Assembly (NCBI GenBank): GCA_946625575.1
Contig: CAMOTD010000002.1
Span: 2,507-66,506, forward strand
Source of the DNA: an uncultured Clostridia bacterium
GTDB taxonomy: Bacteria > Bacillota > Clostridia > Christensenellales > CAG-138
Direction of reading: 5' to 3'
DNA: 64,000 nucleotides
Part shown: positions 1-64,000 of the stretch, piece after piece
How positions within the stretch are numbered: the first letter of the stretch is position 1
Layout of the letters: the number at the start of each line of letters is the position of its first letter
The notes under the pieces: model-generated
Databases searched by the model: none
What the model saw: only the letters and a program-made list of their open reading frames with translations
What the model was told of the DNA's origin: nothing
Made by a program: the position numbers and the translations under genes

Positions 1-659
1 TCGATGTGAACGCTCCAAACGGTCTCGTCTCCGTCTCGTTTTTCGACGTCCGAGGACATTGCTTCATGGGAATTGTCGTCGAACTCATGGTTTAAACAGT
101 ACGTTCCAATAGTATCATCTTCGTTCCACGGATACACTTTTAACCCGTTGAACCATGCTATCCTGTACTCCAGCCAAGCCGCCTCGACTTCCTCCTTCGA
201 CCTCAAATCGGCCGAAAGCTCATAACCCGGCACGCTGTTTGTCACAAAACTTTGCGCTATGACCTCGGCAGTCTTGCCGTAGGTGAAGCTCTCGCTCGTG
301 ATATCGCGGTAGACCGCCTTTATCTCGCCCCGCGTAAGCCCGGAGGCGTCAAGCCCGTTCTCCATGAAAAACTCCTTTGCGGCGTTATACTCCTTGACCT
401 CGGCTGCGTAAGCGTACGTTCCGACGCCGAGAGCGATAATGACCGCAATGCAAGCGGCGATCGCCCAGAACGCCTTCCTCGGAAGACGTTTGCGCTTTGA
501 GCGTTCTTCCTTCTTACCGAAGAGCCTTTCGCCCACTTTTGCGTTTATCCTTGCGGACGACACTTCGTCCGATCTCTCCTCCACGCCGTCAAGGAGCGCA
601 TCGAGCTCCTCCGGCGTCAGTTCATCCATGATATCCGTGAATCTCTTTTCCATTTTCAT
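1..659 (-). CDS. anti-sigma factor, single-pass membrane protein (C-terminus runs off the window edge)
   Basis: Own minus-strand translation from ATG at 659 (or 653): M(KM)EKRFTDIMDELTPEELDALL...KRKRLPRKAFWAIAACIAVIIALGVGTYAYAA (one TM helix), then an extracytoplasmic part. The frame is open to position 1, which is why it is absent from the ORF track. Its start overlaps the stop of the upstream ECF sigma gene (ATGA). Confidence 0.6.
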   Translation of the reverse strand, partial: MKMEKRFTDIMDELTPEELDALLDGVEERSDEVSSARINAKVGERLFGKKEERSKRKRLPRKAFWAIAACIAVIIALGVGTYAYAAEVKEYNAAKEFFMENGLDASGLTRGEIKAVYRDITSESFTYGKTAEVIAQSFVTNSVPGYELSADLRSKEEVEAAWLEYRIAWFNGLKVYPWNEDDTIGTYCLNHEFDDNSHEAMSSDVEKRDGDETVWSVHI

Positions 660-1207
660 TCTCCTCCTATACTGTCTTTGAGCCTTGCAACCGCCCTGTG
701 CGTCCTCACGTCGACGTTTGAAACAGTCATATCGAGCCTTTGGGCGATCGTTTTTGAGCTTTGTCCCAGATAGTACTTCCTGATGATAATCTCCCTGTCC
801 GGTTCGCCGAGGGCTTTCACGGCGTCCAGCACGCGTTTTCTCTCCGCCTTTTCAATGAATTCGCCCTCGAGTGAAAAATCGTCCTCTATCTCGGGGATAT
901 TCGGATCGTCAAGAGACGAAACGGATAAGGACCTTTGCTTCCTAACCCTGTCGAGCGAATTATGCCTCGCTATCGCGCAGAGCCAAGCCTTGATCCCTGC
1001 GCGGTCCGGATCGAATTTGTCAAGATCCATATAGAACTCGCTGAACGTATCGGCAACGCATTCATCAACGTCGGCTATATCAAACGCACCGGGGAAAAGC
1101 CTTCCGCGCACAACGGCGTAAACAAGACCGGAATACCGTTCGATGAGCTCCCTCATTCCCCGTTCCGGATCCTGTTTCAGCTTTTTCAGCAGTTTTCTGT
1201 CCTGCAT
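656..1207 (-). CDS. RNA polymerase sigma factor, ECF (sigma-70 group 4) family
   Basis: 183-aa ORF. Region-2-like YSGLVYAVVRGRL...DECVADTFSEFY and region-4 HTH YYLGQSSKTIAQRLDMTVSNVDVRTHRAVARLK. Translationally coupled to the downstream membrane anti-sigma candidate. Confidence 0.9.
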   Translation of the reverse strand: MQDRKLLKKLKQDPERGMRELIERYSGLVYAVVRGRLFPGAFDIADVDECVADTFSEFYMDLDKFDPDRAGIKAWLCAIARHNSLDRVRKQRSLSVSSLDDPNIPEIEDDFSLEGEFIEKAERKRVLDAVKALGEPDREIIIRKYYLGQSSKTIAQRLDMTVSNVDVRTHRAVARLKDSIGGE

Positions 1208-1318
1208 GGGTTTTTTACCTCCCGTATGCCTTGAATCGATTCACAGATCAATGCGTCAAATCAAGCTAAATCTTACACCATTCAGCAAAAAAATCAACTT
1301 AGTATCGTATATTTTTTA

Positions 1319-1347
1319 TTGACAAATATGTGTTTTTTGTTTATAAT
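1319..1347 (+). promoter_or_regulatory. sigma-A type promoter for carD (TTGACA-17 nt-TATAAT)
   Basis: Perfect consensus hexamers read directly: TTGACA at 1319-1324, TATAAT at 1342-1347, 17-nt spacer, about 85 nt upstream of the carD start. Confidence 0.55.
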
Positions 1348-1431
1348 AGCAGTTGGGGGAGTAATTGCATAAGCATTGGTCTCCGTCAAATTGTCAGCCA
1401 TCGATCGAACATTTTTTATTGGAGGGATACC

Positions 1432-1896
1432 TTGTTTTCCGTCGGTGATCTAATTTGTTACCCCATGCACGGGGTCGGAACAGTTGAGGGCATCGTTACC
1501 CAAACCGTTCTCGGGAAAACGGCCGAGTATTATTCGCTTCGCTTCATTGACGGGAAGATGACGGCGCTCATCCCCGTTGCCACGGCGGAGTCGGTCGGTC
1601 TTAGGCAGCTGATCTGCAAAAACGAATGTGCGGACGTGATCTCGTACATGGCCAAGCCGGGCGAGCGCGGAAGCGACAACTGGAATCAGCGTTACCGTGA
1701 AAATATGGAAAAGATGCGTTCCGGCAGCATTTACGATGTTGCAGACGTTGTAAAGTGTCTCCGCGTGCGTGAAGCCGAAAAGGGGCTTTCCGCAGGCGAA
1801 CGCAAGATGCTCGCGACCGCAAAGATGATCATCACGGGCGAGCTTGCCACCGTCCTCAACAGGGATCAGGAAGATATCGAACGCGAAATCGGCTGA
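1432..1896 (+). CDS. carD: CarD/CdnL family transcriptional regulator
   Basis: FSVGDLICYPMHGVGTVEGI...AEYYSLRF...IPV and C-terminal NWNQRYRENMEKMRSGS...VADVVKCL match the CarD_CdnL_TRCF domain pattern. TTG start at 1432 is preferred over the upstream ATG (1330) because GGAGGG sits 6 nt upstream. Confidence 0.85.
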   Translation: MFSVGDLICYPMHGVGTVEGIVTQTVLGKTAEYYSLRFIDGKMTALIPVATAESVGLRQLICKNECADVISYMAKPGERGSDNWNQRYRENMEKMRSGSIYDVADVVKCLRVREAEKGLSAGERKMLATAKMIITGELATVLNRDQEDIEREIG

Positions 1897-1926
1897 CGGG
1901 AAATCCATGCTGAAAGGAGTGTAGTC

Positions 1927-3021
1927 TTGAGTAAAAAAATCGGTCGTTTCTTTATTACCCTTTTCGGACTCATGCTTGGGTTCGGTCTTGTGCTTCTGGT
2001 CTTCAAAAACAAGGGAGACCTCGGAATAGCTTCTTATCTCGATTCGCTCAGATCCTGGGTCCGCATTCTGATCTACGCCGCAAGCACCGTTTTATTTGGC
2101 ATTATTTTTTTCTTTTTATCACCTGCTATTATAAACGGCGTCGTCAAAATGATCCGAAAGATCGAAAAGCGTACGTCCGAGATGTCAATGGGACAGATCT
2201 TCGTCGGAGTGATCGGTCTCCTTATCGGTCTGCTCATAGCCGTGCTTTTGAGCTTGCTTGTTCAGAAGATCCCGTTTAAGACCGTCGTCATCCTCATTGA
2301 CGTGATACTGTTCATTTCGCTTGCCTATTTGGGATTCAAGATCCCCACGAGCAGGATAAAGGAATTCAACCTTCCCAACTGGTTCAAAAAAAGCTCGGAT
2401 AATCAAGCGGATATTTCAGTCAAAGCAAAACCGAAGCTCCTCGATACCTCCGCCATAATCGACGGAAGGTTTTTCGACGTATACAGGACGGGAGTTATTG
2501 AAGGAAACATCGTCGTTCCCCAATTCGTGCTTGATGAGCTGAGGCATATCGCGGACAGCGCAGACCCCCTGAAGCGCGCACGCGGACGCCGCGGACTCGA
2601 CGCGATCAACGAACTGCAGGAGTCGATCCCCGAAAAGGTTATCGTCAGCACGACGGACTATCCCGAGCTTGACGAGGTCGATACGAAGCTCCTCCGCCTC
2701 TCCGGAGACATGGGCGGCATCGTCGTAACGAATGATTATAACCTCGGAAAAGTCGCGCAGGTGCAGTCCGTTCCGGTGTTCAACATAAACGATCTCGCCA
2801 ATGCGCTGAGGATCAACGTTGTCGCCGGCGAAGTGGTTGAGCTTACCGTCGTTAAGGAAGGCAAGGAACACGGTCAGGGCGTCGCCTATTTCGACGACGG
2901 CACAATGGTCGTTGTCGACGGAGCGGCAAAGCTCGTCGGCAAAACGATCCCCGCAACCGTCACGAGCGTCCTCCAGACTTCCGCCGGAAGAATGGTTTTC
3001 GCAAAAGCGGAAGTGGAATAA
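1927..3021 (+). CDS. yacL: PIN/TRAM domain-containing membrane protein (YacL-like)
   Basis: N-terminal TM helices, a PIN-like core (LLDTSAIIDGR...VPQFVLDELRHIAD...VVTNDYNLGKVA) and a C-terminal TRAM-like beta domain. Lies immediately after carD, as in many Firmicutes. Confidence 0.8.
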   Translation: MSKKIGRFFITLFGLMLGFGLVLLVFKNKGDLGIASYLDSLRSWVRILIYAASTVLFGIIFFFLSPAIINGVVKMIRKIEKRTSEMSMGQIFVGVIGLLIGLLIAVLLSLLVQKIPFKTVVILIDVILFISLAYLGFKIPTSRIKEFNLPNWFKKSSDNQADISVKAKPKLLDTSAIIDGRFFDVYRTGVIEGNIVVPQFVLDELRHIADSADPLKRARGRRGLDAINELQESIPEKVIVSTTDYPELDEVDTKLLRLSGDMGGIVVTNDYNLGKVAQVQSVPVFNINDLANALRINVVAGEVVELTVVKEGKEHGQGVAYFDDGTMVVVDGAAKLVGKTIPATVTSVLQTSAGRMVFAKAEVE

Positions 3022-3032
3022 AGAGTTAATGG

Positions 3033-3066
3033 AACAGCACAGGCTGAATGCCTGTGTTGTTTTTAT
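3033..3066 (+). terminator. intrinsic terminator after the yacL-like gene
   Basis: AACAGCACAGGC-TGAAT-GCCTGTGTTGTT hairpin (one G.T pair) followed by TTTT. Confidence 0.6.
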
Positions 3067-3068
3067 GC

Positions 3069-3165
3069 GTAAAAGAAGGGATTTACAATACCCGCGCAGC
3101 AAGCAGTTTTGGTTTTTAATAGGAGAAGCAGGGATTTACGAACCCCGCGCAGCAAGCTGTTTCCC
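3069..3165 (-). repeat. two tandem degenerate ~45-nt copies of the 3' region (variable arm to acceptor end) of tRNA-Ser(GCT)
   Basis: 3122-3137 GGAGAAGCAGGGATTT is identical to 5663-5678 inside the tRNA and to 5505-5520. The copy continues ACGAACCCCGCGCAGCAAGCTG. A more decayed copy lies at 3069-3113 (AAAAGAAGGGATTTACAATACCCGCGCAGCAAGCAG). Confidence 0.7.
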
Positions 3166-3241
3166 TTCTTATGCTGCTTGCGTTATGCTGCGCTAAGAAT
3201 TTGCTCAGCAAATTCGAGGGTTCAAATTGTTTCGGCGTGAC

Positions 3242-3276
3242 AAAAAGGATACCCGGCTTTGCCGGGTATCCTTTTT
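3242..3276 (-). terminator. intrinsic (bidirectional-looking) terminator downstream of the AIPR gene
   Basis: AAAAAGGATACCCGGC-TTT-GCCGGGTATCCTTTTT: perfect 11-bp GC-rich stem flanked by an A-run and a T-run. Confidence 0.7.
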
Positions 3277-3367
3277 GTGGCTAAAAATTACTATTTCAAC
3301 GAAAGTGAATAATCGTTTACAGTGGTTATTATTTGATGGGCTATGTGCATTATTCAGATATTGATGT

Positions 3368-5212
3368 TCACATCCCTATATCATCAAACACATGCATAAA
3401 GTCAGCTTTTATACGAGTCCACTGCGACCTAAGCGTATTATAATAGTTCTTGTCGCGCTTTAAATAGTTAGTGGGCGTCAGCGTGTTATCGTAGTTGGCC
3501 TCAAAATGGTAACCCGTTATGCCTGCTTCGATTATAATAGTGAACAAGCGCTTAAGAACACCGTCATATCTGTCCTTATCACTGAAGATTTGCGGAGCAA
3601 TGAAGTACTGCAAATTCCCGAGTTCACGAAAAACATCATAAAGGGAATCGACGGCTGTTTCGATATTCGATCGACTGTTCAGCAGGAGAATAAGGTCTTG
3701 TTCCGTAAAGTTGCCTTGCCTGAATCGTGCGGCAAATGCGACGAACGCGATGCAGATGGTGCGCGCATTGTGCGCAAAAGAAATCCTCGTACCCGAATCC
3801 GGATCGGATTCGTTTTCCCTATCAAACTCTCTTTGGAAAACATTCCTGAAATAGTAATCAATGTATAGGAGTTCTTTGCAAAGCTTCGCGATCTGCGCCT
3901 GATTTCCATTGAAAACGGGCTCATAATACTTTGCATCATAAAGCGCGGAGGGCTTGTTTCTGCTTTTGCCGGGAAGCTGGAAAATGCCCGACAAGCAGAG
4001 CTTTCCGATTTCAACCAAGTCTGTATTCATCCAAGGACTCCTATATTGCGAGGGAACGCTTTCGCCGCGCTTTGTCTGATAGAAAATACCTTGCTGCCGC
4101 ATCTCGTTGGCAAACCTGACCTGCTCGGGAGAGTTTGCTTTTAAATCAACAGATTTGATTGCCTTCTGTGAGTTTGTTGCTTTGGCGATGGAAAGACTGA
4201 AGGCGTTCTTTTCATCCTCGGTTTCGCCCATGATTCTGATGATCTTGCAGGGAAGGAAAAGATCGTGATCGGAGTTAATGCTCGGGCTCTTGTGAAGCAT
4301 ATATGTTGTTTGCCCGCCGTTAACTATGGAGAAATTCCGCAGTTTGACATCCTTACCGTCAATTTCGAAGTCTTCGCAAATGATAGTAAGACCATTGTTC
4401 TTGAGCCAGAATGACGCGGGATCCGTATTGATTGTATCTTTAATAGCATTATCGATTTCGCGCCCTGCGATATGATAACGAAGATTGCGTGCCAACAAAT
4501 TTGTATTATGCTGCGCGTACAGTTGCTTTATCGAATAAGCCGATACATTTACTATAGCAGCATTATCTCCGTAAAGCAGATAATTATCCCGCTCGTCAAT
4601 ATGAACCTTCCCCGATTCAACGGTAGGACGACGTGATTCGGATTCCTTGATCTCCTCCTCAATGTCATTAGCAAATAGAATAGAAAGCTCAATATTGCTT
4701 GCACCAGGAAACTGTTCTCTAAACTTTCTTTCAAGGCGATCATTACGTATTCCGCTTTTCTCTGCGCTGGTATAAAAAACAAAATGAATCTTCGACTCTT
4801 CACCGACTTCGGCGTTAAGTGACAGAAATCTTTGCTGTACGATCGTATTGACTTGTTCATAGTGCCCGCTCGTCATATCTTTATAGAACAGGGCCATCTT
4901 CAGCAATGCATTCTGTACGTCCTCATATGTTATTGTACGGTAATACTTTGATTGACAAATAACAAGATCGGCTCCTTCGGAATTGGGATCACTGAGAAGA
5001 ACATCCACACCGCCGTCATACTGACCATCAACAATAAAGTTGTTTAGGTCGGATTCGTTGAGAACCAAAGCTGGATTCTTATAGAAATTGGATTTTACGC
5101 ACAACGCCGAAAACACATAGTCATCGGATTTGCTTCTCATCGTCGGGTAGGCGTCTTTCATTGCGCGGACTTTGGACGCAATAAAGTCGTATGAAGATAA
5201 GGGTGTAGGCAT
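3368..5212 (-). CDS. AIPR family abortive-infection/phage-resistance protein
   Basis: 614-aa ORF. N-terminal VDGQYDGGVDVLL...ADLVICQSKYY (the D-x-DGG[IV]D ... QSK signature I associate with AIPR N-termini, PD-(D/E)xK-like). Central WLKNNGLTII...FSIVNGGQTTY motif typical of the AIPR domain (Pfam PF10592, from memory). A/T-rich codon usage unlike its neighbours. Confidence 0.8.
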   Translation of the reverse strand: MPTPLSSYDFIASKVRAMKDAYPTMRSKSDDYVFSALCVKSNFYKNPALVLNESDLNNFIVDGQYDGGVDVLLSDPNSEGADLVICQSKYYRTITYEDVQNALLKMALFYKDMTSGHYEQVNTIVQQRFLSLNAEVGEESKIHFVFYTSAEKSGIRNDRLERKFREQFPGASNIELSILFANDIEEEIKESESRRPTVESGKVHIDERDNYLLYGDNAAIVNVSAYSIKQLYAQHNTNLLARNLRYHIAGREIDNAIKDTINTDPASFWLKNNGLTIICEDFEIDGKDVKLRNFSIVNGGQTTYMLHKSPSINSDHDLFLPCKIIRIMGETEDEKNAFSLSIAKATNSQKAIKSVDLKANSPEQVRFANEMRQQGIFYQTKRGESVPSQYRSPWMNTDLVEIGKLCLSGIFQLPGKSRNKPSALYDAKYYEPVFNGNQAQIAKLCKELLYIDYYFRNVFQREFDRENESDPDSGTRISFAHNARTICIAFVAFAARFRQGNFTEQDLILLLNSRSNIETAVDSLYDVFRELGNLQYFIAPQIFSDKDRYDGVLKRLFTIIIEAGITGYHFEANYDNTLTPTNYLKRDKNYYNTLRSQWTRIKADFMHVFDDIGM

Positions 5213-5274
5213 ATAATCCTCCTTCTGTTCAGGGGCTTTGGTATGGAATAATCCATTTCGACACTTCTTAACAA

Positions 5275-5303
5275 ATTATACCAAACGAGTTTGTTGTTTT
5301 CAA
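5275..5303 (-). promoter_or_regulatory. sigma-A type promoter for the AIPR gene (TTGAAA-17-TATAAT)
   Basis: Minus strand reads TTGAAAACAACAAACTCGTTTGGTATAAT, about 60 nt upstream of the AGGAGG RBS and ATG at 5212. Confidence 0.5.
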
Positions 5304-5500
5304 GATCTGAGATATAGCTTATTCTAGAGCATGTAGGATCTTTGTTGGCTTATCAGTTATTTAGACGAAACAATCTAAAACGCAAGTGAAACAAAACTAA
5401 CGGAAGAGCCATCGGGAAAGACAGACAAAAAATCTTATTATATAAAGAAAAATGAACATATAGAGAGATTGCAAGTTTCATTAAAAAAGCAATCTCTTTT

Positions 5501-5615
5501 TGGCGGAGAAGCAGGGATTTGATCTCGGCCGGCGTAACCGGCCTCGGTCAGGCGCGGCTCTGGAGCCACACTGTGGCTCCATTCACTCCCGCGCCCGTTC
5601 AAATCCCTGCTTCTT
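5501..5615 (-). other. 115-nt GC-rich multi-hairpin element derived from the tRNA-Ser(GCT) 3' end (not a tRNA)
   Basis: Minus strand: AAGAAGCAGGGATTTGA...TCAAATCCCTGCTTCTCCGCCA forms a ~15-bp closing stem. It encloses GGCGCGG[..GGAGCCACAGTGTGGCTCC..]CCGCGCC and GGCCGG-TTACG-CCGGCC hairpins. The last 22 nt are identical to the tRNA 3' end including CCA. Confidence 0.6.
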
Positions 5616-5624
5616 ATTAAGACA

Positions 5625-5658
5625 AAATAAATACCACCCCTTTGGGTGGTATTTATTT
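5625..5658 (-). terminator. intrinsic terminator of the tRNA-Ser operon
   Basis: AAATAAATACCACCC-CTTT-GGGTGGTATTTATTT hairpin directly abutting the CCA end of tRNA-Ser(GCT). Confidence 0.65.
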
Positions 5659-5750
5659 TGGCGGAGAAGCAGGGATTTGAACCCTGGCGACCCTTCGCAG
5701 ATCCTACTCCCTTAGCAGGGGAGCCCCTTCGACCTCTTGGGTACTTCTCC
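5659..5750 (-). tRNA. tRNA-Ser (anticodon GCT)
   Basis: 92 nt: GGAGAAG-TA-CCC..GGG, anticodon arm CTCCC-CTGCTAA-GGGAG, long variable arm, T arm CAGGG-TTCAAAT-CCCTG, acceptor CTTCTCC, encoded GCCA. Confidence 0.92.
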
Positions 5751-5756
5751 ATATAT

Positions 5757-5846
<90 letters not shown>

Positions 5847-5894
5847 ACGCCGAGCGACCCGTTAGGGACGACCCTTTTGCTGTGCAACAAACGA

Positions 5895-5923
5895 ATTATA
5901 TCAAAAGCGATTTTAGTTGTCAA
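5895..5923 (-). promoter_or_regulatory. sigma-A promoter of the tRNA-Ser operon (TTGACA-17-TATAAT)
   Basis: Minus strand TTGACAACTAAAATCGCTTTTGATATAAT: perfect consensus, about 45 nt upstream of the tRNA-Ser(TGA) 5' end. Confidence 0.6.
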
Positions 5924-5978
5924 TATCAATTTTATTCCTGCGATTATATAATTTTATTTCTATATTGCTCTAATAATG

Positions 5979-6007
5979 TTGAAATTCCGTTTTATCTGTG
6001 CTATAAT
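5979..6007 (+). promoter_or_regulatory. sigma-A type promoter (TTGAAA-17-TATAAT) for the small membrane protein gene
   Basis: Hexamers at 5979-5984 and 6002-6007 in the A+T-rich divergent intergenic region. Confidence 0.5.
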
Positions 6008-6063
6008 AATTATATACAGGAAAATCCGGCTATTTATCAGACTTCGCACGAAAGGATCAAACT

Positions 6064-6357
6064 ATGCGTTACGTATATCCGATTATTATGGGTTGTTTGG
6101 CGCTGGGAATACTGATCTATGCCGCTGTGATCGCCATCAGCGGGACTACCGATCTTATCCCCCGTCACTATGCCGCAAGGGTCAGAAATAAAAAGATCTA
6201 TGCACGCCGCTTTGCGCTTCTGCTTGTTATCGTTGCGGCGGCGCCGATCCTTTCCGGCGTCATCGGATTATTCAGCGTTCTTGCCGGCATTATAATTCTC
6301 ATAATTGCCCTAGCCGTATGTCTTTACGTCGGGGCGAGGGTATTTACCGGCAAATAA
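6064..6357 (+). CDS. small hydrophobic membrane protein (about 3 TM helices), function unknown
   Basis: 97-aa ORF with a consensus promoter upstream and a terminator downstream. Three hydrophobic stretches. No recognisable family. Confidence 0.6.
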   Translation: MRYVYPIIMGCLALGILIYAAVIAISGTTDLIPRHYAARVRNKKIYARRFALLLVIVAAAPILSGVIGLFSVLAGIIILIIALAVCLYVGARVFTGK

Positions 6358-6371
6358 AGCATTCGATCAAA

Positions 6372-6396
6372 GCGGGCGGTTTTCGCCCGTTTTTTA
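6372..6396 (+). terminator. intrinsic terminator
   Basis: GCGGGCG-GTTTT-CGCCCGT followed by TTTTT. Confidence 0.6.
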
Positions 6397-6425
6397 TTGC
6401 ATTTTTTGCAGGATTGTGATATAGT
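6397..6425 (+). promoter_or_regulatory. sigma-A type promoter for trkAH (TTGCAT-17-TATAGT)
   Basis: Read directly. The leader to the trkA ATG is only about 30 nt. Confidence 0.45.
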
Positions 6426-6457
6426 GTATTTGTAAGAATTTGTTTCGAGGTCAGAAT

Positions 6458-7816
6458 ATGAAGATTATAATTGCAGGCTACGGCAAAGTCGGTTCTGCAC
6501 TCACAAGGCAGCTTTCCGCCGAAGGTTACGATCTTACCATTATCGATTCGAATAAGAAGAAGCTCGAATCCGGGCAGGAGCTTTACGACGTTTTGGGCGT
6601 GTACGGCAACTGCGCAACTATGGAGGTCCTGCGCGAGGCAGGCGTTATGAACGCTGATCTGCTTATTGCGGCGACCAGCGCGGATGAGATCAACCTCCTC
6701 TGCTGCCTCACGGCGCACAATCTCAATAAAAACATACATACCATCGCAAGGATAAGGACACCCGAATACAGCGAGCAGATCGTTATGATGCGCGATTCGC
6801 TGGGACTTTCGCTTCTCGTCAATCCCGAAAGGCAGGCTGCGCAGGAGATCGAGCGTCTTATCAAGTATCCGGGTTTTTCAAAGCGCGAGAAATTTGCTCA
6901 CGGCCGTGTTGAGATCGCCGAGCTTCGGGTTACGGCGGACAGCCTTCTCAACGAGCTTCCTCTCATGCAGCTTGAGAGCACGACAAAATGTCACTGCCTC
7001 ATCTGCGCCGTTTTGAGGAACGGTGAAGCGATCATTCCGAAGGGCAATTTCGTTTTGAAGGACGGCGACCGCGTATTCGTTACCGCAACCACGAACGAAC
7101 TCGCTCTCCTTCTTAAAAACCTCGGCATAGTCACGCACCGGGTAAAGCGCGTCATTATCTGCGGCGGCGGCAGGATAACCTATTATCTCGCTCAGATGCT
7201 CGAAAGGAGCAATACCTCCGTTCAGATAATCGAGCGCAGTCCCGAAAAATGCCTTGAGCTTGCGGAGCTTTTGCCCAAGGCGACCATATTGAACGGCGAC
7301 GTTTCCGATCTTACCCTCTGGCAGAGCGAAAGGCTCTCCTCCGATGACGCGATCGTTTCGATGACCGGTCTTGACGAGCTTAATATGATCGTGTCGCTTT
7401 TCGTAAAAAACAGCGGCGTTACGCAGGTCATCACAAAGCTCAGCCGCACCGAGAGCTCTCAGGTGCTCGATCATCTTTCAATCGGAAGCGTGATCTGTCC
7501 CAAAGACCTGTGCAGCAACACGATCGTTGGATACGTCCGCGGCATGAAAAACCAGACCGGCACATCCATCGCGGTGCACAGGATCGCCGACGGCAAGTCC
7601 GAAGCCGCCGAATTCCACATTACCAAGGACACCGCCAACTGCGGCGTTCCGCTTCGCAATATAAAGCTCAAAAAGGGTATGCTTATCGCGGCGATACTGC
7701 ACCTTTCCCAGTGCGTTATCCCGAACGGCGATTCGTGCTTCTATCCGGGAGATACGATCATCGTCGTATCCAACTCTGAGACGGGAGTCGCTCGCCTGAA
7801 CGATATTTTCGAGTGA
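6458..7816 (+). CDS. trkA: Trk system potassium uptake protein TrkA (two RCK/NAD-binding modules)
   Basis: MKIIIAGYGKVGSAL Rossmann motif, repeated at VIICGGGRITYYL. About 450 aa. Followed by trkH. ATG 6458 is chosen (GAGG RBS) over 6440. Confidence 0.9.
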   Translation: MKIIIAGYGKVGSALTRQLSAEGYDLTIIDSNKKKLESGQELYDVLGVYGNCATMEVLREAGVMNADLLIAATSADEINLLCCLTAHNLNKNIHTIARIRTPEYSEQIVMMRDSLGLSLLVNPERQAAQEIERLIKYPGFSKREKFAHGRVEIAELRVTADSLLNELPLMQLESTTKCHCLICAVLRNGEAIIPKGNFVLKDGDRVFVTATTNELALLLKNLGIVTHRVKRVIICGGGRITYYLAQMLERSNTSVQIIERSPEKCLELAELLPKATILNGDVSDLTLWQSERLSSDDAIVSMTGLDELNMIVSLFVKNSGVTQVITKLSRTESSQVLDHLSIGSVICPKDLCSNTIVGYVRGMKNQTGTSIAVHRIADGKSEAAEFHITKDTANCGVPLRNIKLKKGMLIAAILHLSQCVIPNGDSCFYPGDTIIVVSNSETGVARLNDIFE

Positions 7817-7828
7817 GGATGAAGCCTT

Positions 7829-9289
7829 ATGAACTTTAAGATGATAGGGCGAATAATATCGTTTATACTGATCGTGGAATCCGCCTTCATGGTTCCCGGA
7901 ATGCTTTTATGCGCATTCGGCGGGCAGACGCGTTCCGCGGTGGCATTCCTCATCTCCATAGGCATAATTCTTGCCGTTGCCGGGATACTGCAGCTTCTTA
8001 CAAGGAAAGCCATTAAGGGCTTCTACTCGCGCGACGGTCTCGTCTGCGTCGGTCTCTCCTGGCTCACTATGAGCCTCTTCGGAGCGCTTCCCTTCGTTAT
8101 CTCGCGTGAGATACCCAATTACATCGACGCGCTGTTCGAGATCGCTTCCGGCTTCTCCACGACCGGCGCATCCATACTGAACGACGTCGAGGCGCTCTCG
8201 AAGGGCATGCTCCTTTGGCGTAGCACCAGCCATTGGCTCGGCGGTATGGGCGTGCTCGTGTTCCTTCTTGCGGTGGTCCCAATCAGCGGAAGGAACGACG
8301 GCTTTACGATGCATCTGCTGCGCGCGGAAAGCCCCGGTCCGGACGTCGGCAAGCTCGTCCCCAGGATGAAGCAGACCGCGATAATCCTCTACGGGTTATA
8401 CATACTCCTTACCGTTCTTGATTTTATCTTCCTCGTTATCGGCAGGATGCCCGTGTTCGACGCCGTTTGTATAGCGATCGGCACCGCCGGCACGGGAGGT
8501 TTCGGCGTGCTGAATTCGAGCATCGGCGGTTATTCCCCCTACATCCAGGTGGTCTGTACCGTGTTCATGTTCCTGTTCGGAGTTAACTTCACCTGCTATT
8601 ATCTTTTGTTCTGCGGCAAGATCAAAAATGTGCTGAAGGATGAGGAGCTCAGATGGTACCTCGGCATCGCTTCCGTCTGCATAATCGTCATAACGATCTC
8701 GCTTATGATCGCAAAAACATACGCCACATTCGGCGAAACTGTCCGCCATACTGCGTTCCAGGTCGCAAGTCTCCAATCCTCGACCGGTTTCTCGACGACT
8801 GACTTCGACCTGTGGCCGACGCTTCCCAAAGCCATTCTGTTCACACTTATGTTCATCGGCGCGAGCGCCGGTTCAACGGGCGGCGGCTTTAAGATCGGGC
8901 GCGTGCTGCTTATCGCCAAGATAATGCGCAGGAACGTTCGCCAGGTGCTCTATCCGCAGAAGGTGCTCGTCGTGCGTATGAACGGAAGGGTCGTCGACGA
9001 GAACGTCCTTCGCAACACCAACGCGTATCTTTGCGCCTACGTTTTCATTATAATTGCGAGCTTCCTCATAGTTTCGATAGATAATTTCTCCTCGATGACG
9101 AACCTCACCGCCGTTGTTTCATGCTTCAACAACATGGGCCCCGGTCTTGAGCAGATAGGTCCGACGCTGAATTACTCGAATTACAGCGTGCTCTCGAAGC
9201 TCGTGCTGATATTCGATATGCTCGCCGGCAGGCTTGAGATATTCCCGATACTCGTACTGCTTTCGAGGAGCGCCTGGAAACGGAGATAA
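7829..9289 (+). CDS. trkH: TrkH family potassium transporter
   Basis: 486-aa polytopic membrane protein with repeated selectivity-filter-like SGFSTTGAS / GTAGTGGFG / SSTGFSTT / GASAGSTGGGFK segments. Confidence 0.9.
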   Translation: MNFKMIGRIISFILIVESAFMVPGMLLCAFGGQTRSAVAFLISIGIILAVAGILQLLTRKAIKGFYSRDGLVCVGLSWLTMSLFGALPFVISREIPNYIDALFEIASGFSTTGASILNDVEALSKGMLLWRSTSHWLGGMGVLVFLLAVVPISGRNDGFTMHLLRAESPGPDVGKLVPRMKQTAIILYGLYILLTVLDFIFLVIGRMPVFDAVCIAIGTAGTGGFGVLNSSIGGYSPYIQVVCTVFMFLFGVNFTCYYLLFCGKIKNVLKDEELRWYLGIASVCIIVITISLMIAKTYATFGETVRHTAFQVASLQSSTGFSTTDFDLWPTLPKAILFTLMFIGASAGSTGGGFKIGRVLLIAKIMRRNVRQVLYPQKVLVVRMNGRVVDENVLRNTNAYLCAYVFIIIASFLIVSIDNFSSMTNLTAVVSCFNNMGPGLEQIGPTLNYSNYSVLSKLVLIFDMLAGRLEIFPILVLLSRSAWKRR

Positions 9290-9304
9290 TAAAAAGCCCG
9301 TAAT

Positions 9305-9334
9305 AAAAAAGCCTGTATGAACACAGGCTTTTTT
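9305..9334. terminator. bidirectional intrinsic terminator between convergent trkH and the Gx-transporter gene
   Basis: AAAAAAGCCTGT-ATGAA-CACAGGCTTTTTT. Confidence 0.7.
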
Positions 9335-9836
9335 ATTTGCCGAGCTTCGGATCTATCTTTGCGACGAGCACGGCGCCGACCGCGCCGACCGCGGCGCCCG
9401 TAAGCACGCCGCTTATTATCAGCGGAGGCAGCCAGAAAGCGATCTGGGCAGTATCGGTCAGTATTATCGCCATCAATATCTGCCCGACGTTATGAAATAC
9501 GGCGCCTATGACGCTTATTCCGACGGGCGAAAACGCCTTTATCCTCTTTCCTCCCGTCATGACCAGCATAGAAAGGATAGCGCCCGCCGCCGAATATGCA
9601 AGCGACGCGGCGTTCCCGAACAGCAGCGCCGTGAGCAGCACGCGTATCAGGCTGACGGGAGCCGCATAGCGCCAATCAAACTTCATAAGCAGAAATACTG
9701 CGACAAGATTGGCTAAACCGAGCTTTACTCCGGGAACGGCGAATGGAACGGGGATAAGCGTCTCAACGTATGAAAGCACCATCGCTGCAGCCGTGCATAC
9801 GCCGAGGAGCGTTATTGTTTTTGCGCTTCTGTTCAT
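9333..9836 (-). CDS. Gx transporter family protein (formerly annotated as heptaprenyl diphosphate synthase component I)
   Basis: 167-aa, 5-TM protein (LSYVETLIPVPFAVPGVKLGLANLV...FHNVGQIL). Family call from memory of PF07456-type sequences and from the usual pairing with a NusG-domain-II gene. Confidence 0.65.
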   Translation of the reverse strand: MNRSAKTITLLGVCTAAAMVLSYVETLIPVPFAVPGVKLGLANLVAVFLLMKFDWRYAAPVSLIRVLLTALLFGNAASLAYSAAGAILSMLVMTGGKRIKAFSPVGISVIGAVFHNVGQILMAIILTDTAQIAFWLPPLIISGVLTGAAVGAVGAVLVAKIDPKLGK

Positions 9837-10201
9837 AGCTCGGCGTCCACCCCGCTTCCGCCTTCAATACGGATTATCAGCTTGTGCGGAAGACAGATGA
9901 TCGTCTGCCCCGCCTTTGAAACTGGTCTCTGCTTAACGCAAAGCTTATCAGGACAATCCGCCGATTCAACGCTCGCTTTACCGTCCTTGATGACGAGAAC
10001 GTTCATATGACCGCCCTCCGAAGGAATTTCCGCGCGGATATCGGTATCGAGCGGATAGCTTGCAACGACCCTGCCGTTCAGCTCAACTACGGCGGTTTTC
10101 CCTTCACGCGAGGCAAGCCTTATAACGCCCCATACGGCGAATGCCGCCGCAAGAAGCGCCGCAAGCAGAATTATGTCGTTCCTCAGCTTCCTTTTATCCA
10201 T
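9833..10201 (-). CDS. NusG domain II-containing membrane-anchored protein
   Basis: 122 aa. N-terminal TM anchor, then VELNGRVVASYPLDTD...VIKDGKASVESADCPDKLCVKQRPVSKAGQTIICLPHKL, matching the NusG_II (ex-DUF1312) pattern with C-x3-C. Confidence 0.65.
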   Translation of the reverse strand: MDKRKLRNDIILLAALLAAAFAVWGVIRLASREGKTAVVELNGRVVASYPLDTDIRAEIPSEGGHMNVLVIKDGKASVESADCPDKLCVKQRPVSKAGQTIICLPHKLIIRIEGGSGVDAEL

Positions 10202-10204
10202 CCG

Positions 10205-10238
10205 AAAAGATAAAGCTGCCCCGTGTACAGGGCAGCTT
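10205..10238 (-). terminator. hairpin (possible partial terminator) between rnfB and the NusG-II gene
   Basis: AAGCTGCCC-N8-GGGCAGCTT, followed on the minus strand by TATCTTTT. Confidence 0.4.
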
Positions 10239-10245
10239 CAAAACG

Positions 10246-11061
10246 TTAAAACCTGTGACTGCCGGAGAAATCGGCGAATTTGATCGCCTTTACCGGGCAC
10301 TTCTCGGCGCATTTGCCGCAGCTTATGCACTTATCGTAATCGATGACGGCAAGATTGTTCTCGAGCCTGATCGCGCCCTGTTCGCAGTTTCTCACACAAA
10401 GACCGCAGCCGAGACAGCCGGCGGTGCATTTGCCGCGAACGACAGCGCCCTTCTCATGATTTGAACAAACGACGACGACCCTTCTTACGTCCGGGAAGAG
10501 CTCAATAAGATGATTCGGGCAGGTCTTAGCGCACATACCGCAACCGATGCATTTCCTCGTATCGACGTGCGCTATGCCGTTTTCGATGCAGATGGCGTCC
10601 TGCGGGCAGGCGCGCTGACAATCGCCGAGACCTATACATCCCTGAGTGCACATCCTGGAGCCGCCGTAAAGCATCTGGGCGGCAGCGCAGGACTCTATGC
10701 CTTCATACGTGTACCTTTCCTTACGGTTAAAGCAATCGCCGCTGCAATGGACGAATGCGACCTGTTCGATCACGTCCTCCGCCTCTATGCCAAGCACGTC
10801 GGCGATCTTTTTGGCGACCGCGTCGGCGCCGGGGACGCATAGATTCGCTTTGGTACCGGGGACCTGGGCAAGGGCTTTCGCGTAACCGTCGCAGCCTGTA
10901 AAACCGCAGGCGCCGCAGTTTGCCCCGGGAAGGCACTCGCGCACCTTGACCTCCGTCTCGTTAACGGGCACGCTCATGAAATGCGAAGCGACGGCAAGCG
11001 CAGCCGCGCATACGACGCCGATAACGGTAACTACAATTATCGCTAATAATATCGGACTCAT
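10246..11061 (-). CDS. rnfB: Rnf electron transport complex subunit B (polyferredoxin)
   Basis: MSPILLAIIVVTVIG TM anchor, CLPGANCGACGFTGC motif, then several CxxCxxCxxxCP ferredoxin motifs. Start set at ATG 11061; the 54-codon extension in the ORF track overlaps rnfA and is Arg-rich nonsense. Confidence 0.9.
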   Translation of the reverse strand: MSPILLAIIVVTVIGVVCAAALAVASHFMSVPVNETEVKVRECLPGANCGACGFTGCDGYAKALAQVPGTKANLCVPGADAVAKKIADVLGIEAEDVIEQVAFVHCSGDCFNRKERYTYEGIESCAAAQMLYGGSRMCTQGCIGLGDCQRACPQDAICIENGIAHVDTRKCIGCGMCAKTCPNHLIELFPDVRRVVVVCSNHEKGAVVRGKCTAGCLGCGLCVRNCEQGAIRLENNLAVIDYDKCISCGKCAEKCPVKAIKFADFSGSHRF

Positions 11062-11065
11062 ATCA

Positions 11066-11668
11066 TCACTCCCCAAACAAAGCTGTAACGATACCGCCGA
11101 AGCCGTAGAACGCCAGCGAAACAATCGACGCAGCGGCAAGCGTGATGGGTATGCCGCGGAACGCCCTGGGGGGATCCGCCTCCTCCATCCTCTCGCGAAC
11201 GCCGGCGAAAATGACCATTGCAAGCAGGAAGCCGAGTCCGCAACCCAGAGAGCTGACCATCGACTGGAGGAAATTGTACCCGTCGGTGATATTGTTGATG
11301 GTGACGCCGAGCACCGCGCAGTTGGTCGTGATCAGCGGCAGATACACGCCGAGCGATTTATGCAGCGCGGGCAGGAACTTCTTGAGTACGATCTCAACGA
11401 ACTGAACGAGCGCGGCAATGACGAGTATGAACACGATCGTCTGCAGGTACCCCATATTGAACCTGTCGAGCAGGTATGTCTGTATGGGCCATGTGACTGC
11501 CGTCGCGAGCAGCATGACGAATATTACCGCAACGCCCATGCCGGACGCCTGATCGAGCTTTTTGGATACGCCAAGGAAGGGACAGATGCCCAAAAACTTA
11601 GACAGCACGTAGTTGTTGACCAGTACGGACATCATAATTATCTTGAGCAGAAGCTTAAACGTTGCCAT
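11066..11668 (-). CDS. rnfA: Rnf electron transport complex subunit A
   Basis: 200-aa polytopic protein; NNYVLSKFLGICPFLGVS is the RnfA/NqrE signature. Confidence 0.9.
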   Translation of the reverse strand: MATFKLLLKIIMMSVLVNNYVLSKFLGICPFLGVSKKLDQASGMGVAVIFVMLLATAVTWPIQTYLLDRFNMGYLQTIVFILVIAALVQFVEIVLKKFLPALHKSLGVYLPLITTNCAVLGVTINNITDGYNFLQSMVSSLGCGLGFLLAMVIFAGVRERMEEADPPRAFRGIPITLAAASIVSLAFYGFGGIVTALFGE

Positions 11669-12362
11669 TTGCTTCGCCTCCCTTCTCGGTATTTACGCCG
11701 CAGGAAGCGCAGTCCTTACGGCAGAACGACGCGGAGGGACAGCCCTCGCAGTCGAAGGTCTTTTTCTTGGGAGCCTTGCCGCGGGTAACTGCGGCAACGA
11801 GCGCGATAAGGCAGCCGAATACGAGGAAGCCGCCCGGAGGCGCCACAAGAATGGGGATCTTGTAGTTCTGGAGGAAGCCGATCGCGTGGCCGGCGAAGCT
11901 CGCGTTGCCGAGCACCTCGCGGATTATTGCCATTGCAAGCAGCGCGAGCGTGAAGCCGAAGCCCATACCGAGACCGTCGAGCGCGGACTCGAACACGTTG
12001 TGCTTGTTGGCGAACATCTCCGCCCTGCCCAATATGATGCAGTTGACGACGATCAGCGCAAGATAAACGCCGAGCATATCGTAAAGATCTGGCAGATACG
12101 CTTCCATCAGCATCTGCACCAGCGTAACGAAGCCCGCGATTACGACTATGTAGCAGGGGATCCTGACGGTATCGGGAATAACCTTACGCAGGAGCGAGAT
12201 AACGGCGTTGGAGCAGATGAGCACGCAGGTCGCGGCAAGTCCCATGGCGATCGCATTGACGACGCTGACGCTCATGGCAAGCGTGGGACAGGTGCCGAGG
12301 ACCAGCACGAGAACGGGATTCTCCTTTAAGAGACCGTTGGTAAGTATTCTAAGCTTTTTCAT
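11655..12362 (-). CDS. rnfE: Rnf electron transport complex subunit E, with a C-terminal Cys-rich tail
   Basis: LKENPVLVLVLGTCPTLA RnfE/NqrD signature. Extra hydrophilic tail ...FDCEGCPSASFCRKDCASCGVN. Confidence 0.9.
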   Translation of the reverse strand: MKKLRILTNGLLKENPVLVLVLGTCPTLAMSVSVVNAIAMGLAATCVLICSNAVISLLRKVIPDTVRIPCYIVVIAGFVTLVQMLMEAYLPDLYDMLGVYLALIVVNCIILGRAEMFANKHNVFESALDGLGMGFGFTLALLAMAIIREVLGNASFAGHAIGFLQNYKIPILVAPPGGFLVFGCLIALVAAVTRGKAPKKKTFDCEGCPSASFCRKDCASCGVNTEKGGEANGNV

Positions 12363-12892
12363 TCAGCGGCACCCCCTCCGATGAGTTTGAAGCATTCAAA
12401 TGCGTCGCCGAGCGCTTTCTTGAATGCCTTTGAGGAATAGGTCACACCCGAGAACGTGTCGACGTCCGCGTAATCCGAGCTGTTCTTGCCCACGAAATTC
12501 TGCGGATAAGTATCTCTGCCGAAATCCTTGGACTCAAAATATGAAGTCAGCTTAATGCCGAGTATCTCTCCGTCCTTCGACATGCCGACCGTTATGCCCA
12601 TATCGCCGTTGGAATACGCGGAGGTCGTCGCAAGCACGATGGCATATTCGTCGTCATTTATCCGATAGACCGATTTAACGGTGGACGGCGTCCCCTCGGG
12701 AAGATCGGTGATCTGCTCCATTTTGGTCATATCGGGAAGCACCTCTTTAAGGGAATCCACGATCTTCTGCTGACGCGTTTTTTCAACTACGGGCGAGGTG
12801 AAGTGGTTGGTGACGGCAAGCAGCGCGGCAACGATAAGACAGATAGCCGTGAGCACGATTATGCTCTTTACGTTGAATTTCGGCTTGTTCAT
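12359..12892 (-). CDS. rnfG: Rnf electron transport complex subunit G (FMN-binding)
   Basis: 177 aa. N-terminal TM anchor and FMN_bind-like C-terminus (DTFSGVTYSSKAFKKAL, the S/T flavinylation motif context). Confidence 0.85.
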   Translation of the reverse strand: MNKPKFNVKSIIVLTAICLIVAALLAVTNHFTSPVVEKTRQQKIVDSLKEVLPDMTKMEQITDLPEGTPSTVKSVYRINDDEYAIVLATTSAYSNGDMGITVGMSKDGEILGIKLTSYFESKDFGRDTYPQNFVGKNSSDYADVDTFSGVTYSSKAFKKALGDAFECFKLIGGGAAE

Positions 12893-13842
12893 GCTTTCAC
12901 CTCCCCAAGAGGCTTCCTTCTCGTCAGCTTCTCAATGTAATTGGTAAGAAGATTCATGAGAAGGATCGAGAACGAAACGCCCTCCGGATATGAGCCGAAC
13001 CTTCTTATGAGCACGGTCAGCAGCGCGCAGCCGAGGCCGAACACCGCCTTGCCGAGATTCGAGGTCGGCGTTGTGGAATAATCCGTCGCCATGAATATCG
13101 CTCCGATCAGCAGACCGCCGGAGAGCACCTGATAAAGCGCAAGCCCGGCGTTCTTATAGATAAGCCACGAAAGCAGAAAGACCGTACCGACGTAAACGAC
13201 GGTGGTATGCCAAGTGATGACCTTCCTGATCATCAAATAGGCAAAGCCGATGAGCAGCGCTATCGCGCAGGTCTCGCCGATCGCGCCGCCGCGAAGACCG
13301 AAGAGCATATCGGTCAGCTTAGGCAGCGAAGCCACGTCCCCCGCCTTGAACAAAGCGAGCGGCGTGGGGGAAGCGACGGTATCGGGCGCGATCTTGATAT
13401 TCGCGACGGAGCCCATCGTACCGGTAAACGCGATCAGCATGAACACGCGCGCGGTCGCCGCGGGATTGGCGAAGTTCTTTCCGAGCCCGCCGAAGAGGCA
13501 TTTTACGACGATTATCGCAAACAGGCTTCCGACTATGCAGGGGAAGACGTCCACCGAAGCCGGAAGATTCAGACCGAGTATCATGCCGGTGACTATCGCC
13601 GAAAGATCGCCAATGGTCTGTTTGCGCTTTGTAATGAGGCTGAACAGCGCCTCTCCCGCAAGGCAGGAGGCGACGCAGACCGCGACTACGAGCAGCGAGC
13701 GCCAGCCGAATATGACCGTTCCGGCAATAAGCGCCGGGCAGAGGGCGATTATCACGTCAAGCATGATGCCCCTTGTGGAACGCCCGGAGTTTATATGCGG
13801 CGAAACGGAAACCACAAGATTGTTGTTCTCTTTCTGCTCCAT
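12889..13842 (-). CDS. rnfD: Rnf electron transport complex subunit D
   Basis: 317-aa polytopic protein; SVSPHI..., ...GGAIGETCA..., ...MATDYSTTP match RnfD/NqrB. Confidence 0.9.
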   Translation of the reverse strand: MEQKENNNLVVSVSPHINSGRSTRGIMLDVIIALCPALIAGTVIFGWRSLLVVAVCVASCLAGEALFSLITKRKQTIGDLSAIVTGMILGLNLPASVDVFPCIVGSLFAIIVVKCLFGGLGKNFANPAATARVFMLIAFTGTMGSVANIKIAPDTVASPTPLALFKAGDVASLPKLTDMLFGLRGGAIGETCAIALLIGFAYLMIRKVITWHTTVVYVGTVFLLSWLIYKNAGLALYQVLSGGLLIGAIFMATDYSTTPTSNLGKAVFGLGCALLTVLIRRFGSYPEGVSFSILLMNLLTNYIEKLTRRKPLGEVKA

Positions 13843-15174
13843 TTACGCTTTATCTCCTTTTTGAGAATTCTGCCAATTCCTGAGCATGATCTTGGCGAGC
13901 TTATGCCTCTGTACTATGCGCTGATGCGCGGGACAGACGAACGCGCAGGCGCCGCATTCCATGCAGAGATTTACCTTGAGCTTATTGAGGGAGGCGCCGT
14001 CGGCCATGTTGAACGCCTTGGCGATCGCGGGCGGATTCAAACGCATCGGGCAGTGATTGACGCAGTTGCCGCACCTGATGCAGGGCGTTTCCTCCGGAAC
14101 GATCGAATCCTTTTTGTTGAAGGCGAGCAGCGCGTTGGTGTTCTTAAGCACGGGCGCGTCGAGATCGGGCATCGCGATACCCATCATGGGCCCGCCGTAA
14201 AGGAGCTTGCCGGGTTCCTCCTTGAAGCCGCCGCAGAACTCGATGATATCCCTGATCCTCGTACCGATCGGAGCAAGAACGTTCTTGGGCTCCTTAACGG
14301 CGGAACCGTCGACCGTCACTATCTTTTCAACGAGCGGCATACCCGTTTCGATATAGTTCTCAATATTGGCGAGAGTGGTGACGTTCATAATAATGACGCC
14401 GACGTCGAGCGGGAGCTTCCCTTCCGGGACGACCCTGCCGACGGTGTTGTAGATCAGCACCTTCTCACCGCCCTGCGGGTAGACGGGCGGGAGCGCCTTA
14501 ACGATAATGTGCGGATCGTCCGCAAAGCGCTTTTTGAGCTTTGCAATCGACTTGGGCTTATTGTTCTCAACGCCGATATAAACCGCCTTGGGCTTAAGGT
14601 ACTCCGATATACGGCGAACGCCCCTCTCGACAAGATCGGTATGATCGAGCATCGTCCTTGTATCGCTTGTTATGTAAGGTTCGCACTCTGCGCCGTTTAT
14701 GAGGAAATACTCCGCCTGGTCGATATCCTTTATCGCGAGCTTGACGCTCGTCGGGAAGCCCGCGCCGCCGAGACCGACAATACCGCTTGCCCTTACGGCT
14801 TCAGCAAGGTCGGAAAGCGAGTTGATCTCGGGCTTCGTTATGCCGGAATAGGGACGCATTTCCCCGTCGGATTCAATAAAGACAGCAGGCGCGTTCCTGC
14901 CGTTCGAAAGAACGATATCCTCTACCTTCTTAACGGTACCCGAAATCGAAGCGTGTATCGGAGCGGATATGAAGCCGCCCGACTCCGCTATGAGCTGACC
15001 CACCTCCACCTTATCGCCCGCCTTGACGATGGGCTTTGCCGGTGCGCCGATGTGCATTACCGTCGGGATAACGACCGACTTGGGCGGCGGCATCCTTACC
15101 GGCTCCATTCCGGAGGTATTCTTCCTGTGAGGAACGTGCACCCCCGAAAGCGGATCAAAAAACTTCTTTGACAT
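13843..15174 (-). CDS. rnfC: Rnf electron transport complex subunit C
   Basis: 443 aa; GLGGAGFPT NADH/FMN site and two 4Fe-4S motifs (CIRCGNCVNHCP, CMECGACAFVCP). Confidence 0.92.
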   Translation of the reverse strand: MSKKFFDPLSGVHVPHRKNTSGMEPVRMPPPKSVVIPTVMHIGAPAKPIVKAGDKVEVGQLIAESGGFISAPIHASISGTVKKVEDIVLSNGRNAPAVFIESDGEMRPYSGITKPEINSLSDLAEAVRASGIVGLGGAGFPTSVKLAIKDIDQAEYFLINGAECEPYITSDTRTMLDHTDLVERGVRRISEYLKPKAVYIGVENNKPKSIAKLKKRFADDPHIIVKALPPVYPQGGEKVLIYNTVGRVVPEGKLPLDVGVIIMNVTTLANIENYIETGMPLVEKIVTVDGSAVKEPKNVLAPIGTRIRDIIEFCGGFKEEPGKLLYGGPMMGIAMPDLDAPVLKNTNALLAFNKKDSIVPEETPCIRCGNCVNHCPMRLNPPAIAKAFNMADGASLNKLKVNLCMECGACAFVCPAHQRIVQRHKLAKIMLRNWQNSQKGDKA

Positions 15175-15260
15175 TGTTTCTCCGATCTGCCGTTACACGG
15201 CCTGAAAATTGGCATTTCGGTTATGAAACGCCGCGTGAGAACAAATTTCTACTAATATCA

Positions 15261-15289
15261 ATTATACCACCGAATATATTTAGCGTCAA
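15261..15289 (-). promoter_or_regulatory. sigma-A type promoter of the rnf operon (TTGACG-17-TATAAT)
   Basis: Minus strand TTGACGCTAAATATATTCGGTGGTATAAT, about 85 nt upstream of the rnfC ATG. Confidence 0.5.
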
Positions 15290-15296
15290 TGACTAA

Positions 15297-15325
15297 TTGA
15301 CTCCGACGTGCCTTTGAGTTATAAT
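15297..15325 (+). promoter_or_regulatory. sigma-A type promoter (TTGACT-17-TATAAT) for the DUF3810 gene
   Basis: Hexamers at 15297-15302 and 15320-15325. Confidence 0.5.
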
Positions 15326-15353
15326 TTCATCATCATTTAATGCGGAGGAAACA

Positions 15354-16466
15354 ATGAAGCGGAGCAGTATTCCCGGTCAGCTGTTAAGGCTTCTCCATTT
15401 ACTGATAGTCCCTGTTACCTATTTCGTGACCAAGGCGGCGGCAAAGCATCCCAAAACGGTCGAATGGCTTTATTCGGCGCGGATATACCCCGTTATAAGC
15501 GGCGCCGTTTCTCACGTGACGAGGCTTGTTCCGTTTGCCGTCGTCGAGATTCTTGCTTTTGCACTCGCCGTCGCTTTTGTCGTTAGCTTCATAGTCAGGC
15601 TGATAAAGCTCTTCAAAAAGAAGGAGCACGCGTTTGCCCGGTTCCTTTCGCTGTTCATAAGCGCGCTCATATTTGCCGCTTACCTCTTCCCCGCCTTCTA
15701 CGTTATGTGGGGCTTCAATATGTTCAGGCTGCCCATTGATGAAAAGATGAAGCTTCCCGAAAGAGAGTACACCGTCGAAGAGCTGAACGCGGTATGCGTA
15801 GACCTCGCGCAGAAGGCGTCGTCGCTGCGTGAAAAAGCAACCGTCGACACCTCCGGCTATTTCAGCGCCGATCTTGATAAAACGCTTGGATCAGTACGCG
15901 AAGCATGCGATTCATACGGAAGGAACCATCCCGACTTCAAGGCGGACTGTCCCGAAGCTAATCCGCTGATATCCTCCGAATTCTTCTCAAAATGCGGCAT
16001 CTCCGGGATCTACATTTTCCTTACGGAGGAGCCCTGCATAAACAAGAACGAGCCGTTCCTGTACACGCCGCACAGCGCGGCGCATGAAACGGCCCATTAC
16101 ATAGGTTACGCGCACGAGGACGACGCCAACTTTTTGGCGTTCCTTATCTGCAGCGAAGCGGACGATCCGAACGTCGCGTATTCCGGATACATGCACGCGC
16201 TCGTTCATTGCGGGTACGCGCTTTCAAAGGCCGACAAAGAAGCTTATGCCAGGCTTTACGGTATGTATTTCGAAGGTATGGTCGCGGATCTTAAACAGTA
16301 CAGCGAGCATTACAGGAAATACTCCGATACCAAGACCTGGGAAAAATCAAACGAATTGAACGACAATTACCTTAAATTCAATCAACAGGAAAAGGGCGTG
16401 CTCTCTTATCAGGAGGACACCGCCCTTATACTCAGATATTACGACAGCATGGGGTTCTTCAACTGA
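15354..16466 (+). CDS. DUF3810-like membrane protein with zincin HExxH motif (putative metallopeptidase)
   Basis: 370 aa. N-terminal TM helices and HETAHYIGYAHEDDANF (HExxH). Size and architecture match DUF3810 as I recall it. Confidence 0.65.
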   Translation: MKRSSIPGQLLRLLHLLIVPVTYFVTKAAAKHPKTVEWLYSARIYPVISGAVSHVTRLVPFAVVEILAFALAVAFVVSFIVRLIKLFKKKEHAFARFLSLFISALIFAAYLFPAFYVMWGFNMFRLPIDEKMKLPEREYTVEELNAVCVDLAQKASSLREKATVDTSGYFSADLDKTLGSVREACDSYGRNHPDFKADCPEANPLISSEFFSKCGISGIYIFLTEEPCINKNEPFLYTPHSAAHETAHYIGYAHEDDANFLAFLICSEADDPNVAYSGYMHALVHCGYALSKADKEAYARLYGMYFEGMVADLKQYSEHYRKYSDTKTWEKSNELNDNYLKFNQQEKGVLSYQEDTALILRYYDSMGFFN

Positions 16467-16889
16467 TCATTCGACTCCGACGTCAAGATCCCCGCTCATG
16501 CTCCAGACAAGGGTAACGTTAACGCTGCCCTTTTCAAATTGGGGCACGCCGCTCATGCCTTTTGAGACCCAGATCGAAGAGCCCTCCGCAAGCTTGAAGC
16601 CTTCTGCGAGGAAGGAATTGGCATAAGCCTCGAATTCATCGTCTGAAACCGCCTTAAAGGAGACGACAGTCATCCCATCTTCGCCGACGTAGATATTATC
16701 GAAAAAGCCTCCGGCCGTGTAACGGGGAATCCCGGCGAGCTTTTCATACCCGTCCCATTGTTTAAGCACCTCGGGATCGGAAGCATTTTTGGGAAGCGCA
16801 TCCTCGCCGGGATCATAGGAATGGGAGCAGCCGGCAAGAACGAATGCCGAAAGCAGTAACGCAAGCGCAGTTAAAACTGTCTTTTTCAT
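16467..16889 (-). CDS. lipoprotein, function unknown
   Basis: MKKTVLTALALLLSAFVLAGCSH: signal peptide plus lipobox (LAGC). Start moved to ATG 16889. Confidence 0.65.
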   Translation of the reverse strand: MKKTVLTALALLLSAFVLAGCSHSYDPGEDALPKNASDPEVLKQWDGYEKLAGIPRYTAGGFFDNIYVGEDGMTVVSFKAVSDDEFEAYANSFLAEGFKLAEGSSIWVSKGMSGVPQFEKGSVNVTLVWSMSGDLDVGVE

Positions 16890-17036
16890 CTGACACGATC
16901 CGCCAGCAGGCGGCCTTTCCCGGCGCAAACGCGCCGTTTTCTTTTTTTATGATTCTATCACATTCCTCCTTACTTTTCAATCGGTTCGGATAAAAACCGG
17001 TTCGCGGCGCATCATATCAATTATACGGAGGAATGT

Positions 17037-17723
17037 ATGTTTACTTCATTTATCAGAACGGTATTGATATACCTCCTCGTTTTCGGTGTGCTGAGGCTTA
17101 TGGGGAAGCGGCAGATAAGCGACATGCAGCCGTTCGATCTCGTTATAACGCTCCTTATCGCCGACGTCGCCTCCGTCCCCATGTCCGATACCGCGATACC
17201 GCTGCTCTTCGGCGCGGTTCCGATACTGACACTTTTCATACTGCACAGGCTGCTCGCGTATTTCTCGCTGAGATCCGTCACGGTTCGCAGGCTGATCTGC
17301 GGGAAACCGATAATAATCAGCTCCAAAGGCGTCGTTGACGAAGAGGCGATGCGCGCGGCGAACTATACGCTCGGCGACCTGACGGAGCAGTTGAGACTCA
17401 AGGACGTTTTCTCGATATCGGGAGCGGAATACTGCATACTCGAGACGAACGGTTCCCTGAGTGTGATACCGACTGAAAACGGCAATGATACCGCCCCGTC
17501 TATGCAGCTGATCCTCGACGGAAAGCCGGTGAAGGAAGCGATATCGGACGCCGGCGTGAGCATAGCTTCGCTTAAAACCACGCTGAAAAACTCCTGCGGG
17601 CTTGCATTAAACGAGTGCTTCTATGCGGAGTATCTGCCCGACGGGACGCTGACGGTGCAGGAGAAGCTTAAAAAACGCGGAAAAGACCCGAAGATCTACA
17701 AAGTAAAAGGACTTGCGAAATGA
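17037..17723 (+). CDS. DUF421 (YetF-like) membrane protein
   Basis: LRLMGKRQISDMQPFDLVITLLIADVAS matches the conserved YetF/DUF421 N-terminal motif; 228 aa. Confidence 0.75.
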   Translation: MFTSFIRTVLIYLLVFGVLRLMGKRQISDMQPFDLVITLLIADVASVPMSDTAIPLLFGAVPILTLFILHRLLAYFSLRSVTVRRLICGKPIIISSKGVVDEEAMRAANYTLGDLTEQLRLKDVFSISGAEYCILETNGSLSVIPTENGNDTAPSMQLILDGKPVKEAISDAGVSIASLKTTLKNSCGLALNECFYAEYLPDGTLTVQEKLKKRGKDPKIYKVKGLAK

Positions 17724-18130
17724 AAAACGGAAGCTTTAAGACGATCAAGGCGATAATAGCCGCCGTGCTGCTTATCTCCGCCGCGGCGATCGCACTGACC
17801 TGTTTTCTGCCGGGGATACTGATAAACAAGCTGTACGGCGAATGCGTCGACGACCTCGATAAAGCTGTCGCTGCGGCGCTGGAAGAACGTAACGATATAG
17901 CGTATCTTCACATTCAAACCGTCTGCGGAAGGCTCGAAAAAAGCAAAAAAATGCTGATGGTTTTTTACGATCACAACAAGGTTATCGAGCTGACGGGATC
18001 GGCAGGGACCGCCCTTGAGCTTGCCAAAACAAAAGATACCGCGCAGCTCATCACGGAGCTGTGCGATATCGAAAAAGCATTTGATTACTTGATCCACACG
18101 AACGACGCGGGACTATACAACGTCTTCTGA
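17720..18130 (+). CDS. DUF4363-like small membrane-anchored protein
   Basis: 136 aa. N-terminal TM anchor. Overlaps the DUF421 stop (ATGA), the usual DUF421/DUF4363 pairing in Clostridia. Family call from memory. Confidence 0.55.
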   Translation: MKNGSFKTIKAIIAAVLLISAAAIALTCFLPGILINKLYGECVDDLDKAVAAALEERNDIAYLHIQTVCGRLEKSKKMLMVFYDHNKVIELTGSAGTALELAKTKDTAQLITELCDIEKAFDYLIHTNDAGLYNVF

Positions 18131-18790
18131 TCAATCCTTATGGACTATGTCGTCGTGATCCTTATAGATGCTGTCCGCGGGAACGACGCCCCTCACGCAG
18201 GACACGGGATAGATCGACGAGTTCCTTCCTATCACGGAACCGGGATTGAGGACGGAATTACAGCCGACCTCCACGAAGTCGCCCAGCACGGCGCCGAACT
18301 TCTTGCGTCCTGTCTCGATCTCCTCCCCCATGCTTTTGACGACGACAGGCGTCCTGTCGCTCTTTACGTTTGAGGTGATCGAGCCGGCGCCCATGTGCGC
18401 CTTGTAGCCGAGTATCGAATCGCCAACGTAATTGTAATGCGGGACCTGTACGTTATCGAAAAGAATAACGTTCTTAAGCTCTGTGGAATTGCCCACGACG
18501 CAGTCCTTGCCAATAAGCGCGCTGCCCCTTATGAACGCGCAATGTCTGACCTCTGCGCCGTGATCAATGATACAGGGGGGTGCGATATAAGCCGTGGGGT
18601 AAACGACCGCATCCTTCGCGATCCATACGTTCTCCATCGGGGAATAAAACTCATCCTCGGGGAGCGTTTTGCCGAGTTCACATATAAAATCCTTGATATC
18701 GGGAAGCACCTCCCAGGCAAACCGTTTGCCCTCGAATAGCTTTGCCGCCCTTGTGTGTTCAAGATCAAGAAGCTGTTTGATGCTGTACAT
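18131..18790 (-). CDS. left-handed beta-helix (hexapeptide repeat) transferase resembling the GlmU C-terminal acetyltransferase domain
   Basis: HYNYVGDSILGYKAHMGAGSITSNVKSD...FGAVLGDFVEVGCNSVLNPGSVIG parallels GlmU HLTYLGDAEIG..VNIGAGTITCNYDG...IGDDVFVGS. No N-terminal nucleotidyltransferase domain. Directly downstream of glmM. Confidence 0.7.
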   Translation of the reverse strand: MYSIKQLLDLEHTRAAKLFEGKRFAWEVLPDIKDFICELGKTLPEDEFYSPMENVWIAKDAVVYPTAYIAPPCIIDHGAEVRHCAFIRGSALIGKDCVVGNSTELKNVILFDNVQVPHYNYVGDSILGYKAHMGAGSITSNVKSDRTPVVVKSMGEEIETGRKKFGAVLGDFVEVGCNSVLNPGSVIGRNSSIYPVSCVRGVVPADSIYKDHDDIVHKD

Positions 18791-18797
18791 ATGCGCC

Positions 18798-20150
18798 TCA
18801 CTTTATGGCTATCAGAAGGCCGCGTTCTTTCATAACGCCGATCACCTGATCGACCTTTGCCTCGCAAAGCTCGTGCGTGGGGGCTTCGACCATAACGCGA
18901 AGCACGGGCTCCGTTCCGCTCTTCCTCAAAAGGATCCTGCCGTTTTCGCCGAGCTCGGAAGCAACCTCCCCGACAACCTTCACGACTTCGGGATCGGCAA
19001 GCGTAAGATCCTTATCCGTAACCTTTACGTTCTTGAGCACTTGAGGATAGACCTCGAGATCCTCGGTAAGCTTGGAAAGGGACAGCTTGCGGTCCTTTAC
19101 GACCTGCATAAGCTTTATGGCGGTGATAAGACCGTCTCCCGTGGTGGCGTATTTGGCGAAAATGATATGCCCGGACTGCTCGCCGCCAAGCAGATGCCCG
19201 TTTTCGCGCATATTCTCATAGACGTATTTGTCGCCGACCGCGGTCTTTTCATATGCGATGCCGGCGGCGTCGAACGCCTTATAAAGCCCGAAATTGCTCA
19301 TGACCGTCGTGACGACGGTGTTGTTCGCAAGGCTTCCCCTCGACTTCATATGCCTGCCGCAGACGTACAGTATCGCGTCGCCGTTTACGATCTCGCCCTT
19401 TTCATCAACGGCAAGGCACCTGTCGGCGTCACCGTCGAAGGCGAAACCGATATCAAGATGCTTTTCCCTGACGAGGCGCTGAAGGTTCCCGATATGAGTC
19501 GAGCCGCAATCCATATTGATATTGGTGCCGTCCGGCTCGTTGCCGATGACGAAGGTCTCTGCTCCGAGAGCGTCGAACACGCTCTTGGCGATCTGCCATG
19601 TGGAGCCGTTAGCGGAATCGAGCCCGATACGCATACCCTTATAGGAATGGGTCGCGAGGGAGATGATGTACCCGATATAGCGATTGCGCCCCGACGAATA
19701 ATCGATCACGTGCCCGATGGCGTCGCGCGTGGCGTACGGCGGCTCGGGAAGATAACCGTCGAGATAGCGCTCTATTTCTGAAATAACCTCCTCCTCCATT
19801 TTTTCACCGTTGGAGTTGAGGAGCTTGATACCGTTATCGTAATAAGGATTATGACTTGCGGAGATCATTATCCCGCAGTCGAAATTATCCGTCCGAGCGA
19901 TGTAAGAAACGCTCGGCGTAGTGGTAACGTGCATGAGATATACGTCCGCGCCGGAGGAAGTAAGACCGGCGGTAAGCGCGCATTCAAACATATAGCTCGA
20001 CAGCCTCGTATCCTTGCCGATAACAACGCGGCATTGCCTGTCCCGTTCGAAATAATGCCCCAGGAACCTGCCGATCCTGAAGGCGTGATCGACGGTAAGA
20101 TCAACGTTGGCTTCGCCGCGGAAGCCGTCTGTGCCGAAATACTTTGACAT
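18798..20150 (-). CDS. glmM: phosphoglucosamine mutase
   Basis: 450 aa; MSKYFGTDGFRG, active-site SASHNPYYDNGIK, GDGDADR, GEQSGH motifs. Confidence 0.93.
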   Translation of the reverse strand: MSKYFGTDGFRGEANVDLTVDHAFRIGRFLGHYFERDRQCRVVIGKDTRLSSYMFECALTAGLTSSGADVYLMHVTTTPSVSYIARTDNFDCGIMISASHNPYYDNGIKLLNSNGEKMEEEVISEIERYLDGYLPEPPYATRDAIGHVIDYSSGRNRYIGYIISLATHSYKGMRIGLDSANGSTWQIAKSVFDALGAETFVIGNEPDGTNINMDCGSTHIGNLQRLVREKHLDIGFAFDGDADRCLAVDEKGEIVNGDAILYVCGRHMKSRGSLANNTVVTTVMSNFGLYKAFDAAGIAYEKTAVGDKYVYENMRENGHLLGGEQSGHIIFAKYATTGDGLITAIKLMQVVKDRKLSLSKLTEDLEVYPQVLKNVKVTDKDLTLADPEVVKVVGEVASELGENGRILLRKSGTEPVLRVMVEAPTHELCEAKVDQVIGVMKERGLLIAIK

Positions 20151-20253
20151 ACTGATATAATGCCCTTAACGGGCACCCTTTCCCGGCATAAACGCCGATA
20201 ATTTCCAAAAACCAACCGGTAAGGACGCAATACATGCACCATACCATTATTTT

Positions 20254-20282
20254 ATTATATCACCAAGCCGTCTTTCATGCAA
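20254..20282 (-). promoter_or_regulatory. sigma-A type promoter of glmM (TTGCAT-17-TATAAT)
   Basis: Minus strand TTGCATGAAAGACGGCTTGGTGATATAAT; leaves a leader of about 100 nt. Confidence 0.5.
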
Positions 20283-20367
20283 TAATATTGACCTTTTGAC
20301 GACTTGATTATTGAAATATAATCTTTTTTAAGATAAAATAGACATACTATCTATATAGGCAAAGGCA

Positions 20368-22491
20368 ATGAAAAGGATCTCAGCGATATTATTGATATTC
20401 GCCTTATCGGCGTTAATGATCTCCCCCGCGCTTGCAGGGGCTTATAATGACGCGCTTCCGCTGCCGGAACCCATAGCCGGCGTAGAGGACATCGGAAGCA
20501 CTCCGGCGCTCCTCTTCGACGTCGATACGGGCGCCGTCTTATTCGACAACCGTTCCGACGCCGGCGCAAAGCCCGGCTCCCTTACGACGGTCATGACGGC
20601 TCTGCTCCTCATCGAAAACACCGATCCCGGCGAATGGGATACGCCTCTCAAGGCGCTCAAGGAAGTCAACTCGTCCTGGAGCAGGCGCGGAGCGCAGATG
20701 GGGCTTGAAAAAGGCATGACCCCGACCCGGCGCGATCTTTTGAACGCGCTGCTCCTGCAGGGCGCCGCGGACGCGTCCTTCGTCACCTCCTCGATAATCA
20801 GCGGGAGCGAAACGGCTTTCGTTTCGCTCATGAACGAGAAAGCCGCCTCGCTGGGCATGAACGATACTCATTTCGACAACGGCTTCGGTCTCGGCTCCGG
20901 CGCGCATTATACGACCGCTTTCGATATGAGCCTTCTCGTTTCCGAGGCAATGAAAAACGATATCTTCGTCTCCTCCGTCAGGCAGACCGAGCATACCTGC
21001 TCCGCGGGATGCGGCGGCATAAGGCTCGTTAATTCCAACACCGCGCTCGGGTCGAACGGCTGTATCGGCTTAAAATTCGGCGGCGACAGCGAAAAGGAGC
21101 ACTCGGTCATAATCGTGCGCGAGGCGGGCTCGCTCCGTCTTGCGGCAGTCATACTCGAGGCGCCGTATGACAGCGCGGCGTACAGCTTCGCCGACAGGCT
21201 GATCTCCGCCGGCTTTTCGGAATACGCCAAGACCTGCGGCTACTTCAGCTTTTTGCCCACCAACGCCGTCTATACGGCAAAGAGCGGCGCAAGGCTCCTC
21301 TCCTCGCCCGGCGGCGCACAGGTAAGCTCGCTTCAGACGAGCGAGCTGCTTAACGTATGCGGCTCTCATTCCGAGAACGATACAGTCTGGCTGCTTGTTT
21401 ACCATGGCGGCGCCTATCTTTGGATAAACGCCGACGAAGCGGAATTCTCCTGCTATAACGACGATATCCTGATCGAGAACGGTCCGGAGCTCTCCTCCGA
21501 AAAAGAAGCGTCCGACCCGCTGAATATCTCTGCTTATTTCACAACAAGACATTCCGTCCGTTCCGTTAAGATCACGCTGTCACTTCCCGACGGCGCAAAG
21601 GAGTTCGAGAGGACTCGCCGTCCGAACGTTCACGGGTGGTCGACGCTTCGGGACACTTCCGTTTCCGAAGACCTGTCTTCGCTCTCGCTAACCGCGGGCA
21701 TTTACACCTGCACGGTAGAAGTCACGGCTGAAGCCGCCGTGCCAGGCCAGGAGCCCATGACTTTTGTTAAATCAAACAGCAGTATCCTTTCCGTCGGCAC
21801 AGGCGGAGCCTGCGTTTCCTATAACGCCAACGGAGGCGAAAACGCCCCAAGGGGAGAATGCTTCTTCGATTCCTTCGGCATCCCGAATGAAACGCCCGAT
21901 CGCTTCGGCATGGAATTTGACGGATGGTGTGCTTCCCCCTCCGGCTCCGCGGAAAAATACATGCCCGGCGACGTCGTTCAGCATGCAGGTTCGCTTACAC
22001 TGTATGCCGTCTGGAAGGAGGCGCAGCCCTCCTGGGACGTCGACCTTCGCGTCTATTACACCGACTCGCTCATACTTGAAGGCTTCGTCAAAAACCCCGG
22101 CGGCATTTCGGGTATGCGTCTCGTGATCGAGGGAAAGGACGGAACGGTGCTTGACGAAACAAGCCCCGTCCACGAAAACGAAGCGGCGCCCGGAGCAGTA
22201 TTCCTGACGCGTCCCGTCTCTCTCAATATGGGAGATTACACGGTAAGCGTTTACGCTTCAAGCGTCGGCAAACCGCTTGAGATCGTCTCTCAGCTCGATC
22301 TATCCGTTAAGTCGTCCGGCAATGAAGCAACGCCTGCCCCGATCGGTTCGGAGACGCCCGCCGTCACTCCCGCTCCCTCCGGAAACGGTTTCAGCTTCCT
22401 ATCGATACCCATCGCGGTTTGGTTCGTGATCGGCGCGCTCGTCGTTTTGGGGCTCATCGCCGCGATCATAATAATCATCAAGCACGGATAA
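20368..22491 (+). CDS. peptidase S11 (D-Ala-D-Ala carboxypeptidase) homologue with degenerate catalytic motifs, surface-repeat region and C-terminal TM anchor
   Basis: Signal peptide. S11-like fold motifs present but altered (SLTT for SxxK, QGAADA for SGNDA, KFG for KTG). YNANGGEN...FDGW...YAVW Listeria/Bacteroides-type repeat. Terminal hydrophobic helix VWFVIGALVVLGLIAAIIIII. Confidence 0.75.
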   Translation: MKRISAILLIFALSALMISPALAGAYNDALPLPEPIAGVEDIGSTPALLFDVDTGAVLFDNRSDAGAKPGSLTTVMTALLLIENTDPGEWDTPLKALKEVNSSWSRRGAQMGLEKGMTPTRRDLLNALLLQGAADASFVTSSIISGSETAFVSLMNEKAASLGMNDTHFDNGFGLGSGAHYTTAFDMSLLVSEAMKNDIFVSSVRQTEHTCSAGCGGIRLVNSNTALGSNGCIGLKFGGDSEKEHSVIIVREAGSLRLAAVILEAPYDSAAYSFADRLISAGFSEYAKTCGYFSFLPTNAVYTAKSGARLLSSPGGAQVSSLQTSELLNVCGSHSENDTVWLLVYHGGAYLWINADEAEFSCYNDDILIENGPELSSEKEASDPLNISAYFTTRHSVRSVKITLSLPDGAKEFERTRRPNVHGWSTLRDTSVSEDLSSLSLTAGIYTCTVEVTAEAAVPGQEPMTFVKSNSSILSVGTGGACVSYNANGGENAPRGECFFDSFGIPNETPDRFGMEFDGWCASPSGSAEKYMPGDVVQHAGSLTLYAVWKEAQPSWDVDLRVYYTDSLILEGFVKNPGGISGMRLVIEGKDGTVLDETSPVHENEAAPGAVFLTRPVSLNMGDYTVSVYASSVGKPLEIVSQLDLSVKSSGNEATPAPIGSETPAVTPAPSGNGFSFLSIPIAVWFVIGALVVLGLIAAIIIIIKHG

Positions 22492-22505
22492 CAGAATAAA
22501 AACGT

Positions 22506-22545
22506 ACCTCCTCCGATATAATCAATTCGGAGGTGGTTTTTTTTT
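22506..22545 (+). terminator. intrinsic terminator whose 3' arm is the RBS of the next gene
   Basis: ACCTCCTCCGA-N10-TCGGAGGTGGT followed by T9. The last TT of the T-run begins the TTG start of the amidase gene. Confidence 0.6.
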
Positions 22546-23266
22546 GCTGTCGATAAAGAACAAAAAACGCGCTGCGGATATCCTTCTCGGGCTGATGGTA
22601 TTATCGGGCACGCTGAGCCTTGCCTGGCTCGGGATGCGCGCGCCGACGACCATCCCGACAATCGCAAGCGTCAACAATGAATGCGACCCGATACCCGATG
22701 GCGCCGCCGCCGTGGTGATCGACGCGGGTCACGGGGGCAGCGACGGAGGCGCGACAGGAACGGATACGGGCGTTATTGAGAGCGAGCTCAATCTCATAGT
22801 CGCAAAAAAGCTCTCCGACGAGCTTACTTCGCGCGGGTTTTACGTTATAATGACGCGTACGGGTGAGGGCGCGATAGCCGGGTCGAAGGATGCCGACATG
22901 AAACGCCGCGGCGAAATAATGAATATGCCCGGCGTGGATCTTGTGGTAAGCATACACATGAATAAATTCAGGGACAGGACGGTATCCGGTCCGATGGTGT
23001 TTTATATGAATGGCTCGGATGAGGGCAAACGGCTTGCGGAAAACGTGATGAGCTGCATCTGCGAGGCGATAGGAAGACCGCAGCGAAAGGCAAATCCGGA
23101 GGATCTGTACGTGCTTCGCGTGCCTGAAGCGCCGTCCGTGCTCGTCGAATGCGGATTCCTCTCGAACGCATCGGACGAAGCGCTGCTGATGACACAAGAG
23201 CACCGTGAGAAGCTCGTTAAAGGCATTGCCGACGGTATAGTGAAATACTATGAGAGCACAAATTAA
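22544..23266 (+). CDS. cwlD: N-acetylmuramoyl-L-alanine amidase, CwlD-like (Amidase_3)
   Basis: 240 aa. N-terminal TM anchor, then VVIDAGHGGSDGGA...SIHMN...ECGFLSN. Size and architecture match germination-specific CwlD. Confidence 0.7.
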   Translation: MLSIKNKKRAADILLGLMVLSGTLSLAWLGMRAPTTIPTIASVNNECDPIPDGAAAVVIDAGHGGSDGGATGTDTGVIESELNLIVAKKLSDELTSRGFYVIMTRTGEGAIAGSKDADMKRRGEIMNMPGVDLVVSIHMNKFRDRTVSGPMVFYMNGSDEGKRLAENVMSCICEAIGRPQRKANPEDLYVLRVPEAPSVLVECGFLSNASDEALLMTQEHREKLVKGIADGIVKYYESTN

Positions 23267-23295
23267 AAAGGCGTATTATAAGAATACGCCCTTAT
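23265..23295. terminator. bidirectional terminator between convergent cwlD-like and DUF2284 genes
   Basis: AAAAAGGCGTATT-ATAAG-AATACGCC. Confidence 0.5.
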
Positions 23296-23313
23296 TACGC
23301 AGTTTACGTTTGA

Positions 23314-23865
23314 TCATTTAAGCAGTCCGCCAAGCAATATGAAATGCTCCGGCAGTTTTCCGTTATCCGCCCAAAGCACCTCTTCGCCCAAAAGCTCCGT
23401 TATGCATTTGATCACGTTGCCGCCGAGGGATTCGACCGAACAGCGCATGAGCTCCGGCTTAAAGCACGGGAGCCCCTTCCCTCTCGCGCATTCTTCGCAG
23501 AGATCGCAGCCGCCGGCAGACAGCGCTAAGCTGCCCGGTTCAGCGCGCTCCATATCGTAAAGCTCATTCATCAAAGCGGTCTTTACAGGATCGACAAGCT
23601 CCATCATAACGCGGGAGAGCTCATCCTTCCCGTAGATCCTTGAGCGCAGATCCTCGGGAACGATCAGTTTTTTAGCGTAAAGAAGTATCCCTTTATGAGA
23701 GCTCCAGATATCCATGGGATCGAAGCCGTAAGGGGGGCACGCCCAGGTTTTCCCGAACGAGGGGCATTCGGAACAGCAGCCGAGGAAACGCTCGACGTCA
23801 ACGAAATCGGATATGAAGGTCTCCATATCCAAATAACCGCTCAGGGTGACTGTTTCAGGTTCCAT
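23314..23865 (-). CDS. DUF2284-like predicted metal-binding protein
   Basis: CCSECPSFGKTWACPP motif plus later Cys pairs (CDLCEEC); 183 aa. Confidence 0.65.
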   Translation of the reverse strand: MEPETVTLSGYLDMETFISDFVDVERFLGCCSECPSFGKTWACPPYGFDPMDIWSSHKGILLYAKKLIVPEDLRSRIYGKDELSRVMMELVDPVKTALMNELYDMERAEPGSLALSAGGCDLCEECARGKGLPCFKPELMRCSVESLGGNVIKCITELLGEEVLWADNGKLPEHFILLGGLLK

Positions 23866-23876
23866 CGCGTTCCCTT

Positions 23877-24998
23877 TCAGCGCTTGTCAGCGGCAAAGAA
23901 TCCCCTTGCGGATACCGTTCTCATTACCTCGTCTGCAAGCTCCGAGTCCTTGATAATACGGAATTCGGGTATCCCGAACGCCTCGCCCGTATGCTCGAGA
24001 TAATGGATGAGGATATCGTAATAATCTCCCGACGCGCCGTGTTCCCGCGCGAGCTTCGGTATAACGACCTCATGTACTGTGCGGAGAGATATGCCCGGAT
24101 CGAGGCGCTTCGCATAATCGTAAACGAATTTGATAAGCGTATCGTACGCCTGTTTTTCATCCATGGTACGCTCGATGTAATAGTAGCTTCCGTCAAGCCC
24201 GTAGATGAATCTTTTCGCATCGTAATAACCGAGCTCCATATTGAATCTCGACTTCTCTGCAGAAAAATCGAGCGTGTTGCCGAGCCTCCTTTTGGGCTCG
24301 ATGTATTCGATATTGACGTCCTCCGGCGGACGCACCTTCTTTTCGATACCGAAATCGGAGATCCTGACGGCTATAATGTCCTTCGACCCATGCTGTATCA
24401 GGGGAGTGATCGGCAGAGAATCCGAAAACCCGCCGTCGGTAAAGCGCTTGCCGCCGAAAAGCGGCTCGTGCTTGAAGGCGGGAAAATACGCGCTCGCCAG
24501 GAGCATATCGCAGATCGCGTTATCGGGAAGCTCCTTAACATTAACGTCGACCTCCTTTTTATCGGTGATCGAGTATGTGACGATGTAAAAATCGACGTCG
24601 GACCGCATTATCTTTTTCGAATCGACGTATTCCCGCATGAGGTTTCTGAGCGGAGTCACGTCAAACCCTCCGCTGTTGAAAATGCTGATCGCCTTCCTTA
24701 AAAGCGGTCTTATCTCCTTCGTGGGGATATCGCGGCGGAATACGCGGCTCATGGTATCGTCGTTGACGTCCATGATCTGCGAATACCTTATATTGCGCCA
24801 CAGATCTACGGCGGAATCGAGCGAATGCATACACATGAGCGCCCCGTTGAGCGCGCCGACGGAGGTGCCGCTGACCGCGTTATACTTAAAGCCCTCCTCG
24901 TCGAGCGCCTTCCAAACGCCTATCTCGTAGCCGCCCTTCGCTCCGCCGCCGCCCAAAGCCACGGCGTATTCCTTTGTGAAATCGATACGCTTCTGCAT
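23877..24998 (-). CDS. patatin-like phospholipase family protein
   Basis: GGGAKGGYEIG oxyanion motif, GTSVGA (GxSxG) nucleophile, FTDGG catalytic Asp motif. Confidence 0.85.
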   Translation of the reverse strand: MQKRIDFTKEYAVALGGGGAKGGYEIGVWKALDEEGFKYNAVSGTSVGALNGALMCMHSLDSAVDLWRNIRYSQIMDVNDDTMSRVFRRDIPTKEIRPLLRKAISIFNSGGFDVTPLRNLMREYVDSKKIMRSDVDFYIVTYSITDKKEVDVNVKELPDNAICDMLLASAYFPAFKHEPLFGGKRFTDGGFSDSLPITPLIQHGSKDIIAVRISDFGIEKKVRPPEDVNIEYIEPKRRLGNTLDFSAEKSRFNMELGYYDAKRFIYGLDGSYYYIERTMDEKQAYDTLIKFVYDYAKRLDPGISLRTVHEVVIPKLAREHGASGDYYDILIHYLEHTGEAFGIPEFRIIKDSELADEVMRTVSARGFFAADKR

Positions 24999-24999
24999 C

Positions 25000-26349
25000 T
25001 TATCCTTCCGTGATCAGTTTGATGATCTCCTCCAGCTTCATCCCGCGCGAGGCCTTTACGAGCAGGGTATCCCCCGCCTTAAGCTCATTTTTAAGGAACT
25101 TCGCGGCTTCATCCCGTTCAAGATGGAACGTGCTGTTAAGCCCGTGCTCACGTGCGGAATCGGCTATTTCACGTCCGAGCTCGCCGACGGTGACGAGTAT
25201 TTCCGCGCAGCCGTTTGCCGCAAACTCGCCCACCTCGCGGTGAAGGGCGACCGTTCTTTCACCAAGCTCAAGCATATCGCCGAGAAGCGCAATGCGCCTG
25301 CCGGAGGCTTTGCCGAGCACGCCGAGGCTCGCCTTAACGGAAGTGGGACTCGCGTTATAGCAATCGTCGATAATGACGGCGCCGCGGTATTCAATGCGGC
25401 TCATCCTGCCCTGTACGGGAACGTAGCTTTCAAGCCCGGCTTTTATCTCCTCAAGCGTGAGCCCAAGCACCTTTCCCGCTGCAGCGGCGGCAAGGCTGTT
25501 CATTACCATATGTCTGCCGGAAGCGGGAAGATCGACGCGGATCTTCTCCCGACCCATGCAGAGAGTGAATTCCGTGCTCTCCATGCCGTGATAGACGATA
25601 TCCTCAGCCGACGAAAACATATCCCCGTCGATGCCGTAATACAGCGCTTTTTTCCCAGCGGGCACGGAATAGCCCGCAAGCTTATCATCCTCGCCGTTAA
25701 GTATCAGCGTATCGCCGCGCATATTGGCTACGAGCTCCGTTTTGGCTCTCAGCACGCCGTCGCGGTCGATGAGGTTCTCGGTATGCACGTTCTCGATGTT
25801 CGAGAATATCGCGATATCCGGTCTTGCGATACGGGAGATCCTCGTCATTTCACCGAAGTAGCTTATGCCCATCTCGAGCACCGCCACCTCGTTCTCCTCG
25901 GAAAGCCGGAACAGAGTCATCGGAAGTCCGAGCTCGTTATTATGATTCTTCTCCGTTTTGAGAACGCTGTACCTTTGGGAGAGCACAGCCGCGGTGAGCT
26001 CTTTTACGCTCGTCTTCCCGACGGAGCCCGTCACGCCGACGACGGTCACGGCGCTCTTCGTCCTGATGTAAGCGCCGAGTCTGCCGATCGCCTTATACGT
26101 AGAATCGACAACAATCTGCGGAACGGAGGAATCGACCTCCCTCTCAACGACGGCAGCAAGCATCCGTCCCTCGAGACCCTTTATAAAATCGTGCCCGTCG
26201 AATTTCTCACCGGTAAGCGCAAAAAATACGGAGCCGCTGTCGGAAAGGCGGCTGTCCGTAACGACGTTCCCCACGTATCCCGCGGGAAGCGCCGAGGTGG
26301 GACGACCCTCTACCGCGGCGGCGAATTCGTTAAGATCAATCTTTATCAT
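25000..26349 (-). CDS. murF: UDP-N-acetylmuramoyl-tripeptide--D-alanyl-D-alanine ligase
   Basis: 449 aa; GVTGSVGKTS P-loop and Mur ligase middle/C-terminal domain patterns. Adjacent to ddl. Confidence 0.9.
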   Translation of the reverse strand: MIKIDLNEFAAAVEGRPTSALPAGYVGNVVTDSRLSDSGSVFFALTGEKFDGHDFIKGLEGRMLAAVVEREVDSSVPQIVVDSTYKAIGRLGAYIRTKSAVTVVGVTGSVGKTSVKELTAAVLSQRYSVLKTEKNHNNELGLPMTLFRLSEENEVAVLEMGISYFGEMTRISRIARPDIAIFSNIENVHTENLIDRDGVLRAKTELVANMRGDTLILNGEDDKLAGYSVPAGKKALYYGIDGDMFSSAEDIVYHGMESTEFTLCMGREKIRVDLPASGRHMVMNSLAAAAAGKVLGLTLEEIKAGLESYVPVQGRMSRIEYRGAVIIDDCYNASPTSVKASLGVLGKASGRRIALLGDMLELGERTVALHREVGEFAANGCAEILVTVGELGREIADSAREHGLNSTFHLERDEAAKFLKNELKAGDTLLVKASRGMKLEEIIKLITEG

Positions 26350-27385
26350 ATTTGTTCATGCTTTCGTTGACAATTATCTCGCAAAGCTCTGGAAAATCGA
26401 TCCCGACCGCCTTCGCCTCCTGCGGGAGCAGGCTCATTGCGGTCATGCCGGGAAGGGTGTTCGCCTCAAGCGCATAAACTCCGCCCTTATCCGCAAGGAT
26501 GAAGTCGGTGCGCGAATACGCCGAAAGTCCGAGCTCCTCATGCACCTTGACGGCCGCCGCTTTCATTTCATCGGCAACGGACGCGGGGATATCGGCGGGA
26601 CAGATCTCTTCCGTCATGCCGGATTGGTATTTGTTCTTGTAATCGTAAAAGCCCGTCTTCGGCTTTATCTCGATGGGCGGCAGCGCGCGTCCGCCGAGCA
26701 CGCCGACGGAAAACTCGCGCCCCTTTACGTATTCCTCCGCAACCGCCTTCGCCTCATACGAAAGCGCAAGCTCGATCGCGGGCAGAAGCTCTTTTTCTTC
26801 CCTAACGATCGAAACGCCGACGGACGAACCTCCGCCAGCGGGTTTGACGACCATGGGCAGACCGACGGTTTTGAGTATCTCCTCGGCATATAAGACCTCG
26901 TTACCGTCGAAATCGCACCTGTTGAGCGTAGTTCCGAATGGCATGGAAACGCCCTTAACGGGAGCCATTATGCGCTTTGTAACAACCTTATCCATGGAGA
27001 CCGCGCAGCCCTTATGCCCCGAGCCCGTGTATTTTATGCCAAGGAGATCGAACGCCGCCTGAAGGCTGCCGTCCTCCCCCGCGCCGCCGTGCATTGCGGT
27101 GAAAACGATATCCGCCATACGGCAAACCTCGAGCACGTTTTTGCCGAAAAACACGCCGCGGTCAAGCAGCGCACCGAGATCCGGCGCGGTATCGCCGATA
27201 AGCGCGGTAACGCCTCCAAGATCGCTTTTGAAAAGCTCGTCCGACACATTTTCTATATCCGACGCGGAATCCACAAGGGCTACCAAATGTCCCTTTTTGC
27301 AGAGCGCCTTTGCCACCTGTGCGCCGGTCGAAAGTGAGACGTCCCTTTCCGGGCTTAATCCGCCGCAGAGAACTGCTATTTTCAT
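26336..27385 (-). CDS. ddl: D-alanine--D-alanine ligase
   Basis: MKIAVLCGGLSPERDVSLSTG..., ATP-grasp motifs (VVKPAGGGSSVGV, EANTLPGMT). ATG 27385 is preferred (AAGGA RBS) over 27403. Confidence 0.9.
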   Translation of the reverse strand: MKIAVLCGGLSPERDVSLSTGAQVAKALCKKGHLVALVDSASDIENVSDELFKSDLGGVTALIGDTAPDLGALLDRGVFFGKNVLEVCRMADIVFTAMHGGAGEDGSLQAAFDLLGIKYTGSGHKGCAVSMDKVVTKRIMAPVKGVSMPFGTTLNRCDFDGNEVLYAEEILKTVGLPMVVKPAGGGSSVGVSIVREEKELLPAIELALSYEAKAVAEEYVKGREFSVGVLGGRALPPIEIKPKTGFYDYKNKYQSGMTEEICPADIPASVADEMKAAAVKVHEELGLSAYSRTDFILADKGGVYALEANTLPGMTAMSLLPQEAKAVGIDFPELCEIIVNESMNKYDKD

Positions 27386-27472
27386 GATCTGTGTTCCTTT
27401 CATGGTTTAATCACATAATTACACAGTATAATTATAGCAGATTCCATGCCGATATGCAAACAATATAAAACG

Positions 27473-27498
27473 AAAAAGCGGAGCATGACGCTCCGCTT
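27473..27498 (-). terminator. intrinsic terminator after potD
   Basis: Minus strand AAGCGGAGC-GTCAT-GCTCCGCTT followed by TTTTCGTTTT. Confidence 0.65.
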
Positions 27499-27512
27499 GG
27501 ATCGAATCTTGA

Positions 27513-28610
27513 TCAGTTGCCCATCTTGGACTTGTACTCGGACCAGGCGTTGTTGAATACGTCGACGAAATCGCCGAGGTCATGGAACACGCTGCATCGG
27601 GCGAGGTCTTCCTCCGTGGGATTGAACACCTCGTTACCGACGAAATCCTCGTCGAGACGGTCAAGCGCGCCCTGATTGGGGGTGGAATAATAGATGAACT
27701 CGGTATTCCTCGCGGCGAGGTTCGCATCGTTAAGGAAGTTGATGAACGCATGCGCCGCCTCAACGTTCTTGGCGGACTTGGGGATGACGACGTTATCGAA
27801 CCATACGTTGGAGCCCTCCTTGGGGATGACGTAGGCAAGATCCTCGTTATCGTCCATAGCGGCCATGGCGTCGCCGGAATAGATGACGGCAAGCGCGGCT
27901 ATGCCGTTGGCCATATTGGTGCGGATATCGTCGGTGCCGATGCCGTAAAGGAGCGGGATCTGCTTTATAAGCTCCTCCTTCGCCTCGTTGACCTCGTCGG
28001 CGTTCCTGGTGTTGATGTCATAACCGAGCCTCAGAAGCGATACGGCGAGCGCGTCGCGCAGAGAATTGTACTGCCAGATCTGTCCGGCATACTTCTCGTC
28101 CCAGAGAATGTTCCAGCTGTCGACTTCATCATCGACCATCTTGGTATTGTAAAGGATGCCCACGGTGCCCCACATATAGGGAAGCGAATAGGTGTTGCCG
28201 GGATCGAAGGAATCGGTGATCTCGAGCATACGGGTCTGTATGTTCTTTATATTGGGAATCTTGGACTTATCGAGAGGAAGCACGAGATCGTCCGCGATCA
28301 GCTTCTCGATGATGTAATCGGAGGGGAAGCAAAGATCGTAGACGCAGTCCGCGCTGCGAAGCTTTATGAGCATATCCTCGTTGCTCGTCATCTCGACGTA
28401 ATTGACATGAACACCTGTCTCGTCCTCGAATATCTTAAGCAGCTCGGGATCGATGTACTCGCCCCAGTTGAGGATATTCAGCTCGCCGCCGATATTATCG
28501 TACTGATCGCCGTCGGCAAAGCTGTAGTCGGCTTTTTCCTTGCCGGAGGTGCACGCGGCAAGCGATGCCGCCATTACTAAAACGAGAACGATCACAAGAA
28601 ACTTTTTCAT
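27513..28610 (-). CDS. potD: spermidine/putrescine ABC transporter substrate-binding lipoprotein
   Basis: Lipobox LAAC and PotD-like periplasmic binding protein pattern. Last gene of the potABCD-type operon. Confidence 0.85.
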   Translation of the reverse strand: MKKFLVIVLVLVMAASLAACTSGKEKADYSFADGDQYDNIGGELNILNWGEYIDPELLKIFEDETGVHVNYVEMTSNEDMLIKLRSADCVYDLCFPSDYIIEKLIADDLVLPLDKSKIPNIKNIQTRMLEITDSFDPGNTYSLPYMWGTVGILYNTKMVDDEVDSWNILWDEKYAGQIWQYNSLRDALAVSLLRLGYDINTRNADEVNEAKEELIKQIPLLYGIGTDDIRTNMANGIAALAVIYSGDAMAAMDDNEDLAYVIPKEGSNVWFDNVVIPKSAKNVEAAHAFINFLNDANLAARNTEFIYYSTPNQGALDRLDEDFVGNEVFNPTEEDLARCSVFHDLGDFVDVFNNAWSEYKSKMGN

Positions 28611-29485
28611 CAGTTGTTTCCTCCCTTATCTTTAAGTTTGACTTTCTTGTTCTGTATTTCATACTCGCGCTCCTTGGCAAGCCTTCTCAGGTTGACGACG
28701 AGCAGCAGAGTAACGAGCGGAATGAATATTACCGTTGCGAGCGCGGGATTCACGCCCTTGGCTCCTCTTGCGGAGGAGTAGATGTAGACGGAAAGCACGC
28801 TCTTAAGATCGGATACGAAGTAGCTTATGACGAAATCGTCAAGGCTCATGGTAAGCGCCATTATAAAGCCGGAGCTGATGCCGGGCATTATATCGGGGAT
28901 GACCGCCTTGAACAGCGCCTGCGTCGGCGAGCAGCCAAGGTCCATAGCCGCCTCGTAAAGCAGGCCGGAGCTCTGCCTCAGGCGGGGCATTACCGAGAAG
29001 ATGACGTACGGTATGCTGAACGTGACGTGCGCGATAATGAGCTTGGGTATATCGCTTATATGCATGCCGACCCTTATCAGCATCGTGTTGACGAACGTGA
29101 ACAGCATCATAAACGTGATGCCCGTTACAAGATCGGGGTTCACCATGGGCAGCTGGGATACGTTCAGAAGCAGGTTCCTCGGCTTTTTCTTCATGGCGTA
29201 GATGCCTATCGCCGCGGCGGTGCCTATGACGGTCGCGACAAGGCTCGATATGATGGCGACCTCCAAAGTAAGGAGCAGCGCGCTGCCGGCTTCGCCCGCA
29301 AACAGATTCGAGTAGTTGGCGAAGGTGAAGCCCCTCCATTTGCCGAGGTTGGAGTAGATCACGCGCTTGCCCACCGTGAAATCGTTGAACGAGAACACGA
29401 TGAGGTAGATTATAGGCAGATACAGGAAGAAGAGCATCAGCCCGAGATAGACGTATTTGAAAGAACGAAGGAACTTTTTCACCAC
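28610..29485 (-). CDS. potC: spermidine/putrescine ABC transporter permease
   Basis: 6-TM BPD_transp_1 permease with EAAMDLG-S motif. Confidence 0.85.
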   Translation of the reverse strand: MVKKFLRSFKYVYLGLMLFFLYLPIIYLIVFSFNDFTVGKRVIYSNLGKWRGFTFANYSNLFAGEAGSALLLTLEVAIISSLVATVIGTAAAIGIYAMKKKPRNLLLNVSQLPMVNPDLVTGITFMMLFTFVNTMLIRVGMHISDIPKLIIAHVTFSIPYVIFSVMPRLRQSSGLLYEAAMDLGCSPTQALFKAVIPDIMPGISSGFIMALTMSLDDFVISYFVSDLKSVLSVYIYSSARGAKGVNPALATVIFIPLVTLLLVVNLRRLAKEREYEIQNKKVKLKDKGGNN

Positions 29486-30276
29486 ATCTGCCCTCCCTGC
29501 TGCTGATCTTTATCGAAATGGTTCATGATCAGCGTGGACACGAGCACGGAGATCAGAAGGATTATCGAAAGGGTGCTTCCCACGGAGTAATCGCCCGCGC
29601 TCGAATTGGTCTTGAACGCGGTCTCGATGATATTGCCGTAGAGCTGGTATTTGCCCTTTCCGATAAGCTCCGGCACGGAGAACGCCGTGATAGCGGGGAT
29701 GAACACCATCGTCACTCCCGAAACGATACCGGGAACGGAAAGCGGCAGCACGACGCGGAAGAACGTCTGCACGCTGTTCGCGCCGAGATCCCTCGACGCC
29801 TCGAGGAGCGCTTTATCGAGCTTGGAGAGCGTATTGTAAAGCGGCAGTATCATGAATGGCAGGAAGTCGTAAACGAGCACCATCAAAACCGATCCCTCGT
29901 TCCCGAGCGCATTGCCGAGCGCGGGGACCATGTACTCGAGAATGGATTTCCATGCGTAAGTCCTCAAAACGAAGTTCATCCACATCGGAACGAAGAAAAG
30001 CACCGATATGAAGCCCGCCACGGACTTTTTCATGTTCGAGAGTATGTATGCGATGGGATACGCGAGGAGCAGGCAGATGACCGTCGTCTTGAGCGAGATC
30101 ACAACGCTGCGCCAAAGCACGAGCCAGTTGAGCTTATTGGAAAGCGTCGCCCAGAACTTGGTCAGCGTGAAATGTCCGCCGACGTTGACCGCATAGTAGA
30201 TGATAAAGAACATCGGCACGACGATGAACAGTATCATCCACACTATGTATGGGTATGCGAAGAACTTGCGTTTCAT
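29479..30276 (-). CDS. potB: spermidine/putrescine ABC transporter permease
   Basis: 6-TM permease with EASRDLGA motif. Confidence 0.85.
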   Translation of the reverse strand: MKRKFFAYPYIVWMILFIVVPMFFIIYYAVNVGGHFTLTKFWATLSNKLNWLVLWRSVVISLKTTVICLLLAYPIAYILSNMKKSVAGFISVLFFVPMWMNFVLRTYAWKSILEYMVPALGNALGNEGSVLMVLVYDFLPFMILPLYNTLSKLDKALLEASRDLGANSVQTFFRVVLPLSVPGIVSGVTMVFIPAITAFSVPELIGKGKYQLYGNIIETAFKTNSSAGDYSVGSTLSIILLISVLVSTLIMNHFDKDQQQGGQMW

Positions 30277-30278
30277 CG

Positions 30279-31655
30279 TCAGTCCTCCTTATCGGTAAGA
30301 ACAAGGTCCTCCGCGTCGACCTTGATGCCGACCTCTTCGCCGTCCTCCATGAATTCATCGGTATGGGCGATCCAATCGTTCTCCTCACAGGAGACCGTGA
30401 TCTGGTAATGAGTGCCGAGGAACATGCATTCCTTTATCGTACCGGTGAGCTTCGCATCCTGCGGAGCGACTATCCTGACCTTTTCGGGAGCGATCTCGAC
30501 AAGCGCGATCTCCTTATTCTCATAATCGTCGAGCCCGTTCGCTTCAAAGCCGACGTTGTCGATATAGATCATGCCCTCGCCGGGCCATACCTCCGCGTCG
30601 AAGAGGTTCGTCGCCCTGGTCTTTTTCATGATATGGATGGCGTCGGGCGGTATCGAAATGCCGACCTGCTGACCGACGGCGGCGTAATCGGTGCTGTGAA
30701 CGACCCACTCGTAACCGCCGCAGTCGACGTCGATCTCATAATGAACGCCCATGAACACGACGGAAACGACCTTGCCGGAGATGCGCGCCGCGCTCGGATC
30801 GACGATATCGATATCCTCCGGGCGGATGACGACGTCCACCTCCACGTTCTTGCCGAAGCCCGCGTCCACGCAGGGGAAGGTCATGCCCTTCATCCTGACC
30901 TTGTAATCCTCAAGCATTACGCCGGGGATGATATTGCTCTCGCCTATGAAGTCGGCGACGAAGGGATTCTTCGGCTCGTTGTAGATATCGGTGGGGCGCC
31001 CGATCTGCTGGATCACGCCGTCCTTCATGACGACGATCGTATCGGACATGGTGAGCGCCTCCTCCTGATCGTGCGTGACGAATACGAAGGTTATGCCGAG
31101 CTGGCGCTGCATGCGCTTGAGCTCCACCTGCATCTCCTTCCTGAGCTTTAAGTCGAGCGCGCCGAGAGGCTCGTCCAGCAGGAGCACCTGAGGCTTGTTG
31201 ACGAGCGCGCGCGCAATGGCGACGCGCTGCTGCTGACCGCCCGAAAGCTGATCGATCCAGCGCTTGCCGTAACCCTCGAGATTGACGAGCTTGAGCATTG
31301 CGTTGACGTCCCGCTCGATATCCTTTTTGGGGGCGTGCTTGAGCTTCATGCCGAAGGCGATATTATCGAAAACGTTAAGATGCGGGAACAGCGCGTATTT
31401 CTGGAATACGGTATTGACCTGCCTTTTGTGAGGGGGCACGCCCTTCATATCCTTGCCGTCGATAAGCACGGTGCCGGAGGTGGGCGTTACGAAGCCTGCG
31501 ATAATGCGAAGGAGCGTCGTCTTGCCGCAGCCGGAAGGCCCGAGCAGGGTAAGGAATTCGCCGTCCCTAATATAAAGGTCGACGTTGTCAAGAGCAAGGC
31601 TGCCGTCATACTCCTTGGTGATGCCTTTTAACTCGATAAGCTTATTGGATTCCAT
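30279..31655 (-). CDS. potA: spermidine/putrescine ABC transporter ATP-binding protein with duplicated C-terminal TOBE-like domain
   Basis: Walker [10 protein letters not shown], signature LSGGQQQR, Walker B LLLDEP. 458 aa with two similar C-terminal beta domains. Confidence 0.9.
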
Positions 31656-31676
31656 ATTGTCCCCCCGAAAAGAATA

Positions 31677-32216
31677 TTAGAAAGACGGCGGCGTCGTCAC
31701 CCAGATGACGCGCGCTTCGCGTTGTGCGCCGTTGATGAGATAATGCTCGCCCGTGGGCTTGAAGCAGAAGCTGTCGCCCTTATGGAGCTTGAACCTGCGC
31801 ATGCCTAGAACGAGCGTTACCGTGCCGGAGAGCACGTAGCCGAATTCCTCACCCTCGTGCGGATCGTCCGGATACGTCGAACCGCCGGCGCCGATGGTCA
31901 CGATTATGGGCTCCAGCGCGTTTTTCTGGGCATTGGGAACGAGCCAGCAAACGGAGGAATTGAACTCCTCATCCTCCTTGACGAACATATCCTCCGGAGT
32001 GAAGACGACCTTTTCATCCTCATCCCTTGCGAAGAAATCGGAAATATCCGTGCCGAGCGCCTCAAGAATGTCCATCAGCGTTGCGATGGAGGGCGACGTC
32101 AAATTCCTTTCAAGCTGGCTGATAAAGCCTTTTGAAAGCTCCGTCCGCGCAGCCAATTCCTCCTGCGTGAGACCGAGCTTCAAGCGCCTGTTTTTGATCC
32201 TGTCGCCAATATCCAT
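31677..32216 (-). CDS. XRE-family HTH + cupin domain transcriptional regulator (PuuR-like)
   Basis: IGDRIKNRRLKLGLTQEELAARTELSKGFISQLERN HTH_3 and a C-terminal cupin (HEGEEFGYVLSG...GDSFCF). First gene of the pot transcription unit. Confidence 0.85.
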   Translation of the reverse strand: MDIGDRIKNRRLKLGLTQEELAARTELSKGFISQLERNLTSPSIATLMDILEALGTDISDFFARDEDEKVVFTPEDMFVKEDEEFNSSVCWLVPNAQKNALEPIIVTIGAGGSTYPDDPHEGEEFGYVLSGTVTLVLGMRRFKLHKGDSFCFKPTGEHYLINGAQREARVIWVTTPPSF

Positions 32217-32243
32217 GATCGACTGCCTCCCGGATAACGATGC

Positions 32244-32263
32244 TAAACTGAAAGTTTATAAAC
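32244..32263. promoter_or_regulatory. overlapping palindromes (TAAACT-GAA-AGTTTA and GTTTATAAAC), candidate operator upstream of the XRE/cupin-pot operon
   Basis: Perfect dyads read directly, 30-45 nt upstream of the regulator ATG. Confidence 0.3.
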
Positions 32264-32398
32264 ACTAAACTATCATAACAGAATTAAAACACTTTTTCTC
32301 CGTTTTGTCAACAAATTTCAACATATATATTATTTGATGCAATCGATCGATAAGGATAAGCATTACTAAACTTGTTGTTTAGAGAAAGCTGACGCGTC

Positions 32399-33403
32399 TT
32401 ACAGTTCGCGAATATCCGTGATAAGCCCTTCCGAAAACTCGAATACGAGCCTCCGGGGCGTCACGATACGCCCGTTCCCGGACGTGAGACCGACGGTCGC
32501 CTTGCCCGTCTGCTCCTCGGCGGGATAGATCCTCTCGCCGTCATATTCGCCGAAATACTCCCGGAGCGAGTCCGCACCGACGGACGAAGCCAGCTCGTCT
32601 GCGAGGAATTCCCTGCCGTCATATATGCCGAGCCTGATTTCCTGAACGACGGACAGCGCTTTTTCCGCGTCCGTCCCGGGCGAGATACCTGTGCTTGTGA
32701 AAAAGCCGATCTCGCTTGAAATAAGACGGGTCCCCGCATTCGAATAGGTATATCGTTCCTTTCTCGAGTGTCCTTTCACGGTTCCGAGATTAGTTATCAG
32801 CGCGATACAGCCATCCTCGATATGCGCTTCGTCCGCTTCCGCGTCGAATACCGTTTCCGCTTTGGAATTCAGAAGTATCAATCTTTGCTTTTTTCCGTGT
32901 ACCGCGCTGACCGTAAGCAGCCTTGAGCTGCCGGCGTCGACGACGGAAAGCCTTCCGTCGCTCCCGGCGCCGAGAGAAAGCGAGAACGTCTCCCCTCCCC
33001 TCGGCGTGAGCGCAAGCCGCAGCCCGCCGTCGCGGTAAAGCTCCGCCGCAGCCCGTTGTTCTCCATAGAAATACTCCGTCTTATCGAGGGAAAAGGGCGT
33101 CTGCGCCGTCTGAGACAATGCGTAGGCGGGAACGAGCTCGACTTCGATCACGTCCTGCCAATCGACGATCGCGAGCGAGGCTGACGCAGCGCCGTCCTTC
33201 CCGAAAGCAATACGGTGTAAGACCGGCACGGGTATCGCAGCGTCCGCACCGTCGTTAATGCTCCATAGAGTAAATACCATTTCGCCGCTTCTTGAAACGG
33301 GTATGATCAGCGGCTCTCCCGGAGCAACCCGAAACGCAGTCCCCGATACAAAAACGCAGCACTCTTCCTGCGAGGTAAAAATCACGGCGGCAGCTCTTTC
33401 CAT
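32399..33403 (-). CDS. hypothetical protein (334 aa, no signal peptide, no recognisable domain)
   Basis: Long ORF with host-like G+C and codon bias, flanked by A+T-rich intergenic regions. The antisense ORFs within it are short. Confidence 0.7.
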   Translation of the reverse strand: MERAAAVIFTSQEECCVFVSGTAFRVAPGEPLIIPVSRSGEMVFTLWSINDGADAAIPVPVLHRIAFGKDGAASASLAIVDWQDVIEVELVPAYALSQTAQTPFSLDKTEYFYGEQRAAAELYRDGGLRLALTPRGGETFSLSLGAGSDGRLSVVDAGSSRLLTVSAVHGKKQRLILLNSKAETVFDAEADEAHIEDGCIALITNLGTVKGHSRKERYTYSNAGTRLISSEIGFFTSTGISPGTDAEKALSVVQEIRLGIYDGREFLADELASSVGADSLREYFGEYDGERIYPAEEQTGKATVGLTSGNGRIVTPRRLVFEFSEGLITDIREL

Positions 33404-33612
33404 ACGATCTCCTATCTGTTATTTATTTCACATTAAATCTATGAGCTTGCGGGTTTTCAAATAACGGTTGTAAATTATTTACGCATTGTTAAAATTTATG
33501 TCAACGTTGTTAACCAGCACAAAAAATATTTTAATAAATATCTTGCTTTTTTCGCACAGATGTGATAAAATCCGTTTAGCATAATTTATATAATTTTCAG
33601 GAGATATGTGAT

Positions 33613-34449
33613 ATGCCGGCAAGGATGAAATTAAGCTCAGTATACTCGACTCTTCCGCAGGCTGAAAAAAAGGTCGCCGATTTCATTTTGGCAAATCCGG
33701 AGGAAGCCGCGCACATGGTCATTAATGAGATCGCGCATCACGCGGGCGTCAGCGTGCCGTCCGTCACAAGGCTTGCGCGCAAGCTCGGCTATAACGGCTT
33801 CATGGATTTCCGCGTGTCCCTCGCAAGCGGCATGTCCTCCATAAACAAGGAAAGCGTATCCCCCATCACGAAGGGCGACAGCGATGAGGAAGCCTTCAAA
33901 AAGCTCATGATCGGGCAGATGACGTCGATCGAATCCACCCTTAAGGTCATCGATATGGATAAGCTCGTCGATCTTGCGAATAAGATGTTCGATTTCCGGC
34001 GCGTCGTATGGTTCAGCGTCGGAAGCTGCTCTCAGCTCGCGAGGAACGTTTCCTACGGGCTCTGCCGTTTGGGTATCGACTCCATCGTCATGAACGACAG
34101 GGACATAATGGAGACTTATTCCGAAGCCATGCGCGAAGGGGATCTCGTTTTCGCGCTCACCCGCACCGGCAGGACACAGCATACCCTCAACTGTCTCAGG
34201 AAGGCAAAGGCAAACGGCGCGACGACCGTGCTCGTAACCAACCTGCTCAATTCGCAGGGAGAACAGTGGGCGGATTATTTCTTCTGCACCTCCCGTCACG
34301 ACGATCTGTACCGCATCTGCGGATACGAGACCGGCACGGCGATGTGCGCCCTGCTCGAATCGTTCATGATACTCGTCGGCAGGAAAAAGAGGCTCTCGAG
34401 CAATATGGATTTCTCGCGTTCCATGGAATTTGAGGCGGACAGGAAATGA
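33613..34449 (+). CDS. MurR/RpiR family transcriptional regulator (HTH_6 + SIS)
   Basis: EKKVADFILANPEEAAHMVINEIAHHAGVSVPSVTRLARKLGYNGF HTH and a SIS domain in the C-terminal half. Confidence 0.85.
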   Translation: MPARMKLSSVYSTLPQAEKKVADFILANPEEAAHMVINEIAHHAGVSVPSVTRLARKLGYNGFMDFRVSLASGMSSINKESVSPITKGDSDEEAFKKLMIGQMTSIESTLKVIDMDKLVDLANKMFDFRRVVWFSVGSCSQLARNVSYGLCRLGIDSIVMNDRDIMETYSEAMREGDLVFALTRTGRTQHTLNCLRKAKANGATTVLVTNLLNSQGEQWADYFFCTSRHDDLYRICGYETGTAMCALLESFMILVGRKKRLSSNMDFSRSMEFEADRK

Positions 34450-35165
34450 CGGAATATCGGATCTTCGCCGACTACCATACTCATACTTCATACAGTCACG
34501 GGAAGGGTTCCCCGCGTGAAAACGTGCTTGCGGCGATCGAAAAAGGGCTCGATCGCATCGCAGTTTCGGAGCACGGTCCGGGGCACTTTTCCTTTGGTGT
34601 TCGTGGAAAGAAGCTTGCAAAACTCAACGGCGAGCTAACAGAGCTGAAGAAGGAATTCGAAGATAAGATCGAGGTGCTTCGCGGGCTGGAGCTCAACGTA
34701 ATGGGCTTCGGCAAAAGCGACTGCCCCGCCGATCGCGACGATTACGACGTAATAATCATCGGCTATCATAAGAGCGTACTGCCCTTCAACGCTTACGCAA
34801 GGCGCATTTGGGGCGAAAGCCTTTTCGGCGTCAAAAACGATCCTCACAGGAACGCGGAGTGCATTCTTGCCGCAGCGGAAAGCTGCCGCGCAAACATCAT
34901 TTCACATCCGAACCTTTATCTTAAGGTCGATATCCCCTATATGGCGGAATGCTGCCGTCAGCTCGGCATTATGTTGGAGGTAAACTCCGCCCGCGTCACC
35001 ATGAGCGAGGAGGAGATCCGAACGGTTAAAAAGCTCGGCTGTTCACTCGTCATTGGTTCCGACGCACATACGCCCTCCCGCGTGGGCGATTTCAAGCTTG
35101 CTTCTGACGCCGTGACCGAGGCAAACGCCTGGGACGCCGTTAAGAACGCGAGACCGATCATCTGA
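34446..35165 (+). CDS. PHP domain-containing phosphoesterase (histidinol-phosphatase family)
   Basis: ADYHTHTSYSHG N-terminal PHP motif, later HP..., GSDAH motifs. Overlaps the rpiR stop (ATGA). Confidence 0.75.
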   Translation: MTEYRIFADYHTHTSYSHGKGSPRENVLAAIEKGLDRIAVSEHGPGHFSFGVRGKKLAKLNGELTELKKEFEDKIEVLRGLELNVMGFGKSDCPADRDDYDVIIIGYHKSVLPFNAYARRIWGESLFGVKNDPHRNAECILAAAESCRANIISHPNLYLKVDIPYMAECCRQLGIMLEVNSARVTMSEEEIRTVKKLGCSLVIGSDAHTPSRVGDFKLASDAVTEANAWDAVKNARPII

Positions 35166-35242
35166 TTCTTAACTTGTCAGCGCCGTGCTCGAAGCAGGCG
35201 TTTTTTTATTGCAAAAAACTGTTTTATATTATCATGTTTGTG

Positions 35243-35271
35243 TTGAAAAAATAAAACTGTTATGTTAAAAT
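35243..35271 (+). promoter_or_regulatory. sigma-A type promoter of asnS (TTGAAA-17-TAAAAT)
   Basis: Read directly; short leader of about 30 nt. Confidence 0.45.
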
Positions 35272-35305
35272 ATGCTTTAATCATCTTGATATAAGGGGAA
35301 TAGAT

Positions 35306-36688
<1,383 letters not shown>

Positions 36689-36701
36689 GCTTTGGATTAT
36701 T

Positions 36702-36727
36702 GAAGCCGCTTTGCGGCTTCTTTTTTT
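36702..36727 (+). terminator. intrinsic terminator after asnS
   Basis: GAAGCCGC-TTT-GCGGCTTC followed by T7. Confidence 0.7.
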
Positions 36728-36784
36728 CTTGCATATTTTATTATTCAGGTTATAATATAAATAAGTTTATATGCGCACGGAGGT

Positions 36785-38527
36785 ATGGATATGGACTGGA
36801 AAACAGAATACTCCCGCTGGCTGAAGCAGGCGGAAAACGATCCCTTCCTTATGGAGGATATGAAAAAGCTCGATACCGATATTAAGCGCGAGGAAGCCTT
36901 TTATACCGAGCTCGAATTCGGCACCGCGGGGCTTCGCGGAGTGATCGGCGCGGGCACGAACAGGATGAACCGTTACGTCGTTCGCCGCGCGTCGAAGGGC
37001 GTCGCCGAGATGATACTCGAAACCTGCGGCGAGGAAGGCGCAAAGCGCGGCGTTGCCATCGCTTACGATTCGCGCAATTATTCCGACGTATTCGCCATGG
37101 AGGCGGCTCTCACCCTCTGCGCTAACGGGATAAAGTGTTATCTCTATTCCACCCTCCATTCCGTACCGCAGCTTTCGTTCACGGTAAGGCATCTCAACTG
37201 CATCGCGGGCATAGTCGTGACCGCTTCGCACAATCCGCCCGAGTATAACGGCTATAAGGTCTATTGGGAGGACGGCGGTCAGTGCGCGCCCGACAGAGCC
37301 GGAAAGATACTTGAGTGCATCCGCCGCTTCGACTATTTCGGCGTCGAGATAATGCCGACGGAGCTTGCGCTTTCATCCGGTATGCTCACCATGATAGGCA
37401 AAGAGGTCGACGAGGAATATTACAAATGCACGATGAGCCTGCTCATCCATCCCGATAATCTCAAGGAAAACGGACGCCTTCTCAACGCGGTCTACTCCCC
37501 GCTTCACGGCAGTGGGCGCGTACCCGTGACCGAGATATTGAAGAGGATCGGCGTTACCGATATCTCCGTCGTTAAAGAGCAGGAAGAGCCGGACGGCAAT
37601 TTCCCCACCGTCAAGGCGCCCAATCCCGAGGATAAGAACGCTTTCACGCTTGCGCGCGCGCTCGCGGACAAGGTCGGCGCAAACCTTATGTTCGCCACCG
37701 ATCCCGATTCCGACAGGCTCGGCGTTGCGGTAAGGAAGCCCGACGGCGATTTTATGCTCCTCACCGGCAACCAGACCGGCGCTCTCCTGACTTACTACAT
37801 ACTCTCCTCCTTAAAGGAGCAGGGCCGACTTCCCGAAAACGGTCTCGTCGTCAAGTCCTTCGTTTCCACAACGCTTGCCGACGCGATCGCAAATGATTTC
37901 GGCGTGACTATCAAGGACGTTTTGACCGGCTTCCGCTTTATCTCCGAATGGATCGAGCATTCCGTCAAGACCGGCGAATACACTTTCCTGTTCGGGTTCG
38001 AGGAAAGCTACGGCTATCTCTCCGGCGGCTTCAGCCGCGATAAAGACGCCGTTTGCGCGTCTATGCTCGTCTGCGACGCGGCGGCATGGTATATGCGTCA
38101 GGGCAAGACGCTGTACGACGTGATGGAAGAGATCTACAGGAAGTACGGCTACTACATGGAGAAGGTCAAGAGCTACACCCTTTCCGGCAAGGAGGGCATG
38201 GAAAAGATCGCGAACGCCATGGCGAAGCTGCGTGAAGACCCGATCCGCTCGATCGGCGGCGCTCCCGTAGAGTATTACGAGGATCATAAGAAGCAGGAGA
38301 AGCTCTGCATCCCCACGGGCGAGACCTGTCCGACCGGTCTTCCCGCAGCCAACGCGCTTCGTTACCTGCTCCCCGGCGGCGCATGGGCGGTAGTCCGTCC
38401 CAGCGGCACGGAGCCGAAGCTCAAGCTCTATATCGGTTCCGTCGGCGCCACGGCCGAAGACGGCGAGGAAAAGCTCGGGCTTATGATGAACGAGCTCGAT
38501 GCGCTCATTTCGGAGCTTCTGAAATAA
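36785..38527 (+). CDS. phospho-sugar mutase (phosphoglucomutase/phosphomannomutase, PgcA-like)
   Basis: 580 aa; FGTAGLRG, active-site TASHNPPEYNGYK, DPDSDR, GFEESYG motifs. Confidence 0.9.
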   Translation: MDMDWKTEYSRWLKQAENDPFLMEDMKKLDTDIKREEAFYTELEFGTAGLRGVIGAGTNRMNRYVVRRASKGVAEMILETCGEEGAKRGVAIAYDSRNYSDVFAMEAALTLCANGIKCYLYSTLHSVPQLSFTVRHLNCIAGIVVTASHNPPEYNGYKVYWEDGGQCAPDRAGKILECIRRFDYFGVEIMPTELALSSGMLTMIGKEVDEEYYKCTMSLLIHPDNLKENGRLLNAVYSPLHGSGRVPVTEILKRIGVTDISVVKEQEEPDGNFPTVKAPNPEDKNAFTLARALADKVGANLMFATDPDSDRLGVAVRKPDGDFMLLTGNQTGALLTYYILSSLKEQGRLPENGLVVKSFVSTTLADAIANDFGVTIKDVLTGFRFISEWIEHSVKTGEYTFLFGFEESYGYLSGGFSRDKDAVCASMLVCDAAAWYMRQGKTLYDVMEEIYRKYGYYMEKVKSYTLSGKEGMEKIANAMAKLREDPIRSIGGAPVEYYEDHKKQEKLCIPTGETCPTGLPAANALRYLLPGGAWAVVRPSGTEPKLKLYIGSVGATAEDGEEKLGLMMNELDALISELLK

Positions 38528-38608
38528 ATATCAAGCGGGAGGGAACCTTTCCTCCCGCTTATGCGTTATATATATGTAACCCCTAATGTTTTAACGGAGG
38601 TCCATACC

Positions 38609-39571
38609 ATGAAAAAACGGCTTTTGATCATCGGCGCGCTTTTGATCACGGCAATGCTGCTCCTTTCGGGCTGCGCCAAACACGCAAATCATGCTTTCGA
38701 GCCTAAAAGCGATTCCTACGCTCCGGAAGGAGGGCTCAACTACAACGACGCGAATTATGAAAAACCCTCCTCTCAGGATGGCGCCGACAAAACCGGCGAT
38801 ATCTTTGCAGGGCGAAAGGTGATAAGGAACGCCTCCCTCACCGTCGAAACGCTTGAGTTTGACAGGTTCATTGCCGAAATAACCAACAAGACCAACGAGC
38901 TTGGCGGTTATATCCAGTCCAATGAGATCCATGCCCGCAGCTTCAGCTACTATTCCAAGTCCGATCTTCGCTCCGCGGATACCGTTGTACGCATCCCGGC
39001 GGATAAGCTTGACGAATTCCTTGCCGCTGTGGACGGCGCAGGCAACGTCACGGCAAGAAGCGAGAACGTCGACGACGTTACCGAAGCCTATACCGATATC
39101 GAGGCAAGGCTTGCTTCGCTTCGCACCGAATACGACACGCTCCTCGACCTTTTGTCGAAGGCGGAGAACCTTGACGACATTATCACTCTCCAGGACCGTT
39201 TAACGAACGTAAGATACGAGATCGAATCCTATGAGGGTAAACAGCGCCTTTACGACAACCGCATCGAATACAGCACCGTGCATCTTTCGATCACCGAGGT
39301 CGAGCGCGAGACCGCTCCTGTAGAGGAGGGCTTCGGACAGGAGATCTCCCGCAGGTTCAGGGAAAGTGCCGAGGACGTCTGGGAAGGCTTCAAGGCGTTC
39401 ATCATCTGGTTCATCGGCGATCTGCCGAAGATCGCTCTCGTGCTCTTCTTCATCGCAGGTCTTCCCCTTATCATCGTGCTCATCATCGTTAAGTCGGTAA
39501 AGAGAGCCAACAGAAAAAGGGCCGAAAAACGCGCGAAGCTCGCCGAAAAGACCGCCGAACAGTCAAAATAA
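38609..39571 (+). CDS. DUF4349-like lipoprotein with C-terminal TM anchor
   Basis: MKKRLLIIGALLITAMLLLSGC lipobox, KVIRNASLTVETLEFDRF...GGYIQSNE core, coiled-coil segment, terminal TM and a basic tail. ATG 38609 follows GGAGG. Confidence 0.7.
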   Translation: MKKRLLIIGALLITAMLLLSGCAKHANHAFEPKSDSYAPEGGLNYNDANYEKPSSQDGADKTGDIFAGRKVIRNASLTVETLEFDRFIAEITNKTNELGGYIQSNEIHARSFSYYSKSDLRSADTVVRIPADKLDEFLAAVDGAGNVTARSENVDDVTEAYTDIEARLASLRTEYDTLLDLLSKAENLDDIITLQDRLTNVRYEIESYEGKQRLYDNRIEYSTVHLSITEVERETAPVEEGFGQEISRRFRESAEDVWEGFKAFIIWFIGDLPKIALVLFFIAGLPLIIVLIIVKSVKRANRKRAEKRAKLAEKTAEQSK

Positions 39572-39596
39572 ACCATAACCGATAAACAAGCATAAT

Positions 39597-39629
39597 AAAA
39601 GGCTCCTGCCCGTCAAGGCAGGAGCTTTT
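39597..39629. terminator. bidirectional terminator between the DUF4349 gene and the GntR gene
   Basis: AAAAGGCTCCTGCC-CGTCAA-GGCAGGAGCTTTT. Confidence 0.7.
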
Positions 39630-39643
39630 CAGTATGATCAAGT

Positions 39644-40321
39644 TTATACAGCAAGCAGGGGGGAATTAAGCGAGAGCACCTTGGTCTTCTCAAGATGTGT
39701 GCGGAGTATCGCGCAGGCAAACTCAACGTCCTTATTGCGGCAGGCTTCGATAAGATTACGATGCTCGCCGATGCTCTGGGCATACGCCTCGGAGGGGGTG
39801 TAATAGGGACGGATATATCTGTCGACGTTGGCATGAAGCTGCTCGATCAGCTGGAGGATGTAGGGATTCTGCGCCGGCTCATACAGAGCAAAGTGGAGCT
39901 GGAGGTTAAGATCCTCGAGCTTGTTGGGATCATCCTCTTCCTGCATCTGAGCGAGGATATTCTCTGCCTTTTCGATCGACTCGTCCGTCATACGGGGAAC
40001 AGCCGCACGGATAACGCCCAGCTCGAGAATAATGCGGGTATCCATTGCGTTTTCCAATTCTTCCTTCGTGAGCTTTGTTACGACGGCGCCGCGGTTCGGA
40101 TAGATCCTGACGAGGCCCTGGGCGTCAAGCTGACGGAAAGCTTCCCTTACGGGGATATGGCTGACGGAAAGCTGTGCGGAGATCTCATCCTGACGGAGAG
40201 GCATACCGCCGGGCAGGACACCGCGGATAATAGCGGTGCGGATGACCTGGAACACCCAGTCCCTTGCTGCCATTGATTTCTGGTGCATTTCCTCTGCGAT
40301 GTCTTTAAGCTGTGTACTCAT
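39644..40321 (-). CDS. GntR family transcriptional regulator (FadR/FCD subfamily)
   Basis: N-terminal winged HTH (LRQDEISAQLSVSHIPVREAFRQLDAQGLV) and a helical FCD-like C-terminal domain. Confidence 0.85.
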   Translation of the reverse strand: MSTQLKDIAEEMHQKSMAARDWVFQVIRTAIIRGVLPGGMPLRQDEISAQLSVSHIPVREAFRQLDAQGLVRIYPNRGAVVTKLTKEELENAMDTRIILELGVIRAAVPRMTDESIEKAENILAQMQEEDDPNKLEDLNLQLHFALYEPAQNPYILQLIEQLHANVDRYIRPYYTPSEAYAQSIGEHRNLIEACRNKDVEFACAILRTHLEKTKVLSLNSPLLAV

Positions 40322-40458
40322 GAATAAATCTCACTTCCGTATGTATTTGGGACTATTATTCAAGGCCCATATTCAAATATATTGTAGCTTATTTTTTGTC
40401 GTTTGTCAAGGATAATAGATAATAATTTTGCGCCAAAAGTAAAAAATTTTTATTGTTC

Positions 40459-40472
40459 GTCATTTATATGAC
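40459..40472. promoter_or_regulatory. GTCAT-TTAT-ATGAC palindrome, candidate GntR operator in the divergent intergenic region
   Basis: Perfect 5-4-5 dyad just upstream of a TTGAAA-17-TATAAT promoter (about 40488-40516) for the + strand operon. Confidence 0.3.
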
Positions 40473-40545
40473 AATAATCGCTTCATATTGAAAAAATAAA
40501 GGATCTGCGGTATAATAGAGTTTAGAACAAATTCGGGGGTGCAAA

Positions 40546-41838
40546 ATGCTTTCGACCGATTCCAGATATCGCGCGTATATCGACATACTTAAAGAGGAGT
40601 TAGTGCCCGCCATGGGCTGTACCGAGCCCATTGCGATCGCCTTTGCCGCAGCCAAAGCAAGGGCGGTGCTCGGCGTCATGCCCGACCGCGTTGAGATTAC
40701 CGTCAGCGGAAACATCATCAAAAACGTCAAGTCTGTCATCGTTCCGAACACGGGCGGATTAAAAGGCATCGAGGCCGCCGCCGCCGCGGGCATAACCGTT
40801 GGCGAAGCGGATCGCGTGCTTGAGGTGCTTGCCTCCGTTTCGAACGAGGACAAGCCCAAGATAAAGGAATTCATGGCAAGCGTGCCCATGATAGTCCGCC
40901 CCTCCACCGAGGACGTGATATTCGATATCGATATCACGCTCCATGCGGGAAGCGAGTTTTCACGCCTCAGGATCAAGGATTATCACACAAACGTGGTGCT
41001 TATCCAGAAAAACGGGGAGACCCTCTTTGAAGCTCCGGAGATAGAGATCAGCTCGCAGGGTCTTACCGACCGCGGTCTTCTTACGATCAAGGACATTGTC
41101 GATTTTGCCGATACGGTCGAGCTTGACGACGTCAGGGAGGTGCTCTCCCGCCAGATCGAATACAATACCGCGATAGCCAACGAAGGCATACGCGGCAATT
41201 GGGGGGCAAGGGTCGGCAGGGTGCTCCTCGACGTTTACGGTTACGACGTTAAGATAAGGGCGAAGGCGATGGCAGCCGCCGGTTCCGACGCGCGTATGAG
41301 CGGCTGTGAAATGCCTGTAATAATCGTTTCCGGCTCGGGCAACCAGGGCATGGCGGCTTCGCTGCCCGTGATCGTTTACGCACGCGAGTATGACGTCGGC
41401 GAGGACAAGCTCCTTCGCGCGCTCTGTGTATCGAACCTCGTCACAATTCATCAGAAAACCTGGATAGGACGTCTTTCCGCCTTCTGCGGCGCGGTCAACG
41501 CGGGCTGCGGCGCGGGCGCAGGCATCGCCTACCTTTTGGGCGGCGGATACGAGGTCGTGGCGCACACGCTCGTAAACGCGCTCGCGATCGTAAGCGGCAT
41601 CGTCTGCGACGGCGCAAAGCCCAGCTGCGCCGCGAAGATCGCAACAGCCGTCGACGCGGGGCTTTTGGGTTACCAGATGTACGTCCGCGGCATGGAATTC
41701 CAGGGCGGCGACGGCATAATCTCCAAGGGCGTCGAAAACACGATCGCAAATATCGGGCGTCTCGGAAAAGACGGCATGAGAGAGACCGACCGCGAGATCC
41801 TCAAAATAATGCTTTCGACCGGATCAAGTCATGAATGA
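40546..41838 (+). CDS. UPF0597 / L-cysteine desulfidase family protein (serine dehydratase alpha-like)
   Basis: 430 aa; N-terminal LKEELVPAMGCTEPIAIAFAAA is the hallmark of the YhaM/CdsA-type family. Confidence 0.7.
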   Translation: MLSTDSRYRAYIDILKEELVPAMGCTEPIAIAFAAAKARAVLGVMPDRVEITVSGNIIKNVKSVIVPNTGGLKGIEAAAAAGITVGEADRVLEVLASVSNEDKPKIKEFMASVPMIVRPSTEDVIFDIDITLHAGSEFSRLRIKDYHTNVVLIQKNGETLFEAPEIEISSQGLTDRGLLTIKDIVDFADTVELDDVREVLSRQIEYNTAIANEGIRGNWGARVGRVLLDVYGYDVKIRAKAMAAAGSDARMSGCEMPVIIVSGSGNQGMAASLPVIVYAREYDVGEDKLLRALCVSNLVTIHQKTWIGRLSAFCGAVNAGCGAGAGIAYLLGGGYEVVAHTLVNALAIVSGIVCDGAKPSCAAKIATAVDAGLLGYQMYVRGMEFQGGDGIISKGVENTIANIGRLGKDGMRETDREILKIMLSTGSSHE

Positions 41839-41883
41839 TCCCGCGTTTTGCGGAGAAAGGCGGTCATAAGACCGAAGTTTGAA

Positions 41884-42744
41884 ATGGCAGAATTATTAAA
41901 AGGCAATCAGGTCGCCGCGGCGATCAACGAAAGGACACACGCCGATTCGGATACCCTGATAAAGGAACACGGCATTGTTCCGACGCTCTGTATCATACGC
42001 GTGGGCGAAAGGCCCGACGATCTTTCATATGAGCGCGGCGCGATGAAGCGCGCGGCGGCAGTCGGCGTCGCCGTGATAAAGCGGCTCTTCCCCCTCTCCG
42101 TTTCAGAGGACGAGCTGATCGCCGAAATAGAGCGGATCAACGCCGATCCCGCGATACACGGCGTGCTCCTGTTCCGTCCCCTCCCCCGTCACATCAACGA
42201 ATCGAAGGTCTGCAACGCTCTCCTGCCCGAAAAGGATATGGACGGGATCACCGATCTTTCGATGGCGGGCGTTTACGCTCAGAAGCCGCTCGGCTTCCCG
42301 CCCTGCACCGCGCAGGCCGTGATCGAACTGATCGACCACTACGGCGTTGACCTCAAGGGAAAGAACGTTACAGTGATCGGCAGGAGTCTCGTTATAGGCA
42401 AGCCTGTCACCATGATGCTCATAAAAAAGAACGCGACGGTCACGGTCTGCCACACCAAAACGCGCGACGTAGCCGCAGAAGCAAGGCGTGCGGACGTTCT
42501 CGTCGCCGCCGCGGGAGCCGCCGGCATGGTGAACGCGGACTTTGTTAAAGAGGGGCAGACCGTCATAGACGTCGGTATCAACTGGAGCGAGGAAAAGCAG
42601 AAGATAGTCGGCGACGTCGATTTCGATTCGGTCGAGCCCATCGTTGAAAAGCTAACCCCCGTTCCCGGCGGAGTTGGCGGAGTTACTACGAGCGTACTTA
42701 TGAGCCACGTCGTCGGGGCTGCGAAAAGGCAGTATGAGCGTTGA
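41884..42744 (+). CDS. folD: bifunctional methylenetetrahydrofolate dehydrogenase/methenyltetrahydrofolate cyclohydrolase
   Basis: MAELLKGNQVAAAI..., PLP...GFPPCTAQAVIELI..., VIGRSLVIGKP, PVPGGVGGVT motifs. Confidence 0.9.
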   Translation: MAELLKGNQVAAAINERTHADSDTLIKEHGIVPTLCIIRVGERPDDLSYERGAMKRAAAVGVAVIKRLFPLSVSEDELIAEIERINADPAIHGVLLFRPLPRHINESKVCNALLPEKDMDGITDLSMAGVYAQKPLGFPPCTAQAVIELIDHYGVDLKGKNVTVIGRSLVIGKPVTMMLIKKNATVTVCHTKTRDVAAEARRADVLVAAAGAAGMVNADFVKEGQTVIDVGINWSEEKQKIVGDVDFDSVEPIVEKLTPVPGGVGGVTTSVLMSHVVGAAKRQYER

Positions 42745-43243
42745 GCTGATCCCGATGACACGCGAGCTCTTTCACGAGCTTTTTCGCGTGTTTCAGTATG
42801 ATCCCGCGCTCTTTGCGGATCCCGCGTTCTTTGAAAGCGTTAGCAAAAAGCCTTACAGCCGCGAGGATACCGACGCGCGATGGGATAAACGCATTTCAAA
42901 ACCGGACGCGCTAACGTTTGCTGTAATGCTTGACGGAAGCGTTATAGGCGAGGTCGTACTCAAAGCGATAGACCGCATCAACAAGCGGTGCGAGCTTGGG
43001 ATACACCTGATAAACGATTCTGTAAAGGGCTTCGGATACGGCACGCAAGCCGAGCGTTTGGCGATAGAATACGCTTTTAACGAGCTCGGTATGGAAGAAG
43101 TGCTTGCCGATACGATACTTAAGAATACAAGAAGCCAACACATAATTGATAAGCTCGGCTTCGAGCGGGTATATGAGAAGGACGGCTTCATCTTCTATAA
43201 ACTTGGAAAGGATACCTATTATGCTGATAGCTCTGATAGCTGA
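42734..43243 (+). CDS. GNAT family N-acetyltransferase
   Basis: 169 aa; RimJ/RimL-like pattern (IGEVVLKAID...ELGIHL...KGFGYGTQA...AF..LGMEEV). Confidence 0.75.
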   Translation: MSVELIPMTRELFHELFRVFQYDPALFADPAFFESVSKKPYSREDTDARWDKRISKPDALTFAVMLDGSVIGEVVLKAIDRINKRCELGIHLINDSVKGFGYGTQAERLAIEYAFNELGMEEVLADTILKNTRSQHIIDKLGFERVYEKDGFIFYKLGKDTYYADSSDS

Positions 43244-43652
43244 AAACTGCGCCGGCAAAAGCACTTTGGCGGAGGCGATAAGGTTAAAGCGCTGAGGAGA
43301 GATAATCTCCGGCAAGGATTATTTTCGCCTTGCCAAATCCGAAAGCATCGCTCAGGCATTGTTTAAGAAAAAGCTCAAGGAGGCCGTGACGGGCGACGAT
43401 CTGATCTACGTCATCACGGAGAAGGAGCATTTGTTTTTCCTTCCCGACGGGGCCGTGAGGGTGCTCGTTACCGCCGAACTCGATACCATTAAGGAGAGCT
43501 TCAAAGCAAGGATGCACGGCGTGCTTCCCCCGCCTGTTGAGAAGATGCTCGAGATGAAGCACGGCTGCTTTGACTCGGGAGAATACGATCACCGTTTCAA
43601 AAGCGGAGAAGACGATATCGAAGCGTTCTGCGAAGGGCTTAAGGATCGATAA
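43221..43652 (+). pseudogene. P-loop NTPase (small kinase-like) gene interrupted by a single in-frame TGA at 43293-43295
   Basis: ATG 43221: MLIALIAENCAGKSTLAEAIRLKR-TGA-GEIISGKDYFRLAKSE...LKDR*. Walker A ([AG]xxxxGKS) lies upstream of the stop, and the rest of the protein continues in the same frame (ORF-track entry 43359..43652). Confidence 0.6.
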
Positions 43653-43660
43653 AATACTTA

Positions 43661-43694
43661 AAGGGGCCGGGTTGATACCCGGCCCCCTCTTTTT
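43661..43694. terminator. bidirectional terminator
   Basis: AAAGGGGCCGGG-TTGATA-CCCGGCCCCCTCTTTTT. Confidence 0.7.
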
Positions 43695-43703
43695 GCAATA
43701 GTT

Positions 43704-44330
43704 TTACTGCATATACTGCATGGTCTCGTTATAGATCATTTCAAAGCCTTCGTCGATCTCGCCGATCAGCTTCTGACCCTTCGCCTTATAATCGGCGGCC
43801 ATTTCCTCATCAAGACCGGTGACGTTGATAAGCACGTTCATCCATGCGCCGTAAGCGGCAGCCCTTACGTTGAGCGCGCCTACGCCGAAGTCGGAAGCGC
43901 AGTTGGTGTTGAATTTGCCGATGAGCTTCTTGCCGAGCTCCATTCCCTTATGGCAAAGCTCGAGGGTATAGAGCGGAGCGTTGGTCGCAACGATGGTCGC
44001 TTCCCTGATCGCCGCCTTCCTCGCGGCCTTCTCCTCGTCGGTCTCCTTCGGCATCTTGAACGCGTCGGAGATCATATTATAAGCGTCCGTATCGCGGTCG
44101 ATCTGCGCGGTGAGCTCTGAAACGACGGGCTTGCCCGCTTCGATGATCTCATTGCAGTTATCGGCGAAATCAACGTACTTCTTTCTGCCGAGGGTAAGCC
44201 CCGCGACCATGGTGAAAAGGCCGACGCCCTGTGCGCCGACAAGAGCGGAAGCACTGCCGCCGCCGGGAGCGGGCGCATCGGAAGCGACGAGCTCAAGATA
44301 ATCGTGAACGGTCATTTCGGTGAGTTTCAT
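43704..44330 (-). CDS. formiminotetrahydrofolate cyclodeaminase (FTCD C-terminal domain family)
   Basis: YLELVASDAPAPGGGSASALVGAQGVGL is the cyclodeaminase signature; 208 aa. Confidence 0.85.
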   Translation of the reverse strand: MKLTEMTVHDYLELVASDAPAPGGGSASALVGAQGVGLFTMVAGLTLGRKKYVDFADNCNEIIEAGKPVVSELTAQIDRDTDAYNMISDAFKMPKETDEEKAARKAAIREATIVATNAPLYTLELCHKGMELGKKLIGKFNTNCASDFGVGALNVRAAAYGAWMNVLINVTGLDEEMAADYKAKGQKLIGEIDEGFEMIYNETMQYMQ

Positions 44331-45550
44331 TTGACGATATTTCCTTTCATAATAACTTTTTTAGCCTTGTTGGTGCCCATTCTGTAAACAAGGTAGTCAA
44401 GATCCTCCGCGTCCCAGATAACGAGATCCGCCTGCTTGCCGGGCTCCACGGTGCCGAGGATATCTCCCCTGCCCACCGCGCACGCGGCGTTTATGGTAAC
44501 GGCGGAGAGGACCTCCTCCGGAGTCATGCGGTACTTTAAGTAACCGAGGTTCATGCAAAGCTGCAGATCGTCCGAGGGACAGGAGCCGGGGTTGAAATCC
44601 GTGCAGATCGCCACGGGAACGCCCGCCTCGATGAACTTCCTTGCGGGAGCGAACTCCTTGTTGAGATACAGCGAGGTGCCGGGCAGGAGGCACGCGATAG
44701 TGCCGCCCTTTGCCATGGAGCTAATGCCCGCGTCGTCGACGGCGATGAGGTGCTCCGCGCTGGTCGCGCCTATCTCGCCCGCGAGGACCGATCCGCCGAT
44801 CGCGTCGATCTCGTCCGCATGGATCTTGGTCTTGAAACCGTAAACCTGCGCATAGGTGAGCATCTTCCTCGACTGTTCGACGTCGAATACGCCGGTCTCG
44901 CAGAACACGTCAACGAACTCGCAAAGCTCGTCGTCCGCGACCTTCGGGAGTATCTTCGTGCAGACGAACTCGATATAACCGTCGGGATCGCCCTTGAATT
45001 CGGGCGGTACGGCGTGCGCCGCCATGAAAGTGGGGATCACGTTGAAGCCGCCCTCTTCCTTGAGACGCCTTATCACGCGAAGCTGCTTGAGCTCATTCTC
45101 AACGTCGAGCCCGTAGCCGGATTTCGCCTCGACGGCGGTGATGCCGTGATCGAGCATTTCGTCAAGCGCCTTCTTCGCCCTGTCATAAAGCTCATCCTCG
45201 GAGGCGTTCCTCGTCGCGGTAAGGGTGTTCAGTATGCCGCCGCCAGCCTTGAGTATCTCAAGATACCCGGCGCCGCGAAGCTTCAGCGGAACCTCGTGCT
45301 GACGCCAGCCGCCAAAAATGAGATGCGTATGCGCGTCGACAAGACCGGCGGTAACGAGGGCGCCGCCCGCGTCGATGACGTTCCCGCATTCGGGAGCGGA
45401 GCCGTTCTCGTAAACAGCCTGGATGGTCTCGTCGTTAAGGAGCACGGCGCAGTCGCGCATGAGCGTGACGCCGTTATGCTGCGCCGCCCCGCGGAGGGGC
45501 TCATTCCCCTTCGCGGTAGCAAGCATGCCAATGTTCTTTATCAGCAGCAT
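44327..45550 (-). CDS. hutI: imidazolonepropionase
   Basis: 407 aa amidohydrolase; GLVDAHTHLIFGG, KIHADE, SAEHL, CTDFNPGS motifs. Confidence 0.9.
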   Translation of the reverse strand: MLLIKNIGMLATAKGNEPLRGAAQHNGVTLMRDCAVLLNDETIQAVYENGSAPECGNVIDAGGALVTAGLVDAHTHLIFGGWRQHEVPLKLRGAGYLEILKAGGGILNTLTATRNASEDELYDRAKKALDEMLDHGITAVEAKSGYGLDVENELKQLRVIRRLKEEGGFNVIPTFMAAHAVPPEFKGDPDGYIEFVCTKILPKVADDELCEFVDVFCETGVFDVEQSRKMLTYAQVYGFKTKIHADEIDAIGGSVLAGEIGATSAEHLIAVDDAGISSMAKGGTIACLLPGTSLYLNKEFAPARKFIEAGVPVAICTDFNPGSCPSDDLQLCMNLGYLKYRMTPEEVLSAVTINAACAVGRGDILGTVEPGKQADLVIWDAEDLDYLVYRMGTNKAKKVIMKGNIVK

Positions 45551-45555
45551 AGTGA

Positions 45556-46482
45556 TCAGAGCAAGTAGTTCTCAATGACCTGCTTATCGAAATCGAAGCC
45601 CTCGAGCTGGAGATAATACTCGGCGGAATCGATAAGCGCCTTCATCGGGGTAAGACCGACGATCTCGGTGCCGGTCACCCAAACGCCCCAGCGGCGCGCC
45701 TCGGCCTTGGTGACCTCTACGACGCGGTAAAGCGGAGTGCGGTTGAAGTCGGTCATGTTGATGGAGACCTGGGCGTACTTCCTTTCGGGAATGCCCTTCT
45801 CGGGATCGGCGGGGACTTCGATCAGGAAGCCGTTGGACTTTACACAGTCGAAGCCGCCGTTCTTGCGGCGGATGATCTTTGCAATGCTCTTTGCGATATC
45901 TACGTTATCGGTGGAGAGGTTGATATTGAACGCTACGAGCGGCATACGGCAGCCGACCGCCGTGCAGCCCGCGGTGGGATGGCAGAACGCGCCGCCGAAA
46001 TCGGGGGTCCACATGGGATCCTTGACCTTTTCGGGCATGGCCTCGAACTGACCCTTCCTGATGTCGGCAAGGTTTACGCGGTGAGGCGCGGAAGCGGAAT
46101 CCTCATAGAGGAACACGGGAACGCCCGCTTCTTCCCAGATGCGCTTACCGAGTATCTTGGAGTACTCGACGGTCTCCTCCTTGGTGCAGTCCTTCAGGGG
46201 GATGAGCGGACAAACGTCGACAGCGCCCATGCGGGGATGCTCGCCGGTGTGGTGATTCAGGTCGATGAGATCCTTCGCCTTTTTGGCAAGCGCGACGGCG
46301 GCGTTGATGACGCCTTCGGGATTGCCCATGAAGGTGATGACGCTGCGGTTATGGCTCGCGTCGGAGGAATAGTCGAGCAGAGTGACGCCCGCGGTATTGC
46401 GGATCTCGTCGATACAGGCCTCTATGACCTCATGATTCCTGCCCTCGGAAATATTGGGTACGCATTCAATGATCTTTGCCAT
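45556..46482 (-). CDS. ftcD: glutamate formimidoyltransferase (FTCD N-terminal domain)
   Basis: IIECVPNISEGRN...GEHPRMGAVDV pattern; 308 aa. Confidence 0.9.
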   Translation of the reverse strand: MAKIIECVPNISEGRNHEVIEACIDEIRNTAGVTLLDYSSDASHNRSVITFMGNPEGVINAAVALAKKAKDLIDLNHHTGEHPRMGAVDVCPLIPLKDCTKEETVEYSKILGKRIWEEAGVPVFLYEDSASAPHRVNLADIRKGQFEAMPEKVKDPMWTPDFGGAFCHPTAGCTAVGCRMPLVAFNINLSTDNVDIAKSIAKIIRRKNGGFDCVKSNGFLIEVPADPEKGIPERKYAQVSINMTDFNRTPLYRVVEVTKAEARRWGVWVTGTEIVGLTPMKALIDSAEYYLQLEGFDFDKQVIENYLL

Positions 46483-46511
46483 TTTTCTGTTCTCCTTATT
46501 GTTATTATTCC

Positions 46512-48527
46512 TTACATGTCCTTGGTCAGCTTCTCGATAAGCTCGTCGTTCACGAGATACGGGATCGTGATATGAGCCTCGCCCTCGTGCTTGGCGTTAT
46601 ACTCCATCGAGGTCTCGATGGAATGGGGATTCCTCGCCCAGGCGCGGCGGGCTACGCCGCCCATAACGTCCCACATCATGGCGGACTTGATGATGTTATC
46701 GATCCTTTCGGAGCCGTCGAGCACAAGCCCGAAGCCGCCGTTGATGCTCTTGCCGATGCCAACGCCGCCGCCGTTGTGGAGGGCGCAGAGGCTCATGCCG
46801 CGCGCCGCGTTGCCGGCAAAGCACTGGACCGCCATATCCGCCATAACGTTGGAGCCGTCCTTGATGTTCGCGGTCTCACGGAAGGGCGAATCGGTACCGG
46901 AAACGTCGTGATGGTCGCGTCCGATCATGACGGGGCCGATCTTGCCCTCTCTTACCATCTGGTTGAAGCGGAGCGCGATCCTCGTCCTGCCCTCGGCGTC
47001 CTGATAGAGGATCCTCGCCTGAGTGCCGACGACGAGCTTGTTCTTTTCCGCGTCGCGGATCCAGTTGTAATTGTCGCGATCCTGGAAGCGGCGGTTCGGG
47101 TCGATGCAGTCCATCGCGGCATGGTCGGTCGCGATAAGATCCGACTCCTTGCCGGAGAGGCAGACCCAGCGGAACGGACCGTAGCCGTAGTCGAAGAGCA
47201 TCGGGCCCATTATATCCTCGACGTAGGACGGGAATATGAAGCCGTCCTTCTCGTCGTGACCGTTCTTGGAGATCTCCTTGACGCCGGCGTCGTAAACAGC
47301 CTTCATGAAGGAATTGCCGTAATCGAAGAAGTATGTGCCCTTCGCCTTAAGCGCGCAGATCGCGTCGAAATGCCGCCTCAGGGACGCGTTGACCGCCTTC
47401 TTGAACTTCTCACGGTCGGTATGGAGAAGCTCCGTCCTCTGCTCGAAGGTATAGCCGACGGGGCAGTAGCCGCCGTTGTAGACGTTGTGGCAGGAGGTCT
47501 GGTCGGAGAGCAGGTCGATCTTGAAATCGCGCTTGACCGCCGCCTCCAGAAGGTCGACGATGTTGCCGTGATAGGCGATGGAGATCGTAGTCTTCGCATT
47601 CCTGTGCTCTTCCGCAAGACGGAACACCTCGTCAAGATCGTCGGAGATGAGGTTTACCCAGCCCTGATCGTAACGGGTCTTGATGCGTGAGAGGTCAACT
47701 TCGGCGAAAACACCGACGGCGTTCGCGATATTGGCGGCCTTGGGCTGTGCGCCGCTCATTCCGCCGAGACCGGAGGAAACGAATACGCGGCCTTTAAGAT
47801 CGCCGTCCTCGGGAATGCCGAGCTCCTTCCTGCCCGCGCCGAGTATGGTATTGAACGTGCCGTGTACGATGCCCTGCGGACCGATGTACATCCAGCCGCC
47901 CGCAGTCATCTGACCGTAGTTGGCGACGCCCATCTCCTCCGCCACTTCCCAATCCTCAAGATTGTCGAACATGCCGACCATCAAGGAGTTGGTGAGTATC
48001 ACGCGGGGCGCTTCGGGCTTCGAGGGGAACAGACCGACGGGATGACCGCTCTCCAGAACGAGGGTCTGATGATCGGTAAGCTCCTCGAGGTATTTCTTGA
48101 TAAGGCGGTACTGGAGCCAGTTCTGGCAGGGCTGACCGGTCTCGCCGTAGGTAACGAGTTCGTAGGGATAGAGCGCGATCTCGAAATCGAGGTTGTTGTC
48201 GATCATTACCTGGAAGGCTTTGCCCTCGATGCATTTGCCCTTGTATTCGTCGATGGGCTTGCCCCAGATGCGTCCCTCGGGACGGTAGCGGTAAGCGTAA
48301 ATGCGTCCGCGGGTCTTCAACTCCTCAAGGAATTCGGGAGCGAGCTTTTCATGAAGCTCCTCCGGAACGTAGCGCAGAGCGTTCCTTAACGCGAGCTGCG
48401 TCTGCGCCTTGGTGAGGCGGAAGCCCCTGTCGGGAGCGCGGCGTTTGCCCTCTTCAAACTTGGGATACTCGGGAAGCACCGCGTCGAGTTTGATCGTCAT
48501 AGCGCCTGAGATCTTGCTGTTTTCCAT
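46512..48527 (-). CDS. hutU: urocanate hydratase
   Basis: 671 aa long-form urocanase; GGMSGAQP NAD-binding motif and a C-terminal GGGVGIG region. Confidence 0.9.
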   Translation of the reverse strand: MENSKISGAMTIKLDAVLPEYPKFEEGKRRAPDRGFRLTKAQTQLALRNALRYVPEELHEKLAPEFLEELKTRGRIYAYRYRPEGRIWGKPIDEYKGKCIEGKAFQVMIDNNLDFEIALYPYELVTYGETGQPCQNWLQYRLIKKYLEELTDHQTLVLESGHPVGLFPSKPEAPRVILTNSLMVGMFDNLEDWEVAEEMGVANYGQMTAGGWMYIGPQGIVHGTFNTILGAGRKELGIPEDGDLKGRVFVSSGLGGMSGAQPKAANIANAVGVFAEVDLSRIKTRYDQGWVNLISDDLDEVFRLAEEHRNAKTTISIAYHGNIVDLLEAAVKRDFKIDLLSDQTSCHNVYNGGYCPVGYTFEQRTELLHTDREKFKKAVNASLRRHFDAICALKAKGTYFFDYGNSFMKAVYDAGVKEISKNGHDEKDGFIFPSYVEDIMGPMLFDYGYGPFRWVCLSGKESDLIATDHAAMDCIDPNRRFQDRDNYNWIRDAEKNKLVVGTQARILYQDAEGRTRIALRFNQMVREGKIGPVMIGRDHHDVSGTDSPFRETANIKDGSNVMADMAVQCFAGNAARGMSLCALHNGGGVGIGKSINGGFGLVLDGSERIDNIIKSAMMWDVMGGVARRAWARNPHSIETSMEYNAKHEGEAHITIPYLVNDELIEKLTKDM

Positions 48528-48586
48528 AGCTTTATTCCTTTCTGTAAATACTTACGGGGAGGCGTACTTCGCCTCCCCAATTATCA

Positions 48587-50122
48587 TCATTTGAGCGTGC
48601 CGCAGACCTTCTCGGCAGCGGGTACGACTGCGTGAGCCTTGATAAGCTCGTCGGCAGCCTTAAGGTTCGGGTACATAACGACGTCGACTTCGTTCGGCTT
48701 GACCCTGGAATCGATAAGCTCCCATACCGCCTTAGTCGCGGGAGCCATTTCGCCCTCGCCCGCCTCGCTGCGGAGCCACAGCGCCTGATGCGCGGTGACG
48801 AGCTCTATCGCGAGGACCTTCTGCGCGTTGTCGACTATCATGCGGCACTTGCGAGCGGCGGTGGTGCCCATGGATACGTGATCCTCCTGATTTGCGGAAG
48901 AGGGGATCGAATCGACGGAAGCGGGATGGGCGTAGACCTTATTCTCGGACACCATGGAAGCCGCGGAATACTGCGCGATCATGAAGCCGGAATTGACTCC
49001 GCCGTGCTTGGCGAGGAACGCGGGCAGTCCGTAGGAGAGCGCGGGATTTACCATGCGCTCCGTCCTGCGCTCGGAAACGTTCGCAAGCTCCGAAACGGCG
49101 ATGCCGAGGAAATCGAACGCGAGCGCCATGGGCTGACCGTGGAAGTTACCGCCGGAGATGACCTCGTCCTCATCCGGGAAAATGATTGGGTTGTCGGTAA
49201 CTGCGTTGATCTCGCGCGAGACCGCCTCCGCAACGTAGCGGATGGCGTCGCGGCTGGCGCCGTGGATCTGCGGGACGCACCTTATAACGTAAGCGTCCTG
49301 TACCTTGTTGGGCTGGGTGCGCTTTGCAAGACCGGAGCCCTCGAGAAGCTTAAGCAGATTCTCCGCCGTATCCTTCTGCCCCTGATGACCGCGCACGTCG
49401 TGCACCTTATGGTCGAACGCCGCCTTGATGCCGAACTGTGCCTCCGCGGTGAGCGCCGCGGCGATATCGGCAGTCTTCATAAGATCGAGCGCGTCGATAA
49501 CGCAGAGCGAACCGACCGCCGTCATTATCTGGGTGCCGTTTATGAGGGCAAGTCCCTCCTTGGCGGCCAGCTCTATCGTGGGGATGCCCGCCTTCTCCAT
49601 GGCTTCTTTGCCGCTCATGCGGACGCCGCGATACTCCGCTTCACCTTCGCCGAGCATAACGAGCACCATGTGCGAGAGGGGCGCGAGATCGCCGCTTGCA
49701 CCGAGGGAGCCCTTCTCCGGAATTATGGGATGAACGCCCGCGTTGAGCATATTGAGGAGCGTTTCTATCGTGGAAAGGCGAATGCCGCTGTGACCCCTTG
49801 AAAGGGCGTTGCAACGGAGCAGCATGGCTGCCCTGACCGCCTCGGTGGGAAGAGGCTCGCCCATGCCGCAGGAATGGGAAATGATAAGATTGCGCTGAAG
49901 CTGCGCCGTTTCATCCGCAGGGATGAATGTATCGGAGAATTTGCCGAAGCCGGTCGTGAGACCGTAGATGACCGCGCCCTCCGAAAGCTTCTTCTCAACG
50001 TAGTTCCTTGCCTTGATGACCGCCGCCCTGGCAGCCTCGGACAATTCGACCTTTTCATAGCCGCGGGCGACCGCCGCTACCTGTTCCAAAGTTAAGGATC
50101 TTCCATCGATTACAACTGACAT
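48587..50122 (-). CDS. hutH: histidine ammonia-lyase
   Basis: 511 aa; GSLGASGDLAPLSH contains the ASG triplet that forms the MIO cofactor. Confidence 0.93.
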   Translation of the reverse strand: MSVVIDGRSLTLEQVAAVARGYEKVELSEAARAAVIKARNYVEKKLSEGAVIYGLTTGFGKFSDTFIPADETAQLQRNLIISHSCGMGEPLPTEAVRAAMLLRCNALSRGHSGIRLSTIETLLNMLNAGVHPIIPEKGSLGASGDLAPLSHMVLVMLGEGEAEYRGVRMSGKEAMEKAGIPTIELAAKEGLALINGTQIMTAVGSLCVIDALDLMKTADIAAALTAEAQFGIKAAFDHKVHDVRGHQGQKDTAENLLKLLEGSGLAKRTQPNKVQDAYVIRCVPQIHGASRDAIRYVAEAVSREINAVTDNPIIFPDEDEVISGGNFHGQPMALAFDFLGIAVSELANVSERRTERMVNPALSYGLPAFLAKHGGVNSGFMIAQYSAASMVSENKVYAHPASVDSIPSSANQEDHVSMGTTAARKCRMIVDNAQKVLAIELVTAHQALWLRSEAGEGEMAPATKAVWELIDSRVKPNEVDVVMYPNLKAADELIKAHAVVPAAEKVCGTLK

Positions 50123-50168
50123 TTGATCAATTCCTTCTTCCTTGATTTATTAAAGTATTAACCAACTA

Positions 50169-50197
50169 ATTATATCGCATCGGATATAAAAGGTCAA
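50169..50197 (-). promoter_or_regulatory. sigma-A type promoter of the hut operon (TTGACC-17-TATAAT)
   Basis: Minus strand TTGACCTTTTATATCCGATGCGATATAAT, about 45 nt upstream of the hutH ATG. Confidence 0.5.
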
Positions 50198-50325
50198 GTT
50201 TGAGATAGCCTTATATTATCTTGTTCCAAAGGATATTGACATAACGACGAAGAGGCTATAAAATATATATGTATGCGACTATAAGGCGCAAAAGAAGACT
50301 GCCGCGCCGATCGGAGGTGTTACAT

Positions 50326-51015
50326 TTGACCGATTACGAAAAAAAGAACGATAACGCCGGAGTACCTTCCGTCGAAGATATTTTCAATGAAGACGACTAT
50401 ATGCTGGAGGACGATTATCTCGAGGCGTCCGCTCCCTCCGTTCATGCGGGCGAAGTAAAGGCGGCTCCCGCCCCCGCTCCCGAAGCCGCGCCTGCTCCGG
50501 CATACGTTCAGGCTCCGGCCGCTCCCGCCGTCCCGGTACAGGCTCCCGTAAAGACGGAGACTGCCATCGCACCTAAACAGCAGCAGGCTTTGCAGGGCTC
50601 CCGCAAAAAGAACAAAAAGAATCGCCGCACAAGGGACGTTTACGTTCCCGAGACCGTCGATCCCGAAAGCGTGGTCATAGTCGAGGTTCCGCAGAAGGAT
50701 AAGAAGCTCGTCAATATTTCAGAGCATTTCAGTTCCCAGAAGATCTCGCCCATTGAAAACGCGTTCTATACGATATCGCTTATCAAGCCCACCGCGATAT
50801 TCGCCGAAGCGGCTATCAACGGCGTCGCTGGGATATTCGACAAGATGATAGACAGCAGATATCAGGTCAACGTTAAATTCAAAAAGATCGAGGCGAACGT
50901 CAAGCCGACCGACACTCAGCCCGGAGTTGAGCCCAAAACCGTTACCATCGCTCCTCCCGAGTCCGGCGAAGGCATGCCCCGCATAGGATCCCCAAAGGAT
51001 CTCATACCACAATGA
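50326..51015 (+). CDS. hypothetical protein with acidic N-terminus, Ala/Pro-rich linker and basic patch
   Basis: ORF 50269..51015. TTG at 50326 follows GGAGGTG by 6 nt. Low-complexity AAPAPAPEAAPAPAYVQAPAAPAVPVQAP. No recognisable domain. Confidence 0.5.
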   Translation: MTDYEKKNDNAGVPSVEDIFNEDDYMLEDDYLEASAPSVHAGEVKAAPAPAPEAAPAPAYVQAPAAPAVPVQAPVKTETAIAPKQQQALQGSRKKNKKNRRTRDVYVPETVDPESVVIVEVPQKDKKLVNISEHFSSQKISPIENAFYTISLIKPTAIFAEAAINGVAGIFDKMIDSRYQVNVKFKKIEANVKPTDTQPGVEPKTVTIAPPESGEGMPRIGSPKDLIPQ

Positions 51016-51110
51016 TCCCGTATCCCGCCCGGTTTAACGACCGGGTCTTTTTTTATTCCGTAAGGCATATCCTTTAACCGGAATTACGCAAAAAGGAATG
51101 GCAGGGCTTT

Positions 51111-52016
51111 ATGGAATACAGAAAGAGAAGGAAAAAAAGGAACGCTCCCGCGGAAGGGAGCTTTCAGCCGCTCATCCGCGCGCTCATACTCATTATAATA
51201 TTCGGCGCCGCACTTTGGCTCATATTCGGAACAAAGGCGGGCGAACGCATAAAATCGGGCTGGGCAATGTCGCTCATCGACAGCTGCCGCGCGGGTTCAA
51301 AGCCGGCCGCTACGCCTTCACCTCTTGTCATGCCGGAAGATACCACCTCCCCCGCCCCGACCGCCGCTCCCACGGGCGAGACCTGCGAGGTAAAGCTCCC
51401 GTCCATCGAGATCCACATGGTCGAGATGGGCATTTATTCCGACAGCGCCCTCTGCTCGTCGAAGGCCGCGGAGCTTAAAAGCATGGGCGCGGCAGGTTAC
51501 GTTTTTAACGACGGAGGGAGTTTAAGGCTCATAGCCTCCGCTTATTCCGATAAGGCTTCCGCGGAAAACGTAATCGAGAGGCTCAGAACGGAAGGATACG
51601 AATGCTCGCTCCATACCGTGAGCTCAAACGGCGTCGAGCTCATCATTACCGCCCCCGATGAAAGGCTACTTCCGATTAGAACGGCGTTCGCCGCTGCCGC
51701 AGAAACGATCACGGCGCTCGATGAGCTTGCCATAGACTTCGATCTCAATTCAAGATCGACCGAATACGGTCTTAACGTGCTGAGCGAGATCAAAACGAAT
51801 CTCGCGACCGCTTCCGCCTCTATCGCTCCCCAGGCGGAGCAGAACGCTATGCTGGCGATACTGAACAGATACTATGCCGACCTGTTGATCATTTCCGCTC
51901 CCGACGAGACAGCCTCCGCGTCAAGAACGGCGTTTGCCTCTTACATAAAGGCTTTGCGGGTCGAAGCCGCGCTCCGATACGTTATGCTGCTCAGCGAAAT
52001 AGGAGGCGCCGCGTGA
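51111..52016 (+). CDS. membrane-anchored protein with a probable SPOR (peptidoglycan-binding) domain
   Basis: Basic N-terminus plus a TM helix. HMVEMGIYSDSALCSSKAAELKSMGAAGYVFNDGGSLRLIASAYSDKASAENVIERLRTEGYE resembles a SPOR repeat. The C-terminal helical part is unknown. Confidence 0.55.
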   Translation: MEYRKRRKKRNAPAEGSFQPLIRALILIIIFGAALWLIFGTKAGERIKSGWAMSLIDSCRAGSKPAATPSPLVMPEDTTSPAPTAAPTGETCEVKLPSIEIHMVEMGIYSDSALCSSKAAELKSMGAAGYVFNDGGSLRLIASAYSDKASAENVIERLRTEGYECSLHTVSSNGVELIITAPDERLLPIRTAFAAAAETITALDELAIDFDLNSRSTEYGLNVLSEIKTNLATASASIAPQAEQNAMLAILNRYYADLLIISAPDETASASRTAFASYIKALRVEAALRYVMLLSEIGGAA

Positions 52017-52296
52017 AACGCGGCGCTCCCTGCGGTTTTATTTATTACATTTGGTATTATGTTACACGTTTGGATTCGTTTTCCGTTATGTTTTGTAAAT
52101 TATTTTCTTTATGAAAAAATGATTATCTGTCATAATTGATTTATTTCCACTGGATTTTTATGCATAGGCGCATAGCATCGGAAATATGTTTTCAAGCTGT
52201 AACTATCACATTTTTAAGTAAAAAAATATCAAAATCTATTGACAAGCCCCGCATGATAATATAGAATCTATATAAAATAAAGAAAGGGGTTTTTAT

Positions 52297-52668
52297 ATGC
52301 TTATCAGGGATGTTTCTGCGGCAGAGCTTGAAGTAATGATCAAAATTTGGGAAGCTGAAAAGCCCATCACAATAAAGGATATTTGGGAAGCGATCGGCGA
52401 AAACAAGTGGACTTATCAAACCGTGCAGACTTTTGTAAACCGTCTCCATATGAAGGGATTTATCGATATGGTCGGCAAAAGGGTGCGCAGTTTCGAGTAC
52501 GTCCCCTGTGTGACGAGGGCGCAGTACCTCGCGTTGACTAAGGGACACCTCTTCAACGGAGAGCCTGGCGCATGCGTTTCCGACCTTGTGAAAGCGCTTT
52601 ACGCGAACGGCAACATGACCGATAAGGATATCGAGGAGATATCCGCCTGGATCAGCGAGATCAAATAA
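52297..52668 (+). CDS. BlaI/MecI/CopY family transcriptional repressor
   Basis: 123 aa; SAAELEVMIKIWEAEKPITIKDIWEAI...WTYQTVQTFVNRLHMKGFI winged-helix pattern. TTGACA-17-TAGAAT promoter about 50 nt upstream. Confidence 0.8.
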   Translation: MLIRDVSAAELEVMIKIWEAEKPITIKDIWEAIGENKWTYQTVQTFVNRLHMKGFIDMVGKRVRSFEYVPCVTRAQYLALTKGHLFNGEPGACVSDLVKALYANGNMTDKDIEEISAWISEIK

Positions 52669-52680
52669 TACCGAATAACA

Positions 52681-52714
52681 AAAAGGGGGTTGCGATAAGC
52701 AACCCCCTTTTTTT
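52681..52714. terminator. bidirectional terminator between blaI-like gene and hisS
   Basis: AAAAGGGGGTTGC-GATAA-GCAACCCCCTTTTTTT. Confidence 0.75.
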
Positions 52715-52720
52715 GTCTCT

Positions 52721-53980
52721 TTATTCCCTGAACCACTCGGCAAGGCGGTCAAGCTCGACCTCCGTCTCCTCGCCGTCAGCCATACATTTGACCTTAACGG
52801 CGCCGCGTTCAAGCTCCTCGTCCCCGAGTGCTACGGTGAATTTCGCGCCGAGCTTGTTCGCGTATTTGAACTGCGCCTTGAAGCTTCTTTCCATGTGATC
52901 GAACTCGGCGGAAACGCCGGCTTCCCTCAGCTTTTGAGCAAGCGCGAACGCCTTCATACGCGGGGCGTCGCCGTTGGCGGCAAAGTAGACAGTCATCTCG
53001 GGAGGCTTGGGGAATTCGACCTCGTTGGTTTCCATGACCGCAAGCAGGCGCTCCATGCCCATGCCGAAGCCCACGGCGGGGATGGACGGACCGCCGAGCT
53101 CCTCAATGAGTCCGTTGTAGCGACCGCCCGCGCAAACCGCGCCCTGCGCGCCGATGCGGTTCGAAATGACTTCGAACACGGTACCGGTGTAATAATCGAG
53201 CCCGCGGACGATATCGGGATCGATAACGTATTCTGCGCCAGCGGCGTCAAGGCAGGACTTAACGCCCTCGAAATGCTTCCTGCAGTTATCGCAAAGGAAG
53301 TCGATCGTGCGGGGCGCGTTCTTTACGATCTCCCTGCAGCGGGGCTCCTTGCAGTCGATGATCCTCATGGGGTTCTTATCGAACCTTGCGCGGCAGGTCT
53401 CGCACATCTCGTTAAGGTAGCCGCTCAGATACTCCTTCAGCGCGGCGTTGTACTCCTTACGGCATTCGGGGCAGCCGATGCTGTTTATGTGCAGCATGAG
53501 ATCCTTTACTCCGAGCTTTCCGAAGAGCGAAAGCGCAAGCAAAATGACCTCCGCGTCCGTCTCCGGCGCGTAGGAGCCGACGATCTCGATGCCGAACTGA
53601 TGATGCTCGCGAAGGCGGCCCGCCTGGGGCTTCTCGTAGCGGAAGGTCGGCGAATTGAGGTAGTAGAGCTTCTGGGGCATCGGCTCGTTGAAGAGCCTGT
53701 TCTCGAGGAACGCGCGCACCATTCCGGCGGTCCCCTCGGGCTTCAGCGTGATGGAGCGACCGCCCTTATCCTCAAAAGTGTACATTTCCTTCTGGACTAT
53801 ATCGGTGGTATCGCCAACGCCGCGAAGGAACAGCTCCGTATGCTCGATAATGGGCGTGCGAAGCTCGTTCGCGCCGTAAAGAGCGCACATTTCGCGCATT
53901 GTATTCTCGATGTAGTGCCATTTGTAGCTTTCGGAAGGGACGACGTCCTTCGTGCCCTTCGGCGCCTGAATGTTGATCAT
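52721..53980 (-). CDS. hisS: histidine--tRNA ligase
   Basis: 419 aa class IIa synthetase; APKGTKD, FRYEKPQAGRLREHHQ, GGRYNGL motifs. Confidence 0.93.
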   Translation of the reverse strand: MINIQAPKGTKDVVPSESYKWHYIENTMREMCALYGANELRTPIIEHTELFLRGVGDTTDIVQKEMYTFEDKGGRSITLKPEGTAGMVRAFLENRLFNEPMPQKLYYLNSPTFRYEKPQAGRLREHHQFGIEIVGSYAPETDAEVILLALSLFGKLGVKDLMLHINSIGCPECRKEYNAALKEYLSGYLNEMCETCRARFDKNPMRIIDCKEPRCREIVKNAPRTIDFLCDNCRKHFEGVKSCLDAAGAEYVIDPDIVRGLDYYTGTVFEVISNRIGAQGAVCAGGRYNGLIEELGGPSIPAVGFGMGMERLLAVMETNEVEFPKPPEMTVYFAANGDAPRMKAFALAQKLREAGVSAEFDHMERSFKAQFKYANKLGAKFTVALGDEELERGAVKVKCMADGEETEVELDRLAEWFRE

Positions 53981-54007
53981 AGTAACTCCTGTAAACTTAA
54001 CTGATTT

Positions 54008-55603
54008 TTATTCGTCGGTTATCGGAACTCCGAAAAGCTCCGTAATAGAATCCTGCTTTATAACGCCGTGCTTTTTGAGCTCAAGCTCAACCGTATAGGG
54101 GGCGATCGAGGCGGCAGCCGCCTTGTTTATGACCTGCCGCATGCTCGGCTCCGCCATGTAATCGTACATATTGGAGCTCGAAGAATCGAAGCAGATATGC
54201 AGCGCCTTCCCCTCTATCCAATGTGCGGCGGAGGTTTCGACCGCAAAATACAGCGTTTGATCGAGATCGGAAAGCGCCGTGCGGAGCTTTCCGTAGATCT
54301 CATCCGCGTCGGGAGTGAGATCGGGGACCTTCACGAAGCTCTCCTCCTCTTTCCCTTCCGACGGTACGGCGACCGTCCGCTCTGCCGCGGCAGGCTTCTC
54401 CGCCTCCCCAGCCGGCGCTTCGGCGGCGGCTTTTTGGGCGGCAGCAGCGGCGTCCTTCACGACGGTTTTGAGCGAATCCTCTATAACGCCTATCCTGTCC
54501 GCCATGGCGGCGAGCCCAGTATCGTATTCCGGACGGCAAATAAGGAGCAGCTTGCTTTCAAGAAGCGTGCGCGGTGTGGAAACGAGCTTCAGATCGAGCT
54601 GGAGCTTCAAAAGCTCCTCCACGGCGCGCTCGGCTCTCTCCTTCGATATGAGCGCTGCCTGCGCCATGTAATCCTGCATCATCTCGTCCGTGCAGTCGAG
54701 GATATCCCTGCAGTCCCCGCAGAGCTTCACGAGCAGCAGCGCCCTGAAATGCGCCGCAAGATCCAGCGAGAACACGCCGAGATCCCGTCCGCTTTTGACA
54801 ACCTCGCCCACGAGGCGCATCACCTTCGCCGTATCGGAGGCGATAACGGCGGCGGCGACCTCCTTTAAGAATTCGGAATTGACGCTCCCGAGCACGCTCA
54901 TAACGTCGTCCGCAGAGACCCTTCCCCCGCAGAACGAGAGGCATTGATCGGCAATGCTCAAGCAGTCCCTCATGCCGCCTTCCGCAGCTCTCGCAATGGC
55001 GATGAGCCCGGCGTCGTCTATTTCGGCGCCGATCGAAGCGAGCGAGCGCTTCATCGACGAGACCATATCGGCTACGCTCAATCTGTGGAACTCGAACCTT
55101 TGACAGCGTGAAACGATCGTCGCGGGGAGCATTTGCGGCTCTGTCGTCGCGAGTATGAACACGACGTGCGCGGGCGGCTCCTCCAGCGTTTTAAGAAGCG
55201 CGTTGGACGCGTTCTTTGTCAGCATGTGCGCTTCGTCGATGATGTAGACCTTGGTCTTGAGCGAGAGCGGGGCGAACTCCGCCCTTTCGATAAGCGCGCG
55301 CATCTCCTCCACGCGGGAGTTCGAGGCGGCGTCCATCTCGATTATATCGACGTTGTTCTCGGCGCGGCATGCCTCGCATTTTCCGCATGGCTCGCCGTCT
55401 GCGGGATCGAGGCAGTTAATCGCCTTTGCGAGGATCCTTGCGGTGCTCGTCTTGCCCGTGCCGCGGCTCCCGCAGAAAAGATAGGCGTGCGCAACACGGC
55501 CCGACCTGATCTGGTTGAGCAATATCGTCGTGATATGCGGCTGCCCGATTATCTCCGAGAATTTCTCCGGGCGGAATTTACGGTAGAGAGCGCTGTATGC
55601 CAT
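54008..55603 (-). CDS. dnaX: DNA polymerase III subunit gamma/tau
   Basis: YRKFRPEKFSEIIGQ, GSRGTGKTS, zinc module C-x8-CGKCEAC, YIIDEAHML, SRCQRF. Confidence 0.93.
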   Translation of the reverse strand: MAYSALYRKFRPEKFSEIIGQPHITTILLNQIRSGRVAHAYLFCGSRGTGKTSTARILAKAINCLDPADGEPCGKCEACRAENNVDIIEMDAASNSRVEEMRALIERAEFAPLSLKTKVYIIDEAHMLTKNASNALLKTLEEPPAHVVFILATTEPQMLPATIVSRCQRFEFHRLSVADMVSSMKRSLASIGAEIDDAGLIAIARAAEGGMRDCLSIADQCLSFCGGRVSADDVMSVLGSVNSEFLKEVAAAVIASDTAKVMRLVGEVVKSGRDLGVFSLDLAAHFRALLLVKLCGDCRDILDCTDEMMQDYMAQAALISKERAERAVEELLKLQLDLKLVSTPRTLLESKLLLICRPEYDTGLAAMADRIGVIEDSLKTVVKDAAAAAQKAAAEAPAGEAEKPAAAERTVAVPSEGKEEESFVKVPDLTPDADEIYGKLRTALSDLDQTLYFAVETSAAHWIEGKALHICFDSSSSNMYDYMAEPSMRQVINKAAAASIAPYTVELELKKHGVIKQDSITELFGVPITDE

Positions 55604-55622
55604 GCTGTATCCGCTGCCTTCT

Positions 55623-56021
55623 TCAGTCGATCGGGTACTTTATGACCTCGGCGGCGCCGTCGGTCCAAAGCCTTTCGATATTGTAATACTCCCTTTCCTC
55701 GGGATAGAAAATATGCAGGAGTACGTAGCCGAAGTCGAGAACGATCCAGCGTCCCTCCGTATATCCTTCCTTGCGGCGGAGGTAAAGACCGATCTCTTCG
55801 TATTTATCGAGCACCTCGTCGCAGATAGCCTTTACCTGCAGAACGGATGCGCCGCTCGCGATAACGAACCAATCCGCAACGATGGTCTTATCCGCAACGT
55901 CGATCGCGATGATGTCGGACGCCTTCTTGTTGTCGAGTACTTCAAGAAGCTTCAATACCCTTTCCTTCTCCTCCTCGCGGATGCGAAGCTCTATCTCGTT
56001 GGGGAAGAATTCATTGTCCAT
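55623..56021 (-). CDS. rsfS: ribosome silencing factor
   Basis: 132 aa; DIIAIDVADKTIVADWFVIASG...EGRWIVLDFGYVLLHIF pattern. Confidence 0.9.
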   Translation of the reverse strand: MDNEFFPNEIELRIREEEKERVLKLLEVLDNKKASDIIAIDVADKTIVADWFVIASGASVLQVKAICDEVLDKYEEIGLYLRRKEGYTEGRWIVLDFGYVLLHIFYPEEREYYNIERLWTDGAAEVIKYPID

Positions 56022-57186
56022 TGTTTTTCTCCATTTCTTTTTTTAGATAATCCATAACGCTTTGGGTGGCGGGGTTTACCGCCCTGCCGCTCGCCTGAGT
56101 GTACTCGGCGGAATGCCGCATCACCATCAGCATACAAAGATCGATATCGTCGTAAGCGGCTTTCCGCATTTCGTCCACTCCTTCGAAATCCCTTGTCGGC
56201 TCGATCTTATCGGCTACGTAGATTATTTTATCCAACATGCTCATGCCGACTCTTCCGAGCGTGTGATTCTGTATCGCCTGGAGCACCTCGGGATCCTTGA
56301 CGCCATACTCGTCCATAGCGATGACCGCGCCGAGGCGGGCATGGATCAAATACGGGTTTTTACGCTCCTCGTCGCTGATATCGTAACAATGCTGTTCGCA
56401 GTACTCCAAAAGCTCCTTGTTCGGAAGCTTGATACAGTCGTGCAGTATCGCGGCAAGCCTTGCCTTTTTGGTGTCCACCCCGTATAGGTGGGCAAGCTTT
56501 ACCGCCTCGCACGCAGTCAGCATGGTATGATTGAGGCGTTTTTTCCTGATAACGGAAGCAAGCCGCGAGCGTATGGAAACTATCTCGTCAGGCATATAGA
56601 GCGCGCTTCGGTACATGAAATGCTCCGTCTCGAGCAGAACGAGGTCGTCCACCGGCTCAGCCTCGAACATGCGGCGTCTGACCTCCGTCGAGGAGATATC
56701 CGGCCCGTTGAATTCGGAAACGATGACCGTGCCGCCGAACCTTTCCTCAATGCTCCTTGCCAGGGCGTTCATGTCCCTGAGCTTATCCGGACGCGATACC
56801 GCGACGAGCTTCGCCATAGAGAGTATGCGCTTCGGCTCGCGCCATTCGGGAAAATTCTCGAGCATGTCCCCGCCTACGATGAAGAACAGCTCCGCACCGC
56901 GGTACTGTCCCTTGAAATGGGCAAGGGTATCGACTGTAAAGCTCTTCCCGCCGCGCTTCAGTTCAACGTCGGAGGAATATATGCCGTCCTCTTCGTTAAG
57001 GGCGTTATCGAGCATCCTCAAACGGACGTTGGCGGAAAGCCTGTTTTCGTCATGCTTGTGAGGCGGATCAGCGGCAACGACCATAAAAAGCTTGTCAAGC
57101 TCAAGCTCTTTTAGGACCGATCGAGCCGTCCATATGTGACCCAGATGTACAGGGTCATATGTTCCACCATATATACCAAGCCTCAT
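56011..57186 (-). CDS. nadD: fusion protein: nicotinate-nucleotide adenylyltransferase (NadD) + YqeK-type HD-domain phosphohydrolase
   Basis: N-terminal GIYGGTYDPVHLGH (HxGH) ...ISSTEVR. The C-terminal half carries RLNHT...AAILHDCIK (HD) ...YVADKIEPTR, as in YqeK. Confidence 0.85.
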   Translation of the reverse strand: MRLGIYGGTYDPVHLGHIWTARSVLKELELDKLFMVVAADPPHKHDENRLSANVRLRMLDNALNEEDGIYSSDVELKRGGKSFTVDTLAHFKGQYRGAELFFIVGGDMLENFPEWREPKRILSMAKLVAVSRPDKLRDMNALARSIEERFGGTVIVSEFNGPDISSTEVRRRMFEAEPVDDLVLLETEHFMYRSALYMPDEIVSIRSRLASVIRKKRLNHTMLTACEAVKLAHLYGVDTKKARLAAILHDCIKLPNKELLEYCEQHCYDISDEERKNPYLIHARLGAVIAMDEYGVKDPEVLQAIQNHTLGRVGMSMLDKIIYVADKIEPTRDFEGVDEMRKAAYDDIDLCMLMVMRHSAEYTQASGRAVNPATQSVMDYLKKEMEKNNGQ

Positions 57187-57256
57187 AATATCATATTATA
57201 CTACATAAAACACGTTTTGTGAATAGCCTTTGGCAAATTGGGAAACAAAATAAAAC

Positions 57257-58078
57257 ATGGATAGTACGGCGTCGAAAAAAAGACTTCTGTCCCATATCGC
57301 GTTCGTCAGCTTTCACCACGGCAAGCGAAGGTTCGCCGTGGTCTTCGATTCGATATTCATTTGGACAGTGATACTGCTTGCCGTGAGGATAACTCTGATC
57401 CCCTACGTCAGGATCAGCGCGGCAGCTTGGATCGCATCCGCGTTCTTCACCCTCACTTTTTTCTTTATTTGCCGCGTCGTCCAGCGCGAGCGCTTCGTCC
57501 GGCACAAGCTGAAAATGCGTTCCGACGCCCGGGAAGCGGCGGCTCTCTTCAAGGCGCGTTTCGATCCGGACAGGCTTTACGCACTCATAAAACCGCAAAA
57601 GGGAGTCGTCGCGGCGGCGAAGACCGACCTGCTTTCAGCGGATGATATCATCGAAGCGGTAAGGGAAAACGGGCTTCCGTTAAAGCTCGTCACGCTCGCA
57701 GAGCCGACGGAAAAGGCGGCGGCGCTGATCGAAAGATCGGATAACGGGATAAGCATCGTTTCCCCGCAGGAGCATTTGGGGATAGCTCTTGAAAAGCTCT
57801 ATCCCGTATCGGAGGAAGAGATCGACGACGAGATCATACGCTCGCATCGCGAAATGAACGAAAAAAGAAGCTTGGGGGAAATATTCCTCACCGTAAGCAG
57901 AAAGAGGGCGGTCAAATATCTGCTCGTCGGCGGCGGGTTGTTCCTCTTCTCTTTCTTCATGCATCACCGGCTCTATTACAGACTTATCGCCTGCGTTTCG
58001 GCGTCCGCGGGCGGGTTTATGCTGTTTCTGGAAGAGCTGCCGAATAAGACCGGGTATGAAAAGAAAAAGCCGGCATGA
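57257..58078 (+). CDS. hypothetical membrane protein (2 N-terminal + 2 C-terminal TM helices around a soluble core)
   Basis: 273-aa ORF on the opposite strand to its neighbours, followed by hairpin AAAGCCGGC-ATGA-AGCCGGCT. No family recognised. Confidence 0.55.
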   Translation: MDSTASKKRLLSHIAFVSFHHGKRRFAVVFDSIFIWTVILLAVRITLIPYVRISAAAWIASAFFTLTFFFICRVVQRERFVRHKLKMRSDAREAAALFKARFDPDRLYALIKPQKGVVAAAKTDLLSADDIIEAVRENGLPLKLVTLAEPTEKAAALIERSDNGISIVSPQEHLGIALEKLYPVSEEEIDDEIIRSHREMNEKRSLGEIFLTVSRKRAVKYLLVGGGLFLFSFFMHHRLYYRLIACVSASAGGFMLFLEELPNKTGYEKKKPA

Positions 58079-58100
58079 AGCCGGCTGAAACAGCGTTTGT

Positions 58101-59387
<1,287 letters not shown>

Positions 59388-59393
59388 TCAATA

Positions 59394-60053
59394 TCAAGAT
59401 CCGCGTTTTTCGTATTCTCTGCAAAGCTCCCTTATCATGCACTCGCCGCATTTCGGGTTCCTTGCCGAGCAGACCCTTCTGCCGTGGAATATCAGCCAGT
59501 GATGCGCGATGGACCACTTATCCTCCGGGATATTCTCCATGAGCTGTTTTTCCGTCGCCTCAACGGTGCCGGCGTCCGCGAGACCGATCCTGTTCGAAAC
59601 CCTGAAAACGTGTGTGTCGACGGCTATCGCAGGCACGCCGAACGCGTTCGAGAGCACTACGTTCGCGGTCTTTCTGCCGACCCCGGCGAGGGACTCCAGC
59701 CCCTCCCTGTCGGAAGGGACCTCGCCGCCGAAGCGTTCGACGATATCGCGGCAGGCGGAAACGATGTTCTTCGCCTTATTATGGTAGAAACCGCAGGAAT
59801 GTATGTAGCCCTCGATCTCCTCCGGCTCCGCCTTTGCCATCTCCTTCGGGCCGGGATATGCTGCAAACAGCGCCGGAGTGGTCTTGTTGACCTGCTTGTC
59901 CGTGCACTGTGCGGAGAGTATTGTCGCGATCAGAAGCTCGTATGGATTGCTGAAAACGAGCTCCGGAGCGGCGTCGGGATGCTGCGCGGCGAGCCCGTCA
60001 AGCACGGAATCACGCCAAGCTGTGTATTTTTTCGTTAGCTTTTTCATACGCAT
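59394..60053 (-). CDS. nth: endonuclease III
   Basis: HhH-GPD (LAGVGRKTANVVL), catalytic region, and 4Fe-4S motif C-x6-C-x2-C-x5-C (CSARNPKCGECMIRELC). Confidence 0.9.
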   Translation of the reverse strand: MRMKKLTKKYTAWRDSVLDGLAAQHPDAAPELVFSNPYELLIATILSAQCTDKQVNKTTPALFAAYPGPKEMAKAEPEEIEGYIHSCGFYHNKAKNIVSACRDIVERFGGEVPSDREGLESLAGVGRKTANVVLSNAFGVPAIAVDTHVFRVSNRIGLADAGTVEATEKQLMENIPEDKWSIAHHWLIFHGRRVCSARNPKCGECMIRELCREYEKRGS

Positions 60054-60090
60054 AATCTATCATATCATTCGGGTTTTGTCCACAGGATTT

Positions 60091-60468
60091 TTAACGATTT
60101 CCGCCTAAAAGCCCCAAAAGCTTCATCGGATCGACAGCGCCGTTCTGCATGGAACCCTTCAACTGCATGATCATTTTGAGCATTTCGAGCTGACCGTTCC
60201 CCGGGTTCTGCGCCTTAGGCGGCTGCGGCTGTTCAAGCTTTCTCACCGGAGGGCTGTACGGCGAGGGATCAAACGATATCCCGAATCCGTCGCCTATGTT
60301 TTTCAGCTCATAAGGCGCGGCGAAAGGTCTCATCGCCTCGAGAAAGGCCTTCACCTGCTCCGGTCCCTGCTCCTCGCGGATGCGTCTTGCGAGCTTTAAA
60401 AGCGGAGACGCCTCTCCCCCGCCCGAGGCGCGCCGCGGCGGGATGTTCCTTCCGGATACGTTCTGCAT
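60091..60468 (-). CDS. hypothetical protein (125 aa, Pro/Gly-rich centre)
   Basis: ORF only. Codon bias is host-like. No motif recognised. Confidence 0.45.
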   Translation of the reverse strand: MQNVSGRNIPPRRASGGGEASPLLKLARRIREEQGPEQVKAFLEAMRPFAAPYELKNIGDGFGISFDPSPYSPPVRKLEQPQPPKAQNPGNGQLEMLKMIMQLKGSMQNGAVDPMKLLGLLGGNR

Positions 60469-60609
60469 ATCTTTGATGAGCCTTCCTTTCCCGGCAAGCT
60501 GCGCCGATATGAACGGGGAGGCGTTTGCCTCTTCCTTACACTATACTATTCGTTTCGCGGTCATAATGTGAGCGTTCAGCATAGAATGATAGCAAGGAGG
60601 ATCGTATCA

Positions 60610-60879
60610 ATGAAAAAGAGTCTCAGAGAATCCGTTTCCGCAAAAAAACAGCCGGACGTTCTTACCGAGGACGCCCGCGCCGAAGCCGAAAACATCATTT
60701 CGCAATACTCCGGTTTATCCGAACCGGAGCTTATGGCGGAGCTTAAAAAGGCGACCGCCAAACAAAAAGCCGAGGGGCGTTTCGACCCTTCGGCGGTAAA
60801 ACAGGGCGTTGAGAGCATAATGCCGATGCTGAACGATCAGCAAAAGCGAAAGCTTTTCGATATACTCGGTCAGATCTGA
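60610..60879 (+). CDS. hypothetical small protein (89 aa, helical, Lys/Glu-rich)
   Basis: ATG 60610 preceded by AAGGAGG; MKKSLRESVSAKKQPDVLTEDARAEAENIISQYSG.... No family recognised. Confidence 0.5.
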   Translation: MKKSLRESVSAKKQPDVLTEDARAEAENIISQYSGLSEPELMAELKKATAKQKAEGRFDPSAVKQGVESIMPMLNDQQKRKLFDILGQI

Positions 60880-62003
60880 TCGGAGCCCTTGATGAACCCT
60901 TCCTCCGCGAAATAGCGGTAGAGCGTGCAGGTCATGCCCCCGTTCGAGAGCTTGCGCCGCCTGTCGGCTTTTTTGCCGTAGATGCGCTCGAAATCGCGGT
61001 GCGAGGTTATTATGTTCTTATCCCAATGCGTCAAAGGATCGAAGGTCTTCCTCATGGCGAGGTAGAGCTTTTCCGCCTCGCGCTTTTCCATGAGCCGCTC
61101 GCCGTAGGGGGGATTCGCAACGATTATCCCGCCCTCATAGGGCGAGCTGAATTCCTCAACCGGACGAACGAGCCAGTTTACCTTTACGCCCGCTTTTTTG
61201 GCGTGGCGGCGGCAGATATCTATCGCGTGGGGATCAATGTCGCTCCCCGTTATCTCGGGCTCGATATCGACGACAAGGTCCCTCGCTTCCTCCCTCGCCG
61301 TATCGAAGGGACGCCCCTCGACGAAAGCCCAGCTTTCCGCGGCGAAGGGACGGTTCATCCCCGGCGCCATATTCCTTGCGATCATGGCGGCCTCTATCGG
61401 CATAGTGCCTGAGCCGCACATGGGATCGCAAAGCGGGATATCGCGGTTATATCGGGCAAGCCTGACGATCGCCGCGCCGAGCGTCTCCGCAATTGGTGCG
61501 GCGACGTTCCAGGTGCGGTAGCCCCTTCTCGAAAGACCGGCGCCGCAGCAGTCGAGCGCAAGCGTGACCTCGTCGCGAAGAAGCCCTACTTCAACGATCA
61601 CTTCCTCCCCGTCCTCGGGCAGGCTTTTTACGCGGTACGCCTCAAAAAGCGAGTCCACTATCGCCTTTTTGGTGATGCTCTGACAGTCCGAAACGGCGAA
61701 GAGCTTGCTCTTTGCCGATTTTCCGTTGACGTGTATGAAGCTGTTTCGGCGGATGTAATCGCACCATTTCACGGAGCGAACGCCGGAATACAGCTCCTCG
61801 AAGGATTCGGCGCGGAACTCGCCGACGATCATGAGCACGCGTTCCGCCGTGCGCAGCCACAGGCACGCCCTCGCCATATCGGCGTAGCTGCCGGTGAAGA
61901 TTATACGCGCGTCCGAAACGGATTCTATGTTTATATGAAGCGCGCGGAGCTCATCCGCGGCAACGGACTCGAGCCCCATTTTGCAGGTAGCCAGGAACCT
62001 CAT
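60870..62003 (-). CDS. THUMP domain-containing class I SAM-dependent RNA methyltransferase (RlmL/YpsC-like)
   Basis: N-terminal THUMP-like region, DPMCGSGT SAM motif I, and VANPPYGERL motif IV. Confidence 0.85.
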   Translation of the reverse strand: MRFLATCKMGLESVAADELRALHINIESVSDARIIFTGSYADMARACLWLRTAERVLMIVGEFRAESFEELYSGVRSVKWCDYIRRNSFIHVNGKSAKSKLFAVSDCQSITKKAIVDSLFEAYRVKSLPEDGEEVIVEVGLLRDEVTLALDCCGAGLSRRGYRTWNVAAPIAETLGAAIVRLARYNRDIPLCDPMCGSGTMPIEAAMIARNMAPGMNRPFAAESWAFVEGRPFDTAREEARDLVVDIEPEITGSDIDPHAIDICRRHAKKAGVKVNWLVRPVEEFSSPYEGGIIVANPPYGERLMEKREAEKLYLAMRKTFDPLTHWDKNIITSHRDFERIYGKKADRRRKLSNGGMTCTLYRYFAEEGFIKGSDQI

Positions 62004-63769
62004 TCTTCATCGCCTCCCCCGTCGGGATCGTCGGTCAAGCCGCTTATAACGGTTTTAACAATCCTGTCGATAGCGTTCATAAGACGGCGCTTCGATACCC
62101 CGTAGCGCTCCTCGATGTCGGTGCAGACCTCCGCGCCGCACTGATCGCAGGCAAGTATTTCGAGCGCGGCGGACAGCGCGACGGACTGGTCCTCGCTTAT
62201 CCTGGAGAAGCTGCCTTTCAGATTGGCAAGGAATCGCTCGATAATATTTGCGCCGGTGGATATCACCTCGCCGGAATAGTACGGCGTCGCCTTTTTGCTG
62301 AACCGCGGGAATATGCCGGCGTAAGTATGCGGTATCTTCACGTTTGAAAGGTCGATGATATTGACCCTTCCCTCAAGAAGCGAGCCGTCCATTATAGCGA
62401 AGAAGGGCTCCGCCGCGCCCATGCGTTTGAGCGTGCCCATCGCCTCGTTCACGATAGCGCGGTTCGTTTCGATATCGGACATTATCTCGCGTATGAGCCT
62501 TACGGAATGATCGTCATTAACCATCCTGAGCAGGCTCAGCATGGCGTAGGAAACGTTGAACTCATTCAGCGTGAACGCCCATCTGACCGTTTCGCGGAAC
62601 GATGCGTCGTTCTTCCAGTTCTCGATAAGCTCCTCCGCGGACGTGTCCCTGCTCGCAAGGAGCGATTTCGCCCTGACGATTATGCTCTCGACGGGGAGCT
62701 GGTAATGGATTATCGCCTTTTCGGCGATACGCGCCGCAGATGGATCGGTTTCCGCTTTTATGCACGCCGTGCGGTAGTATTTGGCAATATAATCGTTCTT
62801 GTCTATACGCAGGAGCTTGCCGTAAACCTTCGCGGCGTTCGGAAAATCCTTCGACCTCATATAGGAGACCGCGAGCCTGTGATTTGCGAGTGAGTCGTAC
62901 GGCATGAGCTTCACAAGCCGCTTTGCGATCCTTGCCGCCGCCTCGAAGCTGCCAGCCTCGATCAGCGCGCCGTTCACGCGAAGTAGCACGTCCGGCTGCT
63001 CCGAATCGCATTTCTCGAGCTTTTTGGCGACCTGTGTCATCTCGATCTCGTTGTTCATGCCCTTGGCGTACATGAGCTTGAGGCTCAGCGCCGTCCAGTT
63101 GTTCCCGTCCGACTCGATAAGCTTTTCGAGATACCCGGCGCCTTCCTCCTCCCTGTGACAGCAGAGGCACGAAAGCGCGAGCTGATAGATAATATTGGTG
63201 TCGCCCGGTTTGTCATTGTAAAGCTGAGCGAATAGATTTGAAGCTTCCTCGTAATCGCCGCGATTGAACGCCTCGTGCGCCCTGCGGATATCGGAATTGC
63301 GCTTTATGACGGCGGCGTCCAAAAGCGCGGGCTCGTCCGTATCGAGGGATTCGATATAGTCGATCGCGTCGAGCATCGCATCGGTGCGCTCCGAGACCTC
63401 GTCCGTGAGCTCGAAGAAGCGGTCGAAGCACGCCTTCGCGCCTTCCAGCTCCGAGAGCCCCATGAGGTTGAAGCCCACCATGCAGTAGGCGTCCTTCTTG
63501 AACTCCTCGTCAAGATGCATATAGGGGATGAGCATACGGTTCGAATCGTTGAACCGCGCCATATCGGTCAGCACCTCTGCCGCCGAAAGCCTCGTATCGA
63601 AATCGAAGGGATCCTTTTCAAGCGCCTCGTTATACATCGAGATCGCGCTTATAAGGTCGTTTTGGGCGCGCTTCATATCCCCGCGCTTTACGTAGAAAGC
63701 CGGGTCCTGCGAAAAATGCAGTATCCTGCCGTTCGCATCGTCCTTGTTTTTGTTGACCTTATCGCTCAT
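62000..63769 (-). CDS. TPR repeat-containing protein, function unknown
   Basis: 589 aa. N-terminal half contains several TPR-like 34-aa helical repeats (...AISMYNEALEKDPFDF..., ...ASNLFAQLYNDKPGD...). C-terminal half unassigned. Overlaps both neighbours (ATGA-type junctions). Confidence 0.7.
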   Translation of the reverse strand: MSDKVNKNKDDANGRILHFSQDPAFYVKRGDMKRAQNDLISAISMYNEALEKDPFDFDTRLSAAEVLTDMARFNDSNRMLIPYMHLDEEFKKDAYCMVGFNLMGLSELEGAKACFDRFFELTDEVSERTDAMLDAIDYIESLDTDEPALLDAAVIKRNSDIRRAHEAFNRGDYEEASNLFAQLYNDKPGDTNIIYQLALSCLCCHREEEGAGYLEKLIESDGNNWTALSLKLMYAKGMNNEIEMTQVAKKLEKCDSEQPDVLLRVNGALIEAGSFEAAARIAKRLVKLMPYDSLANHRLAVSYMRSKDFPNAAKVYGKLLRIDKNDYIAKYYRTACIKAETDPSAARIAEKAIIHYQLPVESIIVRAKSLLASRDTSAEELIENWKNDASFRETVRWAFTLNEFNVSYAMLSLLRMVNDDHSVRLIREIMSDIETNRAIVNEAMGTLKRMGAAEPFFAIMDGSLLEGRVNIIDLSNVKIPHTYAGIFPRFSKKATPYYSGEVISTGANIIERFLANLKGSFSRISEDQSVALSAALEILACDQCGAEVCTDIEERYGVSKRRLMNAIDRIVKTVISGLTDDPDGGGDEE

Positions 63770-64000
63770 CCTTTGAACCGGAGCCCTTTGCTTCCTTCAG
63801 AAGCGCGTTGAGCTCCTCTCCCGTAAAATCGTATTTTGAACCGCAGAACCTGCAAACGAGCTCCGCTTTTCCGTCCTTTTCGATCATGTCCTCGAGCTCC
63901 TCCCTGCCGAGCGATATCAGCGCGGATTCGATCTTTTCCCTTGAACAGTCGCATTTGAAGACGGGCTCTGCGGTCTCGGTGATCTCAAGATCGAGCTCTC
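63759..64000 (-). CDS. hslO: Hsp33 redox-regulated chaperone, C-terminal part (5' end outside window)
   Basis: Own translation: ...ETAEPVFKCDCSREKIESALISLGREELEDMIEKDGKAELVCRFCGSKYDFTGEELNALLKEAKGSGSKDER*. The CxC...CxxC zinc switch is the Hsp33 hallmark. This is a different frame from the 63766..63954 ORF in the track. Confidence 0.8.
   Translation of the reverse strand, partial: ELDLEITETAEPVFKCDCSREKIESALISLGREELEDMIEKDGKAELVCRFCGSKYDFTGEELNALLKEAKGSGSKDER

Follow-up and report, generated by a model that had tools for sequence, protein, structure and literature searches.

Copies of a tRNA-Ser 3' end mark putative points of DNA segment exchange beside an AIPR/AbiU-like gene in a gut Clostridia species

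Strains of a gut Clostridia species appear to exchange DNA segments at copies of the 3' end of a tRNA-Ser gene. The copies lie in the gap between a yacL-like gene and tRNA-Ser(GCT). In the window that we analysed (64,000 nucleotides of an uncultured Clostridia bacterium, GCA_946625575.1 CAMOTD010000002.1:2507-66506; coordinates are counted from its first letter), this gap also holds a putative anti-phage (abortive-infection) gene of the AIPR/AbiU type. The initial annotation had described a low-G+C islet bounded by direct repeats of the tRNA end, with no integrase left; what it observed was confirmed, and its interpretation is partly supported. We propose that the gap is a recombination hotspot built of an array of units, and that the AIPR gene is a passenger without a recombinase at a spare attachment site, similar to a psi-SCC element or a CIME. 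We give this explanation about an even chance of being correct.

The array is anchored by tRNA-Ser(GCT) (5659-5750, minus strand; found by ARAGORN, and by the Rfam tRNA model with 56 bits), which supplies the repeated core as its last 22 nt. The operon also contains, upstream, tRNA-Ser(TGA) (5758-5846, minus strand; ARAGORN and Rfam), which is not repeated, and is flanked by a 97-aa ORF, trkA, and trkH. As first reported, the 16-mer GGAGAAGCAGGGATTT occurs three times on the same strand of the 64-kb window (exact plus-strand matches at 3122, 5505, and 5663); shuffled sequences gave an expectation of 0.02 matches, and none of 100 shuffles reached this count. In the window and in the loci from other Clostridia the 16-mer is linked to tRNA-Ser and is not a common dispersed repeat, a possibility that the initial annotation had raised. 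The copy at 5501-5522, described as identical to the tRNA end including the CCA, is part of a longer identity of 25 nt (5498-5522 and 5656-5680). Core copy 1 (3122-3137, minus strand) is the exact 16-mer without the CCA. Its resemblance to the tRNA with a 2-nt indel is real, but the similarity had been put at about 45 nt and is clear for about 24-30 nt (16 nt, a 2-nt insertion, and GAACCC). The decayed tandem copy noted beside it is one half of a 53-nt pair with 77% identity (3059-3111 and 3112-3164). We also found an inverted copy, an 18-nt perfect complement of the tRNA end, at 5597-5614.

These copies belong to units of about 160 nt. Read in the direction of the tRNA, a unit consists of an intrinsic terminator, an inverted partial copy of the tRNA T-arm and acceptor, a hairpin-rich body of 70-90 nt, and a direct copy of the last 16-22 nt of the tRNA, usually with GCCA. 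Unit B (5501-5616, minus strand; inverted repeats I1 and I4) comprises the direct tRNA 3' end with the CCA (5501-5522), a G+C-rich body of 74 nt with two hairpins (5523-5596), and the inverted copy mentioned above. Its predicted RNA fold has an energy of -74.6 kcal/mol (z -8.5), and its predicted DNA fold a z-score of -8.7. Between unit B and the tRNA lies the bidirectional terminator T2 (5623-5660; inverted repeat I3, 17-bp stem). Unit C spans 3122-3239 and has core copy 1 as its 3' end; its body (3138-3239, minus strand) contains an inverted partial T-arm copy at 3216-3229 (GAGGGTTCAAATTG), and the predicted fold is a closing stem with two hairpins (z -2.4). It forms one block (3122-3281) with the bidirectional terminator T1 (3240-3281; inverted repeat I2), whose 18-bp stem is followed by TGGC, the complement of GCCA, at 3278-3281. 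Unit D (3069-3121, minus strand; the 53-nt tandem repeat) is a truncated and decayed unit of the C type, of which a degenerate core (3071-3084, AAAAGAAGGGATTT) is left together with the final ~35 nt of the body. Immediately after the GCCA of unit B, the hairpin AGAGATTGC / GCAATCTCT (5464-5497, minus strand; 16-nt loop) takes the place held by a terminator after every other core copy. ARAGORN called none of the units as tRNA or tmRNA. Against the Rfam 15 covariance models, units B and C and the units of other species matched no family; only tRNAs scored above the thresholds, and the sub-threshold matches of the units were at chance level.

Comparison of strains shows that the gap is variable. 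Its low-coordinate boundary is conserved and consists of the yacL-like PIN/TRAM gene (1927-3021, plus strand; Pfam PIN and TRAM), in which identity to the strains L011 and L067 reaches or passes the stop codon, and the yacL terminator hairpin (3033-3065, plus strand). An empty site, for which the initial annotation had suggested a search in relatives, was found in L067, whose flanks are 98.6% identical: the gap is 467 nt long, contains no gene, and reads tRNA, T3-B, T2-B2, D, yacL terminator. The window matches this strain at 93% over 3022-3121, including the hairpin and unit D (also found in L011). The alignment ends at 3136 and resumes at 5498, leaving 3137-5497 as the window-specific segment. 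The cores at 3122 and 5505 bracket the missing segment, and the tRNA lies one unit farther; both cores are also found in island-free strains. The AIPR gene is missing from L011, L067, and L076/77, all of which have unit B. The gap content is again different in L011, L076/77, and L075, where a MATE transporter gene (NCBIfam, 510 bits) forms the cargo.

L011 places the ends of the insertion. Its positions 6312-6471 are a 160-nt block, 98.75% identical to 3122-3281 of the window, which directly abuts the tRNA; against this strain, the yacL-side junction of the AIPR-specific DNA is at 3281/3282, immediately after TGGC. Since the block of unit C and T1 abuts the tRNA there, the cassette junctions can be placed at core2-GCCA/AAAAGAG and TTTTTA/GCCA-T1 (a slash marks the junction). 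The initial annotation had given the gene its own promoter and terminator. The promoter was confirmed, but the terminator (3240-3278) is not the gene's own, because in L011 it serves the tRNA. The two junctions have only 4 nt (GCCA) in common, and the A-run that follows is offset by 1 nt. A repeat of 4 nt could be due to chance.

What lies next to a given copy depends on the strain. The body and core of unit B are followed by four different sequences: the AIPR-side hairpin in the window, D in L011, T2 in L067, and the MATE side in L076/77. The tRNA and its core are followed by T1, T2, or T3, and T2 in L067 adjoins unit B2 instead of B. The flank of unit D is constant behind C, B, or B2 bodies in three strains. 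The segments on either side of each copy thus assort freely between strains, which suggests that the copies, core copy 1 among them, are recombination points. However, repeats of 16-25 nt can support rare homologous recombination, so assortment at the cores is by itself no proof of a site-specific enzyme. The islet is a strain-variable segment, but the repeat copies are not scars of the AIPR integration, because they are the 3' ends of units that are present in the AIPR-less strains L067, L011, and L076/77 and, with other sequences, in many other Clostridia. The serial integration that had been suggested is possible, but the data are explained just as well if an existing array of units was rearranged.

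The cassette proper (3282-5500, minus strand) has no counterpart in L011, L067, L076, or L077. As had been noted, a single gene lies between the 3122 and 5505 copies (3368-5212, minus strand; a single ORF of 614 aa). No other ORF in 3282-5500 reaches 150 aa, and the shorter listed ORFs are nested in it or antisense to it. The lower G+C content and A/T-rich third codon positions, judged by eye at first, were borne out by an islet G+C content of 0.416 compared with 0.541 for the window, and an AIPR GC3 of 0.489 compared with 0.60-0.72 for sigma, carD, yacL, trkA, and trkH. By its composition, the segment is probably a foreign, horizontally acquired passenger. The protein matches Pfam AIPR (4.6e-32, 112.4 bits against a cut-off of 25, residues 240-389) and, nearly over its full length, PADLOC AbiU (6.4e-36, residues 28-540 against profile positions 19-523 of 537). 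Identity as MzaE was ruled out, the NCBIfam match being confined to a domain (50.7 bits against a cut-off of 1050). In Lactococcus, AbiU reduces plaquing to a modest extent and delays transcription of the phage (PMC13064643). The protein has more than 1,200 homologues, including ones in defence contexts and next to other tRNAs. A block of 3371-5311 (minus strand), containing the gene and its near-consensus promoter (5303-5275, minus strand; TTGAAA-17-TATAAT with an upstream TG), is 91% identical at the DNA level to L074 in an unrelated context (blastn of L074 against the window); the cassette's transferable core is likely to be this block. Among the fetched loci, nothing matched the AIPR-specific flanks (3282-3370 and 5312-5500). 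We found no circular or free form of the cassette, and the plasmid and phage collections contained no DNA match to it.

The classical explanation for such a locus is that one or more tyrosine-integrase islands entered the tRNA-Ser 3' end, regenerating the tRNA and displacing a fragment, and that later deletions left the AIPR gene alone. Regeneration of the target with displacement of a fragment is well documented (PMC4383910), as are tandem islands at ssrA (PMC3146451), and at our locus the direct repeats are of the tRNA 3' end and the similarity breakpoints cluster at the T-loop (for example TCAAAT at the start of unit B, and GGGGTTC-GT-AAAT in unit C). Furthermore, a phage with a tyrosine integrase carries a classical attP covering the same tRNA end (L037). 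However, the copies that flank the AIPR gene also occur in AIPR-less strains, within units that keep one architecture and a length of 149-174 nt in different species, which would not be expected of the leftovers of random deletions. The T1 junction retains GCCA alone and no core copy, and inverted copies are not predicted. A 4-nt junction repeat does not fit the long-core tyrosine integrase model of the initial annotation and would fit a recombinase with a short crossover or another route. As had been stated, no recombinase gene is left in the islet. None was detected across the 64-kb window, where neither an integrase remnant nor any similarity to the L037 integrase or to the L058 recombinase was found. 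We consider this explanation quite improbable.

Similar units are present in other Clostridia. A tRNA-Ser (or a contig end within a tRNA-Ser) followed by one to three units was found in six of the seven genome matches and in 12 of the 14 metagenome loci (11 contigs), although three of these 12 are a unit alone, at a contig end or at a locus away from the tRNA. A scan of the viral collection with two unit body sequences found none. In another species, contig ORSK01000918 contains a defence island of ~23 kb inserted between unit 1 and unit 2, and related contigs have the two units adjacent, without the element. The island encodes a large serine recombinase (Resolvase, Recombinase, and Zn_ribbon; 3.7e-30), and its defence cargo comprises Gabija, an RM-like methylase with an S subunit, PDC-S01, and PDC-S53. 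TCCGCCAA is the only sequence common to its two junctions, which together give a dyad-symmetric attP (GTTCAAA-33 nt-TTTGAAC). In L092, a related recombinase (87% identity over the C-terminal 77 residues) is joined via the same arm to a different Ser-type core. A recombinase-bearing island thus uses a unit copy, in a different species and with arm sequences different from those at the AIPR locus.

The array might also have arisen locally, without site-specific recombination. Template switching across a terminator hairpin would generate the inverted copy, unequal crossing-over would generate the direct copies and arrays, and the AIPR gene would have come from another strain by homologous replacement of the entire gap, following an illegitimate insertion at some point in the lineage. 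The inverted arms follow the local tRNA in different hosts (for example TTCAAAT as opposed to TTCGAAT cores, L092, and an arm of a different tRNA type in L075), which points to local origin or gene conversion. Three near-identical tandem units in L056, a 237-nt piece of the downstream flank duplicated inside a unit (L063/65/70), and identity between strains that breaks exactly at the yacL stop codon or within D or core copies are in line with such an origin, as is an AIPR junction repeat of just 4 nt. On the other hand, crossovers recur within the cores, whose 16-25 nt are few for recombination of the RecA type, and there is at least one demonstrated case of a recombinase-bearing island using such a copy. 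Many lineages have the architecture with unrelated body sequences, an indication of selection or of a dedicated mechanism. Local origin is a possibility to be taken seriously, but we doubt it.

The folded state of the units may itself be functional. They could be folded single-strand recombination sites, as in integron attC or CTX attP, in which case the locus would resemble an integron cassette array with a tRNA as its anchor, or RNAs that mimic the tRNA 3' end and are co-transcribed with the tRNA operon. The inverted copy lies 70-100 nt upstream of the direct core with a variable, structured body between them, which is the R''...R' layout of attC, and the AIPR cargo, flanked by a core copy and by the hairpin unit that comes next, has the position of a cassette. 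A closing stem is predicted in eight of nine lineages, and the z-score of unit B is among the points in favour. Hairpin 2 is kept between B and B2 through five double changes in six pairs with conserved flanks, and in the family-2 units only the loops vary, on unchanged stems (CCGTGC/GCACGG and GGCAAC/GTTGCC). Against this, the B/B2 difference could be a replacement rather than covariation, the z-scores are modest for most units, and no Rfam family was matched. Several 5' arms are imperfect, with the 3' arm uncompensated. No integron-type integrase adjoins any array, and no IntI-type tyrosine recombinase was detected in the window. By inspection, the arms (G)CAGGGATTTGAAC and (GT)TCAAATCCCTGC, which derive from the local tRNA, do not fit RYYYAAC...GTTRRRY. 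The AIPR gene has a near-consensus promoter that moves with it and is not a promoterless cassette. We consider a functional role of this kind unlikely; that the units are structured recombination sites of a class not previously described, resembling attC or the folded CTX attP, likewise has only a slim chance. In that case the tRNA-Ser 3' end would be the fixed entry site of a tRNA-anchored cassette array with the integrase in trans, and this array in the yacL-tRNA gap would capture and shuffle defence genes such as AIPR.

We return to our proposal of a hotspot made of ~160-nt units. The direct copy and the terminator that follows it reproduce the tRNA 3' end and its downstream context, and each unit would thus offer an extra attachment site; the units may exist because they serve in this way. 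A simple model of a spare attB has no need of inverted arms or conserved unit hairpins. The AIPR passenger would occupy one of these sites, with the GCCA of unit B on one side and, on the other, the GCCA-T1 with which unit C starts; such bounds without a recombinase resemble a psi-SCC element or a CIME. For its movement it could rely on a recombinase acting in trans, or strains could exchange the entire gap via the conserved flanks and repeat copies. From the sequences compared here we infer site-specific recombination as a candidate route of entry only. By inspection, an attP rebuilt from the AIPR junctions has no convincing dyad; all that it shows is a short quasi-palindrome (T5-AGCC-A5), with a GTTGAAAT motif in one of the arms.

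Among known systems, the composite SCCmec and psi-SCC islands of staphylococci lie at the rlmH (orfX) 3' end and are moved by large serine recombinases. Both there and here, a conserved gene carries tandem cassettes at its 3' end, each between direct repeats of the gene end and with inverted repeats nearby, and members without a recombinase (psi-SCC) persist in the array; the L058 recombinase has CcrB/CcrA as its best NCBIfam matches, at sub-threshold scores. In contrast, the anchor here is a tRNA gene with the crossover at the CCA end, the sites lie within structured units that also form cargo-free arrays, the window has no recombinase, and the cargo is a single defence gene. In integrons the core is GTTRRRY, CALIN are those arrays that have no adjacent integrase, and the CTX phage attP is folded. 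As in these systems, our array consists of modules that each end in a structured, hairpin-forming site of inverted and direct short-core copies, with conserved structure and variable sequence, and like CALIN it has no adjacent integrase. It differs from integrons in that the core comes from the local tRNA, the cargo has its own promoter, and IntI is absent.

Islander-type tDNA islands integrate by tyrosine integrases, according to PMC4383910 and to Williams 2002 as cited in PMC10121019. Our locus resembles them in the tRNA 3' end repeats at the segment bounds, the atypical, foreign composition, the empty site in a close relative, and the breakpoints near the T-loop, and differs in that no integrase gene lies inside the island, the repeats pre-exist in empty strains, one junction has only GCCA, and inverted copies are present. 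In Dehalococcoides, tandem ssrA-linked islands with large cargo are inserted by a dedicated ssrA-specific integrase; they are likewise serial, strain-variable segments, each between direct repeats of ~20 nt that copy the end (3') of a tRNA-like gene, but small cargo-free structured units are not described there (PMC3146451). CIMEs also are elements flanked by attachment sites without recombination or transfer genes, in tandem with others at one site; they derive by deletion from known ICE or IME elements and use the same integrase (PMC5704250), whereas no parent element or integrase was found for the AIPR cassette. Finally, E. coli hotspot #37 is an integrase-poor defence hotspot beside conserved genes or tRNAs, with defence genes that differ between strains and often no identifiable mobile element (PMC10121019). 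Our locus is similar in these respects; in addition, its tRNA-end units form an explicit scaffold of repeats, and this suggests a concrete and testable mechanism for an integrase-poor defence hotspot.

On the plus strand of the window, there are three copies of the 16-mer GGAGAAGCAGGGATTT, at 3122, 5505, and 5663, against 0.02 expected from shuffled sequences. The copy at 5663 is the 3' end of tRNA-Ser(GCT) (5659-5750, minus strand), and tRNA-Ser(TGA) is located just upstream of this tRNA gene. The copy at 5505 (core2) matches the tRNA end with 25-nt identity, including the CCA, and in the copy at 3122 the T-arm similarity resumes after a 2-nt insertion; the region 3112-3164 has a 77% tandem copy at 3059-3111. 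A single gene lies between the copies at 3122 and 5505 (3368-5212, minus strand), and its product matches the AIPR domain of Pfam and, over nearly its full length, the AbiU profile of PADLOC. The G+C content of the segment is 0.416, compared with 0.541 for the window, and the GC3 of the gene is 0.489, compared with 0.60-0.72 for the adjoining genes; a near-consensus promoter is located at 5303-5275. As the repeats, the tandem copy, the lone AIPR gene, its low GC and GC3, and its promoter were all confirmed, the observation made in the initial annotation is real.

We compared the gap between yacL and tRNA-Ser(GCT) among strains of the same species, which were found by exact-protein look-ups and pattern scans and had flank identities of 98.6-98.7%. 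Here, core denotes the repeated copy of the tRNA 3' end, T1, T2, and T3 are the terminators placed after core copies, and the units downstream of the tRNA, about 160 nt each, are named B (5501-5616), C (from 3122), D (decayed), and B2. In the tRNA-to-yacL direction, the window has T2-B, AIPR, T1-C, D, and the yacL terminator. The gap of strain L067 is gene-free and has T3-B, T2-B2, D, and the same yacL terminator as the window. Strain L011 has T1-C, T3-B, D, a 438-aa gene, and a yacL terminator unlike that of the window, and L076/L077 has T3-B followed by the 438-aa gene, which encodes a MATE transporter in both cases.

The match between L067 and the window reaches 3136 and resumes from 5498; thus, the window-specific segment starts and ends at the two core copies, as the bracketing proposed from the sequence alone had it. 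In L011, the tRNA is directly adjoined by a block with 98.75% identity to the 160 nt at 3122-3281 of the window (unit C with T1 and TGGC), and the AIPR-specific DNA is therefore 3282-5500. Its junctions are core2-GCCA/AAAAGAG... and ...TTTTTA/GCCA-T1, with only GCCA common to both. The four strains have four different sequences after the B body and core, the tRNA and core are followed by T1, T2, or T3 depending on the strain, and the D flank is unchanged behind the C, B, or B2 body. These varied partners of the B body, the tRNA, and D indicate that the core copies (16-25 nt) are recombination points, with crossovers that occurred repeatedly within them. Homologous recombination among short repeats, combined with the exchange of whole gaps between strains, is a serious alternative. 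In the best-supported reading, spare attachment sites patterned on the tRNA 3' end form an array in the gap, recombination at these sites would generate the strain differences, and the AIPR cassette would be a recombinase-less passenger lodged at one of them. On its excision, the predicted chromosomal junction is ...GAGATCAAATCCCTGCTTCTCCGCCACAAAAAGGATACCC... (B body-core-GCCA-T1), and that of the excised circle is ...GAAATAGTAATTTTTAGCCAAAAAGAGATTGC....

Several other features were observed at these loci. A perfect sigma-70 consensus (5895-5923, minus strand; TTGACA-17 nt-TATAAT with an upstream TG) lies upstream of both tRNA-Ser genes, and any transcript passing T2 would enter unit B and the AIPR gene, which are on the same strand as the tRNA-Ser genes. 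Divergent from this tRNA operon is a 97-aa ORF (6064-6357, plus strand) that is exactly conserved in other samples of the species and had no Pfam or NCBIfam match. In L075, another strain (6780-7167), unit B is truncated and continues into a T-arm copy in inverted orientation that is of another tRNA type (GTTCGAATCTCC...), followed by one terminator in two copies and, at the contig end, a non-Ser tRNA 3' end; thus, the same architecture may also be present at other tRNAs. In a sister species with a 90% identical YacL (L078, 5060-5170), a hairpin made of core-like sequence (AAGCAGGGATT ... CCCTGCTT) is adjacent to tRNA-Ser and resembles a minimal direct-plus-inverted arrangement, and a gene for a 167-aa protein without Pfam matches fills the gap. 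L067 also has a sub-threshold T-box leader match near thrS (7229-7425, minus strand; 47.5 bits, E 2e-7), which lies outside the window and has no bearing on the finding.

The region 5501-5616 contains more than the copy of the tRNA end listed in the initial annotation, as it also has a body and an inverted copy. Unit B consists of the direct copy (5501-5522), a G+C-rich body of 74 nt, and an inverted tRNA-end copy (5597-5614) that is a perfect 18-nt complement of the tRNA. On the strand of the tRNA, it is predicted to fold into a 16-bp stem enclosing two hairpins (RNA, -74.6 kcal/mol, z -8.5; DNA, z -8.7), and hairpin 2 is kept between B and B2 despite double changes at five of its six pairs. 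Unit C, beyond the 3122 copy, is a weaker version of the same plan with an inverted T-arm piece at 3216-3229. We considered whether units B and C are a known RNA, tRNA, or tmRNA; a permissive Rfam search of the window and six loci returned only real tRNAs and no family matching the units, ARAGORN called none, and a T-stem was absent from both strands of unit B by inspection. The insert between the two cores has no terminal inverted repeats, and a target duplication of the casposon or transposon type, which would carry such repeats, was therefore rejected. Homology between the B-type unit and the unit of locus L051, both of which contain GAGTGAA, was rejected because the motif is in differing structural positions.

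Similar units were found in other Clostridia. Seven loci were obtained when species-representative genomes were scanned for core pairs with a spacing of 125-155 nt, and in six of them, all from Clostridia MAGs, one to three units (149-169 nt each) come after tRNA-Ser. A metagenome scan with the pattern 'GGGATTT, 68-98 nt, tRNA end' gave 14 loci, 12 of them (on 11 contigs) of the same kind. The plan of the units is constant (GCCA, terminator, short spacer, inverted T-arm/acceptor piece, body of 70-90 nt, and tRNA end with GCCA), and the bodies vary from lineage to lineage. The inverted arm and the tRNA-derived arm are paired in the predicted minimum-energy fold of eight of nine lineages (z -1.5 to -8.7), and in a second unit family both small stems are invariant and the loops variable. 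A role of the units as a folded (attC-like) site or as an RNA seems rather unlikely. The majority of the arrays are cargo-free; the units are therefore more than remnants of islands that carried genes. The idea that the bodies are arms of phage or ICE attP sites was rejected, as neither a body motif of the second family nor the unit B hairpin had an exact match in the viral collection. In L063, L065, and L070, the core spacing of the second unit is 411 nt, not 174; a segment of about 250 nt replaces 11 nt of the body (net +237 nt), is partly like the host flank downstream of the array, and looks like a local duplication into the unit.

One recombinase-bearing element was found at such a site. 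In contig ORSK01000918 (loci L058, 10226-11848, and L064, 640-660), a defence island of about 23 kb lies between units 1 and 2, which are adjacent in related contigs. A gene for a large serine recombinase with Resolvase, Recombinase, and Zn-ribbon domains is located at its tRNA-proximal end, and the element also carries Gabija, an RM-like methylase and S subunit, PDC-S01, PDC-S53, and a protein with DUF4238. Across its two junctions, the sequences read ...CTTCTCCGCCAA/GTGAAAC... and ...GGCTTTCCGCCAA/CACC..., with only TCCGCCAA in common. Reconstruction of attP gives a dyad, GTTCAAA-33 nt-TTTGAAC, and the matching target motifs are 22 nt apart; the attP and attB of serine integrases show such a difference in motif spacing. 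A search of viral contigs for the predicted attP junction of the free form gave only three chance matches in coding sequences. About the last dozen codons of the recombinase gene read across the attachment junction, so that integration or excision would change the C-terminus of the protein.

In IMG/VR contig 3300045988_094418 (L092, 500-1060), a related serine recombinase (87% identity, C-terminal 77 residues) is joined through the same arm to a different Ser-type core (GGAGGAAGAGGGATTCG) with its own units; this core is repeated with its own terminator and inverted arm (GTTCGAATCCCT), and ARAGORN found no tRNA in the fetched 3.5 kb. The 22-nt tRNA end was found in only one contig of the viral collection, a phage (L037) that encodes a tyrosine integrase; its attP is classical, spans the same tRNA-Ser end, and has no unit-like sequence. 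Of 35 matches to the 16-mer in viral contigs, 34 were chance or coding matches, many in the conserved frame WEKQGF.

The closest AIPR homolog (locus L074) has 93% amino acid identity, and the DNA similarity is confined to the stretch between the -35 box and the stop codon (3371-5311 of the window), with unrelated flanking sequences; judging from this boundary, the transferable unit is the AIPR gene with its own promoter. The flanks 3282-3370 and 5312-5500 had zero matches among the fetched loci, and the islet DNA was unmatched in plasmid and phage collections. Neither a free form of the cassette nor a cognate recombinase was found, and searching the window by tblastn with the serine recombinase of L058 and the tyrosine integrase of L037 revealed no remnant, apart from a trivial core-encoded match. 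The reconstructed attP of the cassette has no convincing dyad, and its junction repeat is just 4 nt. Remoter homologs occur in one context after an AlwI-type RM pair and in others beside tRNA-Val and tRNA-Met genes. Those 71-74% identical, in other genomes, are just downstream of tRNA-Val(GAC) (L002, 5062-5138), where an IS256-type transposase and a type I RM system follow, and of two tRNA-Met (L006, 4256-4411); at neither locus were tRNA-end repeats found. The AIPR/AbiU family is typical defence-island content. AbiU is a lactococcal single-gene Abi system that delays phage transcription and has a predicted nuclease-like fold (PMC13064643).

The turnover of content in the many defence hotspots that lack visible mobility genes is an open question (PMC10121019). 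The present locus offers a concrete, testable scaffold for this turnover: spare tRNA 3'-end copies in structured units would let recombinase-bearing islands land with the tRNA untouched, and the same copies would allow recombinase-less cassettes to persist and be reshuffled. If the units are active sites, they would explain integrase-less islets beside Clostridia tRNAs, and metagenomes could be searched with them for variable defence cargo; if they are mere by-products of local duplication, what has been found amounts to a small, ordinary defence islet beside a tRNA. Among the closest known situations are the psi-SCC elements in SCC composite islands at rlmH. CIMEs (PMC5704250), tandem ssrA islands (PMC3146451), and integrase-poor defence hotspots (PMC10121019) are likewise among the closest.

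Follow-up and report, generated by a model that had tools for sequence, protein, structure and literature searches.

A solitary AbiU/AIPR-family gene in a low-GC cassette beside tRNA-Ser(GCT) in a rumen Clostridiales genome

The window (the whole 64,000-nucleotide stretch of DNA analysed here) contains an intact AbiU/AIPR-family gene that occupies most of a low-GC cassette next to two tRNA-Ser genes (Table 1). GC content was 43.7% in the gene and about 42-44% in the cassette, versus 54.1% in the window. Apart from these tRNA genes, the neighbourhood (10 kb on either side) was composed of genes for a sigma factor, CarD, a PIN/TRAM protein (YacL-like), TrkA/TrkH, NusG_II, the Rnf complex, ThrRS and PNP.

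Table 1. Positions of the features described in the text, numbered along the window
Feature	Position	Strand	Basis
AbiU/AIPR-family gene, intact, 614 aa, ATG start	3368..5212	-	ORF listing
N-terminal Mrr-like PD-(D/E)xK nuclease-like domain, about aa 1-195	4628..5212	-	AF2 domain model, pLDDT 91.7
Putative catalytic motif D62-x3-D66-GGV-D70 ... Q87-S-K89	4946..5029	-	Alignment and AF2 model
Central AIPR core, aa 240-389	4046..4495	-	Pfam AIPR match, invariant columns
All-helical C-terminal domain, aa 399-614	3371..4018	-	AF2 secondary structure
Ribosome-binding site AAGGAGG, 5 nt ahead of the ATG	5218..5224	-	Direct reading
Sigma-70-like promoter TTGAAA-17-(TG)TATAAT	5275..5303	-	11/12 match
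18-bp perfect hairpin with A/T tracts, bidirectional terminator-like	3240..3278	.	Inverted repeat I1
2.2-kb low-GC cassette (promoter and gene)	3283..5493	.	Absent from conspecific MAG L008
Left imperfect flanking direct repeat TCCTTTTTGTGGCT	3270..3282	.	Junction alignment
Right imperfect flanking direct repeat CTCTTTTTGGCGG	5494..5506	.	Junction alignment
Degenerate tRNA-Ser(GCT) 3'-end copy (pseudo-att)	5498..5531	-	Repeat family D1, 88% identical to true 3' end
Two tandem 53-nt degenerate tRNA-3'-end-like repeats	3059..3164	-	Repeat families D1, D2
tRNA-Ser(GCT), integration target	5659..5750	-	ARAGORN
tRNA-Ser(TGA)	5758..5846	-	ARAGORN

The limits of the cassette were given by the conspecific genome L008, in which window positions 3127-3282 directly join positions 5494-5689 in a clean junction. 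The AIPR gene was likewise absent at the matching locus in nine further related MAGs. The cassette itself is bordered by an imperfect 11-13-nt repeat, the left copy of which is the reverse complement of the tRNA-3'-end-like sequence GCCA(C)AAAAAG, and a 16-nt core of the tRNA 3' end (GGAGAAGCAGGGATTT) occurred in exactly three copies in the 64 kb, all at the edges of the islet. No integrase gene was found in the islet of the window. An element bearing a tyrosine integrase occupies the same tRNA-Ser(GCT) in another genome (L016), and a tyrosine integrase lies beside AIPR homologues at two other loci (L090 and L092); relatives of the gene are patchily distributed over plasmids, prophages and integrase islands. 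The gene was probably acquired as cargo, the tRNA-Ser(GCT) being a hotspot of integration, and the tRNA-linked islet proposed in the earlier note was borne out by the tRNA-Ser(GCT) site, the low GC content and the position of the 16-nt core. A mobile cassette with conserved ends was not found among the copies compared, since their DNA similarity ends at the ORF; the exception is the closest copy (L096), where it also takes in roughly 100 bp of promoter. In L001, L092 and L093, no exact repeat of 11 nt or more of the tRNA 3' end turned up in a crude search.

The candidate gene has putative expression signals of its own. Promoter-like matches as such were not enriched in the region (7 found versus 6.5 expected from shuffles). 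The candidate gene and its closest copy share conserved sequence over some 100 bp ahead of the ATG. The gene had been described as one promoter-to-terminator unit: both promoter and hairpin are present, but the hairpin belongs to the chromosomal backbone and not to the cassette, since it is still found in the conspecific genome without the gene. Purifying selection acts on the coding sequence, with a dN/dS of 0.079 against the closest copy.

The initial assignment of the 614-aa product to the AIPR family was clearly supported by Pfam (PF10592, 112.4 bits for a cutoff of 25, E=4.6e-32), in an alignment spanning profile positions 1-159 of 308 only. All 48 sequences of a diverse alignment of relatives (25-74% identity) matched the same family, of which 4,548 representatives were recorded overall, with more than 1,200 close matches. 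AIPR corresponds to the AbiU1 family in the literature, and the PADLOC AbiU model (PDLC02357) matched the candidate at E=6.4e-36 (122.6 bits), aa 28-540 covering profile positions 19-523 of 537 (94%). The same model gave 590 bits with a lactococcal AbiU-type protein of 589 aa. Direct comparison of the candidate with this lactococcal protein by BLASTP yielded 24% identity (E=6e-12) over aa 238-532 only, and hhalign of the candidate's family with it a probability of 99.3% (E=1.1e-20) over aa 236-509. These profile and sequence matches place the candidate within AbiU (AbiU1/AIPR), as a distant member.

A three-part layout was predicted: an N-terminal nuclease-like domain, a central AIPR core and a helical C-terminal domain. 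The N-terminal and central motifs quoted in the earlier note were all found in the ORF, the former as DGQYDGGVDVLL (aa 62-73) and LVICQSKYY (aa 83-91), the latter as NNGLTII (aa 272-278) and IVNGGQTTY (aa 296-304). The note had further described a nuclease-like D...QxK module, and this module proved conserved: D62, D66, D70, Q87 and K89 were each retained in 44-46 of the 48 relatives and invariant across a set of 34 N-terminal sequences. As to numbering, D70, Q87 and K89 had been placed correctly and D67 had not, the acidic residues being D62, D66 and D70. In the AF2 model, the strand 71-74 opens at D70, and the strand 83-89 closes with Q87 and K89 and is followed by the helix 96-114.

Similarity of the N-terminal domain to nucleases was also observed in relatives and in structure searches. 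Mrr_cat matches were recorded in 14 of the 48 relatives (best E 7e-6) and Mrr_cat_2 matches in four, three relatives scoring above the gathering score, and all matches landed on the catalytic-motif segment; the candidate protein itself had no Mrr_cat match at E<=1. Six of the seven top PDB matches of this domain in Foldseek were PD-(D/E)xK nucleases, including Shedu SduA (E=6.6e-3, probability 0.87), EcoO109I (1.4e-2) and Hachiman HamA (4.1e-2); these matches are weak, all with E above 1e-3 and with TM-scores of about 0.3. Sequence searches against the PDB with the single protein, the full-length profile or the N-terminal profile gave nothing meaningful, and full-length Foldseek against the PDB returned nothing below E=1e-3 and a list of mostly long, spurious alignments.

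In the central core, N272, N273, G274, N298, G299, Q301 and T302 were invariant in 48 of 48 sequences. Foldseek against BFVD matched a phage AIPR protein at 3.7e-12 and, marginally, DndB-family proteins (6.5e-3 and 3.7e-2), HNH-domain proteins (1.4e-3 and 3.3e-2) and ParB/Spo0J (0.099). No ParB-, DndB- or DUF262-type fold appeared among the top 50 of the full-length PDB search, and no sequence-level match to ParBc, DUF262 or DndB among the 48 relatives. AIPR was assigned to the ParB superfamily in the literature and, on the basis of this assignment and of the marginal BFVD matches, the core looks DndB/ParB-like. The conserved arginine of DGQHR/GxxR is missing from the central motif, where N298-G-G-Q-T302 is invariant in the 48 sequences, and ParB-like nucleotide binding may not apply for this reason. 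The C-terminal domain could be aligned to the lactococcal AbiU-type protein until about aa 532 and had no family match of its own; it is proposed as a sensor or regulatory part. An early paper mentioned a HEPN domain in AIPR proteins, an idea that was dropped here as no HEPN family match was obtained among the 48 relatives at E<=0.1.

Within 10 kb on either side, no methyltransferase or restriction gene was found and no neighbour matched PADLOC, the candidate being the sole defence-like gene there, so that the absence of a methyltransferase, restriction or toxin partner reported in the earlier note was confirmed. Two neighbours were considered as partners and rejected. The PIN/TRAM gene, a possible toxin partner, keeps its synteny with CarD in every relative without the AIPR gene and had no PADLOC match. 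As for orf97 (6064-6357), it runs across two tRNA genes of the opposite strand, with no equivalent beside other copies. A solitary AIPR gene had been presented as unusual, which was not supported: close homologues are routinely solitary, no partner gene being conserved in seven independent contexts, only one of which includes a type I restriction-modification (R-M) system, at a distance of about 2 kb. Another close homologue occurs near an orphan methyltransferase. Neither the window nor eight context loci contained a homologue of AbiU2, the 341-aa neighbour of the lactococcal gene.

AbiU is already known as a single-gene system, with a reported occurrence of about 4% among the bacterial genomes of RefSeq, and PADLOC carries its own AbiU model. 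According to the account of Dai et al. 2001 given in a 2026 review, AbiU1 on its own is enough for resistance to phage and delays the transcription of phage genes, and AbiU2 merely lowers AbiU1 activity; the same review reports a weak protection (efficiency of plaquing 1e-1 to 1e-2) and an AlphaFold model of AbiU1 resembling FokI. AbiU-1 was also placed in a PD-(D/E)xK defence clade in a 2026 Nature Communications paper. The test of AIPR sufficiency with a stand-alone copy, put forward in the earlier note, would accordingly not be a new one: since AbiU1 alone suffices in that account and tools treat AbiU as a single-gene system, whether AIPR works alone has already been answered. The note's remark that the mechanism is uncharacterised agrees with the literature, as the 2026 review lists it as '?' and a 2026 preprint calls the details unknown.

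In summary, the gene is a real, intact and horizontally acquired member of AbiU/AIPR, a sound annotation that does not define a new type of system. The role of self-contained defence gene suggested in the earlier note is plausible. The candidate is probably a distant, stand-alone anti-phage protein of the AbiU family, carried as tRNA-hotspot cargo and acting through its N-terminal nuclease. The Mrr-type PD-(D/E)xK domain would be the effector and would cut DNA, while the DndB/ParB-like core and the helical C-terminal domain would either bind nucleic acid or detect a cue of infection, holding the nuclease off in uninfected cells. Infection would then release the nuclease, and phage gene expression would be blocked or delayed, which fits the delayed phage transcription of the Lactococcus AbiU phenotype.

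A type IV-like restriction enzyme is an unlikely alternative that several observations nevertheless recall. In such an enzyme, some property of foreign DNA (modification or unusual structure) would be read by the DndB/ParB-like domain, the Mrr-type nuclease would then be licensed to cut this DNA directly, and the cell would survive. Matches in relatives point to a relationship between the N-terminal domain and Mrr_cat, and Mrr is a modification-dependent enzyme. The HNH-fused and DndB-family fold matches recall the combination of a ParB-like domain and a nuclease, which is the layout of GmrSD, BrxU and SspE, and a solitary gene suits an enzyme in need of neither methyltransferase nor immunity gene. 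Yet, the founding AbiU is classed as an abortive infection system in which phage transcription is delayed, and the arginine of the DGQHR type is absent (NGGQT). It also counts against this alternative that the lactococcal phages on which AbiU acts are not known for hypermodified DNA. Extended to the family, the idea becomes that those AbiU/AIPR proteins whose N-terminal motif is intact form a self-contained restriction-like class rather than an abortive infection one, a generalisation held here with considerable doubt. A DndB/ParB-derived reader, with NGGQT replacing DGQHR, would recognise a feature of the invading DNA and license the Mrr-type nuclease, and subfamilies that have lost the catalytic residues and acquired an HRDC domain would use another output.

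It is improbable that the protein depends on a partner encoded elsewhere (a host factor, an R-M system or a regulator resembling AbiU2), which would leave the solitary copy inactive or active under certain conditions only. Frequent linkage of AIPR genes to R-M systems has been reported, two close homologues lie near a type I R-M system or an orphan methyltransferase, lactococcal AbiU includes a second gene and the MzaE-type AIPR protein belongs to a five-gene system. Against this stand the sufficiency of AbiU1, whose activity AbiU2 only reduces, the lack of an AbiU2 homologue in the loci searched, an MzaE score of 50.7 bits for a cutoff of 1050, the seven contexts without a conserved neighbour and the strong purifying selection on solitary copies. 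A gene without defence function, i.e. leftover island cargo with a housekeeping or DNA-repair role or no current role, could be suggested by the cassette without integrase and its degenerate flanking repeats but is very improbable given the low dN/dS, the intact promoter and ribosome-binding site, the absence of the gene from the locus in the conspecific and nine related genomes, and the patchy distribution of relatives over mobile elements and islands.

The assignment to AbiU annotates, with good support, a large group of proteins from gut and rumen Clostridia, and its practical value is modest. It comes with a domain map of AbiU-type proteins and with targets for mutation (D66, D70, Q87, K89, N298 and Q301), and the presence of the cassette in one genome and its absence from a conspecific one could serve for ecological or experimental comparison. 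With the AbiU mechanism unexplained since 2001, any member of the family amenable to expression and purification could be of help; the present copy is no better suited to such work than the lactococcal, enterococcal or enterobacterial ones.

Among known systems, MzaE of the five-gene MZA system has the AIPR core in common with the candidate, but only aa 219-367 align, at the low score given above, and no MzaA-D genes occur near the candidate, whose neighbours are housekeeping genes. GmrSD, BrxU and SspE are alike in concept, joining a ParB-like domain and a nuclease in one polypeptide. In the candidate, by contrast, the order of the domains is reversed, the nuclease is PD-(D/E)xK-like rather than HNH and the central motif is NGGQT, lacking the conserved arginine. 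Mrr-type nucleases, Shedu SduA and Hachiman HamA likewise display D...D...QxK on consecutive strands followed by a helix; the structural match to them is weak (E 6.6e-3 to 1e-1, TM about 0.3), and they lack the AIPR core to which the nuclease-like domain of the candidate is fused. AbiU1 of Lactococcus lactis resembles the candidate in length (589 aa versus 614 aa) and has the same domain order and a homologous AIPR core and C-terminal region. A DGGxD...QSK N-terminal motif is common to both (DGGxD...IIQSK in the lactococcal protein) and is the only similarity seen in this part, as the lactococcal N-terminus is too diverged to be detected by the N-terminal HMM of the candidate's family. The two further differ in that the candidate has no adjoining AbiU2 gene and in their location, lactococcal AbiU being carried on a plasmid whereas the candidate resides on the chromosome, at a tRNA hotspot of a rumen Clostridiales genome.

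The solitary AIPR gene described in the earlier note was confirmed as an observation. Its 614-aa product, read from an ATG, was assigned to AIPR by Pfam (PF10592, E=4.6e-32, 112 bits against a cutoff of 25), with a match restricted to the first half of the profile, and covered the PADLOC AbiU model nearly end to end (E=6.4e-36; aa 28-540 on profile positions 19-523 of 537). MzaE models matched only weakly and in part, at 50.7 bits where the NCBIfam cutoff is 1050. A word-indexed search with this protein returned 1,270 matches, the best 120 of which were full length and 64-93% identical. An exhaustive search yielded 4,548 representatives (50% clustering); a length of about 600 aa with 29-55% identity across residues 6-612 was common among them. 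The dN/dS ratio relative to the closest copy (93.5% amino acid identity) was 0.079.

Both motif pairs quoted previously were recovered (aa 62-91 and aa 272-304), except that D67 had been miscounted; the actual acidic residues are D62, D66 and D70. Among 48 diverse full-length family members, N243, R245, F268, W269, NNG (272-274), S295, N298, G299, Q301, T302, N347, Q349 and K350 were invariant, while D62, D66, D70, Q87 and K89 were each kept in 44 to 46; the few sequences lacking these five residues had lost them jointly. Pfam Mrr_cat was matched individually by 14 of the 48 relatives and Mrr_cat_2 by four, always on the motif segment and in three cases above the gathering score; the window protein itself did not match Mrr_cat in the Pfam search. 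AlphaFold2 modelled the full-length protein with a mean pLDDT of 89.9 and aa 1-235 alone with 91.7. In the N-terminal model, D70 lies at the start of a strand and Q87-x-K89 at the end of the next one, followed by a long helix, the predicted layout being that expected of a PD-(D/E)xK core. A Foldseek search of this model against the PDB gave nothing below E=1e-3 (TM-scores about 0.3); PD-(D/E)xK nucleases nevertheless made up six of the seven top matches, all above that value, including Shedu SduA, EcoO109I, Hachiman HamA and a Shedu nuclease domain. Assignment as an N-terminal Mrr-type nuclease is thus well supported by sequence and weakly supported by the fold search.

Against the viral library (BFVD), the full model matched a phage AIPR protein (3.7e-12); weaker matches, at 1e-3 to 4e-2, were to HNH-domain proteins and members of the DndB family ("DNA-sulfur modification-associated"), and one at 0.1 was to a ParB/Spo0J-like protein. 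AbiU1/AIPR has been assigned to the ParB superfamily in the literature, a placement with which these central-domain matches would marginally agree. The ParB/DndB-type DGQHR/GxxR motif contains an arginine, whereas the invariant NGGQT of the window's family does not. The C-terminal 215 residues were modelled as all-helical and had no family match. Both best viral fold matches came from Podoviridae sp. ct8nN1 (A0A8S5R496 and A0A8S5R4D7); one is an AIPR protein of 371 aa, the other an uncharacterised protein of 223 aa, and the pair may represent a split form of the same architecture. A subgroup of about 700 aa (P0184, P0186, P0188, P0196, P0215, P0232, P0265) kept the N-terminal fold and lost the D...QxK catalytic residues; eight of ten sampled members carried a C-terminal HRDC domain and one additionally DUF4357, which indicates that output modules vary within the family while the AIPR core stays constant.

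The gene is surrounded by housekeeping genes (sigma factor, CarD, a YacL-like PIN/TRAM membrane protein, two tRNA-Ser, TrkA and TrkH, to which 10 kb on either side on the source contig adds the Rnf complex, NusG_II, ThrRS and PNP). Neither these neighbours nor the nearby unannotated genes matched any defence model; the gene is therefore solitary, as the earlier note had stated. About 100 bp upstream of the ATG were conserved with the closest copy; promoter-like sites as a class were not enriched over shuffles in the region.

That a solitary copy should be unusual was not borne out. No neighbour was common to seven independent loci of close homologues: the window itself, two loci with adjoining tyrosine integrases (L090, L092), one between ComF-like and MreB genes, one adjoining a transposase, with a type I R-M system some 2 kb away, one alongside a Fic/VbhA pair and an orphan methyltransferase, and one flanked by tRNA-Met genes and an unknown gene. 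Four of the seven lay just downstream of tRNA genes, which suggests that the subfamily is recurrently linked to tRNA-targeting elements. More distant relatives occurred on plasmids of Enterococcus, Staphylococcus, Klebsiella and others, and in P2-like and other temperate phages.

The gene is poorer in GC than the window (43.7% versus 54.1%), whose source is a rumen Clostridiales genome. In L008, a MAG of the same species that was 98-99% identical over window 1-3031, window 3127-3282 directly abutted window 5494-5689, so that the 2.2-kb cassette was precisely missing; the 18-bp terminator hairpin was kept and hence belongs to the backbone. An imperfect repeat, CTTTTTGTGGC / CTTTTTGGCGG, borders the cassette; its reverse complement reads as a tRNA-3'-end-like GCCA plus AAAAAG. 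Nine related MAGs displayed PIN/TRAM, tRNA-Ser(TGA), tRNA-Ser(GCT) and TrkA on one strand, and the AIPR gene was not found at this locus in any of them. Four had an insert-free site, and others had unrelated cargo 3' of the tRNA. In L016, one of the related MAGs, the site appears to hold an integrative element that is still intact: a tyrosine integrase, then a sigma-like gene and further, unknown genes. Empty sites, varied cargo and this integrase together establish the tRNA-Ser(GCT) site as a genuine integration hotspot, in which the window islet is an integrase-less remnant or minimal cargo. Relative to the nine rumen MAGs, the tRNA-plus-hotspot segment was inverted in both the window and L008. 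Degenerate tRNA 3'-end copies, including a 53-nt tandem pair and one inverted copy, resemble traces left by repeated integration; in related MAGs L011 and L015, this repeat forms arrays 3' of the tRNA.

Coordinates of the features at the AIPR locus and at compared loci
Feature	Locus	Position	Strand	Remark
AIPR gene	window	3368-5212	-	
Promoter-like site, TTGAAA-17-TATAAT	window	5303-5275	-	TG upstream
Ribosome-binding site, AAGGAGG	window	5 nt 5' of ATG		
18-bp perfect hairpin	window	90 nt beyond stop codon		T-tracts
Cassette	window	3283-5493		promoter and gene
16-nt core of tRNA-Ser(GCT) 3' end	window	within the tRNA; 5505-5520; 3122-3137		exactly three occurrences in 64 kb
Degenerate tRNA-Ser(GCT) 3'-end copies	window	3059-3164; 5498-5531; 5597-5614		
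17-bp perfect hairpin	window	5623-5660		directly 3' of tRNA-Ser(GCT); probably tRNA-operon terminator
Inverted segment	window	~3032-5954		hotspot cargo, both tRNA-Ser, their promoter
97-aa hydrophobic ORF	window	6064-6357	+	between tRNA promoter and TrkA; called as gene on source contig; no family match; not found in related MAGs
Different 1.5-kb segment	L008	9108-10613		where window has 3032-3126
438-aa multi-pass membrane protein gene	L008	9181-10497	-	inside 1.5-kb segment; no match in Pfam or PADLOC
Tyrosine integrase	L016	7831-9210	-	140 bp from tRNA-Ser(GCT) 3' end
Two unannotated genes (243, 492 aa; no PADLOC match) and WYL/WCX-domain protein	L098 (source contig)	19195-21845		left of window start; 7-10 kb from AIPR gene, past ThrRS
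tRNA-Val beside subfamily copy	L001	9062-9138		
tRNA-Met beside subfamily copy	L093	4256-4411		
tRNA-Ala beside subfamily copy	L092	2780-2855		with integrase

Architecture, residue conservation and genomic behaviour are what this study observed; activity, substrate, trigger and outcome are inferred for the window protein. Most likely, the N-terminal Mrr-type nuclease would be the effector, the AIPR core and helical C-terminus would keep it inactive until an infection cue, and DNA cleavage would then stall phage gene expression. The main rival is direct restriction of a type IV-like kind, which would account equally well for the absence of any need for a partner.

AIPR is the AbiU1 family. AbiU was described in Lactococcus in 2001 (2026 review). 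According to the same review, AbiU1 is sufficient for resistance by itself and AbiU2 reduces it, phage transcription is delayed, protection is modest, an AlphaFold model of AbiU1 was likened to FokI nuclease, and the mechanism is entered as unknown. AbiU-1 has also been grouped with PD-(D/E)xK defence proteins (2026 structural paper), and a 2026 preprint puts the share of RefSeq bacterial genomes with AbiU at about 4%. Since AbiU1-type single-gene defence is already known, the interpretation given in the earlier note was only partly supported, its premise of novelty having failed. A lactococcal plasmid locus encodes a 589-aa AIPR protein (590 bits on the AbiU model), then a 341-aa ORF without homologue in the window or beside the other copies examined. 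The 589-aa protein aligned with the window's family at an hhalign probability of 99.3%, was 24% identical to the window protein over aa 238-532 and carries DGGCD...IIIQSK in its N-terminus. The window protein thus adds a new, distantly related member to a family already known for single-gene defence, and its gene lies in an ordinary tRNA-linked hotspot.
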